Assembly: GCA_028534125.1 (NCBI GenBank)
Contig: CM052816.1
Span: 81,346,001 to 81,410,000 of the forward strand
DNA from: Lama glama
Taxonomy: Eukaryota
Reading direction: 5' to 3'
DNA length: 64,000 nucleotides
In this document: positions 1-64,000 of the stretch, piece after piece
Numbering within the stretch: the stretch's first letter is position 1
Layout: each line of letters starts with the position of its first letter
Translations under genes and position numbers: made by a program
The notes under the pieces: model-generated
Database searches by the model: none
What the model was told of the DNA's origin: nothing
The model's input: only the letters and a program-made list of their open reading frames with translations

Positions 1-504
1 GAAAAGTGCCTGACGCTTTGTGGGGGCTTCATACACGTAGGAATCAAGGAATGGGTGCGGGTGGGTGAAAGGGGCCGGGAAGAGGTATGTTAGAAAGGGG
101 TGTCCAACGCAATACTACACTTGGCATTCTTTTCTTCTTTCTCTCCTCCCTGTCTTTCCCGCTCCACTCTTTAGAGGCTAAGGACAAGAAGCGGGAATGC
201 TGGAAATAAGAATACAAATCAGTCCAGCTCAAATCCTGACGAAAAAGTGCACGGGCCAGAAGGACCAAAAGGTAAAGAACAAATGCACACGCAAAAGTGA
301 AAAGTAAGAAAAAAAGGTTGATGGACGTCGCTCTCTCCGGCCACTCTCCCTGATTGCCCCACTCCCGGCCGGGGGCAGGGGGGCTCGCCTTCGCTACCTC
401 TGCGGAGGAGGCCGGTCCCGCCTTTCCGGCAGGCCCCACCCCTCACCCCGGCAGCCTCGGCGGAGGCCTGGCACGCGCCCGCGGGAGCCGCGAAGGCGGC
501 GGGG

Positions 505-524
505 ACTACAGCTCCCAGGGTGCC
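505..524 (+). promoter_or_regulatory. ZNF143/THAP11-type motif (ACTACAnnTCCCA)
   Basis: ACTACAGCTCCCAGGGTGCC about 140 nt upstream of the ATG. Confidence 0.75.
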
Positions 525-534
525 AAGCGTGGGC

Positions 535-545
535 GCGCCTGCGCA
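535..545 (+). promoter_or_regulatory. NRF1 motif
   Basis: GCGCCTGCGCA in the CpG-island promoter. Confidence 0.65.
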
Positions 546-647
546 GTGCGGCGGGAGGCGGCGGTCTGTTCTCCGCTGAGGAGGAGCGGGGCAGAGGAGG
601 GAGGCAGCGGGTGAGAGTTCAGAGTTCAGCAGCAGCAGCCCGAGCCC

Positions 648-684
648 ATGATTCCCATATGCCCTGTAGTTTCTTTCACCTATG
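648..684 (+). CDS. ZFR: ZFR coding exon 1 ([12 protein letters not shown], phase 1 end)
   Basis: Matches recalled ZFR N-terminus; donor G|GTGAGT. Confidence 0.9.
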
Positions 685-975
685 GTGAGTATAATGTGTC
701 CCTCCAGGGTCCCCGCCCGACCCCTTCCCCGGCCCGGGCGGTGGGGAGACGCGGGGGTTGGGGCAGGCTCGGGGGAGGAGGCGGCGGCCGCCACCGGGGC
801 GTGCGAGTGAGTGAGGGAGTGCGAGGCGGGAGGGGGAGGCGGCGCGGCCGCGGCCCCGGCCGGGCGAGGGCGGCTTCTCACGGCGCCTCTCTTTTTCCCT
901 TTCCCTCCCTCGGCGTCTCTACCCCTCCGCGCCTCTCCTCCCGCCATGGGACCCGACTCTCCGTGCCCGCTGCAG

Positions 976-1075
976 TGCCCAGCCGGCTGGGGGAAGATGC
1001 CAAAATGGCGACCGGCAACTACTTTGGATTCACCCACAGCGGGGCGGCAGCGGCGGCGGCTGCGGCCCAGTATAG
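976..1075 (+). CDS. ZFR: ZFR exon 2 ([33 protein letters not shown])
   Basis: tgcag acceptor, AG|GTAACG donor, frame continuous. Confidence 0.95.
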
Positions 1076-4000
1076 GTAACGGCTCCCCGCCCTCTCCCTT
1101 CTCTCCCGTGCTCGCCCCTCAGCCCGGATCCCGCCGACGCGACGCCCCCGCGCCCGCCCCCGCCGGTCCCGAATCCTGGCCCGCGGTGGGCCGGGCCCCG
1201 CGGCCTCTCCGGCCCGCGGCGGACGGCGGCCCCGGTGGGGGCGGGAGCGAGAGATGGCCGAGGCTGGGGGTCGTGGAGGGCCGCTTGGGCCTTCGCCGGC
1301 CCCGCAGCTAAAATGGCCTCCCGCGGCCCCGGAGCGGAGCCTCCACCCCCGCCCGGCGGGTTGAGGGAGGGAGCGAGCCGAGGCCGCGGCCCCCGCGGTC
1401 CCCCCCCCCCACCCCAGGCCCGCCCGGCCAGTCCCCACCTCTGATCCCCTCCCACTTGGGGATGGAGAGGGTGGGCGAGTACACCTCGCGGGGAGTGCCG
1501 AGTCGCACCGCCCACCGGCCTTCTCCGCGCCGCCTCCGCGCACCAGTCCTCGGACGGTGCTCGGCCCCCGGAGCAGATCCCTTGTCGTTCTCTCGGGTGC
1601 TTTCCCCCTCCATCCTGTGGCCTCCCCTGACCCTCCACCCGAGCCCCGGGAACAAACTGCGGATGTCACTGCATTCATTTGGTTCCTTTAGTTTTTCCTT
1701 CAAAGAGAGAGGTAAACATACCAACCACCTGTGAATGGTGTAGTTGGTAGACTGAAAAAGATGGGCGAAGTTTCTCGTGCTGATGAGTCCACAGCCTTGT
1801 TCTAGCTATTGAGTTTAGGCTCCGGGTGGGCCAATAATTCCCCTTGGCTGGTCTTTCCCCTGTGGGGAAAAGAAAAATGCAAGTGAGATATTGTCTTAAG
1901 TGAAACAAGCCATATGAAATCTCTACCTTAAGGGAAGCTCTAATTTCTGAAGTGTCTGTAAGTTCATTATACATCTTATCAAAAGAAAGAAAGACGCTAG
2001 ATTTTGTTGTTTTTGTTGCTTTTGAGTCAGTCTGAGACAGTCTCTTCAGATTGAGGCCATAAGCGTACAGGACAGGACCCCTAAGTGATCATCTTTTTTT
2101 TTTTTAAGTGTGTACCAGGTAAATTAGCTGTTGGTTAAACCTATGTAGTTTTCTTACCTCATTCACTTCAGGCGGCAGGTTGTCTAATGGAAAGGACACC
2201 GTTGGGAAATAGAAAACCTGGGTTCTAGTCTTTTTTGCTCCTGCTTTTATGACATTGGGACATCACTTGTTTGGGCTTTCATTTTCCTCATCTGTAAAAT
2301 TGGAATTTCTTTTTGGGTTAAAACTTGTAATTCTGAGGAACAGAGTTGCCATATTTCATGGAATTACAAGATGCCGTTTATCGTAAGAGGTATCATTTTG
2401 TGTTATGGCTGAAAAAAATCACTACCAGTTAAAATATGACTCAATGCTTAAGACTCTATTGAATTTTAAGAGATGTTAACGTGTATAAATATGTGTTTTG
2501 TTGATGAAATTGGTATTTTACTAATTGTTGAATGCCTTGAATGCATGTGGCATTTATTACAAGTCTCTTTTACTTTAAAGCTTATTTCCAGAAAAAGGAC
2601 TGAGGTGACAAATTATTGGGGCAAAACCTTGGGGTTTTTCAAGTATTAAAAAATTCTTTGTTTAGAAGTTGTGATAACGGAACAACCAACAAAGTATCAG
2701 CTGCTTTGATAAAGAGCTAATAATTTTCGTGAAGAGAGAAAAAAATCAAGTCATTTTCTTTTTCTGGGAAACGAGATAGCTAATCAACATCTGTGCCATA
2801 AATCTACTGCTACCGAGTACTGTGTGTTCTAGACAAGGCTGTATTTAACCATTTAATCTTTTATTGTTTTACATAGTATTTTTCTGTTATTGTGGGCAGA
2901 GTGGTAGATTTGTTGGATTAATTGTTTACTGAAAATGTAGTGGGTTTGTTCTTTGTGGCATTTTTGGGGTATTTTTTTCTAACGAAAACCTGTAGATAGA
3001 AATGAGGGGAGGAAATGCTCATTGAAGATACTTAATCATTCTTTGATAAGATACTTGCATATATGTGTTTTATCCCAATATAGGAAACCATTACAGAATT
3101 TCTGTAGTTTTTCTTTGGCTTTGAATTTCAAATTATCAGTAAACTGTAACAGCAGTCCAAAGTATTAAGTTATTATGTGTGTGTCTAATGAGAAAAGACT
3201 AGTCTTTTGTCATTATTATGTATAAATATTGGCAAAACTAACTGTTAAGATGATCTGTCCTTGTATATAACATAGTACATGAAAATTGTTTGCTTTTAAT
3301 GGAAAGAAATCAGACCCAATACTAATATTTTGGCTAAAGAAGATGAACAAATGGCAGTAACAGTGAAAACATATGCAAAAAAATGCTCATCTTTCTTCCA
3401 GTCTAGGAATCATTAAAATGTAACGTTTTTAGGTATGGAACACCAGGGTTTACTTTGCAAGTTTTTTTTTTTATTTGAAGAATGTAAATTCAAGGAAATC
3501 TTAAGTATTTACATGTGGATTATGTGAATAGTTGCTTCATTTGTCACTGAGTGCGGAGATAACTGAAAATAACTATCCTAGCCTAGATTTAATTCTGATT
3601 CTTAGTTTTCTTTGTTACAGCTATGTAAGGTATTTGATTAAATTTCTTTTAAATTTAGACTTCTTTTTGCTTGTTAATATTTGAGATTTATAGTGGCATA
3701 CTAAATATCAAAGTTCTTTAAGAGATGTTATAAAGATCTCAAGTTCTGCTACTAATAAGTTTTAGATAAACCAAAGTTTTAATTTGTATAATACATATTA
3801 AATATTTTTGTGGTTAGCATTTACACAGTCCTTATACTACACATTCCATCAGCTACTGAATGTTTTTCTTTGTGTTTTTTTAAGGCAAGTAAATAAACCT
3901 GTTATGTCATTTGCCACTCTTGCAAATGTAATCTTTTCATTTACTTACCTTTCATGTGTTTTTTTCCTCTTGGAAATGAAATCAAAAAATTTTTCAGTAT

Positions 4001-4551
4001 TAATTACTGTGTTTTTTATATATGTTTCTGATATAATGTTAATTTGGGGTGCACAGGACAAAGCAGATCTCAAGCATGATGAAAAAAGTAGGAATGGCTT
4101 CATAACAGAAAGGGAATTTAGTGGATAAGTATCTACTTCAGTAAGGTACCTTTTTTGTTTAAGAAGATATACTTAAAAACTTTTAGGCAGACATCTAATT
4201 TTATAATAAATCTTGGAAATAACTAGCCTAACAGTTGTAAGGACTTAGGGTAGGAAAGAATGTGAGAAAGATAATTCTCAGTAGAAAAAACTTTTTAATT
4301 TATAGTTTCATAGGTTCGAATCATGTTTTTCCTCTCCATTGGCAGTTATACAGAAATTCTCATAGGTGTTCTGTTTTTGAAGGGGATTTGTGACATAAAC
4401 AGATACACTATCTATATGTAATATAAGTAAACTAAAGTAATCCCACTATTTTCCACTATTAATAGGACATAACCATTTCTATGAGAATTTTAAATAGCCA
4501 GTTTTTCTTATTCTTTAGAAAAGCCTTGGACACACCAGTTCCTTGTCACTA

Positions 4552-4696
4552 TTTTTTTTTTTTTCAATTTGCTTTTTCGGGGGAGGAAGTCATTAGGTTT
4601 ACTTGTTTTTTTTTTTAGAGGAGGTACTGGGAATTGAACCCAGGACCTTGTGTATGCTAAGCATGCACTCTACCACTTGAGCTATTCCCTCCCCCC
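4552..4696 (-). mobile_element. tRNA-derived SINE (camelid Vic-1 type)
   Basis: Minus strand reads GGGGAGGGAATAGCTCAAGTGGTAGAG...GGTTCAATTCCC (A and B boxes) with an A-rich tail; imperfect TSD cttgtcac. Confidence 0.88.
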
Positions 4697-5889
4697 TTCT
4701 TGTCACCTTTTTATCTACTAAAGATACTTGTCTATTACCTGCATAACCTAAATCTTTAGCTTTTGCTTAAATTAATTTTCTTTGTTTTATCTATAATTCT
4801 TAGTGTATCATTGATATCTGACTATTATTCTACCTTCAATAAAGTTAGCTATTAAAAATAATCATTTGGTAACTTTTTTTTTTTTTTTTTTACTTTTAAT
4901 ACCTAGAACTTAATTGAGTTCAAAAGACTTTAGGAATGATTGTATAAGGGTGCAAAGTAATTACTTTACCCCCATATTTTTAGAGACTTAGCACATGTTG
5001 TTGAATAATGTTTAAGTGAATTGTGATGTCTGGACATTAGTTTAAATTAAACATCTGCCAGACAAAAGAAGGCATCTCATCTAATGATTCTTGAGATGTC
5101 TTTGGGATATCTGTTCCTAAGGATAAGTATCTCTTCGTATCACTAAGGTAACTTGGGTAGGCTGATTAGCCAGCAAATTTTCCTTTTTTTTTCTTTTCTT
5201 TTTTACTTTTCATTTGAATGTAGAGTTAAGAATATTGTGTCTTGAAGGGAAGAGTAAAAGTAACACTAGTAAGGTAGAAAGAAGTAGTCACTGAGATGGT
5301 GAAAAGACCAGGTAAACAGGTTTTTGAAATCAGTCTTGGTGATGGAAATTTACTGGTTCTACCAAAAAAAATTTTTTACTGCAACTGCTAATTATATCAG
5401 CTATTCCATTGTTGAATCAGAGAACCTAGGATTCATACTGCATGAATGAATTTGAAATAATGAAAATTTTCTTTCCAAAAGGATTACTGCTGTTATTGTG
5501 ATATTTTCTGTATGTGTTATCAATAGCTTTAAGAGGGGGGTGAGCCAAAGTAGCCCTGTGTCAACCGTTTAAGATGTATACTTGACTGTGCTTTTGTAAT
5601 CTGCCTTACAATAAACTAAATGGAAAGGGCATGAGCTACTCAGACTATCCCTTCAGAAGCTTGGCCAGGTCACTTACATCTTTCTACGACTCAAGTTTCC
5701 TCACCTATCTTGTTCTGAGGTGAAGATTAAATATAAAACTTCCTAGTCTAGTGCCTGATTTTCAGTAGGCATTTTACGAATACTTGTTTTTCCATAGAAA
5801 TTTGAATAAAATACTATAAGGATTTTTAAAGATATCCTTAGTTGGTGTCTATCATATACTTAATATATAGAGTTTCATAATCTCAAAAG

Positions 5890-6570
5890 TAAAATGTTTT
5901 TAAAGTAGGTACTTGGGTATCAATTGGTAGGCCTCAGTTTCAGTATCAATAAACATGGAAGGACATTTTTTATTACTTGAAAGCAACGTAATTATAATCA
6001 GTAGGCAAATATGAGAAAAATAAGAATTCAGTAAATCTCCTGGGTCTGAGATCAGGAAAATACCAGTACATTATTCTTTCAGCAATGTTGAGTTAGATTA
6101 TTAAATTTGAAACAATTCTTTATGTATAGCCACAAGACCTATTAAGTACGTAGGAATAGAACTGATGAGATATGCAAAACACTTTAAGGAAGAAATATAA
6201 CAGACTATAAAGACCGTAAAAGAAGACAAATAAATGAAGGTGGGCTGTGTTCATGGAGTGGAAAAAAATCAATACTATCAAGTTACCAGTTTTCTCCTAG
6301 GTAATCTATATATTTAATGTAATTCCAGTAAAAATCTCAGCAGGCTTTTGGGGGTAACTTGGTAAAGGAATTCTAATGTTGATAGTGAAAAAAGTATTTG
6401 TCCAAAAGTAATCGCAACAGTCTTGTAAGATACCATAAGGAAGGTCTTGTATTAGCAGGTACCAAAACTTTATTAAACAGGAAAATGTGTTGTTGGTAGA
6501 GGGATAGACAAATAGATCATTGGCTTAAAATAGGTATCCCAGAAATAAAGGTATGTTTATGGGCAGCTGG
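5890..6570 (+). mobile_element. Old degenerate L1 ORF2 fragment
   Basis: Decayed L1 ORF2 motifs such as tgttcatggagtggaa and aatctatatatttaatgtaattcc; boundaries approximate. Confidence 0.7.
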
Positions 6571-9087
6571 ATTAGAATATATAGCTGTTTAAGTAGAGGT
6601 ATTTGTCAAAAAAAAAAAAAAAACAAGCAAATCAACCAGTGAATATTCAGAAATACGCTATCAGGATAATCAGAAGACAGTCCTTGGGCTTATAAGTGTA
6701 GTAATTCACAAAGTATATTAGAATTAGATAAAAGATGAGGAGTGCACCTACTACTGTGCTTGTCCATATATTGTCCTTGGCATCACTCCTATCAGAATTA
6801 GAGTCATTGTTCTGAGTATGACATTTCTTAGTGTTTTATGAAAGCAATGCAGCTCTTAGTTCATCCTTACTAAGAGCAAATTAACAAAGAACATGGGGCT
6901 TTTTTTGGTTTTAATATTCTCTGCTTGTGTAATATGTATCTTAAAACACATTTGTTGGAAATAACTGAAATAATATTTAATGAATACCTACAGTATGCAT
7001 AGTCCCTGCTCTCATAGTCCCCTACACTTCTAGGGGATGAGAGTAGGGGCAGAAAAACCTACAAGGAACTATGCCATGATAATTATAACTGAGTTTTAAT
7101 GAAATGCTAAAATGAGGACTTGGAGGATTCTGACTATGGAGTCTGAGGTATGCTTCATGGTCTTCATCTCTCTCTCTCTTTTTTTTTTTTTTAATTTTAT
7201 TAGGCTTCATGGTCTTTAATTCTGAAAATCAAGAGAAGGTCATTTTAAACAAAATTTTAAGCCAAGACAGTAATGAATGAATTGCTTGATATGATTGATG
7301 GTGGGTTCTGAAGTCAGGCTACATGAGCTGAATCCTGGCTCCCTCTACTGCTTGCCATGTGACATTAGGCAGTCTTTTGGTACTTAAGTTTCTTTGTCTA
7401 TAAACTAGATACCTCATAGGATTGAAACTTTAAAAAAAGATCTCTGTTGAAGTATAGTATATATAAAAAGAACTGCACATACAAGAGTGTAGCTTGATGA
7501 AACGCCATAAACTGAGTACACCTGTATAACCAGCACCCAGGTCAAAAAAACAGAACTTTATCAGCATCCCAGGAGGCCTCTCCATGCTCCATTGTGCTTT
7601 GAGAATTCAATGAGATAATATTTTTAAAGTGCTCAGAGCAGTCCCTGGCATACAGGTGTTACATTGCCATCAATATTAGCTGTTATATTCAGTAGCATTT
7701 GGAAATGGAACTCAAAAAGGGATCAGGATTGTAAATCTGGATGTCATCAATGTGCTGGTGATCCACCATTATAGCTGTGAGTTTGGATGAAAGCAGAGAA
7801 GGTACAGTGCCTGGCATACATCATTTAGTGAACATTGTTTTGAATGAATGAAAGGAAAATAGGAAGAATAGAGCTATAGTTACAAATTTGGAGACCATCT
7901 GTGTTTAAGGTAGAGCCAGTGAAAGAGACATCCTGGGCGGGGGTTTGGGGGGTGGGCAGAAAGCTGGGAGCATGTTGTGCCATAAAAACCAAAAGAAGAT
8001 AGGCCAGATAAAGGTTTAATAGTTATCAAATCATTGTTACAATTTTAATGGACAACCAAGGAATCTGATCATTTGGAGCTACAGAAAGACTAGCATAAAA
8101 TTTTGCATAAAATAGGTTTTGTAGTCTAATTTTGTATTCAAGTAAATTCTTGCAGATCCTAAAGATTAAGTGGGCTTAATGTATTTGGAAGCACTGTGTT
8201 TGGAGGTCGATTGAATGAAAATAAAATTTTTAGTTCATTTTTTAGTTCTGGGAAGAGATATATAAAATGCATTATATTGGTATAGTAGTCAGCATTAAAT
8301 GGGCAGAGAAGTTCCTTGAAAAGAGATTTAAAGAAGTCTGACACTCTTGATAGAAAAAACAGTAAGAAAGGCTTTTAAACAAAACACATAGATGAGGGCA
8401 AATAATATGATTTATAAAGATGGGCTTATTGCTTCTCTCAGTCCATACCATCCCAAACCTTTTTTTTTTTTTTACTATTAGAATGGTTACTATAAAATGT
8501 AAATTTAATCACAATACTTTTCTGCTTAAAATCCTTCATTTGCTATCCATTACTTTCAGAATATCTGGTTATGCTAACTTTATGTTTAGAGAATTTGGGG
8601 ATCTTATTGTACAGGCTTATAATTTCTTATCCACATTTATGAAATCCAAAAACTTCTGTAAACACCGCTAGTAAGTTTGTAAAAAAAAACAAAACTTGAC
8701 AGTAAAAACTATTAAGTCGGGGGGAGGCTGTTTTTAGTTCTTTTTTCATCACAGTGTCAACATTCATACCTTTCTGGAAGAAGTGTTAATGTGTTTGTGA
8801 TATAATGAAGGATATGTTCCTCTTGAGTACAGAAAGGTATAGAGCACTTTGGTTTAATTAATTTATGGTGTCCATCAGCTTTAATTGTACCCAGTAATTT
8901 GTTTCTTTTTTGAGTAATTCTGTTTACAGGTAGTTACAAGGATTGATAACTGCATTGTTTTTTTTTCCTTAGAGGTCTTCCAAAGAAAACGGCTTACTTT
9001 TTTTTAATGGAATGAAATTTATTTTATCTTGAAATTACCACGTGGAACCACTTGATCTTTTGTCTAAGTCTGAGATTTAGAGTATGG

Positions 9088-10315
9088 AATCTTAGGGATC
9101 TTAGTGATCTTACGTTTCTGTATCTTAAAACATTTTGCTGTTTCATCAACCTAGGGATTATTTCCTTTTTACTTATCACTTACTCCCAACTATGCTAAAA
9201 AGACCAAGACAGTAGGAAAATGGTGTTGGAATCACCTAGGAGGATGGTGCAATAATGAAATAACTAGAGGATATTGCATTGCCCAAAGTATTGCATCATC
9301 TTTCAAGGAGGTATGAAAGAAAGGAGGGGCACTACCTTTAATAGTTGGCTCTTAATTTTCCTTCAACACAGTAGAGGAGTCAAAATTATTCATTCCTCAT
9401 TCATACTGGCAAAGAAAAGAAAGTTAACACAAGAAGATATTTGACAATTATTAGATAAATAAGATGAATGCAAAAACAGCACCACTCTAGACAAATGATA
9501 ATGGTGGAATTGATTGTGTAAGCAAAATCTCAGACTGAGTCTTCAAATACAGTGTCCTAGATTACTTTTTTCAAACTGAAGAATCAATGAGTGAACAACA
9601 TACTTCTAAGGCTATAAAAGGAAATAAGGTATTCTTACCTAGTTAATAGGAAGGACTTCATTATGTAATAGTCTGTGACAAAATCCAGAACATCTCATTT
9701 TGCTAGAAGTATATATAGCAGAATTCTTTCATTTTTTGTGATGTTTGTACAATAAAATTTACTCAGTATGATTCATTAGTGGACAAATGTTTAAGACAGA
9801 TATATATACAGAGGTAACTGGAAAGAAATAGATGGTGTAGAAATTAAAACATTAATTAGATCATTCCAAAACAAAAAAATTGATAATGTTTGGCAATTAA
9901 TAGAACAAAGATGACCATCTCTCTTCAACAAAATATGAGCCATCAAATGTTTCAAAACTTTTTAAGCATTGCAATTTGACAATTCAGGTGTAGGAAGAAG
10001 AACCAGAAGTAATGATGAGTTATTAGAGAAGTATTTGAAATGTGAAATCAGCAGTTATGTGATGGACATATTCCAGGTTCATGCATGAAAGTTGGTGAGA
10101 ACATGATCCATTTTGTGTGTATCTGGAATAAAAGTTTGGGTTTTACTATATCTTAATTCTTATTTAAAATTTTCTAATACTTGTTTTTTTATCAATCCCT
10201 TATTCTTACATAAATTGTCAGATGACTTCAAAAATATAGAAGATGTAAGAGATCCAATGGACCCAAATGATAAATGATAATGGCTATTTCTCTTGGCATA
10301 TTGAGTGTGAAAGGT
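9088..10315 (+). mobile_element. piggyBac-family fossil (Looper-like)
   Basis: 9935-10100 reads as a frameshifted piggyBac transposase segment (MS..F......FD...R....D....IREVFE......Y.PG....V.E); boundaries approximate. Confidence 0.65.
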
Positions 10316-10999
10316 CCCAAGAAAACTGTTAACAGTTTTCGTGTGGCATTTAACCACTCCCCTCCCTGTAGTCTACCAGTCTAGTGAGTTGATACAAATT
10401 GTAGGATTGGTTATTTTATTCTAGTTTTTGAGAAGAAATTGAGGCTTGAATTTAAACACCTTAAAATTCTATAATGATGCAGTTATTGTTTTAATAGCAT
10501 TGTGAAAAATGGGAGCATGACATTTTTACAATATCAAGTATACAGAATACTTAAAGGTGGTTTGTCTTTGGGGTGATTTCTGTGAGAAAGTTTAATTTTG
10601 CATCATTTTCAACATAATATATTAAGTCTAATTTAAAGAAGTTAAATTTGTTAGTAATTTTGTAGATATGTAAAGTGCTATAATTTGACCTAGAAATATC
10701 CAACGGTGTTGAGCATTAAATTTGGCTGAATGGAAAGTTCAAATTGTTTTGTGTGCCAGGAGAAAGAAAGAAAAAAAAGTTTTATCTGTCAATTACTTCA
10801 CATTTTATCTAAAACGGAAACAAATGCACACATACACAGTATGTTTTCTAAGGGAAAAAAGCACATCTAATCTAAGTGACAGAAGCTGTCTACATTTTTT
10901 GGATTGAGACTTTTTTCCCTCATTCCCTTTTCAAGGTCAGAAAGTAAACATTCTGCATCTGTCCTATAGTGATTCCTCTGGAAATTTAGTATGAATATT

Positions 11000-12330
11000 T
11001 CATTTAGACTAAGATTAATCATTATCTTTACTCTCCTAAACAGTACCAGAACTTAAAATGCTTTAACTTTGATTAGTCCCCTCATGATTTTTGTACTGTT
11101 GTTGTACTATATGTTAGATTTTTTTTAACCCCACATTGTTGAACACGATTATTATTTAATATAGCCAGTGATTATTTAAATTTGCCTGTATGTTTACCAC
11201 TTTTTTTTTTTGCTTAACATTCATTCATTCTGAGATCATTTTCATTCTTCCTAGAGTAAATCTTTGAGAATGTTCTTTAATGTGGATATATTAATTAATA
11301 GCAGTTTTATGTTTGTTTTAATCTCCAGATATCTTCAATTCACCCTTTTTGTTATTGAGAAGTCATCACTTGGTCTCTGTAGGGAATTTTTTTCCTCAAG
11401 CTCCTTGTATTTCTGTCTTTGGTGTTTACAGTTTCACTTAGAATCATCTTGGTGAGAATTCCTTATTTAATCCTACCTAGTTGGGGTTTGTCGGGGCTCC
11501 TGGATCTGAAGATAGGTATGTTTCATTAGTTCTGGAAAATCTCAGACATTCTATTTAAGTGTTTCCTTTCTCCCATTCTTTTTCTTCATTTGCAACTCCA
11601 GTGAGTTTTAAGTTAACATTTTTTATTCTTTCCTCCTGGTCTTTTAATCTCTTTAGTATCATTTATGTCTTTGTGTGCATTCTGGGTAATTTTTAAAGTA
11701 ATCCTTTCTTGAGTTTCTGATTATAATTTTCATATGTTGTGTTTCATTTCTGGAAGTTCTGTTTGGCTCTTTTAAAAATTCATCTGGTTAATGGTTGTTT
11801 TTGATTGCTTAGTCTTTGGTCTTGGTTTTGATTATCTCTTACTTTAAGTGTACTTATTTTATATTTTGTATCCAATTATTCTAAAATTTGTAGTCTTTAA
11901 AAATTTTTTTTTAATTCTGCAAACCTTTGCTCATAGTAACTTCTGTCCTTATGGGTTTTATTGTGATTTTTTTATTGAGATCTCCTGTTTCTTAGAACAT
12001 TGTAGCATTTCAAGAGGAGTGTGCATTTTGGGATACCTGGAAGCATCAGCCCAGAAATGTAATAAATTACTTAGCTTGGTGTTTTCTCCTGGTCAGAAAA
12101 TGTGAATTTCAGAGCCCAAGCTAGGAGAATGCTGGCTTGTGGTTAAGAATTGTGAGGGGAGACTTCTCTCCTTTACCCAGAGCCAAGGCTGAGACAGTAA
12201 GATTTCCTTACAGTTCTTCCTTAAAGGGGGAAGTGAGGTTTTTCCTAATTCACCTTCTGTTGGTTTCTTGTGGAAGTTCCAAAGTTCTAAGCCATTGCTT
12301 CCCAACGCCTTTCATGTCTCTGCTAACACA
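11000..12330 (-). mobile_element. Ancient L1M-type fragments
   Basis: T-rich decayed antisense L1 sequence, e.g. ttcattagttctggaaaatctcag; approximate. Confidence 0.5.
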
Positions 12331-12584
12331 GAAAATGATATTTGTAGAGCAGCACACTGGATAAACTAGGAGATTTGGAGCCCTAGATAAGAATACTACA
12401 GCTGTAGGCAACAGACCTGGGGCTCTGGCCATTCATGCACTGCTCATTTTACCTGAGAACAAGTACTGTTCTCTGTTACAAGATAGGAGGGGACATTTTG
12501 CTTAAAGGTGTAGTAAGTAAAGAGCAGGAAAATGAATGGTTAATACCATCACAGACTCTAAGTTAATGCTCTGTATCATAAAAT

Positions 12585-13023
12585 GGTCATTCTCAAACTT
12601 TGGTTTGAGGCCCTCCTAATCTCTAATTACTGAAAACCCCAAAGAACTTTTGTTTATGTGGGTTATATTAGTATTTACCATACAAGAAAATTTTAAAATA
12701 TTTTATTAAATCATTTAAAAAATAGCAGTAAAACCACAAGCTAACCAAAAATATCCTTATGAAAAAATAACTATATTCCTATCCCTCAAAAAATAGATGA
12801 GAAGCACTGTTTTACATTTCTGCAAACTTTATGGTATCTCAGTTAAAATGATTGGATTCTCAGATCTGCTTCTGCATTCAGTCTGTTGCAGTACATTGTA
12901 TAGATATAAAATACATAAAGGCAATCTATAATTAATAAAAAAGGGAGAACCAACCTTCTGGACCCTCTGAAAGGATCTTTAGGGACCCTTAGCGGTCCTT
13001 GGATCACATTTTGAGAACCATTG
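12585..13023 (+). mobile_element. hAT-Charlie non-autonomous element (MER119-like)
   Basis: Termini ttctcaaa...tttgagaacca; internal ccccaaagaacttttgtttatgtgggttata; paralogous to 38277-38818. Confidence 0.75.
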
Positions 13024-13114
13024 TTATATAGAAATTACAAGAGGTATAGAAATGTTTTCCCTGTTACCAGGCGTCACTTACATAGACAAGACGTTTGTAC
13101 ATGTAAGTTATTTT

Positions 13115-13268
13115 TTTCTTCTTCTTCTTTTTTTTTTTTTTTACATTTTTATTGATTCATAATCATTTTACAGTGTTGTGTCAAATTCCAGTGTTCAGTA
13201 CAATTTTTCAGTCATACATGGACATATACACACTCATTGTCACATTTTTTTCTCTGTGATTTATCATA
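13115..13268 (-). mobile_element. Short L1 3'-end insertion with poly(A)
   Basis: Homologous to the 3' terminus of the L1 at 54619; 16 bp TSD ACATGTAAGTTATTTT at 13099-13114 and 13269-13284. Confidence 0.88.
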
Positions 13269-13549
13269 ACATGTAAGTTATTTTGATTTCAGTAGTGACT
13301 GTAAATTTAGTAGTGTTAACGTAAAGCCAAGTCATATTGATGAAATTTGAAAGGACTTGAGGATGGGTGTAGATTTGGGTATAGGTTAGGATTAAGGCCA
13401 GAAATGTAGAAATTAGAGTCAAGTTGGAATAACTAGAAAGGAGTATTTAAAATTTGGAGTTGGTTTTTTAGTCATTCAGGTTGCCAGGCTGAGAATTCTG
13501 GTATCTTTATGCTTCCCCTCCTAACACCCCAGTAATGCATGATTTAATT

Positions 13550-15250
13550 TAATTTAAAATTGTGTAGAAGGGCTTAATGAAAACAACATTCCCTTCTTTT
13601 CCTTCTTGTCTCCTAATTCTGCTTCCTAGAGATCCCCCACCTTTAATGCATTTTGGTTTTATTTCTAAGCCCCGTATCACTAAATAATATGCTTCTTTTT
13701 TATGTATAAATTTATCAACTTTATGCATTATATTTTGATTTCTTACAGTCATGGTTAAGATTTAACCATGCTTTTCATGTTTCCTCTCATGCTTTTCATT
13801 TTTCCTCCCAAATTCGGTGATATGACTGTCTGTGTTCCTTCGTACAATATACTCCAATTCTAGTTATAGCAAAGGTAGGCAGTATCTCTAAGAATCTTAA
13901 AACTCTTGTGCTTCACTTTCTGTCTTCATCCCATCCCCCAACTTAGCTATAGTTTTCCTTGTGATAACATTTACATCATGTTCTGTAATCATAGTTTCTC
14001 TTCTGTGATTTAGGTTAATTTTAAAATTTTAAAGCAAAAACTTATTTCATCATTATGACTGTAAATAGTTTTTACTGTGGAGTCAAGTGCTGTTCTGTGA
14101 TTCTAATTCCTATTGCATTCCATTTTTACAACCTGGTATCACTTAATAGAGAATCTTTCTAGGCTGAAGTTCAAATGGATTTTTCCTTTTTTACACTGTA
14201 CTAATTGCTCAGCTGTGATCGTGTCTTTCCTAAAGAAGTTTCAATATTTCCTGAAGTCTTTTCATTACCTTTTAATTTTTTATTTTTTCCCCAAGTCTTG
14301 TTGATGCCTTGATTGTATGAGATTTCCCCAGGCTCCTGGTCTGCTATGTATTGTCCAGTCCTCTGTTTTTCTGGACATCTTTCTCCTGGAGATTTCTATC
14401 CATTCTTTGATTCCAACCTCATAAATCCATTTCCTTTCTGGGCCTGCTGCATGGCTGCTGACCTGGGTTTCTCTTAGGTTTGAATCCACTGTTTGCAGGA
14501 TTTCTTTCTTGGTTTATTTTTTGCTGAAGTACATCTTCATGTAGCTTCCTAAGAAAAGGTATTTGGTAGGTAAACTCCTTAAACCTTGAATGTCAAAAAA
14601 AAAAAAGTTTCTTCTGCTTTAATAGTTTAGCTGGGTACAGAATTCTGTATTAATAATCATTTTCCCTTGAATTTTGAAAACTTTAGTGTTGTCCAGCCAC
14701 TAGTGTTATCAATAAGTCTGGATTTTCATTTAGTTGTATGTAGGTGACCTGTTTTTCTTTTCTCTGGAGATATAAAGGGTTTTTTTGTCTTGAGGTGTTG
14801 TGAAATGCTGTGTGTCTCTAGGTGGTATTCTTTCATTCTGTTTTGTACTCTGTAGACCCTTTGAATTTGAAAATATGTGCCTCCCATCAAGAGTGGGAAA
14901 TTTTATTTCTTAATTGCTTCCATCTGCTTTTTTCCTTGTCTCTAGAATTCCTTCTTGTTATTCTCTCTCTTTTCTTTTGTAGTTTTCATGCCTTTAACTC
15001 ATCTGTGTCCCTCAACTTTATCTCCTAACTAGTGTAAAAGTTCTTGTTTTATGGATACAAATTCAAGTTTTTGAAAATTCTTATCTGTTGCTTTGAGATA
15101 CCCATTTCCCCTAGGGTCATTCTTACTTCTTTTGCAATTTATAATAAGCTTTCTTCAAATATCTGGTGATTTTGTTAAGACTTCTGGCTGGCTTCATTTT
15201 TTAGTAATCAGGTGGGGAGCTGACCATTATTAACCTTCTCAAGTCCAGAT
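13550..15250 (-). mobile_element. Ancient L1M-type fragments
   Basis: Decayed antisense L1 motifs, e.g. tagtttagctgggtacagaattctg; approximate. Confidence 0.5.
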
Positions 15251-17632
15251 ATAGAAAGGGTATTTTTACTCTTTAATATTAGTAATTTCCTAAATACTTT
15301 TTCTTTTCCCTCCAAGAGAAATACCCTTCCATTTTATGTCTGATTCTTTCTTAAACTTTCATGCACTTGCTGTTTTTATATGTTTGTTTCATGATTTATT
15401 ATCTAGTTTGTCCCAGTTTAAAACTGACCAAGGCTGTTATTATATCTAAATAAAAGCTTCTGCTTTACTAATTGCTTAGTAAATGCAAAATCTCATATTT
15501 CACGAATGTATTTTTATGGCATAAGATTTGGGTTATTATTTTTTGTCATGTTTTGTTTAAGAAAGTATTTAAAGACAGTTAAGCCTTACATTTTATGTAG
15601 GGGTATAATTTACCACCTTTTATTCTAACACTTCAGACTAGCCAAAAGCCTTGATTTGAACTATTTCAAATTAAAACTAATTTTACATAAACTAAATTGA
15701 ATTTGATTTGACCTGAATTTTTAAAAATTAGTTTACTTACTTAGGCGTGGCTACTTGATCTTTAATTGAATTGATATGGTTCAGTCTGCTCGTCTACATC
15801 ATGTAAAAGGCAGTTTTTCTAAGGAAATTTGAAATTGGAAGAGACTTTTCTAGATGGGTCTAAGATAACAAACCAGAGAATCTTTATTCTGAACATCAGT
15901 TAGCTGCTCTAGCCCTTGACCACCTGGGAATTGGGACTGGATCATTATTTTTCATGATGCTTTGGCAGAGGATGTGGTTCCAGCCCAGATGATGGGTAGG
16001 GACCTGGCTATTCAGAGGAGAGTTAGGTTAAGCAGCCCTACAGATGTATATGGTAATTGCTAAATGCACTGACATCTTTTTTATATAGTTCCTAGGGTGT
16101 GTGACTATAAAATTTATTGTTCAAACTAAGACATGTAAGAAAGAGAAAAATACTATTAATTATGCTGGGGTAGTAGACATAAACCAGAGCACAAGATCCT
16201 TCCTGAATCACATAGATTTTTAAGGATCAGAGACAGCATAAGTCAATTTGCCTGCCTAGTGTAGTTGACATTCCTATCTCATTCCCACCTTTGCTTTTTA
16301 TCCTATAGGACACATTTGGGATACCAAGAAATGTGAACAGATATTTGATAAAGAATAGTAGGATCAGTGGAAACAGTATAGGAATTCAAGACTGTGTGAA
16401 TTATTATGTAACCAAAACCCCTTCTTATGCAGCGCAGTCTGGGTGCGTGAAATCTTACCAGTAAATGTTGAATACAAGTTTTGCAGAACTGGTGTATTTA
16501 TATTTTAAACATAATTCTATTTCTCAGTTCTAGGAATTTTGAAGAAACGTTACTGGAATTTTTCTTAAGAATGTGGAATTATCCATAGAAAATGTCAGTC
16601 CCCAACCAATTTCCCACTATTACAATTTAAACTTCCCTTTTCCTGTCTTATAATTGGCATATATATAGAAAATGTTAGCTAATTTTACAATCAAAATGTG
16701 GGAAACCTCATCCAAATAGAAATTATAAGAGTTTCTTTGGACTCTGTTCTAAGTTTTTGTTTTTTTTTCTTTTTCATATTGGGCTGAAATCTGCCACCCC
16801 TCCATCCATTGGTTCTAGTTCTGTTCTCTGGAGCAGCATGGAGTAAGTCTCTTCTATTAGAAGGCAGCTATCATATCTTCCAAAGTCGCCTTTTCTAGAC
16901 TCAATGTCCCCAGGTCCTCTACTTTTTATATGAAATCATAGCCATACTTACAAGCTTCATATTGATTCCCTTTGAACACATCTTAATTATCAGTGTTTCA
17001 TAATACAGTTGAAATATGATGGCCCCAAATTTCAATTCTGTGCCCCCTTTTTTATGGTATTGTGCATACCAGTGAAGAATACCCTATACTATAACCCATG
17101 AATCAGACACTCTGTTTTATTAATGCAGCTTCAGCTTATGTCAGGAATTTTTTTTCTTAGCTGTTCTTAACTGTTGGCTCATATTAAAACTTATGATCAG
17201 CTAAAACCTGTCCACTAAATAACTGTTAGGGCTCTCCTTTTTTTAGAAGGCATTTCTGCCTTAGTAATATAGCTTTAGCAAGTGATTGTGAGTGTATTAC
17301 TCAGAAAGCCTGAGTTCTAAAACAACAAAGTCATTTTCATATGCTAACATCTGTGGGCCTGGTTTTATGTGACATAAGCTCTCCATTTAGAAATTAAACA
17401 TTATTCTAAGAGCTTTAGCTGAAAATTCCATTTGATTCATAGTTTTGGAGAATATTTTTGTTTCTTTGAGGTTTAAATGGTTATGAGTGCAAAGCATCTG
17501 ACTTAGGTCTCCTTTTGCAACATGTGCTACATTTTTAAGAGAAAAATAAATGTGTATAATGAAGTGCTGCTATTAACCTCGAAAATATGTCTAAAATAAT
17601 AGATATTCCATTGTAAATTCTGTACCTTAGAG

Positions 17633-17853
17633 GAGGATTTCTCAACCTTAGCACTGTTGACATTCTTTGGATAATTCTTTGTTGTGGATAGCTGTCCTTT
17701 GTAGGATATGTAGCAGTATCACTGGCCTCTACCCACTGAATACCAGTAGCACACATCACCACCTCCTCCTCTGCAGTTTGACCATCAAAAGTATCTCCAG
17801 ACATGGCCAAACGTCTCCTTGAGGGCAGAATCTCCCCTAGTTGAGAACCACCG
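17633..17853. mobile_element. MER20 hAT DNA transposon
   Basis: TIRs ttctcaac/gttgagaa, typical internal sequence, 8 bp TSD CCTTAGAG at 17625-17632 and 17854-17861. Confidence 0.9.
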
Positions 17854-18335
17854 CCTTAGAGCATCAGAAGTATTTCTTAAGTCATCTGGATAATAGTTTC
17901 TACCTTAAATGTTTTCCATAACTAGAGTTAGAACACAATATTTTTCTTAATATGATTTCTTTGTATAGGTTTTTTAACACAATGGAACATAATAAAGAAC
18001 TTTACATACAACAAATACTTTTTAAAATTCCTAGTTGGATCAATTTTTTCTTTTCTTCCTAATCTACTTCTTATCCCAGTTTGTCATCCCTACTTTGTGA
18101 TATGATCTTTGATCTGAAACATAATATGTGTGACTAATTCACTGAGATTAAGGAATGAAAAATTATACAACAATAAAGATAGGCTATTGATTAGGTGGTT
18201 TATTAAGCTCAAATACCTGTTCTTTTGTAGTCTGTGATTAAATTGCTGGAAAATGTGCTTTTGATTTAAGTTGATTAAACTCCTAGATTTTAAAATTAAA
18301 TTGTGTTATGTTTACTCTTCTACTCCACAATATAG

Positions 18336-18618
18336 CCAGCAGCCAGCCTCGGGTGTAGCCTACTCTCATCCAACTACAGTTGCTAGCTACACTGTCCATC
18401 AGGCTCCAGTAGCTGCTCACACAGTTACTGCTGCCTATGCACCAGCAGCCGCCACAGTTGCAGTTGCCAGGCCTGCTCCAGTAGCTGTTGCAGCTGCTGC
18501 AACAGCTGCTGCTTATGGAGGTTACCCCACTGCACACACAGCAACCGACTATGGTTATACCCAGAGGCAACAAGAAGCACCTCCACCACCACCCCCAGCT
18601 ACTACACAGAACTACCAG
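18336..18618 (+). CDS. ZFR: ZFR exon 3 ([12 protein letters not shown]...[13 protein letters not shown])
   Basis: tatag acceptor, CAG|GTAAGG donor; within ORF 18271-18684. Confidence 0.95.
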
Positions 18619-20111
18619 GTAAGGAAACTACTGCTTTCAATAGCCTTGTCATACAGGCTTCAGTGGCCTCAGTATTTGATATAATGTTCAAACCAATACT
18701 TTTCAAACTTAGGTCTTCCAAAATAGACCTCTAATGATAGAGAAAAGTGAATGTATATTCCTAGTTAATTTGGGGGCATACTCCAAGCATTGTTTCCTTG
18801 CAGTGAATTTTATATTAACAATCCCCTAGTCTATTTTATATCTATGTTTGCTTTAATTTTTTAAAAAATACATTAATTACTAGTTAAATATTTTAGTTGT
18901 ATCCCAAGTTTTTGAGAAAAATTAAGACATGGGATCTCCTGCCCCTCTTTTGTATTCTAGCATTATTTTATCCACTTGTAACACCCGTACGTCTCCTATA
19001 TTAAGAACCGTGAGCCTATGGGGACAAATTACTTTCAGGTTTCTTGATGCTTATCTGTTGACTACATGTACCTTCTTCCCCTCAAGGTTTTCTTTCTTAG
19101 TATGTAGCAAATCTATCCTGCTCTTAATTCATCTGATTGCTTCTTATTAGGTTTATGGGGATGTAAAGATCTGATTCTCTTTATAATAATATAATTCTCT
19201 TTATGTCTACTATGACACTGAATTACTACTTACTTATTTATTTAAATTTGATCCTAATTCCTTTAGCCCATTTTTTTGTTTGTTTGCTTTTAGGATCAGG
19301 TTTTTAAACTTTGGTTCTTCCGGCTTTGCCTGGTTTTTAAATTTTCTTTCTAAAGTATAAGGATTTAAGTAAGAAGTTGCTATATGAATCAACAATATTA
19401 ATATTTTCTGTTAATATTTAGCAAGTTACTAAACTCAGAATTCCTTTGACATGTGTGATTGTTTTCATTATGTCCAGAGACAGAATAATAAATTCCATTG
19501 TTTTTAATAGAGTGTATGAAGCCCATCATTTTCTGGGCCCTGTGTACTTCTTCAGCTTTTCCACTGCATACCTTTCCACCCCTCCGCACTATATGCAGTG
19601 CCAAAATTCACCCAGCTCACCTTGATCTTCGTTGCCTTGGAGATTTATATATGGCGTTTCTTTCTCCTGGAACCTCTGTTGCCTTTCCTCCACCTAGGAG
19701 CTCCTAGTCATCAGTATGTTAATGAATAGTAGTAAATAAGGAAGAATGAAGAGAAAGCTGGAGCAGTCACAAAGCTTAGAACACCCAGGTGTTCTTTACT
19801 GTGGGATCCCTCTTTAAGGCAAATCTGCCATGCATTTTTTAATAAAATTAATTTTTTTAATGCTTATTTTTAAATGTTTCGGTGATTTTTCTGATCATAA
19901 AAGTTAAGCATGCTACTTGAAACGATTTTGTCTTTATTCGGTGAAGTCCAAAATGATTCCCATTTGTATCGAATTGGACTCTTCCATCTACTTTCATATA
20001 TATCAGTTAGGTTTTTGTTCTCCTTTATTGCATTTTTTATGTAATGAAAATGGGTTTTTTTTTTTTTTCCTGCCATCTCACTCACAGAAGATTTTCCTTC
20101 TCTTTATTTAG

Positions 20112-20256
20112 GACTCATACTCATATGTAAGATCCACAGCCCCTGCTGTTGCTTATGATAGTAAGCAGTACTACCAGCAACCAACAGCAACTGCTGCTGC
20201 TGTAGCTGCTGCCGCCCAGCCCCAGCCTTCTGTTGCCGAGACCTACTATCAGACAG
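20112..20256 (+). CDS. ZFR: ZFR exon 4 ([15 protein letters not shown]...AETYYQT)
   Basis: tttag acceptor, CAG|GTGGGT donor, translated by hand. Confidence 0.95.
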
Positions 20257-21030
20257 GTGGGTCATATTAAAACACACTTTCATTGTACACTATTGAAACG
20301 TATTATTCAAGGTGTTTTTAAACAGCGATACGCTTTTGAATCCATCTAAACTCATTGTCTTATGTTACCTTAAGAAGCATATTCTTCTCTTTCTCAGCAG
20401 GAATGCCTTTGAATCCCAAAGAAATAAGACCACGGAGGCAATTCATAATCTTGCCCTTCTCTCCTGGAAATATATTTCATTTCTGGTCTTTGTTATAGTT
20501 CTTTTCCTGCTGAAATAAACTGTACAAAAGAAGTGCGGCAATAACTTCTGGCTGTCTTCTCTTTGCCAGAAATGATCAGAATACCTGCTGACTGCCTTTA
20601 ACTAGTGGAGACCCTAGAGTGGTCTCCGTTTTGTGGGCTTATATTTTTAATTCATCTTTCTCTCATTTGTAATGACAGCTGGTTCTGTTACCAGCCACAG
20701 ATATGACAGTATATATTGATGGTTCAAGTGTAGGTGGTGGTTTGTTTGCAAATAAGCCTACATATTTGTAATATTTAAAAGATGGATTTTTTCCATAGAG
20801 ATTTAATTGCAGGCTTTTAAAACAAAGCTCTCTGAATTCTGAGAAGTAGAAATCTTTAATTATTTTTAGACGATCATGAGAGTGTGCATAGAGCCTTGGA
20901 TTATGAAAGAGAATTGGTTTCTAGCTCTGACATTACCACTAACATGGACAAGTGGTTTTTACCTTATTTCATTTCTGTTCTTTTATTTGTGAATGGGGTA
21001 GTTGACTTAGGTTTTTCTAGGGTACTTTTA

Positions 21031-21145
21031 ATTTGGGGGGGTGATTAGGTTTATTTATTTTTTTTAGAGGAGGTACTGGGGATTGAACCCACAACCTCAT
21101 GCATGCTAAGCATGCATCCTACCATTCGAGCTATACCCTCCCCCC
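21031..21145 (-). mobile_element. tRNA-derived SINE (Vic-1 type)
   Basis: Same family as 4552-4696. Confidence 0.88.
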
Positions 21146-22304
21146 TTACGATACTTTTAGTAATAAGGTTTTATGAGTTCCTTGAAAAGGGTTTTAAAAT
21201 ATTTTGAATTATAATGACCTTGACTTTTTTTTTTTATAGTCTCTTTCTTAATTTGTGGGTATAGTGATCTCTAATGAACTTCCTGATTAATTACCAGGGT
21301 TAGATAGATTGTGCTTAACAGTACTGAGTTACCGGAGTCAGAAGACCTTCATGTAGTCTAAGCTCTGATATTGACCATGTGACTTTTGTAAATCATTTAG
21401 CTCTTGGACATTAGGTTTTTCTTGTAAAATGTTGTCCTCATCTATATGTTGTGTGGATCAAACGTCATACTATATGTAGATAAAAGTTTTTTAATCTCTT
21501 TAAGTGCTATTTATTTAAGGTACCTTTATTTAACTAAGCATAAAATGAATTTGGCCCCTGCTATTGAGACCTTTGTCAGAAAATTACATTTGTATGCTTC
21601 AGTGATCATCAATAAGGGATTAATTTTTAATTTACTGATAATAAGGCTCATAAGATTCTTAAAGTATACCTTTGTTTTGAATATGGTGAAAGGCAGCAGA
21701 AAGTTTATCAGAGACATTACTGGTATCCACTTAAGAACAGCTGAACTCAAGCTGTTGACATCTGAAGAATTAAGTCAGTAGCACCTTGAGGGTAGTAATT
21801 AGATTGAAGTTTACTATGGGTAAATCAGTGAACTGCAGTGAATGATACATGGACAAGTTCTGTGTAATTAAACATTGAAAACATTACTGTGTCTTGAATT
21901 ATACTCTGAGACTCTCTCCTGTTCACAATATTAAGCATAACTCTCAAGTAGACTGACGACTGACTAGCCCAAATACATACACACACGCCCCTTTCCTAAA
22001 AACTTTCTTAATAACATGTTTTAAGTAGTACTGGTATTTCAATTAGTGGTAAATTTTTCACAATGAGCCATTTTGGAAATGTGTAAAAACCGTCTAGGAA
22101 GGGGTAGTAAATGGATTTATATAGATGTTATATTTTATTCATTTGCTAATAAAAATTTTACCCCTTTTACCAAGAAGAAATTGCTAGCATAAAATTTACG
22201 GTTAATGATGTTTACATTTATTTTTTCTAGTTTTCAAGGATATTGGTAACAGTAACAATAGAGGTTCACCCTTCTAATTTTCTGATGTCTCTTTCCCAAT
22301 TTAG

Positions 22305-22523
22305 CCCCTAAAGCAGGTTATAGCCAAGGTGCAACTCAATATACACAAGCCCAGCAAACTCGACAAGTGACAGCCATAAAACCAGCCACACCAAGTCCAG
22401 CTACCACTACTTTCTCTATTTATCCTGTATCCTCCACCGTACAGCCAGTAGCAGCTGCAGCTACTGTGGTGCCATCCTATACCCAGAGTGCTACTTATAG
22501 TACCACGGCAGTTACTTATTCTG
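22305..22523 (+). CDS. ZFR: ZFR exon 5 (APKAGYSQG...TAVTYS)
   Basis: tttag acceptor, CTG|GTAAGG donor. Confidence 0.95.
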
Positions 22524-22854
22524 GTAAGGCGGATAAACTATTTAAATGAGTAAGCAAATTAGAAAGAGATGCACCAAGAAACTGTCTTGATTTTCTCTGG
22601 AGTGATCTTGCTCCCAGTAGCCAGAACTGAATTGATTGATAGGTTAATACAAGTATATGTGCATAATGTGACAAGTGAACCATATTCTAAGTTGTGTGCT
22701 TTTTGTTTTTTGTTTTTAAAGGCAGGAAATTTTAGCAGAATATGAAATGCCCTTTGGGCATTTGAAAGCTTGGGCCTAGCATTGCCATTAGAGAAAATAA
22801 CACCTAGTATTTTACAGGGTCATTTCCTATCTGACTTTTCCGAGTGGATTTGAA

Positions 22855-23354
22855 NNNNNNNNNNNNNNNNNNNNNNNNNNNNNNNNNNNNNNNNNNNNNN
22901 NNNNNNNNNNNNNNNNNNNNNNNNNNNNNNNNNNNNNNNNNNNNNNNNNNNNNNNNNNNNNNNNNNNNNNNNNNNNNNNNNNNNNNNNNNNNNNNNNNNN
23001 NNNNNNNNNNNNNNNNNNNNNNNNNNNNNNNNNNNNNNNNNNNNNNNNNNNNNNNNNNNNNNNNNNNNNNNNNNNNNNNNNNNNNNNNNNNNNNNNNNNN
23101 NNNNNNNNNNNNNNNNNNNNNNNNNNNNNNNNNNNNNNNNNNNNNNNNNNNNNNNNNNNNNNNNNNNNNNNNNNNNNNNNNNNNNNNNNNNNNNNNNNNN
23201 NNNNNNNNNNNNNNNNNNNNNNNNNNNNNNNNNNNNNNNNNNNNNNNNNNNNNNNNNNNNNNNNNNNNNNNNNNNNNNNNNNNNNNNNNNNNNNNNNNNN
23301 NNNNNNNNNNNNNNNNNNNNNNNNNNNNNNNNNNNNNNNNNNNNNNNNNNNNNN
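22855..23354. other. Assembly gap (500 N)
   Basis: Run of N within intron 5; exon 5-6 frame is intact, so no coding exon is missing. Confidence 0.99.
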
Positions 23355-23544
23355 TCTACTCCCCTGGTAACCAACTATTAACATTTTAGTACATGTCTTT
23401 CTATACTTTTCTTCCATGGGAATATGCATATATAAACATCATGATTTCTTTATAAAATTGGATTTGTCTTCTATGTACTATTGTGTAAACTGCTTTCTTC
23501 ATTGTGGATGCCTTTTCTTGTCACTAAGTGTAGAGATACACCAT

Positions 23545-24640
23545 TCCTTAGTTCATGATTTTCCCAACTTTGGAAAATTTTAATTCTGTAGAAAAGTTGA
23601 AAAAAAATAGTACAACAAATGTCTATAATACCATTTACCTAGATTTACCAATTATTATTTTGTCACATTCACTTTGCTCTCTTAAAACATTTCCAAATGA
23701 TTCAGCAGTGTAATAAGTTGCGGGTGACATGGTACTTTGCCTGGAATTCTTCCACATGTATTTCCTAAGAATCGAGACATTCTTTTATATAGCCACAATG
23801 CAAATATCATAAAAAGGAATTGGACATGGATATTATCTAGTAAGTTTCTCCAGTTCACAAATGTCTCTTATGGCTGGGCTTTCTGTGTGGTTGGTATATT
23901 TGTGTTTGTGCTTTGTTTTAAATTCAGGATCCAGTCAAGGATTATTGGTTGTATTTGGTTGTTAGTTTCAGTTTCCTTTAATGTAGAATAACCCTATTTT
24001 TATCTTGTGTCTCATGGCCTTCATGTTTTTGAAATGTTCAGTCCAGTTGAGTTGTAGAATATCCTACAGTCTGGATTTATCTGATTTCTTTATGTTTAGA
24101 TTCTGGCAGCTTTTTAATTAATAAAACAGCTTTGTAAACATTCCATTTCATCACATTGGGTGCACATAACAGATGCAGTTTATTCCTTATTGATGATGCC
24201 AAGTATAATCACTGATTAAAGTGGTAACTAACAGATTTTTGCATTGTAAAGATAGCTTTTTCCATTTGTAATTAACCAAGTAATCTGTGGGCCTGTTACC
24301 CAACCACCTTTCTCTCCATGGTGTTTGATCCTTTGAAAAGCTCGGTAACTGAATAAAGTTTTACAGTGGTGAATGTAAAATCCTTTTACTAAGAGTCAGT
24401 GTAAAAGGATTTGGATTCTTAGGTGATCTTCCCTAAAGAAGAGTCCCCTCACTTCTTTTTTTAGTATTAGTATGGGCTCCTTTTTTATTCAGTCTAATAT
24501 AACCCATTGCTTTCATTTTTCTTTTTGAGATACACAGTGTCCCAAATTTAGCCACTGGGATCCTTTTCAAGCCAGCTCTGGGTCTTTTGAACTTGGCTTC
24601 ATTAGTTTCTGAGTACTTCTTTCCTTTCCTGTAAAATGAC
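23545..24640 (-). mobile_element. Old L1MC-like 3' region
   Basis: gaaaagttgaaaaaaaatagtaca...gtcccaaatttagccactggga resembles antisense L1MC 3' ends; approximate. Confidence 0.6.
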
Positions 24641-27600
24641 ATGTTGCTCTCTCTGATTCACCATTGTATCCCTAGTGCCCAGCATAGCATTTGACATAGG
24701 GTAAGAGATTAAAAAAAAAAATCTCTGAGAAATGAAAAAAAATTTTAAACTCAGTAGCTAGACCTCTAACACCCAAGCTACAGCAAAACATCAAGAAGTA
24801 AGAACTGAAATTGTCCATAACACCTCAAATCCTCCATGGAACAAAACATAATTAAGGAATAAATAAAATGCAGAACAATAACAAACCATACACTTCTAGC
24901 CTTTCCTGCCCTGGACTCACAATCAGCCAGGTCACAAAGGAGTCATGATTCCCTGTATGGAAGTGCTATTTAGAAACCAAGATCTGTGCTTAGAAAAACA
25001 TAGTTTTTAATGACTACATACTGTTTTACTGTGTATTTTTAAGTTTCTATTTTAGGACATTTATTTTCATATTAAGGAAAAACTAAAAACAACACTGAGT
25101 AAGATAATCCTTTTATGTGAAGATTTGTGTATTTGCCAGTTGTTTCCCTAGGATGAATTCCTAAATTTGAAACTGTTTTATCAAAGAGTATGCATTTTTT
25201 TTTAAATATGTGATGCACAATATGAAATTGCCATTCAGAGAGATCATTGTTAGGGCTTTTGAGTTCTGTATCTGTAGTTTTATATCAGCTACAGCTTGAG
25301 TAGGCTATTCTTTTTATCTCATTGAGTTCTAGAGTTTTGGTACCTATTAAATGGTGACTTGTGACATGATTTACTGCAAAAATGATAGTTTTTGTTTGGG
25401 ATATCGTACCTTTAAAAATGATATTTCAACTGTTACAATTAACTAATTTATATGTAATAAAAATAGTTTTTAAGTGAAACTGTTGTAGCATTCAAAAATT
25501 GAACTTTTACTTCATTTAGAGACACAACCTTATGTTTATTTTCCCATAATGCTATACAAAATAAAGTATGTTTGCTAGTAGTCACAGGAAATTTAAAGGT
25601 GTTCCTTAGCAGAGTTCTAGAACTTTCAGCCTACCTTCCAGTTTATGCTGTGATTTTTCAAAAAATAAATAGTAAGCTATAAATAAGCTTACCTTTTATT
25701 AGTTTTAGACTATGTGTGTGCAAATGAAGGTTATTATGTACATATTAGCTTAACATGTGATTTCTGATGCTTGAATAACTGTTTAAAGGACCTTACAATC
25801 TCTTAGCCTCAGTTTTCTCACCTGTAAAACAAGTGTAGTAATACCTGCAGAATCTATTTTATAGATCTGTCCTGAGACTTCACTGTATCTGGAACCACTG
25901 CCTCTCATAGTGTAGATTCTCAATTTTTAAAAAACCTAGAAGTCCTGATTGTCCAGTGTAGTAGGATGCTGCCCCTTATTCTGCTCTATTTTCTTGCCAT
26001 GTAATTCATAAACATAAATATAAGAGGCATGCTTATAATTCCTACACACAACAACTAGTCATTTGGAAAAGTTCAGTTAATGGAGATTTCATGTAAAAAC
26101 TGTGGTCCTAACCAGTAATAATCCACAAGTAGCTTTGGTATTTTTTAAATTGGCCAATTTTACAGTGTTCAAAGAGCAAAATTTAAACTGTACATGTTTC
26201 TGCCTGTAAATTTGAAAGCATTTGGCTGTGAGCTTAATTATATTCTTTCATCACATTCTTCAGTAATAGAGGACACTGGTAGTAATGACAAGTAAAGAGT
26301 TCAGTGATCTGTAGAATTTTTGTTTTAACCAATTATATCCATTGTTTTCTAATTTTTAAAAATCTGGTCATATGTTTATTACTGATATGTTTACTTGTTT
26401 CTTCCTGTTTTCATTTTTAGATATTTTCTTCTCTTTCTACATTTTCTATATTCGTATCTTCATGAGCATTTTTATAATTTAATAACCTGACATAAAAATC
26501 TAGGAAGGCTTTTCATGAAAATTGCCCAACTACTCTCTTGAATATGTCCAGTTTCAGACCCTTAAGATATATTGGAATCAGTGGGTCATAAGTCTTTACT
26601 TTTCAGTATAGCAGTCTGCATTTGAGATATCAAGAAGTTAAGTTTTTCTTAAGTAGTTCTTCTGTGCCATCGTGGCAACTAGGAATCCCACTCTTGAGCC
26701 TTACTTGACTCTTTGCCCACTCATTTCTACTTTTAGAGAAAAAGGGTGATAATTAGGGAGTCCAGCAAATTTCCAGAGATCTTAGTTCAGAAGGCAGTAA
26801 GTTTTCCAGCATTGAGGTAGGCTAAATCAGCAACTTTGTCAAATATAAAGCTTTTATAGATTTTTAAATAGATTTTTATAGATTTTTAAATCTATAAACC
26901 ACTGAACATAAACAGTATGTGTATATTATGTCAATAACTAGCTTAATGTGCTTGTTCATCAAAGACTTTGAACAATGGAAATGGATAGAATCCATACATT
27001 TGATCAGAAAATTCAGTGCTTTTTTCTCTTTTGGAAGATGAGAACCAGTATATTTGGTTTTTTATTCCAGAATCTTTTATCTGATGTTCTGTTCATTCAT
27101 CTGAATTCCAGCCTCACATCGTAGACTTCTACTAAGCTTTATTCACTTTGCCTCTTCAAACAGCTTCTGTCAGCTCCTTGCTTTTATTGGTTGTACAACC
27201 CATCAGTCAGTTACTGGGATTCAAAGTCTTGGTGTCACCTTGTGTGTTTTCCTCTTTCATATCTTTTATCTTGTAAGCCACCAAACGTGTAAAAGCTTAC
27301 TTTCATGACTTTTTTTTTTTTTTTCCTGTCTAGTAACCTAATTCAAACTCTTCCTCAAATCCAACACTTCCCAAATGGTATTCAGAGGAATTCTACTTGG
27401 GGAAATATAACAGGTTGTGTAATCAACCATATATGTTTATCAGACACCCTGTCACATTCCTCCACTGAACTATAGCCTTTCATGAAAACAAGGACCAAAT
27501 CTTATGCTTTATATCCTCACCACATCTGGCACGTATTGAGTAAACACTTTGTTGATTGATGTAGAAGGAAGATAAATGAGACTTTTTTCCTTTTGTGAGA

Positions 27601-27727
27601 TATACTTTGTCAGTATGGTCATGTAAAGCTGTCTTCATTAGCAGAATTTATTGAGTCTAAATTCAAAACATTTATCTTGGCCTCTTCCAGTTATGTAACA
27701 TAATCTTTGTTTGATTTTATTTGTAAG

Positions 27728-27975
27728 GTACGTCTTATTCAGGTTATGAAGCAGCAGTCTATTCGGCTGCGTCCTCCTACTACCAACAGCAGCAGCAGCA
27801 ACAGAAGCAGGCAGCGGCGGCGGCTGCGGCCGCTGCTGCAACAGCTGCCTGGACAGGGACCACCTTTACTAAAAAAGCACCATTCCAAAATAAACAACTG
27901 AAACCAAAACAGCCTCCCAAACCACCCCAAATTCACTATTGTGATGTCTGTAAGATCAGCTGTGCTGGACCACAG
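27728..27975 (+). CDS. ZFR: ZFR exon 6 (GTSYSGYE, polyQ/polyA tract, start of zinc finger 1 [14 protein letters not shown])
   Basis: gtaag acceptor, CAG|GTACTT donor, frame continuous. Confidence 0.95.
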
Positions 27976-30197
27976 GTACTTATGTTATATGTTTAACCAT
28001 AAGTCTTAAGTGATTATTTTTGATAATTATGTATGGTTAATATTCTAACTCTAAAGCCTACAAAGAAGGCTTACATTTTCTCTCCTGTTAGCTTTTAGTT
28101 AACACATACTTCACTAAATGGTCTTTTTTTTTTTTAAAAGGTCTTTGTATTGAGATGTAAGAATTCTATTAAGAAAAATACTATAAAAATGATTATAATT
28201 GTAAATGAAAAATGGGCCAATTGAGCTTTTTTTCAGGAAGGATACTTTGATCTTTAAATAAAACTTTAAATTTAGCTTAAAAGTTTTATATTCAAATTAG
28301 TTGGGATTTGAGAGTAAGATTGAATTTTTATTTCTTTTTTGGCACCTCTTACTTGCTTTTGTAAAGCCTTTATGCAAAATTCTTCAGCTTAAGACAATTG
28401 GTTATTGATTTTCTTAGCTCTTCGTCTGGATCCGTTTTGAGTGTATGAATAGAATTTTTACAGGCGAAAAGGGAAGACTGTAGAGATAATTCAGTTTACA
28501 TACTTGCATTAAAGATGACAGGGTTCTGTCAAATGTATTATTTTTTGGAGCATATAAACAAGAGAAGAAAATTGTCTTGCTCGAATACTAAAAATCCCCG
28601 AAAGAAGTTATTTTAATCTATAATTTTAGAATAAAATTTCTAATGAGACAATTTTGTATATGCTTTATAGAATGTTACTTATTTCTGTATAATCTCCTCC
28701 ATGAAGGTACAGAGACTTTGAGAACAAGAAAGGTGTAAGGAAGTGTCTTTTTCAAAAATGTCAGCTAAAGAAGCAAGCAGAACCATTTTATTCCTTTATT
28801 TTTTTATTTTGTTTTTTGCTGGTTGCTACACCTTAAAATAAGTGATTTAGGGAAGAGTCTGTTTATAAAATCCATTGAGTTCAACTTCTGTCCCATCTTT
28901 GTTTGTTAATAATTTCTCTAAGAGTGTCTGGTTTTTATATAAAATTTTGATAGGCAGTTTGGCGGATAAAAGGCGTATTATTTGAAAAGGTCGGATTTTT
29001 ACCCTGTAGTAGTTTCTTCCAGTTATATCTGTCTCCCACCCCTGCCCAACTTGTGTACATTCTTTTTAATTTACTAGATGAGTGTTGTTTCCTTTTAATA
29101 ATGAATTTTGGGGGTATTTTGAATTAGCAGCATTCCCCAAGTTACACTATGTTAGGGAATATTTTAATGTATGTGGCTAGTAATATGAAACATTTTTTCC
29201 TATTTTGAGTATGATGGGAAACACTTTCATTTTGATTACCTGATTGAGCGAGAGGAGACTGGTAAGGAATGTTTGCAGCAACCCAGGATTAAACATGAAA
29301 GGGAACAAGGATGTTAGTTTTAGTATATACTACTGAGTAATGACTGTTTAGAGGAGATGGTGAGTAGCAAATACAGACCTTAAAAGACTTACTGAAAATG
29401 TGGTACCGATATAAATGGACAGAACATGCCTCTAGGGTTAACAGCAGTATTTAAAATGAGTATATTGGCTGACCATTGATTTGGGGGAGCTGGATGGTTA
29501 CACAAGAACACGCCAAGGGTACTTTTACAAGTCACAGGCAGTGCCTTAAGGGGTTAATGAGCCTCAGAGAAAAATATTGTGAGGTGGTGAGTTACAATCT
29601 AGGTGTAAGCATAAGGAGGGAGAGTAAGTTGGTTCAGATAATGAGGGGCCATGGTTCCACTCCTGTCTCAGCCAGACTTGTGGCCATGGGCAAGCTGGAT
29701 ACCTTAACTTCTCTGAGCTTTTGTTTCCTCATTTCTGTGATAAGGACTTGTCCTAAATAATCGAGGCTCAGACTGCTTCATGGAACCACTTTAGGCTGCT
29801 GCAGATAATCAGAGGAGAATCAAATGGCTAGGTCTTAGATCTTCTTTTGTTTCAAAAAACAGAGTAACTCTACTAGTACATAAAATTTCATTTGGAGAAA
29901 GGATTCTCTTGTTTAAAATTTAGAAAATCATTGTTTTAGGTAGTCTCTAAAGTCCTGCTCTGAAATTCTGTGCTAATCATATCTGTCTTAAAAACAATTT
30001 TTAAAATAATATATGAAAGAGTAACTATCTGGCCCCACTCAAGAAAAAACAAACTCCCCAGCAGTCCTTATTAACCTCCTCCCTTTTTAATAAAGCTGCC
30101 TTTTTCAATTGTCTATATCCAAGACAGTTTTTAATTTCACTATTTTGATGGCTAGTATTGCAATAATACTATTTTTCCTTGCAGAGATGCAGTTTTG

Positions 30198-30330
30198 CTC
30201 ACAGCAAAAAAAAAAAAAGTGACAATGAATATATGTATGTTCATGTATAACTGAAAAATTGTGCTCTACACTGGAATTTGACACATTGTAAAATGACTAT
30301 TACTCAACGAAAAAAATGCTAAAAAAAAAA
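30198..30330 (+). mobile_element. Short L1 3'-end insertion
   Basis: gttcatgtataactgaaaaattgtg-tctacactggaatttga, ending in an A tail; same family as the 54619 terminus. Confidence 0.85.
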
Positions 30331-30883
30331 GATACACAATTTTGGCTATTAAATATTTTAAATAAGCTTTTGTCCAGCGTGACATGGATTCCAGCACAGA
30401 TACTGTGTGAAAATGCATACTGGGTTTTCTCAGATGCAACTGACTTTTCTAAGTCAGTTTTATAAATAAACATGCCTGTTTATAAAGAGTCTTATTACCA
30501 AAGAGTAACTTGGTAACTTTTTTTTTTCTTATATGGCAGATAAATTTTCCCTCCCTCATCTTAATCCTATAGTTAAATAATTTTTTGTGGATTTTTTGTG
30601 TGTGTGTGTGGAATTTGTGGAACTCTTATTTTCTATCCAACAATATACATAAGGAGTAAAAGATACACACTCTTTAAAACTAAGAGCAGTTACCGTATAT
30701 TGATATTTGGGCTATGTATGAAAGTCCTTTGTAAATCAAAGTGTTAGATAAATGTATACTTAAACAAGATACAGACAACCATAGATATATCACATATGTA
30801 GGGAAACCACATGCTCCTGTTCAGTTGCTTTTAAAGTTGTTTAGTGCTCATTTAAAAATTAATATTAAAGATTAGAGAATTGA

Positions 30884-31246
<363 letters not shown>

Positions 31247-31665
31247 TAATCCTTGCTTATATGCCTAATATACATAAAGATAACATCAAATAGTCATTGC
31301 TTAAAGAAGGAAAGCTTGAAGACCTTTTTTTAAATTGAACTAGATCACTTATTCCACCAATTGGAAATTGAGTCATGTGATTGTTTTCCTCATTTTGTCT
31401 TGCTTAAGTCTAGGTTGATATGCCTGTGGCCAAGTCATTTCATCTTTCTTTGCCTTAATTTCCTACCTGGTAGTAGATGAAATACATATCCATATCTGCT
31501 TCACAGATTATTTTGAAAATAATGAGTTTTTAATCTTAAAATGTATTACAAAAAATAAAGAAAAAATAGTTACCACTCTAATTTTATAGTGTCTTTTAGA
31601 CAAGCTTTTTTAAAAAATCTGCATTCTTGAGTTTCCTGACAAATAAATATGCTTTTATTTTGTAG

Positions 31666-31957
31666 GTGGTTAAATTACACACAAAACTTGGTAAACCCAT
31701 TCCTTCAACAGAACCAAATGTTGTTAGCCAAGCTACTTCTTCAACAGCTGTGTCTGCTTCAAAACCAACTGCCTCTCCTTCAAGCATTGCAGCAAGCAAT
31801 TGTACTGTGAATACTTCATCAATTGCAACTTCTTCAGTGAAAGGTCTTACAACTACAGGAAACTCATCTCTTAATAGCACAGCCAACACTAAAGTATCAG
31901 CAGTGCCTGCAAATATGGCTGCCAAGAAAACATCTACACCCAAAATAAACTTTGTTG
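31666..31957 (+). CDS. ZFR: ZFR exon 8 (VVKLHTKLG...PKINFV), GC donor
   Basis: tgtag acceptor; TTG|GCAAGT keeps the frame into exon 9. Confidence 0.92.
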
Positions 31958-32279
31958 GCAAGTACTAAAGATTCTCTGTGATCCTCCTAACTGTTAAAGT
32001 GATGTTTTTCCTCCATTCCAGTACTAACCCTTCTACTTACGCTCTTGTACCAGCTTCTCCTTTTCTGGGGCCTTATTCAATCACATATCTGTATTTTTCC
32101 TTGAATTTTTTCAGTTCTACAGTGGTTTCTTCTCTCTTTACTTTAGTCATCAGGTACACCTGTGTCTTTCATAGTTTTAAATATATATCTTCTTATTCTT
32201 CAGGCTGTTAACCTAGTTCTTATTTTCTCTACTTCTCTATTTCCTGTCCAATCTTCAGTCTCTTGTAGTGTTTCAACTT

Positions 32280-33540
32280 TATGCTTTTCTGAAACTGCTT
32301 TCAGGATTCCCCAAAGACCTAATTGCCAGATCAGTTAGCCAGTTTTCCATTTCATCCTGTTAACCTCTAACATTTGACACAGTTGACTGCTATACCTTAA
32401 AGCTGAAGATGCATCTTTGTCGCTCTATTATATGTCCACTCACCCCTTTTTCGGGTATTTTTATTGGTTTCTTGCCTTCATGTTCACTAAATGCTGGTGT
32501 TCCTAAGATTCTTATTTTGGCTCTCATCTCACTTTACTTAATTACTCAATATGCTTGAATGGTCTCATCTATTCTACTTTGTGTGAAGTGACTTTAAAAT
32601 CATTTGGGCAAACTCAAAACTCCCACTTGAGTTCTAGAACCATATTTTAGATATTTCCTGGTCATTATCTATATAGTTCTGTTGATGCCTACCAATGTCT
32701 CATTCTAACCTGTTATCTCATCACAAAAGTACCATGAAATAATCTCATAAAATTGCTGCTTTTTCACATTGAAAACTTCACTGACATTATTTCTTCTTAC
32801 TCACTGCCTCCTCTAGTTTTTCACCTAGTCCTTTTGTTTCTATCACTACAATGTTTCTCCAGAACGTGTCCTTTCCTCTTCATGGCCACTGCCTTATTTT
32901 TAAGCCTTCAAAACCTCTTCTTTCAGAGCTTTGTCTCTTATTGCATCCATCCTCTCCAAAACCCTTGTCAAAGTCATTTTATTAAAATATGTTTTTATTA
33001 AATTGTGTTAGTCTCCTGCTTAAAATTTTTCTGTGGCCTTCTGCTTGCATAAAGGGGAAAAAAACAGTGTATTCCTTAATTATGTCATCCAGGGCCCTTC
33101 ATAATTTGACCCTTGCCTCGTATATCATCGCCTCTACCTGGATAGTAATTCATACTGAATTACTGAGTTGTCTTTGAATTTACCATAGTCTTTTTAACTC
33201 CATGTTGTTATGCTTTTTTTTTTGGACATACTATTTTTTCTGGTTAGATATGTTCTCTTCTTTCTGCCTAGCCAGTTCATCCTCATTACTCTTCTTTCAA
33301 AGTCCAGCTCAAGTGTCACACCCTTGGTGAAGCCTTTTCTAACTGGATCAGGTTAAAGGGTAGTGGCTTCTTTCCTCTACTTTTCCACAATACTCTATTA
33401 TACTTACTACAGCACTTACCATATTGTTATAATGACTTGTATCTTCCCTTAAATTGTTGGCACCTCAAAGGCAGCTACACTGTCTTATATTACCAGAACT
33501 TAGGACAGTGGCCAGTTCTTTGGCAGTGATCCAAGCATGA
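32280..33540. mobile_element. L2 fragments
   Basis: Typical L2 motifs (catttgacacagttgac, ttcaaagtccagctcaagtgtcac, gtgaagccttttct); approximate. Confidence 0.6.
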
Positions 33541-33853
33541 ATTAAGCTTGTACTCTACCATTTCAGGTACTTGCTATTTACTTTTAGGTACTTGATGTTT
33601 TAAGAGCCATGGTGAGGACAGAGAGGACAATTGGGTGTTGGGAGGTAGAAAAGGGGAAAAAGATACATATTTCATTAATAGGATGAAAAAGGCAAGTGAT
33701 GCATGTGGTTCTTCAAAATTTCTGATCTGTTGTATGTCAAGCAGGGGTTTGACTACTGGTAGTAAAGATCAGAACTTTATCTGAAGTTTTTGTTGTATCA
33801 GGTTATACATTGTACAGAAAGAAAATGACTGTAATTCTTTCATGCTCTTTTAG

Positions 33854-34047
33854 GTGGTAATAAACTGCAGTCAACAGGAAATAAAACAGAAGACTTAAAA
33901 GGAACCGAATGTGTTAAAAGCACTCCTGTCACTTCTGTACAGATTCCAGAAGTAAAGCCAGACACAGTGTCAGAATCAGTCACACCTGCATCTCTTGCTG
34001 CTTTGCAGAGTGATGTGCAGCCAGTGGGCCATGATTATGTGGAAGAG
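33854..34047 (+). CDS. ZFR: ZFR exon 9 (GGNKLQSTG...VGHDYVEE)
   Basis: tttag acceptor, GAG|GTATTG donor. Confidence 0.95.
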
Positions 34048-34839
34048 GTATTGATTTGAAAATACTACGCTATGATATTAGATAAAGGAAAGATGTATAT
34101 CAGTTTGTTACAAGCATGCTTTACATGTAAAATTAAATTATATTCAATTATATTTTAAATTTAGGGTTATTTATGAAGGAATATCAAAGGAATCTTTGTT
34201 GAAGGCCTTTTTAAAAGCCTGCCCTGTAACCTTGCCTAAGTGACAAGTTTTTTTGTTTACTTATCTCTTTCCCTGCTGACATCATCACTGTGATGTGAGG
34301 TAACTTTCCCTTTATTTGGCAGGCATTCTTTTAATGTATCCTTCTATCCTGAACATAAAAAGTAAAAAAAAAAAATTATGAGCAGCAAAAATGTTGACAA
34401 AGAATCAGTATTTCTCTTTCTGAACAATCATGTAGTTTCATTTATAAAATTGGGGTTACTGATTTAACAGATCCTGTTTATTTGATTTCCCAAGCTGATC
34501 AGAAAGCTATTCCTGTTGTACAAGTAAAGGAACTCAGTAAATGGAAGATGAAGGAGCATCAGAGGGGCTTGATAAATACTTGCTGTTAGCAGAAAGACGA
34601 ACATACAATGGCGTAGTCCTTCTCTTTATTTTCACTGTGTTGTGGAACATAAGTTCTTGGAGCTTCATTGTGCACATATGTAACTTGGATGTCCAACAAA
34701 GTTGTGAAGATTAGATGAAATAAAAGTTCCTAGCACAGTGTCTAGCATACAGTTGATTTTTGACAAATATTTATTTGTTCCGTTTTGCCATCAAGAAAAA
34801 TTACATACTAAGTTCTTTATTTACAAGATAGAAAACTGG

Positions 34840-34976
34840 TCACAGTGAAAGAGAATGTAGCAGTGAATGTATGTATGTTCATGTATAACTGAAAAATTGT
34901 GTTCTACACTGGAATTTGATGCACCATTGTAAAACGACTATAACTCAATAAAAAATGTTAAACTTAAAAAAAAAAA
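34840..34976 (+). mobile_element. Short L1 3'-end insertion
   Basis: Same family; AATAAA plus A tail; TSD ACAAGATAGAAA(A/T)CTGG at 34823-34839 and 34977-34993. Confidence 0.88.
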
Positions 34977-35679
34977 ACAAGATAGAAATCTGGGCTATGT
35001 AGTTTGGAAGTAATTCACATGCAATTTTAATTTAAAGTTAAAACTCTTAAAAGAATAAGACTTGATTGTCTTAAAAAAATGTACAGCCAGAACATCTTAA
35101 TTGCTAATAATACTGGTTAAGTAATCCTAGCCTTCAGAGAATTACATTCAGAGCCAATGTTTAAGACTTGCACAATTTGAACTTAGAATTTGTTGTAGAC
35201 TTTTTAATAACATCCTAGTCTACTTGTCTTCCTAACTGGTTGTTCAGTTAGAAAGAAATTGACATTGGTTTTCCATAAGGTAATAAAGCTTGGGCTTTCT
35301 AGAAATAAACCAGAATAATACCTTTATTCATCTTTATCTCCATTTCCAAGAATAGTACCTGGCCAGTAGCAGGTATTCAGTAAATATTTATTAGAGAATT
35401 CAAGGTATCTAATTGCATTTAAATCTAAATGTTTACATGTAAACAGAAGTATTAAAATTAATTACAAAAGCTAAGTACATGCTAACATCCTACGTGCTAT
35501 AGTTAAAAAATTCTAACCTTTATTTCTATAGATTATCCTTTTTTAAAAAGTACAGACATTGCCTCTTTTTTTTTTTTTTCTCACTCCAAATTCTAGAAGT
35601 TATTTACAACTTCAGAGAGAACCTGTGAGGTTTTATGAATGAAATCTTCAGCTGTTAACATTCCTGTTGTGATTCTTGA

Positions 35680-35910
<231 letters not shown>

Positions 35911-36135
35911 TGAGCTCCCACTCTAAGATTGGCATGTCATATCTCACTGAGATAAATTCAGATGTTTGGATTTTATTGATTAGTTTGTTATACTTACATG
36001 AGAACGATATAGTCATATTTCATTATTTCTGGTGACAGTGGCAAAATAAAACTATAACATTGAGCAGTCATTCAAAAGATAACTGCATCAAATGAAGTGC
36101 TTGAAAGAAACGTCAGGTCTCCATTCATTTCCTTT

Positions 36136-36264
36136 GTTTGTTTGTTGTTTGCGGGGAGTAATTAGGTTTATTTAGTTATTTATTGTAACAGAAGTACTAG
36201 GGATTGAACCCAGGACCTCCTGCAATCTAAGGATGCACTCTAACACTTGAGCTATACCTTCCCC
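36136..36264 (-). mobile_element. tRNA-derived SINE (Vic-1 type)
   Basis: Same family; perfect 15 bp TSD CCATTCATTTCCTTT at 36121-36135 and 36265-36279. Confidence 0.92.
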
Positions 36265-36850
36265 CCATTCATTTCCTTTATTTGGCAGAATTCCCAATTA
36301 AAATGAATTTTGAGGTGAGGAATTCTTCATTGAAAACACTGCAAATGATAAGTTAAATCTAAATATCGTATTTAAAGTTTTTAAGTTAAATTGGACTGAT
36401 GAACTAGATTCATGTTTTCTAAACAGAAGTGGTAAAAATTTAAAAAGTCTGTTAAAAGGCAATACTTTTATATGAAGAGAAACTTTTTAACCCCACACTC
36501 AGACACCTAGAATTGTTTATTTACAAACAAAGTAAAATTAAATACTCATCAATCCCCTAAGGATTTCTTTTTATTGATTAGCCCTAAGTTATGTACTTTT
36601 TACATACTAAGTGTATAACTTTAAATTTGGACACTTAAGAATTTGGGGGGTAGGAAGGAAAAAAGAATGTTTATTAACGTATTCTGAATGTTTCCTCTGA
36701 TTCAGCTTATTTACTGCTTTTACTCTTATAGTAGGAAATTTGTAGCTAAAAGCCTCTGTAATGAAAGACTGTGGGATTGTATAATTTAAAGATATGTGTG
36801 GATTGTTGGAGAGGTTGCTGGTTTATCAAATGTCTTGTCTGTATTAACAG

Positions 36851-36996
36851 AAAAAAGTAAATCCAGATTTGCAAGTAGAAGTAAAACCCAGTATTCGAGC
36901 AAGAAAGATTCAAGAAGAGAAAATGAGGAAGCAAATGCAGAAGGAGGAGTACTGGCGAAGAAGAGAAGAGGAGGAACGCTGGAGAATGGAAATGAG
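36851..36996 (+). CDS. ZFR: ZFR exon 11 ([11 protein letters not shown]...RWRMEM)
   Basis: aacag acceptor, GAG|GTAGTG donor. Confidence 0.95.
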
Positions 36997-37459
36997 GTAG
37001 TGTCTTTATTAATACCATGATAAGCGGTTTAGCTTTTCTAGAAAACCTTAGCTATTCTAAGTGTGTGACTCCCATTCAGAGCAATCCAGATTTCTTTACT
37101 GTGCTTTTAGTTTTCACTTCTCAGGAAGGTCTAGGAAAGAAATGCATTAAAATTAGGTTATTGGCTATTCTAATATTTGATTATGTCCTTGATATTAGGA
37201 GTTATGTTGGAAAATGGTATCTTATATATATTAAATATATGAAGGAATAGTTCAATATTGTAAATAAATACCTCAGTTTAGAACAAGCAAAATAGAACAT
37301 TTGGTTACATGATAAAAATATCCTGAATATAAGATTTAATAAATTCTAAACATTAATATTGTGTGGGATTTTGTTTGTTTTTAAGAAACTTCTATTATAA
37401 AAACTTCAGAGGCTACAGGAAAGGAGAAATGAGAGAACATTTCCCAGGAATATATAAAT

Positions 37460-37930
37460 GTTTAGTTTTATTGATATAACTGGCATGGCTTGAAATGGTA
37501 CACATCATATCAGAGTTGTGCAACCATCACCACAGTCAATTTTAAAACATTTTTGTGACCCACAAAAGAAACCAGAAAACCCATTAGCAATCACTCCCTA
37601 TTTCCCCCTCAACCCCTCCCTCTACCCATAGGCAACCACTAATATACTTTCTGTCTCAGTAGATTTGCCTATTCTAGAGATTTTGTATAAATGGAATCAT
37701 AAAATATGTGGTCTTTTGCGTCTGACTACTTCCATTTAATGTAATATTTTCACAGTTCATGTATGTTATGGCATATATCAGTACTTCTTTTATATGGATG
37801 AATAATATTCCATTGTAGGAATGTACCACATTTTGTTTATCTATTCGTCAATTGATGGACATTGTGGTGGTGTTTCCACTTAGGGACTACTGTGAATACT
37901 GTTGCTATGAGTATTTGTGTGCAAGTTTTA
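37460..37930 (-). mobile_element. L1MB-like 3' end
   Basis: gttgtgcaaccatcaccaca...ggcaaccactaat...aatggaatcataaaatatgtgg. Confidence 0.75.
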
Positions 37931-38276
37931 AAATACAACTATGATAATATGAATAGAAGCATAATGTATGTGTATTTTATAACCCACTTTTCATTTACAT
38001 ATAAACTTTTTTCAAGAAATTAAGCTGAGGTTAATGTTATCTTATTTTCCATGGCAGCATAGTATTCTCTTGGATAAATACAGAATTTTCCTTATAACAA
38101 ATTTCATATTGTTAGATATTTAGGTTGTTTCCAGTATTTCCCTATTATAATTATTACACTGACTATCCTTGAGGCTGTGTCTGCAGATCATGATTAGTTG
38201 CTAATAATAAAATCCCAGAAACAAATGTTTGATTGACAGATACCCATACTTTTGCCTCTGCTGAATTGTATTACTT

Positions 38277-38818
38277 AGTGATTCTCAAACTTCTTGGTCT
38301 CAGGACTTTTTATACTCAATAATTATTGAAGACTCCAAAGAGCTTTTGTGTATGTGGGTTATAGCTATCAATATTTACCATATCAGAAATGGAAACAGAA
38401 ATGTTTAAATATTTATGAATGTGTTTTTTAAGTGACATTTAACTATATTTGTTCAAATATAATTGATAATTACAATATTAGGTCACATGTATTTATTAAT
38501 ATAATATGGTGAATAAACATAATATGGTAACTAACTTTCTTCCCCAGAATAATGAGAATGACATTGTTTTACATTTTTGCAAAATTCTTTATAATGTCTG
38601 GTTTAAGGTAGCATGGTTCTCCTATCTGCTTCTGTGTAAAACAGGTTGTGAGAACATGTTTTGCCTATAAGTAACTCCACTATACACTCATAAGAAAATG
38701 AGGATGGAGAAGGCAAATGTGTTGGTATTATTATCAAAGTAATTTTAATATCATGAATCCTTCTGAAGATGTCTCAGGGACCACCTAGGGTCTATGGACC
38801 ACACTTTGAGAACTGCTG
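38277..38818 (+). mobile_element. hAT-Charlie non-autonomous element (MER119-like)
   Basis: TIRs agtgattctcaaa / tttgagaactgctg; paralogous to 12585-13023. Confidence 0.78.
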
Positions 38819-40457
38819 CTATAATTTATTAAAATCTCTGCCAGTGAGAAAGTAAAATATGAAAGCCAGTTTTGTTTCAGTTTAAATTGTTTGTATTACG
38901 GGTAAATTAAATTTTTATTTCATGCTTAACCACTTTTCTTCTGTGAAGAATTGTCTATTCATTTTTTTAACTTAACCTGTTGTTGATTAACTATTAACTC
39001 ATTAAGATGTTACCTTTAAGTAGTCTTTATTGTTATTTATGTATTGATTTTTTTTTAATGTATGAAGTTTCTGTCTTTGTAATGTGCTGGAAATTCTTCT
39101 CTATACCTAGATTATGCAGTTATTTCCTCTTTCCTTGTTATATCAGATATTTTTTAAGCACTTACTGTGTGCCAGGCAGTAGCACATAGAATTTTAAGCA
39201 CCAAGTATGAATTGGTGAACAATGGATAAAGGTCCCTGCCCTTATTTAACTTAAACATCTTTAGTAATAACAAACAATTTGAAACTGGAATGAGTGTGGT
39301 TTTCCAGAGCCTTCAACCTGTTTTCGTTCATTTTCTCTTAAGGCCTAAGTAACATAGAAGCATGGTTCTATCAGTCCTAAGTTGGATGACCTAAAATGCA
39401 CTGAAGAAGTTGTTGGTTTCTAAGTGCTGCTTGAGAAGCATGGTTCTTTCTTTGTTTTGTATTAAATAAATTGGTCTAGTAAAAACTTATTGCTACCAAA
39501 ATTTGCTGTAGAGACATGATTTCTCTTGGGAGTTATTAGTATCCTGGTTTGAAGCTGAAAATGAGGATAGAACCGAGAAGGGAGAGAGTCAGACGGTAAA
39601 AAAGAAATTGGATTCTAAAAATGTTAATCATTAAAGCAGAGGCTACATACTGGCTGCTCATAGTTCAACTTTAGCCCATGGATGCTTTATTTGATACACA
39701 TGGTATTTTTTTTGATGCCAATATGAACCAACGTTTAAAGGTCATAAGATTTCACAAAATCCTGATGACTTTTGGATTACAATCTATATTCCCTTATGGC
39801 AATAATTAATAGCTGCATTGGGGCTCTTGTCTCTAGCCAGAACATGTATTTTCTTCTTTACCATAGCTCCCATCACCCTTATTATGTCCCCAAGAGTGAG
39901 ACCAGATATGAGTTGCTACTTACACAGGCATATGAGTTGTTTTTCCTCATAGTGGAAACATAGTTTTGTCTTTCCCTGTATCAGATGGAGAAATTGAAGG
40001 TAGTCTTAACAGGCTTTCTCTAAGAAAAAGATAGGAGAGAGCACATTTCTTTGGAGACATGAAGAAAATTCCTAAATGTGTGCTTTGGGTCTTTTACTCA
40101 TACACGTTATTTGTCTGGATACATCAGGTAGGCATTTAAGCTTACAGTCTCTCTTCAAGAGGAAGAGGTTGGAAGCAACTCTGAGGTTTCTGGTGCTTGT
40201 TCTTTTAACTTTGTCCTCAGGCTATTAAGTTTTGTTTTGCTTTTCTCTTTTCCATCTCTTTTCACTTGGATTCATTTCCATTTATTTCTAGATGAAAGCA
40301 AATAAAGGTAATCAGATAAAATAGGGGAAAAGGTGTTAGCTAGACTGATTGAGGGGTTTTTTTTTTGTTTCTTTGTTTGCTTTTTATATCATTATCGTTG
40401 CAAATTCCTGGGCTGTATTTTTCTTGCAGGCTTATAGTATCATTCTCTATGTTTCAG

Positions 40458-40620
40458 ACGTTATGAAGAGGACATGTACTGGAGAAGAATGGAGGAAGAA
40501 CAGCATCATTGGGATGATCGCCGCCGAATGCCTGATGGGGGCTATCCTCATGGTCCCCCAGGCCCATTAGGCCTTCTGGGAGTCAGACCAGGCATGCCTC
40601 CTCAGCCACAGGGGCCCGCA
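40458..40620 (+). CDS. ZFR: ZFR exon 12 (RRYEEDMYW...PQPQGPA)
   Basis: ttcag acceptor, GCA|GTGAGT donor. Confidence 0.95.
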
Positions 40621-41624
40621 GTGAGTGTCCGCTTTGTTTACACAGGGGATGAAAGCGTAAGACTGAGTCAGCATTAGAAGGTAACAGTTTGAAGAGATAA
40701 TTCTTAGACCTAATAATCTCTGAATCTCAACGTAAGTTTTTCATCTGATTTAGAATTTTCCCTCCTTTTACAGGTTCTCAACTTGTGTCCTGATATGTAA
40801 GGACTTTAGAGAATTTCCATGAATCTTTCTTACTTTCAGTATAAGCTGCAGGAGGAGAGCTGCTTTTGCCAACTGTTCTTTCACATAAGAGATTTTCTTG
40901 CCTTTGTTGTTCTTTAGATTATCAAGAATAACTAATTTTGAAGGCAACTGCTTTGCATTTCAAAATTATTCTTATTTTCCCATTACCAGTGGCTTAGAAT
41001 TTTTTTTTCCTTCTTCAAATCCAGAGCATAAAACCTACCATTACTTCTCAATTGAGTACAGGGTAAGAGGCAGGTAGTAGTTCAAGATGAGCACACAGTG
41101 GATGTATTAGGAAAACTGAGGAAAGATCTGCATCTTGAGAATTTGTGTTCTGTGAAAGAGGAGACATTTGGGTTACGAGGAATATTTCCTATAAATTCAA
41201 ACTACAGAAAACAAGAGGATTTTTTTTTCCTCCTGTTTCTAGAGAGCACCTAGAAGGAAACAGCAATTTCTGTTTAACCTATTCTTTCTCATTTGTATTT
41301 ACGTAAGATAAGCATTTTCAAAACTTGTTTTATTAAAAGCAAAATGCTTCAGAATCACTGGTTTTTAAAGTTGAGTAAAAAGTTATTTTTATAACCTTAG
41401 ATGGTGGGTTTTATAATTTTATTTGTTTTGAAGCAAAACATGCTTGTATGCATGCATATATGCATACCTACATACTCACTCTTGTTAGTGTAGCTTTGCA
41501 TAGTTTACATTTTTGTTTTTACTGAAATGGAAAAAAAGAGAAGATAGCTTTAAATGAGCATTTTGCATAATTGACTTTCTTATTTAAAAGATATGACAAA
41601 CATATGTATAGCTGAAAATAATAG

Positions 41625-41957
<333 letters not shown>

Positions 41958-42569
41958 TAAATGTTACAGAGACTGAAAATTCTCTGATGTCAGTCTGCAT
42001 GTCTTATCATGCTTGTGTTAGATATTTGATGTATTCAGCGGGTTTTTGCTAAAAAGAAAAATAAGGTAATTTCATACAATCTCCAGCCTTGTAAATGTAC
42101 TTGTTTTAATTTAATTTAAATTGTTTAAAAACTTACATAAAACAAGTCTATTTTCAAAGCAGCCTTTATAGTTTTCCAGTTGCATTCAGCTCCTATTCAG
42201 TTTTTATTTATTTGTTGCATCTGCCCCATGTTCATCTCACCCATGTTTTAGCAACTTCTTTTTCGTTAATACATTGACCATAAACATGAATAAGCCCAAG
42301 CTTTAGCAACAACTTTCGTATCAAGTTTGCATTACGATCTAATAACTTTTCATTTTCCTTTTACCATTTGGAAATATTTTTGTGTTAAATTAAACATGAC
42401 TTTCCTTATTCTAATTTGTAAAATGAGACACACATTTATTCCTGTGACAACTTAGCTCTTAATTTATTACCTACCTGAAGGATACTAAAAATATTGAATG
42501 TTTTTATACTGTATCGTGTGTTGAGAGATTATCATGGTTCTGGTTGAGAAAAGGAATGTCATAATTTGA

Positions 42570-42812
<243 letters not shown>

Positions 42813-44643
42813 TAAGCCAGCCTTTTAAAGTTTTGGTTTGACTTTCCAAGTTGAGGTTTTTGCTTGATTGTGCAAATTGGTAGAACTGTTTTCTACTTTG
42901 TGTTTTTAGAGTTTATAGTGCTTCTCTTTGGCATGAAGCCGTCTTGCTAATTTATTTCAAAATATAAAATTGTAGCACATGTCCTCTTGTTTTTTCCCCA
43001 AGATTTGAATCATAAAAGAGAAGACAGTTATTCGGGACAAAAAGTGATTTTTTTTCTTTTAAACAAAGCCCATGTACAGTAAGCTTAAATTTTTAAAATT
43101 CATGAACCTCTTCCCTATTCAGTTGAATACATGTTTTTAATAGAATGTATTAACTGAAATAGAGAATCTTTCAAAATTTGAGTTTCCCCAGTTTTGTTGT
43201 GATTGCTTTTGATTTTCTACATGTTTTAATGATAGGAATTGCTTCTTGCTCTCTCTGCCCAGCACATTGTGGCAGTGTACAATTAATAGAATATCTCCTT
43301 TTGGTCCTACAGAAACAAACCTTTTGTTTTTTAAGTTTGAATTTTTTTTAATGTTATATAATATCTTGTCAGAATAGCAGACAGATTTAAAATAAAGATT
43401 CCTTGAATAATGCATAAAACTTACTTAGATATTTGAAATCCAAGCGTTGACATTTCATTGATCACATGTATTTGATAGTAATGTCAGAATAAATAGTACC
43501 TGATCACAGCAGAGCAACTGATAACAAAAGCTTAATTATTAAATTTAAGCTCTGACAATTCTGGCACTTACTGTCGTTTGCTTTATATTACCATCATTCC
43601 AGACGTGAAGTTTCTATGAATGAGTCTTTTAAGTCATGAGAATTGTCATTGTGTCTCTGCTTCTTACCCCTCTGTGGAGGCTGCTAGGGCAATGAAGGGG
43701 AAGAAGGTTTGAGGACCCTGAAAAAAGTATGTAATTTACAGGAAACATCTTGGTCCCAAATTGTGGTGCTTAGTGAAACTACAAAGCAGGAAATATTATA
43801 TCCTAACTAAATAATTGATAATTTATTCAGTAAGTTAAGCAATTAAACTAAAAGCAGAATACTCTTTCCAAATCAGTCTGTACTTGTATAAGTGGATAAG
43901 CAAGAGAAATAGCATTAATTCTCATAATCATTGTCATAGTTGTAAAGTTTATATAATACTTCCTATTTACCAGGCACTGTTTTAAGTACTTTGTATAGTT
44001 AATTCATTTATTCTTCCAGTAATTCTTCACATTATTAGTAAAGTAGCAGAGCTAGGATTTGAACCTAGATACTATGCTATAAATGCACCATGTAATTTCT
44101 GTAGTCTTCATTTGTTCATATTAACTGGGGTTTATTACATGTGTACTCAATTGCAATGAATCCTGGTTTTTCTTCTGTTGATCAGGGCTTTCTGCTCCCT
44201 GATAAAAATGTTGATCTGTTGATTTCACAGACATAGTACAGTGGGAATGGTTGAATTATGATTGCTGTTAGTTTCAGGTATCTATTTTAGTATCACTCAA
44301 ATTTTGCAAATATTTGGGTACTTAACCGCCAGATGCTGTTAGAAAAGTACAGTAATAAATAGGCAGTGTTTCTTTTATCCAGGAATTCATCATCTAAGAG
44401 GGACACAAGCATATGCAAATAACTCATACGATACAAATAGTGGTAAACATTAGTTCAATAACGAATTCTAAAAGGAAAGAAGAGCAAGAGATTTATAATA
44501 CTTGTACATGTTACAAGGCTTCTTGGGGGATCTAGTTCTTATAAAATGGTTAAGTTAGTGAGAAAATGAAAGAGCCATAATGAAACTGCCTTATTTGATA
44601 ATGTAAAAGTTCCATCTAATTTCTTGTACTTTTCATTATATAG

Positions 44644-44785
44644 GTTATAAGTCCTGAGAAGTATGACATAAAATGTGCTGTTTCTGAAGCGGCAATAATT
44701 TTGAATTCATGTGTGGAACCCAAAATGCAAGTCACTATCACCCTGACATCTCCAATTATTCGAGAAGAGAACATGAGGGAAGGAG
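44644..44785 (+). CDS. ZFR: ZFR exon 15 ([11 protein letters not shown]...[11 protein letters not shown])
   Basis: tatag acceptor, GAG|GTTGGA donor (weak). Confidence 0.94.
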
Positions 44786-46924
44786 GTTGGAAAGCCATTA
44801 CACATTCTACTTTTTATTAGCTTTTTTCCCCCCATTTACCTACTCTTTAAGATGGCATTAAGCCCTAGAAGGCAACATGCTGGCATTACATATGAATTGG
44901 ATAGATTTGACTTATATAGTAACCAGTTCTACCTAAGATCATTTCCCAGATCTTTCATTGTCTTTTTTGTAATGTACTTTTATATAAAATAACTCATGGT
45001 ATTACTGATTTTCTTAATTTTTTTTTCTTTTCTTGCTAACCTCAGATTTCTGGAAAAAAAAGTTCAAAATTGTTAACAGCATAGTTGACCCATGAAAAAA
45101 TTAAAGAAATATTGCCAGTAAGGGGCCACAAATTTAACTTTTAAGAATCTCTTATTCTTGCCTTATGTTAAAAAAAGACAAGAGAATTTCATAAATAAAA
45201 TTGGTTAAATATCCATAACAGCTTAAGAGACATTGACGTGTATGTAATCATGGATTTGGCTTGTCCTGAGGTAATAAATATTTCTAGTTCTCTGAGGTTG
45301 CTCTTTGGTTTGGAGCACTTTCATAAATGCAGAGCATCCTAATGCACATAGATTTGGGCATCTGACCCAGTATTATAGTAGAGATACTGAAAAATAAATG
45401 GTGTCAGCATAGTTAGTAAGTTATAGTACAAGGTTTTTAAACTTACTTCACAATTATAGAATATGAAATCTGCTGGTGCCAGCAATGTTGCTTTAGGGAC
45501 TGTTCTGTAACATTTTCAAAGCTTCAAAAGCTTTTAAGCAAAAAAGCATGGTCAGTGTCTGCCGTATGTTGGTTCTGTTGTTTTATGGGTCAGATAAAAT
45601 TTACTTTGTTTCCTTTCATGTTGTTTTTGTACATCTTGATTTGTTGAGTATAGAATTACAGTCTACACTAATATTTCTTTGTGATAAGGATAGAGGAAAA
45701 GAGAATACTTAAATTAATTTTGTCTCAAATAACATAAGTAGGCTCTCAATTACTGTCCCTTTAAATTTGTTTTTTTACGACAAATCAGGTTTTGTTTTTT
45801 TTTTAATGCACTGGGCTTTCCACAACCCAGGAAAAGAACATTTTTATTAAAAATGTCATCATTGGGAGATGTGTCTAACCTTGCATACTATGTATATATG
45901 CCATATCAGGTCTTGTATGTTGTATAACATCTTAAGAATAAATGAGGTTTATGTAAAGGATCTTTTATATGAGCATGAGTTTCCACTCAAGGTCTGCCCA
46001 TGGATATTGCTGGAAAAACAGCTCCTGAGTCAATCTGGTCAATTTATATGCAGCATATGACTCCTAGGATTTGAAAAAGAAATCTTAGAAATTACGTTAA
46101 AAATAACAGTTGCTGTACCTTTACTATAAAATTATACTCATATAACCATTTAACTTTATTTCAGAGCATATTTTGTCCAATTATATTTAGACTTAATTAA
46201 ATTTGTGTGGTATCAAGTCATGTTATTATGTTGCAAAAGTTTGAAGTTAATAGTATGTATTTGTAGTGGTCTTCAATAACCTATCCCTTCTAAAGGAAAC
46301 AAAATTACATTTTTGTCTGACCCAGATTTGAGTTAGAATTATTATTCTGAATTTCATGTATATTATGGTGAGAGAAATGATGAGTTCAAAATTGAAAGAT
46401 TTTACTTGAAGACACTGAGCTGAAAAGTTGGATGTGCAAAAAATGTAGAAACATTGATAGTGTTCCTTGCTGCAGATATCTGCAGTAAACCATGTCTTTA
46501 GCTTCATTGTGAAGATTGCTGCAGAATAACGGTATGTATTCTCTCTCACTGCAGCTCCGAATGCTCTGTGTCTTAAAATCATTTAAAGCCTATAGCTTGC
46601 TTTGGGGAGTTAGTAAAGGAGTAAGGAAGGCTTTGCCGGAAGAGCACTTGTAAATCATGAGACTGGAGACTTGCTCATGGTTGTCATAGCCTCTTAATGT
46701 GTAATGGTCCTGCTTAATACCAAAAATTATTTAAAGGAGATGATTAAATTGCCCAAATAACTGTTAAACACATGACAGATCTATTTTATGGTACTGTGTT
46801 TGACAGTTAAAACATTAAACGTTTAATTGACTTGAAGCTTGAAATGTTCAAAATGCTCTAACCCTTGCTACAGAATCTCTTCTGCAGCAAGTCAAGTATT
46901 GTGTGTGTTTTTTTCCACCTGTAG

Positions 46925-47014
46925 CTTATCAGGCCCGGTCCAAAGCCTTCTAGCAGAGGGAATTGATTCCTGTCAGGGGTTGCTGCCAAGACATCGGAAG
47001 GATTTTTGACCAAG
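46925..47014 (+). other. Candidate poison (premature-stop) cassette exon of ZFR
   Basis: ttttttccacctgtag acceptor; reading from exon 15 gives AYQARSKAF then TAG at 46951-46953; putative weak donor AAG|GTTTTC; extensive complementarity to the exon 16 region; boundaries uncertain. Confidence 0.6.
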
Positions 47015-49283
47015 GTTTTCAAAAGCTCAGTGTCACATCTGCCATTTGATAAAGGAGGGACTTTGGATACAGAGTCTGGCATTTGTCTTTTGTGTGGCTG
47101 TTTTGTTCGTTTTGTCTTTGTCTCTTCTAGAATTGAGCAGTGTTCACACTAGTTTTTAAATTGTTGGGTGGATTATACATTTTACATAACCGTGTTAATT
47201 TAAATTAATATATTCCCATTAACTTTTAATCATAAAATAGTGTGGACACAGCATGTCTTCTAACTGGTGATTAACCCCTTAAAATTTATGAAATATGTTT
47301 TTGTAGGGTAAGAATTTGCTTTTTTTTCTTTTAATAAATTAACTGATTTTTGTTAACTGGGTACTAGGAAACAAGGATTATTTTAGTACAGTATATCTAA
47401 GGGGTTAATCCACTTGAAATATAAAATGGGTGCAAAAATCCACACTCAGGATTGGACAGAAATTTCCCACTTATAGCTCTTAATTTTTTTTTAATTGCAA
47501 TAGGTGTCTTGGCATCTTTGAATAAATTCTAAAGTTGTGAATGCTTGTGTAGAAAAAGAAATTATTTCTTACATATTGGAGGAAATTAAAACGTTGTGAA
47601 TTAATATTAGAAATTCAGAAACACTTTTTTTAGAAAGAGATTGCACATTGTCACCTATTTGCATTCTAGCTTTAGCAAATGATTAAATTAATAAGGGACA
47701 TGGAAAGTGTTCTTCAGCATGTTCTGTAGCCCTGCTTTGGGGAGTGGTTTTTTGTTGTTTCTTTTTTCTTTTCTTTCTTCTTTAATAATTAGCTGTGCTT
47801 TCCTATGTTCTTTTCCTCTTCTCAGAATAGCCCATTTAGTTCAGTATATTTCTGGATTAAATAGTTGGTCTTGCAGGGTTTGAGATTATTTATTAATTTT
47901 AAAAATTACTGACTTGATAGTTTCTTTTTAGTACCCAGATTCCTCTTTCAGCGTTCATTTTCAGAATGCCACACAGTCTTCTTTGATTATCTGTAAATCT
48001 CCCTTCTAATACGTCTTCTGAAAATCTGTGCCATCTGATTATTTAAGGAGTAAGAACTGAGAATAGAAAGCCCAGACAAGGGATAGAATTCTTCATTGCT
48101 TTTAAAATATGCTTTTTTGTTTGTCATCTACTCAAAATAAGGATGAGTATCTTTTAAGATTTCTGAATGCTCATGTAAAAATGTATTATCAAATTAACTT
48201 GCCAAGAGTTACAATAGTACTCTTAAAATAAAATCATCTTTAATATTTTTTCATCATATATTTCTTCCCTCATATTCATTTGTTATCATCAGTGATTTAT
48301 TAAATTATATTCTAAATGCCCCATAATTTTGGTGCTTTTTGTCTGGAAGACTGTTAAATTTAATAGATTACTTGCCTGGTATATATGCAAATTTGATTAG
48401 CAATTTTTATACATGTGTTTAGATGAATATAAAACTGGCCTCCAACTAATTTTATCAATGTAAACTACTTATCCTGATTTAGGTTCAGATTTTCTTAAAT
48501 TTTATATAGCTTATTTATGTTTTAATACAGTAATCTGATTAAAATTGGTTATAACTGACTTTAAAACTTGAAAGAATCTACATATTTAAAATCAAATCAT
48601 TCTGCTTACTGCATCTTTTCTATTTCTGTACTTACTCTGTTTAACCATGCTAGTTCCTATTGCCCCTTTCTACTTCATTCATTATTTTTCTCCAATTATT
48701 CTTTGAAATACTTTATGGGAATTTGGAATTCTAAAGGGCATTTTGTATTCCATTACAGCTAAAATTCTCTTGTGGAAGAGAAAGCTTTGAACTCTTCAAA
48801 ATGCCTGTTTTTTGGCTCTTTTTTTTTTCTATGATTATTACTGCATTAATCATCCCATATTTATCATTAGTTCTTTGCTATATTAGCTCCAGAATAACCT
48901 ATGATCATTTAAAATACTGAACAGACTCAGTAGGTTATTGTACATTCTCATTTATTAAAGTGGATTTTTGTGTTCCCTCTTGTCTTGTGGTCTCCATGCT
49001 GGTGCACTGTGTCCAGTATTCCTTCCTTTTGATTTTATTTTGGTGGGTAGGGTTTATATTTGCAGAAATTATTTATTACATCTCTAAATTAAAGAGTTTA
49101 ATTCTCCTCTTGATCTTCATATTGGATTATGTAAATTTGTTGAAAATAACTCCCTGGGTACTTTAAAGTGCTGATAAACTCTCAAATGGCTCATGTGACA
49201 CTGATGCTACTTTAAGGAAGTGTCTTGCTTACCTGGTCAAACACCCATTCCTCACTGCATTTTGCCAATTCAATCCATTTTAG

Positions 49284-49381
49284 ATGTAACCTCGGGTATG
49301 GTGAAAGACCCACCGGACGTCTTGGACAGGCAAAAATGCCTTGACGCTCTGGCTGCTCTACGCCACGCTAAGTGGTTCCAG
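49284..49381 (+). CDS. ZFR: ZFR exon 16 ([36 protein letters not shown])
   Basis: tttag acceptor, CAG|GTTCGG donor. Confidence 0.96.
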
Positions 49382-50173
49382 GTTCGGAACATCATTTTAC
49401 TTTTTTCTTGTAGCCTTATGAGAGAGTAGTTCAGTACAACATGTTTAACTGTGTTTAAACATTTCAAAAGATTGCCCAAGCAATACTATTTAAATTAAAT
49501 ATCAGAAAATATGTTGACATAGAAAGCTGGGTATAAAGATCTGCATATTGCAGTTACTATTAATTTGATGATAAACTCAGGTTTGGGGGGTGTTTTGTAG
49601 TTCGGGTTTTTTTATTTTTATTTTTAGTGACTATATTTAAAGTTGACTTGTTTAGGAACATCACATGTTTTTGTATATATATTATATTCCATAAGGCTGC
49701 AGATAAACTTTGCTTTAAATAATGAAATATGTGTTTAAAGCTTTCTGTATAGTTTTAAGATTTTTCCCCCCTCTTTCTCTAAGTTAATAAGTGTAGGGAA
49801 TGAAAGGTGAGGAAGCAGCTGTTTGGTTTAGTGACTTTGCAGTCATGCAAAGGCACAGAAGGGAAACCAAACAGATTTCCTTAACCTTTCAGTCCCTAGA
49901 CAAACTTTTTAGCTCTTTACTTTTTCTTTTATTTCTGATGTAGGCAGACTTTTTTTTAAGTTTACTGTTTTGAATGAACACAGGTCAAGGTTCACAGGGG
50001 ATCAAGAACAATTATTCTTGTATAATCTGTTTACTTTGACCTAAAATATCAGCTTTTAAATACTAACCTTGGTATAAAATATTGCTGTAAATGGCAGCTC
50101 ATTGAATCCAATTTTAACTGTGGTTATTTTGTTTTATTTTTATCTGAGCTTCCATTGAACAGTGGTATTTTAA

Positions 50174-50353
<180 letters not shown>

Positions 50354-50693
50354 TAACTGAACAGTGTGAAAAATAAACATTAAGGAAATATTTCTGCAGC
50401 TTTCTTATAGCCTCATCTTGCATTTAGTTATCAACTTCATTTTCATTTCCTAAACATAGTTTCTTTCCTCTTCTAGTGAAGCACTGGGGGGGTCTTAGAG
50501 TGTTTTAATTTTCTGAGACTTGCACTCGGTCTTCTTTTTGTATTTTTCTCTCCCCCAGCCCTTTTTTTTTTTAAACTCTTCTCACAATATTTATTACTTT
50601 AAAAAAAATAGGTACAATTATACATAAAGGTACAAAGAAAACTAAAAATAATTACTAATCTCCCTATGTAAGTTTTTTTTTTGACTTTTTTAA

Positions 50694-50789
50694 TTAATTT
50701 ATTTTTTTTTTTATTTTTTTAGAGAGTTAGAGAATTCAGGTTTATTACGCCAATAGGCCCAGAGGAGTTAACACTCCAAGCTCTGAACC
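50694..50789 (-). mobile_element. Retroposed polyadenylated fragment resembling an ERV LTR R region
   Basis: Minus strand: ...CTTGGAGTGTTAACTCCTCTGGGCC...AATAAA, 20 nt, then poly(A); TSD GACTTTTTT(T)AA. Confidence 0.65.
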
Positions 50790-51862
50790 GACTTTTTTTA
50801 AAATGTATAAGTTTAGGAATTTTAAAAATTCAGAAATATACATTCAAAAATGCATAAGTTTAGAAAATTCAAATAATGCAAAAAGGCAAAAAATAAGAAA
50901 CAAAAGCCTTCTTATTTAAAGGCAAGTTGTCTTGACGCAGTTTATGATTTCTTCCAGGAACAGAAATGCATGTGTATGCATCATGTATGTTCCTGTTTTT
51001 CATTTATGTACAAATATCTCTTTGATGTTGAGTTACTTGGTTCCTAAATAGCAAGAATTCAGATAGAGAGGGATTCATTCAAAAATATAACTGAACCTAC
51101 TGATTCTAGAGTTGGGTTAGGGAGAGTTAAATAGCCAGGGTTGTCTAATTCTTTTTTTTAACACAGGAGTGTGTCATGCTGTTTACTCTGACATGATATT
51201 TTCTTCTTTGTTACGTTAGACATATCAATCTTCTCTTAGTTTACTAAGTAATTTTGAATCAGGAATGGAAATAGAACTTTATCAGATAATTTTGCAAGGT
51301 TTATTGATGTGAATGTATAGTATTTCTTCAAACTGTTGCATTTTGTGATTGCGTTTTTCTTAATAAAATACATCTTGGAGTGTTTGGAGAGCTGCATTAA
51401 CTACGAGGTGTTCCCTTTGTATGGATATGCCGTATTTTATTTAAATGGTGTCCATTTAATGGACATTTGGGTTGTTTGCAGTCTTTTGCTCACACATGCC
51501 TTTTTCTAGAGTTTTTTTCCCCCTAGTCAAATTATATTTTCTGCAAATGTGTGTATATACATGTTTATTTTTAATATATAGCAAAGTTCCTGGAAGGATA
51601 TATCCCAACTTAAAACAGTGGTTGTCTCTGAGGAGTGAAAGGAAGAGATGGTTAGGTTAGAGATCTGTAATGTTTGGGTTTTAGTAGAATAAAATATACA
51701 TATATTACTTGTATAATTAGAAATAGATTTAAAAATCATAAATGGGCTAAAGATGGATCCAGTATATGTTTTTCCAGATCAGTTGCCAATTAATACCATT
51801 TTATTTAGTAGTGATATTTGTTCTCCCAACCCCCAGTTTGAAATGTCACCATTATCATAAAC

Positions 51863-51942
51863 CAGTGATTCTCAACCAGTGTCAGTTTTGCCCTTCAGGG
51901 ACATTTGGCGGTGTTTGAAGATATTTTCAGTTGTCAAAACTG
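51863..51942. mobile_element. Partial MER20, opposite orientation to 17633-17853
   Basis: cagtgattctcaacc...cagggacatttggc...ttgtcaaaactg. Confidence 0.7.
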
Positions 51943-54618
51943 TTCATCAGTAGCTCCAAGAATGAGAAACACTGTAATAATCCAAAGTTCCTTTTTTTGT
52001 GAGCCTGTTTCTACAGTCTTCATTCCTCAGTCTTTGTTCTTCTCTAGTGCTAAAACTCTTAATTATTAAAACTTCATAGTGTGTTTCAAAATGCTGATTG
52101 TCCTCTTCATCACATTTCTCCCTTTCCATTCTGTGCCACTCACTATAAACATGATGTTACAGCGAAGAATTTTGTTTGGATTTTCTTGTATGTTTCTTTT
52201 TCAAGTTAAATGAACTTGATAACCATTTTGTTCAGTTTCTCTAAAGTTCTCTTGATGATTTTTAAGTAGTACATTGAATTAATAGATAATTTGTGGACTG
52301 TCATCACTTGTATAATACTGACTCTTTAGCTAAGAGTATAGGATATCCTATTTATTGGAATTAATTTTATGTGCTTATTTAGGTTTGAATAGGTTCTGTT
52401 TTGTTTATGTTTTGTTGATGATAGTTTGTACCTAAGTATGTATCTTTCAGAGTTTTTTAAATTCCATTTTCTGGTTATTATTTATATATAGTAAATACAT
52501 TAAATTTTGTAGCCCACCACCTGACTTCATTCCTTTATTTGTACCAGTTTTTTTCATGTGATTCTTCTGGGTTTTCTAGTCTTAGAGCCACATCTGCAAA
52601 TGATATTTTGCCTCCTTTCCAATATTTTGCCTTCTTTCTCTTCTCTAATTTAATTGATTCTTCTACAATAAATGTATAATAAAAGAAACAATACTTTACA
52701 TGCGTGTTATATTCTGCCTGCATTGAAATTACTTCTAGTATGTAAAGTATATTAAGTATGGTGGGTAAAAGCCTTTTATTTGAGGTATTTACTTCTTTGT
52801 AATATTAGAAGTATCATTCTTCTCTTAGTTACTAAGTTTAGACCAGAAATGAAAATTGAATTTTATCAGATAATTTTTCAAGGTTTATTGACATGAGTAT
52901 ATAGTTTTCCTTCAACCTGTTTATACTCTACATTTACAAATAGATTTCCTCATATTGAGCTACCTTTCATTCTAGAGATGATTCTCATATATATAAGGAT
53001 AATCTTAATGAACTGGTAGTCTATTTAGGAATTTTGCAGTGACGTAAAACAAATTTTTGTAGTTTTATTTTTGTCCTCTGTGAATCAATAGCGTGTGTAC
53101 TTTGTAAAAATAATTTTGAAGCTTTATTTCTCTAAACTCTGAAACCATTTTTAGTAACATCAAAACTATCTGTTTTTTGATAATTTATTAAATTCATGTA
53201 ACATCATCAGTTCCCAGTCCCTTTTAAAGGGGGTAGCTCTTTCTCAGTTTCTTTTATTGTGATTAATTGTTTGTTTAATTTTTCTTTCCCCTGGGATTGA
53301 TTTTGGCAACTTATCTTTTCCCAGAAAAATCAACCAATTCAGCCAGATACTTAGATTTTTATTTAATACAAGTTTTGCTCTCTTAGGGTCTTTTAAATAC
53401 CCACTTTTTTTGCTTTTAATTCTTTAATTGATTGAATAAACTAGCCAATAATAGCAGTTGCCATATAGGAGCAAAATGACATAGGGGTGTTTCAGTATTT
53501 ATTTATGATCAGAGTTCACTGAATTATTAATAGGTTTTAAATGTAAAAATTTATGGATGTTATATAACTTTAAATTTTTAAAGTGTATAAAAATATAAGC
53601 ATTGTACACTATTATTCTACTTCCTTCTTCCTTCAACTTCAGTCCCTTCAGCCGAGGTGCCCTGTTGTAGTAAGTGTAAGCATCAGTGCTTTTTTGAGAA
53701 TGGACTCTCAGGCCACTGCTGGCAAATCTTGGAGTCTGGAGATCCAGCAATGCAGATGGCCTTGCTCTGCCCTGTACCTTACATTTCCTCTTTATCAGAG
53801 AGAGCCATCAACTTCAAGGGGCACTCTCCTTTGAGGGTGCAGAACTCTAAGAACTGAGTGGAAAAGAGGAAGATGTACAGGTAAAAGGAATTGGAGGAGC
53901 ATGGGCCATAGCAGGGTAATGATGGGAGAATCAAGGAGGGCAAAGCTGCTGGCCAGTCTTTGAAATCATGTACATGTAACATAAAATACACCAGTATTTT
54001 GGTAGCTTAAAGCACACCAAAATGTCAGTTTTTTGACATCTAAAAATCTCTGTTAGTATTTTATTCTTTAGTCAGTGGTTTATTTCATCTCCTCCCAACC
54101 CCTCCTGCCAAGAGCCAGCTCCTTGGATTTAGCTACCAGATCTATTAACTTTATATTTTCATTGGGTTTATTTTCGTTCTTTTAGAAACGTCTTGAATTG
54201 TATACTTGTTTCATTCACTCTTTAATTATATAGAGATTTTAAAGCTGTAATTTAAGGCTGGACACAGGTTTTTGGCTATATATGTAGTATTTCCTCTTTA
54301 TTTTCTGCACAATCTGAAACTCATTTTAATGTTATCTTTAAGCCAAGAGTAGTTTTGAGGGAATCTTTAAATTCTACATGACTGGAGAAGGGTTGCTTTT
54401 GTTTTTGTAAATAACTTCTAGTTTTTGTAGCATGTAATCCAATAAATATATTCCACTACTTGTAATTTTTGGAATTTAAAGTTTTCTTTGTGGTTTAATA
54501 TGTACAACTAAAACTATGAGCAAAATATGTTCTCAACAAGGTACGTGTATATATAGCATGTAATATATACCTCTTCAACTTCATCCTTTTGTTCATATCT
54601 CCCATTTCCTTTTCTTTA

Positions 54619-57600
54619 ACTTTTTTTAATTGTTATTGTCATTTTACAATGTTGTGTCAAATTCCAGTGTAGAGAAAATTTTTTCAGTTATACGTGAACA
54701 TACATACATTCATTGTCACATTCTCTTTTGCTCTGAGCCACCATAAGATCCTGTGTATATTTCCCTGTGCTACACAGTACAATCTTGTTTATCTATTCTA
54801 CATTTTGAAATTCCATTTCCACCCACCACCCCCCCCGGTCCCCCTGGCAACCACAAGTTTGTATTCTATGTCTATGAGTCTGTTTCTGTTTTGTATTTAT
54901 GGTTTTTTGTTTTTTGTGTTTTAGATTCTGCATATGAGCGATCTCATATGGTATTTTTCTTTTCTTTCTGGCTGACTTCACTTAGAATGACATTCTCCAG
55001 TAACATCCATGTTGCTGCAAATGGCGTTACGTTGTCGGTTTTTATGGCTGAATACTATTCCATTGTATAAATATACCACTTCTTCTTTATCCAGTCATCT
55101 GTTGATGGACATTTAGGCTGTTTCCATGTCTTGGCTATTGTAAATAGTGCTGCTATGAACATCAGGGTGCAGGTGTCATCCTGAAGTAGGGTTCTTCTGG
55201 ATATATGCCCAGGAGCAGGATTCCTGGGTCATATGGTAAGTATTCCTAGTCTTTTGAGGAATCTCCATACTGTTTTCCACAGTGGCTGCACCAGACTGCA
55301 TTCCCACCAGCAGTGTAGGAGGATTTCCTTTTCTCCACAGCCTCTCCAGCATTTGTCGTTTGTGGACTTTTGAATGATGGCCATTCTGACTGGTGTGAGG
55401 TGATACCTCATTGTAGTTTTAACTTGCATTTCTCTGATAATTAGTGATACTGAGCATTTTGTCTTGTGCCTATTGATCATTTGTATTTCTTCCTTGCATA
55501 ATTGCTTGTTTAGGTCTTCTGCCCATTTTTGTATTGGGTTTATTTTTTTCTTATTATGTCGTATGAGCTGCTTATATATTCTGGAGATCAAGGCTTTGTC
55601 AGTTTCATTTGCAAAACTTTTCTCCCATTCTGTAGATTGTCTTTTTGTTTTACTTCTGGTTTCCTTTGCTGTGCAGAAGCTTGTAAGTTTAATTAGGTCC
55701 CATTTGTTTATTCCTGCTTTTATTTCTATTTCTTGGGTAGACTGCCCTAGGAGAACATTTTTGAGATGTATGTCAGGTAATGTTTTACCTATATTTTCTT
55801 CTAGGAGGTTTATTGTATCTTGTCTCATGTTTAAGTTTTTGATCCATTTTGAGTTGATTTTTGTGTATGATGTAAGGGAGTGTTCTAGCTTCATTGATTT
55901 ACATGCTACTGTCCAGTTTCCCCAACACCATTTGCTGAAGAGACTGTCTTTATTCCACTGTATATTCTTGCCTCCTTTGTCGAAGATTAGTTGACCAAAA
56001 GTTTGTGGGTTCATTTCTGGGCTCTCTGTTCTGTTCCATTGGTCCATATGTCTGTTTTTGTACCAATACCATGCTGTCTTGATGACTGTAGTATTGTCTG
56101 AAGTCTGGGAGAGTTATTCCTCCAGCCTCTTTCTTTCTCTTCAGTAATGCTTTGGCAATTCTAGGTCTTTTGTGGTTCCATATAAATTTTATTATGATTT
56201 TGTTCTAGTTCTATGAAATATGTCCTGGGTTATTTGATAAGGATTGCATTAAATCTATAGATTGCCTTGGGCAGTATGACCATTTTAACAATATTGGTTC
56301 TTCCAATCCAGGAGCATGGGATATCTTTCCATTTTTTTAAGTCTTCTTTAATTTCCTTAATCAGTGTTTTATAGTTTTCCGTGTATAAGTCTTCCACCTC
56401 CTTAGTTAGATTTATTCCTAGGTATTTTATTACTTTGGGTGCTATTTTAAAGGGAATTGTTTCTTTACCTTCTTTTTCTGTTGATTCATTGTTAGTGTAA
56501 AGAAATGCAACTGATTTTTGAACGTTAGTCTTGTAACCTGCTACCTTGCTGAATTCTTCAATTATTTCTAGTAGTTTTTGTCTGGACCTTTTAGGGTTTT
56601 CTAGTATCATGCCATCTGCATATAGTGACACTTTTACCTCTTCTTTTCCGGTTTGGATCCCTTTTATTTCTGTCTCTTGCCTGACTGCTGTGGCTAGGAC
56701 TTCCAAGACTATGTTGAATAGGAGTGGTGATAGTGGGCAGCCTTGTCTTGTCCCAGATTTTAGTGGGAAGCTTTTGAGTTTTTCACCGTTGAGTACTATG
56801 CTGGCTGTAGGTTTGTCATATATAGCTTTTATTATGTTGAGATATGTTCCTTCTGTACCCACTTTGATGAGAGTTTTTATCATAAATGGGTGTTGAATTT
56901 TATCAGAAGCTTTTTCTGCATCTATTGAGATGATCATGTGGTTTTTGTCCTTTCTCTTGTTGATGTGATGTACACTTTGATTTGCATATATTGAATCATC
57001 CTTGTGTCCCTGGGATGAACCCCACTTGATCATGATGTATAATCTTTTTTATGTGCTGTTGGATTCTATTTGCTGGTATTTTGGTAAGGATTTTTGCATC
57101 TCTGTTCATCAGTGATAATGGTCTGTACTTCTCTTTTTTGGTGGTGTCTTTGCCTGGTTTTGGTATCAGGGTGATGGTAGTTTCATAGAATGAGTTTGGG
57201 AGTACTCCCTCTTTTTCAGTCCTCTGGAAGAGTTTGAGGACTGGTATGAGTTCTTTGTATGTTTGGTAGAATTCCCCAGTGAAGCCGTCCGGTCCTGGAC
57301 TTTTATTTGTAGGGAGGTTTTTAATTGCTATTTCTATTTCATTTCTAGTGATCGGTTTGTTCAAGTGGTCAGTTTCTTCTTGATTCAGTCTTGGTGGACT
57401 GTATGTTTCTAGAAACTTGTCCATCTCCTCTAGGTTATCCATTTTGGTTCCATATAGTTTTTCATAATACTCTCATATGATATTCTGTATTTCTATGTTA
57501 TTTGTTGTGATTTCTCCATTTTCCTTTCTTATTTTGCTTATTTGTGCTGTCTCTTTTTTCTTCTTCATGAGTTTGGCCAGAGGTTTGTCGATTTTATTTA

Positions 57601-59383
57601 CTCTTTCAGAATTCCAGCTTTTGGCTTGATTGATTTTTTTCTATTGTTTTTTAAACCNNNNNNNNNNNNNNNNNNNNNNNNNNNNNNNNNNNNNNNNNNN
57701 NNNNNNNNNNNNNNNNNNNNNNNNNNNNNNNNNNNNNNNNNNNNNNNNNNNNNNNNNTTTTCTATTGTTTTTTAAACCTCTATTTTATTTCCTCCCTGAT
57801 GTTTATTATTTCCTTCCTTCTGCTGACTTTTGAGTGTTTTTGCTCTTTTTCTAGTTCTTTTAGCTGGTGGGTTAGATTGTTTATTTGAGATTGTTCTTCT
57901 TTTTTTGAGAAAGGCCTGTATCGCTATAAACCTCCCTCTTAGCACTGCCTTTGGTGCATCCCATAAGTTTTGTGTGGTTGTGTTTTCATTTTCATTTGTC
58001 TCAAGATATTTTTTAATTTCAACTTTGATTTCATCATTGACCCATTGGTTTTTTTTAATAGCATGTTTAATCTCCATGCTTTCCTTTTTTTCTCCTTTTG
58101 TTTCTCTGTAGTTGATTTCTAGTTTCATGGCATTGTGGTCAGTAAATATGCTTGAGGTACTTCTTATCTTCTTAAAATTGTTGAGGCTTTTTTTGTGCCC
58201 GAGTACATGATCAATCCTAGAAAATGTTCCATGTGCACTTGAAAAGAATGTATATCCTATTTTGGGGGGGTGTAATGCTCTGAAAATATCCACCAAATCT
58301 AATTTTTCTATTGTATCATTTAATTTCTCTGTTGTCTTATTTTCTGTCTGGAAGATCTATCTAGTGATGTTAATGTGATGTTAAAATCTCCAACAATGAT
58401 TGTATTCCCATCAATTTCCCCTTTATCTCTGTTAGTAGTTGTTTTATGTACTTAGGTGCTCCTATATTGGGTGCATATATATTGATTGTAATATCCTCAT
58501 CATGTATTATTCCTTTAATCATTATAAAATGTCCTTCTTTATCTTTCTTTATGGCCCTTGTTTTAAAATCTGTTTTGTCTGAAATCAGTACTGCTACACC
58601 TGCTTTTTTGGCTTTTCCATTTGCATGGAATATCTCTTTCCATCCTTTCACTCTCAATCTATATGTGTCCTTCTCCCTAAAGTGGGTCTCTTGTGTGCAG
58701 CATATTGAAGGTTCTTGCTTTATTATCCAGTCTGCCACTCTGTGTCTTTTGACTGGAGCATTTAGTCCTTTAACATTTACAGTAATTAATGATAGATGAG
58801 TGTTTATTGCCATTTTGAACTTACTATTTCAGTTGATTTGGTATTTCCTCTTTGTTCCTTTCTTTTTCTTTTTGTGGTTTGGTAATTTTCCTTTGTATTA
58901 TCTTGAATTTTATTTAATTTTTGTGACTCACTTGTAAGTTTTTGGCTTGTGATTCCCTATTTTGTAAGTCTATTAACCTGTTACTATAACTGTTTGTACT
59001 AAACAGATAGTAATATAATCTCAAACCATCCTACTGAGAACAAAAAATTTAAAAAAGAAAGAAAAAAAATACTCTATTTTCTTGCTTCCCTCTCATGCTC
59101 TTAATGATTCAGATGTCTTCTTTTACAATTTTTTGTTTATTCTACTTGGAATTCATGGTAGTTATCACCTTCCAGTTATGAGTTTCTCATTTTTGTAGCA
59201 TCCTGCTTCTTTTCTATTTATAGTAGACCTGTCAATATTTCTTTTAGCATGGGTTTAGTGTTGCTAAACTCTTTTAGTTTTTGCTTGTCTGTGAAGTTAT
59301 TTATCTCTCCTTCTATTCTAAAGGATAGCCTTGCTGGATAGAGTGTCCTAGGCTGCATCTTTTTTTCATTCAGGACTTTGAAT
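54619..59383 (-). mobile_element. 5'-truncated LINE-1 (end of ORF1 region, frameshifted ORF2 EN/RT/C-terminus, 3'UTR)
   Basis: ORFs 58813-58370 and 58296-57772 (endonuclease), 57442-56996, 57033-56230 ([19 protein letters not shown] in place of YADD), 56047-55229 (HCWWEC); TSD TCCCATTTCCTTT(T)CTTTA at 54600-54618 and 59384-59401. Confidence 0.97.
57658..57757. other. Assembly gap (100 N), probably a false gap
   Basis: TTTTCTATTGTTTTTTAAACC is repeated on both sides. Confidence 0.95.
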
Positions 59384-59649
59384 TCCCATTTCCTTTCTTT
59401 ACATATGTTTTGTCTACTTCATCTGTCCATGAACTGACAAAGATGAATTAAATAAAATCTATTTCTGTTGTGTTTTCTACAGTTAGTGCTTTACTGTTTT
59501 GTTGCAGTAATGTTTTGGACATAAATACTTAGTATAGTTATGTTATTGTGAATTTAAACCCTGTGTCATTGTAAAGGGCATTTAATTAACATTTCTGCCA
59601 TTAGTTAACATCTTGCCCATTTCTTAGTATCAAAACTCTAGCTTTTTTT

Positions 59650-59925
59650 AAAAAAATTAAAACTAACATACAATATTTCTTTCAGGTATACATAGAATGT
59701 TTCTTTCTTGTACACCTGAAAAGATTTTACAATTCAGTATTTTTATACATTATGAAATGGTTATTGCAATAAGACCAGTTGCCATCTTTTACCATATGAA
59801 GTTATTACAATATTATTTACTATGTTCCCCTGTGTGCACTTAGATCCCTATGAGTTATTTGTCTTTTAGCTAGAAGTTTATACCTCTAAATCCCTTTCAC
59901 TTATTTCATCTGGACCCCCACCCTC
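59650..59925 (-). mobile_element. L1MA-like 3' end fragment
   Basis: gttattacaatattatttactatgttcccc...gctagaagtttatacctctaaatccc. Confidence 0.65.
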
Positions 59926-62441
59926 CTAAAATATGGCTTTTTTTGTTAGCATTTGTCTGATACAATTCTGTTTGTTTCCTTTATTTTCTTCTGTCCTTTA
60001 CCGTAATTCTTATCCTTTTCTTGTTCTTTGTTGTGTGTGTGTGTGTTTCTTCTGGTTATTTAGATAATTGGTGTTGCCCTTATAGTTTGATGTAGTATTT
60101 GCATTCATCTATTTCTTTAATAATTTGAGATAACATCTATTAACCTGTCATCTATAAAAGCTGAGAAAATTACCACTTCCTTCCTCCGCCCCAATCCTGT
60201 TTTGAGATTTTTGTTATATTTTCTTTTGTTTCATTCATTTCTTTAAGTAATGTATTTAAACCTGTTTCTTAATTTATCTGTCTTACTCAGTATATGCTGA
60301 TTCTACTGAAGACAAGGAAATTTACACCTAATGCTTTTTTTTAAACTTTAAAAGTGTAAAAATAACTATACTTACCTTCTCTAGTCATATCCCTTTGGTT
60401 GTTTAATATTTTGTATTTAAAATGGTTCATTGCCAACTAGCAGGTCTTTTTCTGGAGATGCTTCTTTTCATTTTTTGATTGCGTTTTATCATCAAATAGT
60501 TTTTAATCAAAATGTGTTGTAAGTTTTTTAAAATTTCTTTCATGTTTGAAAATCTTTGCCAATTACCATTATTTATTTGAGAAAATACGTTGTAAGTTCC
60601 TCCATTTATTGGTGGTGTTCCATTATTTTCTAGCATTGAGTATTACTAAATCTAAGTCCAGCCTAATATTTTGCCTTTACTTTTTCTACAGGCTGCTAAA
60701 AGAATTCTTTCTTTAATCTTGAATTTCAGTAACTTAGCCAAATTATGTCTTGGAATCTGTTATTTAATAACAGCATTTCATTGAAATTTATGTCCTTTTG
60801 TCCTACAGATTCAATTTTTCTTTCAGTTGGGGGGGAAGCAGTCTCCTGTTATATCTGGTTAATATGATTCTCTATTTTCAGGGACACCAATTCTTCTATT
60901 GGATTGCCTTTGTCCTACACGTCTGTTATGTTTGTGATTATTTTCATCTTTGTTCTAATTTCTCATGTGTCTCTTTGACAGTAGCTTAGTCTTCAGCTAT
61001 ATCCTAGTCTTCTCTGCTATTTATGGCTCATTTATTTGTTCTATAATAATGTTATTTTACATTTCAGTTTTCTTTATTAGTTTTGTGGTCTTCCTTTTCA
61101 TCTCAACTTTGAGCTCTTAATTTTATTGGCTTTTTGTATTTATCAAGTGCTCTTATAACTCAGAACATTAGGGGATATTCATTCCCTTAAATTAAGACTC
61201 TTTCAGAGTAAATTTTTTTAATAGACATTATTTTTTAAAGCAGTTGTTGGTTTGCAGCAAAATTGAGCAGGAAGTACAGAGTTCTCATATACTTTGCCCC
61301 TACACATGCATAGCCTCCCCCCCAACATTCTGCACTAGAGCTACACATTTGTTATACACAATAACAAATTGTCAAAGTCCACAGAGAATAGAGTTTTCAT
61401 TTCTATTTTTCATGCTGTGTTCTACCCAAATGTGAAGGTGTCATGTCTGGTTTTAATTTTTTTCATCTCGTTAGTGCTTAGCATTGTAGTTTCATTGCAG
61501 AATCATCCTTCTATGCTGAGACATCCAAATAAGATTTGTCCTTGAATTTGTCCACACCTTTTTAAATATCTTTTCTTTTTCTTCCTCCATCAGCTCTGCT
61601 TTGAGGATTATTTATGAAAAAGAGTAGGGTTTGGCTGTGTGCAGCCTTATTACAGACATGGGCTTTCTCTCTCCTAGTCCTGATTGAGTGTGCCGTCACA
61701 GTCTGTGAAGGAGGATTCCATTGGCATACCTTCAGGCTTCAGGTTGCAAATGCAGATTGGGCTCACAGAGCCTTTGCTTATGCAGAAACTGCTGTTTCCT
61801 GAGCCTATTCACTATCTCCTTTCAAGAACAGCTTCTGTTTCCCTGACCTAACAGAGGGTATTGGGTATGTAAAGCCACTTTGGGACACCTGTGTTTAGAG
61901 TTCACAGCCATCTATGATATTAATTTTTCCCTACCTATTACTCTTTTGGATGACCTTACCTTACTTATTTTTTCTTTTATCTACATGTTAATCAAATGCC
62001 TATTTTATTATTAGAGATAATTAGATATGGATAATTACTATTCTTCTGCTCTTCCTTCCTTGTCTTCCACAAAGAGTTTTCAAGATGGTAAGTTCTATTA
62101 ATTTTTCCTTTCTCTGGTTGGATGGAAAGTGGTCAGAAGAGGATCTTACGGTTAGAAAATTTTTTCGCTAAACTAATCCCTTCCTCATTCATTTATTAGA
62201 GAGCCAAATTAGGAGCAACAGAAATGTTCTCTCTTTCATTGGCCTTTTATACTGTTTAGTTGAAGCTGTTATTTTTTTTTTTTGCTTGGGTGGCATTAAT
62301 GTGCATCATTACATATTTCTTAATCATAATCAGGTTTTGGGGTTAAGAGATCTTGAGATTTGGCTTTGTGCTATCACCTTAAGCAGAGAATAACTTTTCT
62401 TCTTGATTTTCGTAAAAGAAATTTGAAATTCTTATGAACTT

Positions 62442-62580
62442 AATTTTTTTAATTTATTTATTTTTTGTGGGAGGAGGTAATTAGATCTATTTATTTACTT
62501 TAATGGAGGAATTAGAGATTGAACCCAGGACCTTGTACATGCTAAGCAAGCACTCTGCCACTGAGCTATACCTCCCCCCC
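62442..62580 (-). mobile_element. tRNA-derived SINE (Vic-1 type)
   Basis: Same family; TSD TTCT(T/A)ATGAACTT. Confidence 0.88.
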
Positions 62581-62934
62581 TTCTAATGAACTTTATTAAT
62601 CTTCCAATTTATTTAGTATTCAGATTACTTAACTTGAACAAGTCTTCAGTAACACCAGCATGTAGGCTTTTCCTTTACCACTGCAGTAAGTGCTGCTAAT
62701 GATACTCTGCATTCAAATTAGTTCTGCTTTTGTCCTAAATCTGTGGTGATGAAGTAAAGAAAATAGAGGTTAAAATCTCTTGTAAGATTGGTTTGACATC
62801 AGAATTGCTGATGTAGAGTCTACACTTCCTTTAGAATGGTATACCTTCTATAAATTACAAAAAGGCATATAGTTAATTTTTTAATGTTTATTATATAGTT
62901 TATTTCTAAACAGTGTATATTAGGCTGAGGAATA

Positions 62935-63298
62935 TTTTATGAAAGAGAATGATCTATTATTATAGCCAGGATGAACCTCTAAAACATTATGCTAATTTAA
63001 GGAAGCCAGACACAAAATGTCATGCATTATATGATTACATTTGTATGAAATATCCAGAATAGACAAATCCATACAAACAGAGTGTACATTGGTGGTTGCT
63101 AGAGACTTAGGGGAAGGAGGGACTGAGGAAATGAGGAGAAACGTTTAATGGGCCAGGGGGTTTATTTTGGAGTAATAGAAATGTTTTGAACTAGATCTAG
63201 GTGGTGGTATACAACATAGTAAATATACTAAATGCACTGGATTGTTTAGCTTTAAAATAGTTATTTTATGTGCATTTTATCTCACTTAAAAAAAAATC
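62935..63298 (+). mobile_element. L1MB-like 3' end
   Basis: ggatgaacctctaaaacattatgctaa...gaagccagacacaaaa...ggtggttgctag, ending in an A tail. Confidence 0.75.
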
Positions 63299-64000
63299 AA
63301 ATGTGAGGAGAAAAATCCCCAAAAAAGAGGCTGACAAAACTGCCATAAATGTATATAAGTGTATTCTGCGCAAATATCAGTTAAAATATATGATTCAGCA
63401 TTTCTTTCCACATACTTTATGGATTTTTCAGGAGTATAAGTAAATTAGATTTTAGTGATGGTGGCTTGTAGTAAGAGAGCTCCTGTCAGTTTTAGAGGTT
63501 TTAAATGATAGGACACAGACATCACAGGGCAAAGAACTAACATTCTTTTAGCTTGCAAAAGAATTAGCAGATTATATTTGAACTGTATCATTTCACTCAT
63601 TTAGCTCAAAGATGATAACTTAGCACTTAGCTGTTCCATAACAAAAACCATGTACTGAAGTACATAAATACCCTCAAATCACCAGAAGCTGTGAGTAAAC
63701 TTTTTTTAAAGAAGACATGACAGTTTTTATTAAGAATTGATGAGTATGAAGCATTCAAATATAATTACAAAAATGTAACATCCTACTCATGGGCTTAGGA
63801 ATGAGAAGTCTATCATGCACATAAAGATTAAAATTGGTTAGTATATGTAAAGGCTTAGAACAGTGCTTAGTATATATAATAAACAGTCAGTAAGTTAGCT
63901 GTAATTGTAAAGAGGATAACTGCAACTATTACAGTTAGTTAGCCAGACTTCCCGGTGTTAGGTATTTAGATTGTTTCCAGCCCATTAACAGACAAACAGC

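Follow-up and report, generated by a model that had tools for sequence, protein, structure and literature searches.

The 64,000-nt window of Lama glama DNA (contig CM052816.1, positions 81,346,001 to 81,410,000) was identified as mammalian ZFR. Together, its exons 13-17 are 693 nt long, matching the length reported for circZFR formed from these exons (PMC7846991), so the exon number 16 used in an initial annotation of this DNA is right. Another report puts circZFR exons 13-17 at 1032 nt (PMC12558639), in conflict with 693 nt; the window agrees with the shorter value. Exon 15 (44644..44785, + strand) is 142 nt long and ends in phase 1 at a weak donor. Exon 16 (49284..49381, + strand; 98 nt) belongs to the DZF domain, and its acceptor and donor are both modest. 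Skipping of exon 16 would shift the frame and bring in a stop codon as soon as exon 17 begins.

Within intron 15, a contiguous strip at 46986-47082 has predicted pairing partners in four separated boxes about 2 kb downstream: 48996-49029, 49182-49208, 49231-49251 and, in exon 16, 49316-49325. The strip segments and the boxes lie in colinear order, and about 70 intronic pairs are predicted with high probability. In helix H1, 47051..47082 forms 29 pairs (six of them G·U) with 48996..49029, at -36.6 kcal/mol; in H2, 47024..47049 forms 24 Watson-Crick pairs with 49182..49208, at -37.5 kcal/mol; and in H3, 46996..47016 forms 16 Watson-Crick pairs with 49231..49251, at -20.0 kcal/mol (all + strand). 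The upstream strand of H3 overlies a candidate splice donor and has an alternative partner in the exon (49299-49315). Its intronic box abuts a branch-point-like motif, with the pairs at 49245-49251 adjoining the A at 49254. The H4 core (46986..46995, + strand) is predicted to pair with exonic 49316-49325 at a probability of 0.29-0.8, depending on context. A possible extension joins 46972-46985 to 49327-49345 and, if H4 is real, its diagonal goes on at 11/17 matches (p 0.0005). A recoding test of the extended H4, in which 0.2% were as good, was discounted because a box chosen for its best score beats its own recodings by construction. H1 is absent from the initial annotation. The whole element sits within the exon 13-17 span that gives rise to circZFR.

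The helices were recovered in five of five arm choices. When 46800-49420 was folded globally they reached probabilities of 0.9-1.0, except for H4, which reached just 0.29. When window tiles were ranked against boxes that had been picked after folding, the partners of H1 and H2 were the best among 3155 and 3156 tiles, respectively, and one tile scored better than each of the H3 and H4 partners. Untuned shuffles gave p 0.001 for H1 (0.005 against the whole intervening intron) and p 0.005-0.01 for the H3 upstream strand. For H2, shuffles gave p 0.0005 under one scoring and 0.003-0.01 under two others; H4 by itself was not significant (p 0.07-0.11). H1 is strand-asymmetric, with an energy on the antisense strand of -22.8 vs -36.6 kcal/mol on the sense strand (14 weaker), and its six G·U and no A·C pairs point to selection on RNA pairing. 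An earlier suggestion that the two arms co-evolved as an RNA duplex is supported. H2, H3 and H4 have no strand asymmetry, and therefore cannot separate selection from a frozen copy. An Rfam scan at gathering thresholds detected no family on either arm. We rejected a fifth helix, between 46896-46921 and the donor region of exon 16, that gave p 0.21-0.24 and was unstable to the choice of window.

The candidate donor belongs to a candidate stop-carrying (poison) exon at 46925..47014 (+ strand; 3' end uncertain). A pyrimidine tract and AG at 46902..46924 (+ strand) form its candidate acceptor, which is comparable with the real acceptors; a second AG would start the exon at 46933. Stops at 46951, 46964 and 47007 cover all three frames. 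Of the donors tested, the one following 47014 is the weakest, with 5/11 U1 matches vs 6-9 for 11 real donors, and a stronger alternative lies downstream, after 47307. At the candidate acceptor point, the antisense homologues described below carry purine-rich K/E codons. The readable supplements of PMC8052449 (five of eight files), PMC11632617 and PMC5861047 (coordinate prefixes) list no ZFR splicing event.

Two supplements (PMC4991481, PMC4207606) assign the ultraconserved element uc.151 to ZFR, against one preprint that assigns it to HOXC10. Measured from the exon 17 donor, and presupposing a human intron 16 of similar length, uc.151 falls at approximately 49212..49425 (+ strand), on exon 16 and its flanks, a mapping that covers H3 and H4. 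The strip forms a second conserved element ~2.2 kb upstream, outside the listed UCE. We assessed conservation with nine upstream-arm and two downstream-arm homologues, all translated peptides from other assemblies and none of them reaching the H1 downstream box; each represents a single arm with third positions hidden, they are non-independent, and retrieval by shared words favours apparent conservation. Among the nine, 1/79 codon comparisons differ over 46987-47013, vs 17/150 upstream and 8/74 downstream, and the lone change turns an exon-facing C-G pair into U·G. Within this block, 46987-46995 lacks an intronic partner and differs in 1/27 comparisons, by a change that keeps the pair. Five distinct inferred changes fall in H1, three of which keep pairing, one of which is unpaired, and one of which breaks the helix end. 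The downstream-arm homologue P0007 is identical at 70/72 codons across 49211-49426. Three of its four inferred changes in the H2 box lie at unpaired sites (a loop, a bulge and an unpaired edge), and the fourth yields U·G (p 0.016). The pairing-consistent changes in these homologues are one-sided. H1 is not maintained in the distant homologues, and two of them alter a paired H2 position (47030 or 47031).

Searches for orthologous DNA carrying both arms returned chance matches: three of three in a metagenome pattern scan (21-22 nt) and a single 16-residue match, in a bacterium, among genome contigs; viral contigs gave no match. One homologue search gave 12 matches, of which four were known, six were long proteins that were left out, P0014 was retained, and P0016 was dropped as a repeat protein.

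Exon 16 also contains, at 49299..49325 (+ strand), a 20/27 match to the reverse complement of 46986-47012 that spans the second register of the H3 strand and the H4 core. Several details of the initial annotation were confirmed: the minus-strand frame aligns with the exon 16 peptide over LVKNPSDVLA, the DNA-level alignment was reproduced, and TTTGACCA lies at 47005-47012 with TGGTCAAA at 49234-49241 in the intron and TGGTGAAA at 49299-49306 in the exon. Taken alone, the match is of modest significance: three scorings with 2000 shuffles each gave p 0.013, 0.033 and 0.019, and among 2566 window tiles 30, 118 and 56 score equally or better. Exon-side alignment with ends picked post hoc gave p 0.001-0.011.

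We considered several accounts of this match. The annotation had proposed that the region is exon 16 copied in inverted orientation together with the intron before it, and an ancient inverted duplication would make the strip a decayed antisense copy of the exon, its boxes frozen by pairing and the exon drifted synonymously. In keeping with such an origin, 5/7 mismatches are at the third base of a codon (p 0.023), 16/18 first and second positions are identical, the peptide score of 32 is topped by just 3/826 overlapping tiles (each over exon 14), the order is colinear, H2-H4 are strand-symmetric, and six further matches follow beyond an in-frame 12-nt gap. A similar third-position skew, however, occurs in 4 of the 40 ungapped matches of at least 20/27 found for all nine exons tested, the exon 16 match included. 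The copy claim is supported for the 27 nt only; the remainder of exon 16 with its donor gave p 0.08-0.73, and no continuous similarity including a splice site was found. The branch point and acceptor have no counterpart, with just 14 nt of strip opposite the 94 nt of 49205-49298, and the downstream arm would need gaps of 152, 22 and 64 nt. Neutral-type divergence is seen in the exon match (three A·C, one G·U), unlike the G·U-biased H1. An inverted copy of exon plus intron is thus too strong a description of a modest 27-nt match; the four separate boxes, the missing acceptor counterpart and the asymmetry of H1 argue against a single duplication event, and we consider the duplication account unlikely. 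The 27-nt match may itself be a relic. It is rather unlikely that the match is chance and H1-H3 alone are real: it was spotted by eye post hoc, 1-5% of window tiles score as well, and H4 falls short of significance, but it is the sole ungapped match of at least 20/27 that exon 16 has in the window on either strand, it lies at the colinear place, and 46987-46995 is conserved with its pair retained. We judge the exon match likely to be non-random. As for coding potential, the range 46858-47082 singled out earlier is simply the ATG-to-stop span of an antisense frame (74 codons from ATG, 96 codons open stop to stop). That this frame encodes a real peptide is very improbable; it is open and is called by gene callers in other assemblies, but its homologues switch to another frame at either end of the conserved block, have no start in common, and carry neither a name nor a Pfam family. 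The antisense peptide itself gave no Pfam hit at E up to 10, a result that also counts against the duplication account, and no homologue was found for the antisense frame of the downstream arm.

The two partners of the H3 strand form a direct repeat (49234-49247 and exonic 49299-49312, 12/14, p 0.018), 65 nt apart. In predictions for free RNA, TTTGACCA occupies the intronic register at 0.99-1.0 and the exonic register at 0.002-0.006. Blocking the intronic box raises the latter to 0.98, and blocking the branch region alone to 0.05-0.09. Two exclusive registers exist in these predictions, as had been proposed, but they are not comparable: near-equality appears only with blocking or with editing mimics. 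The wobble bases of the exon show no tuning to the exonic register, since its 20/27 compares with 19.0 +/- 1.3 in 5000 synonymous recodings, 33% of which are equally good. In these models the exonic register is a fallback, and the third-position mismatches suggest that it is probably the more ancient of the two pairings, which the intronic box later displaced. A·C mismatches, as noted previously, are present at three positions, 46993, 46998 and 47002, and an ADAR-driven switch might convert the intronic register into the exonic one by editing A opposite C. A-to-G mimics at all three positions bring the exonic register to 0.23, or 0.82 with the branch region blocked, and PMC8052449 reports an enrichment of editing in conserved stable pairs with energies under -30 kcal/mol. 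Yet a G mimic exaggerates how well inosine pairs, 46998 forms an A-U pair in the dominant register, no single mimic lifts the exonic register beyond 0.07, a mimic at 47002 by itself makes the intronic register more stable, and the wobble bases are untuned; we regard such a two-state switch as improbable. We give little credence to a wider proposal in which a strand derived from an inverted exon copy still slides between the intronic near-repeat and the exon through branch migration, with ZFR binding and A-to-I editing setting the register and thereby switching the poison exon on or off. Were it true, the structure would explain the ultraconservation of uc.151, down to its frozen synonymous sites, and the mismatches at third positions would preserve a fossil trace of the codons of ancestral vertebrates.

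Complementarity, colinear order and apparent conservation of both arms lead us to favor, at a probability of roughly 60%, a reading in which 46986-47082 and 48996-49325 form a long-range RNA duplex that is likely selected for pairing and likely serves as a splicing latch for ZFR self-regulation; the further steps are predicted or inferred. The duplex is very probably real and selected, and it is probably tied to unproductive splicing, with poison inclusion, rather than exon 16 skipping, taking about half of that latter probability. H1 and H2 (53 pairs) are predicted to loop out ~1.9 kb and bring the weak donor of the candidate poison exon beside the exon 16 acceptor. H3 is predicted to cover the candidate donor as well as the sequence flanking the exon 16 branch point on its 5' side, and the H4 core, a short exonic helix, would prolong the duplex. 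ZFR-ILF2, which binds dsRNA, may steady the H1/H2 scaffold, while spliceosomal factors may open H3 and let the freed strand slide to the exon. This second register would expose donor and acceptor side by side, so that, on this proposal, the stop-carrying exon would be included and the mRNA would undergo nonsense-mediated decay.

Haque et al. (bioRxiv 2022.06.15.495552) describe a preference of ZFR for dsRNA and a UCE-embedded exon at its locus, and report that ZFR mRNA increases ~2.5-fold upon knockdown of ILF2. The same paper reports that ZFR favors NMD-insensitive isoforms of other UCE genes, which is opposite in sign to the proposed feedback and counts against it. The same duplex might instead conceal the branch point of exon 16 together with some of that exon, with ZFR promoting skipping and masking the upstream cryptic exon. 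The H3 pairs beside the branch-point-like A, the immediate stop upon skipping, the modest splice sites of exon 16 and the mapping of the UCE onto this exon are all consistent with that possibility, which we nevertheless hold to be rather unlikely; it leaves unexplained why, in the homologues, an acceptor-like motif marks where the conserved upstream block has its edge.

The latch shares features with several known systems. PCCRs are defined, in PMC8052449, as complementary intronic arms of at least 10 nt and at most -15 kcal/mol in one gene, less than 10 kb apart. H1-H3 have such lengths and energies, their arms both lie in intron 15 ~2.0-2.2 kb apart, and both H1 and H2 are stable enough for the top energy class (below -30 kcal/mol); these helices may already be listed in the PCCR catalogue. 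Unlike PCCRs, ZFR has a single strip with four boxes, one in a coding exon, and the exonic H4 would not qualify for an intron-only catalogue. The BRD2/BRD3 poison exons (Petrova 2024, PMC10789245) likewise link conserved long-range pairing to unproductive splicing, but their pair flanks the poison exon in introns, whereas in ZFR the candidate poison exon and donor form one arm and the partner includes the branch-point flank of the next exon. As in the docking-site/selector structures of Dscam and ATE1, one strand has two alternative partners, which in ZFR form a direct repeat; PMC10789245 and Haque 2022 indicate that such competing structures can arise via partial duplication of complementary sequence. 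ZFR differs in lacking mutually exclusive exons and in having a coding second partner that is predicted to be <1% populated. Finally, ZFR resembles splicing regulators with ultraconserved AS-NMD exons in carrying uc.151 at exon 16 and flanks, although its strip lies ~2.2 kb upstream of the listed UCE. The literature searched, which included few subscription papers, held no description of the ZFR duplex or of pairing between the strip and uc.151.

Why ultraconserved elements are so intolerant of change is a long-standing question. Our analysis would assign to uc.151 a concrete partner that can be mutated and lies 2 kb upstream, in a pre-mRNA whose product, ZFR, is itself a dsRNA-binding regulator of splicing and editing, and a structure-based feedback loop would therefore become directly testable.

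Mammalian ZFR lies on the plus strand of the window and was identified from its zinc-finger exons and DZF-domain exons (Pfam; ILF3 structures). We placed exons 13-17 on that strand at 41682-41887, 42581-42731, 44644-44785, 49284-49381 and 50246-50341, and because these sum to 693 nt, as does circZFR with its exons 13-17 in the accessible part of PMC7846991, the exon numbering is fixed. A motif search of 50342-64000 found no additional ZFR exon. The donors after 44785 (exon 15), 47014 (a putative stop-carrying exon at 46925-47014) and 49381 (exon 16) have T at +3, unlike the remaining nine real donors tabulated. A mir-1898 family hairpin is found at 49982-50042 in intron 16, 600 nt from exon 16 (Rfam E 7e-17). 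Weak tRNA matches at 4619-4691, 21068-21140 and 62504-62575 are not tRNA genes and represent the heads of tRNA-derived SINEs. We take the SINEs of the window to be camelid from their appearance, by which we also judged an antisense stretch near 54700-59000 to be LINE-like. N gaps occupy 22855-23354 and 57658-57757.

We folded 46800-49420 as a single strand and the two arms in five further settings, and all of these folds predicted one colinear structure. In it, an unbroken strip of intron 15 pairs with four downstream boxes, separated by loop-outs of ~152, 22 and 64 nt, the last of which contains the exon 16 branch point and acceptor. The predicted helices are H1 (47051-47082 with 48996-49029; 29 pairs, of which 6 are G·U), H2 (47024-47049 with 49182-49208; 24 pairs), H3 (46996-47016 with 49231-49251; 16 pairs) and a less certain H4 reaching into exon 16 (46986-46995 with 49316-49325; probability 0.29-0.8). 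The partners of H1 and H2 each ranked first among ~3155 window tiles, and untuned shuffles gave p = 0.001 for H1, 0.005-0.01 for H3 and 0.07-0.11 for H4. On the antisense strand, H1 is weaker by 14 kcal/mol, and H2-H4 show no such loss. Neutral decay of an inverted copy would be expected to leave G·U and A·C alike, and the G·U without A·C in H1 thus suggests selection on RNA pairing. A further helix, with 24 pairs of which 4 are G·U, is predicted just 3' of the strip, between 47092-47119 and 47417-47445.

The ultraconserved element uc.151 (hg19 chr5:32380137-32380350) is listed within ZFR in the rows available from the PMC4991481 supplement (hg18 rows in PMC4207606). Measured from the exon 17 donor, and assuming a human intron 16 of similar length, it falls at ~49212-49425, spanning exon 16 and its flanks; the catalogued element therefore corresponds to the downstream arm and not to 46858-47082. 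Orthologous DNA of the arms was not found in a metagenome pattern scan, genome contigs or viral contigs, and our conservation proxy was gene-caller translations from other assemblies, which covered both arms. One translated homologue, P0007, is identical at 70/72 codons over 49211-49426. Four differences inferred for P0007 within the H2 box fall on the internal loop, on the bulge, at the unpaired edge and at one site where U-A becomes U·G (p = 0.016). At 49193, P0007 implies A to G at the U-A pair adjoining the 2x2 loop of H2; this may reflect divergence between species or, should the P0007 contig derive from RNA, A-to-I editing. For the upstream arm, nine homologues differ in 1/79 codon comparisons over 46987-47013, compared with 17/150 in the upstream flank and 8/74 in the downstream one, and the single change preserves the exon pair as U·G. 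Distant homologues lack H1, and two change a paired H2 base. Since these are related, single-arm peptides retrieved by shared words, with third positions hidden, we regard them as support rather than covariation. Such spurious translations of vertebrate contigs provide a proxy for non-coding conservation that may serve other eukaryotic windows.

The initial annotation read this region as an inverted copy of exon 16 and its upstream intron. Its peptide alignment, DNA alignment and three octamers were all reproduced, and exon 16 matches the strip at 20/27 positions without gaps (p = 0.013, 0.033 and 0.019 in three scorings; 2000 dinucleotide shuffles). By the same scorings, equal or better scores are reached by 30, 118 and 56 of the 2566 window tiles; exon 16 has no other match of 20/27 quality within the window, and nine exons together give 40 such matches. 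Similarity of the strip to the remainder of exon 16 and its donor is not significant (p 0.08-0.73), and neither the branch point nor the acceptor has a counterpart in the strip, so these data do not establish that exon and intron were copied together. Five of the seven mismatches occupy codon third positions (p = 0.023), a skew present in 4/40 comparable matches. A relic reading of the 27-nt match is partly supported.

The suggestion of two exclusive registers holds insofar as 46996-47012 could pair with either intronic 49234-49251 or exonic 49299-49315, which form a direct repeat (12/14, 65 nt apart; p = 0.018). The exonic register, however, has a modeled probability of only 0.002-0.006 in free RNA, rising to 0.05-0.09 with the branch region blocked, 0.98 with the whole intronic box blocked, and 0.82 with branch blocking plus three A-to-G mimics, where G overstates inosine. 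Exon wobble bases are not tuned to this register, giving 20 matches against 19.0 +/- 1.3 (maximum 25) in 5000 synonymous recodings. Beyond H4 on the same diagonal, 11/17 positions match (p = 0.0005, conditional on H4 being real). The simplest reading would be that pairing with the exon came first, its 3' end remaining in use and its 5' portion giving way to the intronic box; this older pairing may have originated as a short inverted copy or been built by selection. The idea of competing structures from partial duplication is already published (PMC10789245, in the portion available); a register switch in ZFR is hypothetical.

The candidate acceptor, which opens at 46925, coincides with the border of the conserved upstream block; at this point the antisense frame of two close homologues shifts, as expected if the candidate exon is non-coding. 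This exon carries stop codons in all frames, and the donor after 47014, the weakest tested, is predicted to be paired within H3. Zfr is reportedly among the stop-codon exons listed by Ni and colleagues in 2007. At 49228-49236 the H3 downstream box resembles the 5' end of U1 snRNA; in the predicted fold it pairs with the candidate donor (47012-47016), and it could mask donors. A second candidate unproductive exon (46476-46531; 56, 46 or 30 nt, every version with stops) has a strong donor after 46531, and a near-perfect 22-nt palindrome at 46467-46488 spans two AG sites. The accessible text of Haque et al (bioRxiv 2022.06.15.495552) describes a preference of ZFR for dsRNA, an exon of ZFR embedded in a UCE, a connection with PCCRs (conserved complementary intronic pairs) and ZFR mRNA that increases 2.5-fold when ILF2 is knocked down. 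It also finds, on the other hand, that in other UCE genes the isoforms favored by ZFR are NMD-insensitive. We favor a feedback latch, in which H1/H2 would bridge the exon 16 acceptor and the weak donor after 47014, with H3 gating that donor. Skipping of exon 16, which likewise leads to an early stop, is nearly as likely an outcome. We infer the candidate exon, any editing and the sign of regulation.

H1-H3 fall within the energy, length and distance limits for PCCRs in the accessible part of PMC8052449, and 'ZFR' was not found in the 5/8 supplementary files searched there. Nor did we find a description of the duplex in the literature searched, mostly covered at title level, in the available portions of PMC12607236, PMC10790352, PMC12558639, PMC5861047 and bioRxiv 2023.09.12.557444, or ZFR itself in the supplements of PMC11632617 and PMC5861047. 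We judge the ZFR duplex predicted by folding to be real, conserved and unusually long, a further example of known conserved long-range RNA pairing.

Follow-up and report, generated by a model that had tools for sequence, protein, structure and literature searches.

Ultraconserved poison exons of splicing regulators, including those of SR proteins and TRA2B, were reportedly described by Lareau and by Ni in 2007, and we know of no instance in which the conservation of these exons reaches invertebrates. Occlusion of a 5′ splice site by RNA structure is familiar from the MAPT exon 10 stem-loop and from SMN2 TSL2, both of which are hairpins formed locally within a few tens of nucleotides. The dsRNA-binding protein ZFR/Zn72D regulates splicing fidelity, mutually exclusive exons, and A-to-I editing.

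In BRD2 and BRD3, two distant conserved stretches of the pre-mRNA pair with each other and are tied to poison exon 3b (PMC8052449; available part of PMC10789245). The ZFR locus was found in a preprint to contain ultraconserved exons, a class defined by at least 200 nt of perfect identity in a comparison of human, mouse, and rat; a search of the same preprint for the term “autoregul” gave 0 hits, and no ZFR autoregulation is reported in it. ZFR eCLIP signal is enriched on conserved complementary regions (PCCRs), and Drosophila Zn72D-RA is listed as an NMD-target isoform. A full-text literature search, with bioRxiv supplements and three large PCCR tables outside its range, returned neither a ZFR or Zn72D poison exon with a long-range helix nor a description of ZFR autoregulation, and the literature searched held no account of how the ZFR/Zn72D level is set. 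ZFR was absent from the main text and five of the eight supplementary files of Kalmykova et al. 2021 (PMC8052449), of which the three large catalogue files may list the pair. Here, we analyzed a window of 64 kb of the llama genome containing a ZFR-type gene, with zf-met/JAZ zinc fingers and DZF_N/DZF_C domains (Pfam), for which a duplex between a candidate poison exon and the region of the next exon had been proposed.

Long-range duplex in the ZFR gene

All seven pairings that the original prediction had assigned to helices 1 to 5 were found in the sequence, and helices 1 to 3 proved to be the best non-low-complexity inverted repeat of the window. In the repeat search, 47027–47049 and 49182–49204 were 91% complementary over 23 nt at a spacing of 2132 nt. 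This pair ranked first among the 43 inverted pairs in 46500–49800, and among the 25 inverted pairs within 5 kb in the whole window it was the sole one at 91% or above; the remaining pairs reached at most 87% and were mainly A/T runs. Cofolding of 47000–47070 with 49158–49245 gave a ddG of −32.1 kcal/mol, compared with −6.4 ± 3.3 for 300 dinucleotide shuffles of the right arm (best shuffle, −19.8; z = −7.8), and was thus far better than the shuffled controls. The MFE structure of the cofold contained helix 1 (9 bp), a 2 × 2 loop, helix 2 (12 bp), the AGC/GCT pairing beyond a 1-nt bulge, and helix 3 with a bulged A, and the duplex in the window comprised ~44 intermolecular pairs, helices 1 and 2 included. 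When the whole 2497-nt span was folded, pair probabilities were 0.96–1.0 for helix 2, 0.78–1.0 for helix 1, and 0.49–1.0 for the core of helix 3. As had been predicted, helix 3 buries the putative poison donor, the donor GU itself being paired. The features are collected in Table 1.

Table 1. Features of the ZFR duplex region in the llama window (splice boundaries are marked by a slash)
Feature	Positions	Strand	Remarks
Upstream constitutive exon (exon 15 of the original prediction), ORF-supported part	44644–44785	+	Donor GAG/GTTGGA after 44785, phase 1
Candidate poison cassette, 90 nt	46925–47014	+	3′ splice site ...ttccacctgtag/C; weak donor AAG/GTTTTC
Motif AAAGCCTTCTAG containing in-frame TAG (46951–46953)	46942–46953	+	
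L-box GGAAGGATTTTTGACCA, left arm of ancient core helix	46996–47012	+	In 21/55 loci plus window
Helix 3 left arm TTTGACCAAGGT	47005–47016	+	Spans cassette donor G/GT (47014/47015–47016)
Left arms: AGC, helix 2 (47027–47038), helix 1 (47041–47049)	47023–47049	+	Vertebrate-specific extension
Right arms: helix 1 (49182–49190), helix 2 (49193–49204), GCT (49206–49208)	49182–49208	+	
Helix 3 right arm ACCTGGTCAAA (49231–49241), inside R-box TGGTCAAACACCC (49234–49246), plus outer ATTCC	49231–49250	+	
Putative branch point CTCAC (49251–49255), polypyrimidine tract, 3′ splice site AG (49282–49283)	49251–49283	+	Branch point from consensus only
Constitutive exon (exon 16 of the original prediction), 98 nt, end of DZF_N	49284–49381	+	Donor CAG/GTTCGG
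Box 3 TGTAGCCTTATG, left arm of second conserved pair	49409–49420	+	27 nt 3′ of exon donor
Box 4 CATAAGGCTGCA, partner of box 3	49690–49701	+	

Candidate poison cassette and flanking exons

One strand of the duplex includes the donor end of a candidate cassette carrying a premature stop, and the other lies a short way upstream of the next exon’s putative branch point and 3′ splice site, in agreement with the geometry originally described; the putative branch-point region directly follows the R-box on its 3′ side. When the cassette is absent, 44785 joins 49284 in frame, and a peptide homologous to the upstream exon was found in 42 of the 55 homologous loci by tblastn. The cassette lies between an AG and a GT (tgtag/C at 46924/46925 and AAG/GT at 47014/47015), and its splice signals are conserved; the donor GUUUUC is very weak, which counts against use of the cassette. 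With the 90-nt form included, the predicted peptide ends in ...MREGAYQARSKAF at the in-frame TAG, and this stop precedes the later exons at 49284 and 50246. An alternative, more widely conserved 3′ splice site, cctgtcag/G at 46976/46977, defines a 38-nt form, which shifts the reading frame so that a stop is reached right at the beginning of the next exon. That exon is 98 nt long, rather than the 100 nt given earlier.

Among the 21 intron-less loci, the cDNA-like contigs contained no cassette inclusion. In RNA-labeled sequencing runs, 55–59% of the sampled words of a mostly intronic stretch were present; these are word shares only and carry no weight as evidence.

Conservation among vertebrates

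In the vertebrate alignment, both arms of the duplex were conserved and covaried, as the original prediction would have it. All 11 pairs of helix 3 were identical in the window, in the orthologue L014, and in the distant vertebrate L039. Helix 2 kept 11 of its 12 pairs in L014 and 10 of 12 in L039, with a both-sided change at 47038/49193 (U-A to C-G) in both orthologues and further both-sided changes at 47030/49201 (G-C to U-A) and 47033/49198 (U-A to C-G). Helix 1 kept 8 of 9 pairs in L014 and 7 of 9 in L039, the changes being G-C to A-U and G-C to U-A, which brings the both-sided changes in helices 1 and 2 to five in total among the three vertebrates. A duplex, conserved arms, and compensatory substitutions were all found, as in long-range conserved RNA structures of the PCCR type. 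On the side of the cassette, its AG and polypyrimidine tract were kept in L014, the proximal AG was kept in both L014 and L039, and a 58-nt stretch of exact identity with L014 covered 46963–47020.

The two remaining helices fared differently. Helix 4 was rejected, as its pair probability was 0.0 in the 2497-nt fold; L014 kept part of it and L039 could not be aligned there, leaving no alignment beyond one tetrapod. Helix 5, which had been proposed to pair the cassette body with exon 16, was unsupported: helices 5a and 5b had pair probabilities of ~0.13–0.52 in the same fold, covariation was absent, and L039 retained 4/7 and 6/8 of the pairs, without compensation for those lost, and the comparison with L014 was uninformative because the sequences are identical there. 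Of the original interpretation as a whole, the long-range duplex, its conservation and covariation, and the geometry of cassette donor and branch point were upheld, whereas helices 4 and 5 were not.

Ancient core helix and lineage-specific flanks

The homologues compared were 55 loci from metagenome contigs, fetched by an exon-only pattern. A recognizable intron was present here in 26 of them, and 21 of these 26 carried both members of a conserved box pair with the consensus GGAAGGATTTTTGA(C/T)CA and TG(G/A)TCAAACAC(C/T)C, of which helix 3 is the core. The loci with boxes include two vertebrate orthologues, termite-like insects, and marine invertebrates; the five intron-bearing loci without them (L015, L033, L040, L049, and L056) represent one lineage. 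The flanking exon of L020 is 98% identical to the Zootermopsis ZFR-like protein, the best named relative of L002 is a nemertean, at only 66%, and no named relative was found for L003. In the core, GGAAGG pairs with CC-A-TTCC (CC-UUCC in RNA letters), AUU lies opposite CAC in an invariant internal loop, and TTTGACCA pairs with TGGTCAAA (UUUGACCA and UGGUCAAA in RNA letters). Six invertebrate loci (L002, L042, L029, L045, L012, and L048) carried the motif AAGCCTTCT close to the 5′ boundary of the homologous block, and the window and L014 also contain it. A 21-nt donor box had two matches in genome contigs (L057 and L058) and none in viral contigs; the two matched this box only, came from bacterial records, and were set aside as chance.

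Across 15 sequences, in a comparison in which many sequences are closely related to one another, 91.6% of the core helix cells were paired, compared with 85.7% after shuffling (0 of 500 shuffles as high). Five core pairs showed both-sided changes (1 of 500 shuffles as high), the covariation score was 0.134 versus 0.061 (0 of 500 as high), and slid registers of the core were only 27–53% paired. A C·A mismatch was present in the core of L012 and L048. In each of the 13 representatives, whose spans were 404–2803 nt, the full-span MFE retained 6–8 of the 8 core pairs. Outside the core, the flanks, which correspond to helices 1 and 2 in the window, differ between lineages, each still being complementary to its own partner: the ddG was −18.4 with the own partner and −7.5 ± 4.7 with the partners of other species in the 13 representatives, and none of 20,000 permutations was as low. 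Own-flank complementarity was weak in two of the 13 (L054, −3.2; L048, −6.5). Helix 3 is thus the ancient core and helices 1 and 2 are lineage-specific extensions, a distinction that the original prediction had missed. As far as these alignments can date it, the core helix predates the protostome–deuterostome split, and each lineage added flanking helices of its own.

Nine of the 15 core pairs were invariant in the 15 sequences, suggesting that sequence-specific recognition, and not pairing alone, may drive the conservation of the core. It is conceivable, though very unlikely in our judgment, that the main role of the duplex is to act as a protein platform or as an A-to-I editing substrate, be it for ADAR, ILF3, or ZFR, with the invariant A·C and U·C as recognition or editing features and any effect on splicing secondary. 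The nine unvarying pairs would fit such a role, as would the A·C opposition in 14 of 15 distinct rows, the U·C opposition in all 15, and the link of the dsRNA-binding ZFR/Zn72D to editing. However, a role outside splicing would hardly account for a helix that lies, in every lineage, at a donor and beside a branch point.

The arm matched only itself in the 2.35-Gb genome, within the sensitivity of the search, in keeping with the earlier remark that neither arm was recognizable as a repeat, and the own-genome search for a transposon-derived inverted repeat found no repeat family. Genome-wide counts of the boxes were near those of a reversed-pattern control, other exact copies lay on separate contigs, and the paralogue search of the same genome yielded no second co-located box pair within one mismatch. 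In Rfam at gathering score, 44000–52000 contained only mir-1898 at 49982–50042 and no family on the duplex. The sense strand was more stable than the antisense in 7 of 13 representatives (−28.0 versus −27.4); both strands fold equally well, so the energy is silent on which of them is selected. This equality speaks for complementarity by chance, for an ancient inverted repeat or transposon, or for an element acting at the DNA level, for example an enhancer, but an origin of this kind is extremely improbable given the shuffle z-score, the single copy in the genome, the lack of any Rfam or own-genome repeat family, and the compensatory changes and partner-specific flanks across phyla. We take helices 1 to 3 to be a genuine long-range RNA duplex, which is neither a repeat nor a product of chance.

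Second conserved pair beyond the downstream exon

Box 3 and box 4 were present together in 14 loci including the window, giving 11 distinct rows, and 11 of the 12 core columns were paired in all rows. The exon between the two pairs is itself strongly conserved: it showed three differences from L039 in the alignment, with synonymous sites nearly frozen, and the longest exact matches of the region were 173 nt to L014 (49231–49403, taking in the R-box and the whole exon and reaching 22 nt into the following intron) and 46 nt to L039. We therefore weighed whether the helix chiefly controls this constitutive 98-nt exon or the detention of its flanking introns, the cassette being incidental or no exon at all. 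The two helices framing the exon could then tune access to its branch point and donor, leading to skipping, with a frameshift, or to intron retention. The second deeply conserved pair beginning so soon after the exon donor, the identical block and frozen synonymous sites, and the weakness of the exon’s own donor (GTTCGG) all speak for such control. We nevertheless regard it as quite improbable, since it explains neither the pairing over a GT donor nor why the left box terminates a block that, in vertebrates and several invertebrates, has a conserved AG upstream, a polypyrimidine tract, and the shared AAGCCTTCT.

Proposed regulation of ZFR output

We think that the conserved long-range helix in the ZFR pre-mRNA probably hides the donor of the poison cassette and would thereby set ZFR output, a use in splicing and a direction that we infer from the position of the pairing. 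The left strand consists of the final ~20 nt of the 90-nt stop-carrying candidate cassette together with its weak 5′ splice site (AAG/GUUUUC), and the right strand, 2.2 kb downstream, stops 37 nt short of the next exon, immediately 5′ of that exon’s putative branch point. With the helix formed, the donor would be hidden from U1, the cassette skipped, and productive mRNA made; with the helix open or not yet formed, the cassette could be spliced in and the transcript would be directed to NMD. Because the polymerase reaches the donor before the right strand, a time window for cassette splicing would exist. ZFR and its DZF partners bind dsRNA, and the helix is therefore a plausible input for auto- or cross-regulation through protein sensing, for which the original prediction had named ZFR, ILF3, STRBP, or ADAR as candidate sensors. 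A dsRNA-binding protein that stabilizes a donor-occluding helix would, however, give positive rather than homeostatic feedback, which leaves the autoregulatory logic unsettled. The conservation of the core from mammals to insects suggests a very old switch on the gene’s own output.

The same helix could also act with the opposite sign. By looping the 2.2-kb intron, it would bring the cassette donor close to the branch point and 3′ splice site that lie downstream and speed splicing of the cassette to exon 16, so that the helix, perhaps stabilized by ZFR-ILF2, would raise the NMD isoform and provide negative feedback. In all 13 representatives, the right arm stands close to the exon, immediately 5′ of the putative branch point, and ILF2 knockdown raises ZFR mRNA ~2.5-fold, as expected if DZF complexes favor the unproductive isoform. 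Against this, the donor GU is itself paired in helix 3, the putative invertebrate donors lie inside extension helices, where U1 could not bind them, bridging would bring little advantage where the boxes are only 141–500 nt apart, and ZFR favors NMD-insensitive isoforms of other ultraconserved-exon genes according to the preprint. We consider this direction unlikely and retain donor occlusion as the preferred reading.

A broader proposal, which we put forward tentatively and hold to be somewhat doubtful, is a dsRNA module older than the protostome–deuterostome split, in which one helix would bury the poison-exon donor, the box 3/box 4 helix would follow the next exon, the two together would frame that exon, and the AUU/CAC loop would be read by the gene’s own product as ZFR-ILF2. 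If true, this module would rank, to our knowledge, with the oldest intronic RNA structures conserved in animals and with their oldest autoregulatory circuits.

Comparison with known systems

A helix conserved from mammals to insects would offer a concrete, mutable handle on the control of ZFR level, and it would be a rare case in which what can be traced across Bilateria is not a protein motif but an RNA structure in an intron. It would also provide a natural, sequence-defined dsRNA ligand for asking what the ZFR zinc fingers recognize, and it offers a rationale for the ultraconservation around the exon at 49284–49381.

Like the ultraconserved poison exons of SR proteins and TRA2B (available part of PMC11791180), the ZFR cassette carries a premature stop within extreme conservation in a splicing-regulator gene. 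In ZFR, by comparison, a 17-nt and a 13-nt box extend across Bilateria, the conserved feature is a helix, and NMD sensitivity and autoregulation are putative. As in MAPT exon 10 and SMN2 TSL2, base pairing involves an alternative exon’s donor, and inclusion would be set by U1 access; unlike those local hairpins, the ZFR partner lies 141–2540 nt away, beside the downstream branch point. A conserved intronic structure by a branch site, coupled to poison-exon choice, is also described in the available part of PMC11162794, which has 0 mentions of ZFR or Zn72D; there, branch sites are concealed, whereas in ZFR the putative branch point is just outside the helix and the donor is paired instead. The pairing of two distant conserved stretches tied to a poison exon is shared with BRD2 and BRD3. 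According to the available part of PMC10789245, the BRD2/3 structures arose independently in vertebrate paralogues, whereas in ZFR one core helix is common to vertebrates, insects, and other invertebrates, and unlike BRD2/3, the ZFR helix sits in the gene of a dsRNA-binding protein.

Long-range duplex in the window

The original prediction described a series of helices joining a candidate poison exon (the cassette) to the region of the downstream exon, and all seven pairings that it listed were found at their given coordinates when the sequence of 46700-49600 was read directly. In an inverted-repeat search of 46500-49800, the arms carrying helices 1 and 2 (23 nt, 91% complementary, spaced 2132 nt) ranked first among 43 inverted pairs. 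With seed 11 and a maximum arm spacing of 5 kb, a search of the entire window found 25 inverted pairs, of which the duplex arms were the only one of at least 91%; the remaining pairs reached at most 87% and were chiefly A/T runs. Cofolding of 47000-47070 with 49158-49245 gave a ddG of -32.1 kcal/mol, compared with -6.4 ± 3.3 when the right arm was dinucleotide-shuffled 300 times (lowest shuffle, -19.8; z, -7.8). In the minimum free energy (MFE) structure, helices 1 and 2 form on either side of the 2x2 loop, AGC/GCT pairs beyond a bulged U, and helix 3 carries a bulged A. Pair probabilities were computed by folding the full 2497-nt span. The left arm matched only itself in a search of the 2.35-Gb genome, and the L-box and R-box (left and right arms of the core helix around helix 3) had no second occurrence as a pair elsewhere in the Lama glama genome. 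An Rfam gathering scan of 44000-52000 returned mir-1898 alone (90.1 bits, gathering 78), in the intron 3' of the downstream exon.

Features of the duplex region, with pair probabilities from the 2497-nt fold
Feature	Position	Strand	Pair probability	Remarks
Upstream exon (exon 15)	end 44785	+		donor GAG/GTTGGA, phase 1
Candidate cassette	46925-47014	+		90 nt; preceded by strong polypyrimidine tract and AG
Downstream exon (exon 16)	49284-49381			98 nt
Following exon	50246-50341	+		
L-box / R-box	46996-47012 / 49234-49246			arms of core
Inverted-repeat arms	47027-47049 / 49182-49204			helices 1 and 2
Helix 1			0.78-1.0	
Helix 2			0.96-1.0	
Helix 3 core			0.49-1.0	
Helix 4			0.0	
Helices 5a, 5b			about 0.13-0.52	
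Box 3 / box 4	49409-49420 / 49690-49701			TGTAGCCTTATG / CATAAGGCTGCA
Third pair	45586-45617 / 46292-46324			GGGTCAGA/TCTGACCC and CTTTGTTTCCTTT/AAAGGAAACAAA
mir-1898 precursor	49982-50042	+		
LINE-like ORFs	55229-58828	-		

Pieces of open reading frame on the + strand matched zf-met and zf-C2H2_jaz twice, then DZF_N and DZF_C, and the ILF3 DZF domains were the only solved relatives by sequence. Judged by sequence, the host gene is ZFR-type (ZFR or ZFR2); exon numbers are those of the original prediction, and the downstream exon measures 98 nt, not 100. Spliced in frame, the cassette reads ...MREGAYQARSKAF and then a stop (TAG, 46951-46953); use of an alternative AG, at 46975-46976, would shorten the cassette to 38 nt and shift the frame into a stop where the next exon begins. 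The cassette donor, AAG/GTTTTC, is weak. U occupies +3 in each of three donors in a row (GTTGGA at 44786, GTTTTC at 47015 and GTTCGG at 49382), which is unusual, and the last two are kept in this respect in the vertebrate loci L014 and L039. The long reverse-transcriptase-like minus-strand ORFs, broken by an N run, look like a LINE insertion within a downstream intron.

Homologous loci and vertebrate covariation

Metagenome contigs were scanned with a degenerate exon-peptide pattern independent of the duplex arms, yielding 55 homologous loci (L-numbers), among which L014 and L039 are vertebrate orthologues. L014 aligned across 44617-50348 in blocks of 68-89% identity, with longest exact matches of 173 nt (49231-49403) and 58 nt (46963-47020). 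L039, with a much shorter intron (570 nt from box to box vs 2234 nt in the window), matched at 27/27 positions at the cassette donor and at 91.6% over 203 nt around the exon; its longest exact matches were 46, 43, and 27 nt.

In MAFFT alignments of the window, L014, and L039, all 11 pairs of helix 3 were present and invariant. Helix 2 kept 11/12 pairs in L014 and 10/12 in L039, with a both-sided U-A to C-G change at 47038/49193 in both loci, a U-A to C-G change at 47033/49198 in L039, and G-C, U·U, and U-A at 47030/49201 in the window, L014, and L039, respectively. Helix 1 kept 8/9 and 7/9 pairs; in L039, one of its G-C pairs is replaced by A-U and another by U-A. Cofold ddG of the L and R regions was -39.5 (window), -28.3 (L014), and -19.7 (L039). 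Helix 4 was not kept, and helix 5 lost pairs in L039 without compensation.

Ancient core helix and lineage-specific extensions

Both boxes were present in 21/55 loci. Another 21 had no intron at this position (cDNA-like or intron lost), 8 were too short or unclear upstream, and 5, a single lineage with its own conserved flanks, had the intron without the boxes. That lineage (L015, L033, L040, L049, and L056) carries ...ATGTTCGAGTGTAG immediately 5' of the exon and GTGTGCATGTGCTCTAGA 3' of it. An R-box of the form (A/C)TG(G/A)TCAAACAC(C/T)C stood upstream of the homologous exon in many invertebrate contigs, and every one of these had an L-box of the form GGAAGGATTTTTGA(C/T)CA 141-1658 nt farther upstream. 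L020 extends the box pair to insects: its flanking-exon peptide shares 98% identity with a ZFR-like protein of Zootermopsis nevadensis and 95% with Cryptotermes and Periplaneta. The top named relative of L002 was a nemertean (66%); peptide comparison found no named relative of L003. By these occurrences, the core helix is far older than vertebrate-level conservation.

The core pairs as G-C, G-C, A·C, U-A, U·C, then UUUGACCA/UGGUCAAA (15 distinct rows of 22), with the A·C opposition in 14/15 rows and U·C in 15/15. Compensation took the form of G-C to A-U in the L028 group; of C-G to U-A, arising separately in the L028 and L003 groups (L012 and L048 have C·A at this pair); and of A-U to U-A in L012 and L048. 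When structure pairs were counted on the MAFFT-aligned full spans of 15 sequences (window, L014, and L054 excluded for length), 91.6% of core cells were paired vs 85.7 ± 1.1 in shuffles (0/500 as high), five pairs showed both-sided change (1/500 shuffles), and the covariation score was 0.134 vs 0.061 (0/500 as high); 9/15 core pairs did not vary. Sliding the register by 1-3 columns in either direction left 27-53% paired, and the full-span MFE retained 6-8 of 8 core pairs in 13/13 representatives. By predicted energy, sense and antisense were about equally stable, with sense ahead in 7/13 representatives (-28.0 vs -27.4).

For 13 representatives, the extensions were compared over 70-nt flanks taken 3' of the L-box and 5' of the R-box, core excluded. 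These flanks were unlike between lineages, yet complementary to their own partner: mean cofold ddG was -18.4 with the own partner vs -7.5 ± 4.7 with other species' partners (-7.2 ± 4.1 for unrelated pairs), and 0/20000 permutations were as low. Own-partner extensions were weak in L054 (-3.2) and L048 (-6.5), and one cross pair, L039 x L002, was strong (-29.9). Duplexfold ranked the extensions as cofold did. Helices 1 and 2 are this mammal's form of a lineage-specific extension.

In L002, L042, L029, and L045, a conserved block runs from just past a variable polypyrimidine tract and AG up to the L-box; near its 5' end lies the motif AAGCCTTCT, common to these invertebrate blocks, the window, and L014. 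Putative GT donors lie 0-17 nt 3' of the L-box, within the extension helices, in several lineages. At the sequence level, this arrangement suggests that the cassette is ancient; the cDNA-like contigs among the 55 loci showed no cassette inclusion.

Other complementary pairs nearby

Box 3, 27 nt past the exon donor, resembles a branch point, polypyrimidine tract, and YAG, and its partner, box 4, lies in the same next intron; they form a second deeply conserved pair. Counting the window, 14 loci carry it, giving 11 distinct rows; termite-like and marine invertebrate contigs are among them. In every row 11/12 core columns are paired, and all changes are one-sided or to wobble. Vertebrates have G-C at position 1, and the other loci have G·G or U·G. 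Box 4 occurs in 4/5 of the loci lacking L- and R-boxes, and in L037, where both exons are fused and the box-bearing intron is gone, the next intron still opens with a box 3-like element. Because box 4 (CATAAGGCTGCAGA) resembles the next 3' splice junction, CTCAAG/GCTAGAGC (50238-50251), and box 3 shares the hexamer AGCCTT with the cassette motif (46945-46950), alternative pairings of boxes and junction, from 6-7-nt matches, are conceivable. A third pair lies upstream of the cassette, each arm within a block conserved with L014 (duplexfold, -38.2 in the window and -40.6 in L014).

Relation to published work

Haque et al. (bioRxiv 10.1101/2022.06.15.495552) report ultraconserved exons at the ZFR locus, dsRNA binding by ZFR and its enrichment on conserved complementary regions (PCCRs), NMD-insensitive isoforms of other ultraconserved-exon genes favoured by ZFR, and ZFR mRNA up about 2.5-fold on ILF2 knock-down; 'autoregul' and 'poison' have 0 matches in it. 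Hansen et al. 2009 (PMC2689934) include Zn72D-RA among NMD targets. ZFR is absent from the main text and 5/8 supplements of Kalmykova et al. 2021, and full-text literature searches found no published description of this ZFR structure; PCCR catalogues may already contain the L/R pair without comment.

We are confident that the helix is real and selected. The best-supported mechanism, which we hold to be moderately probable, is that unproductive splicing would be controlled by hiding the candidate cassette donor beside the downstream putative branch point. The ZFR helix is the same in kind as other poison-exon long-range structures, but its age and host gene are unusual.
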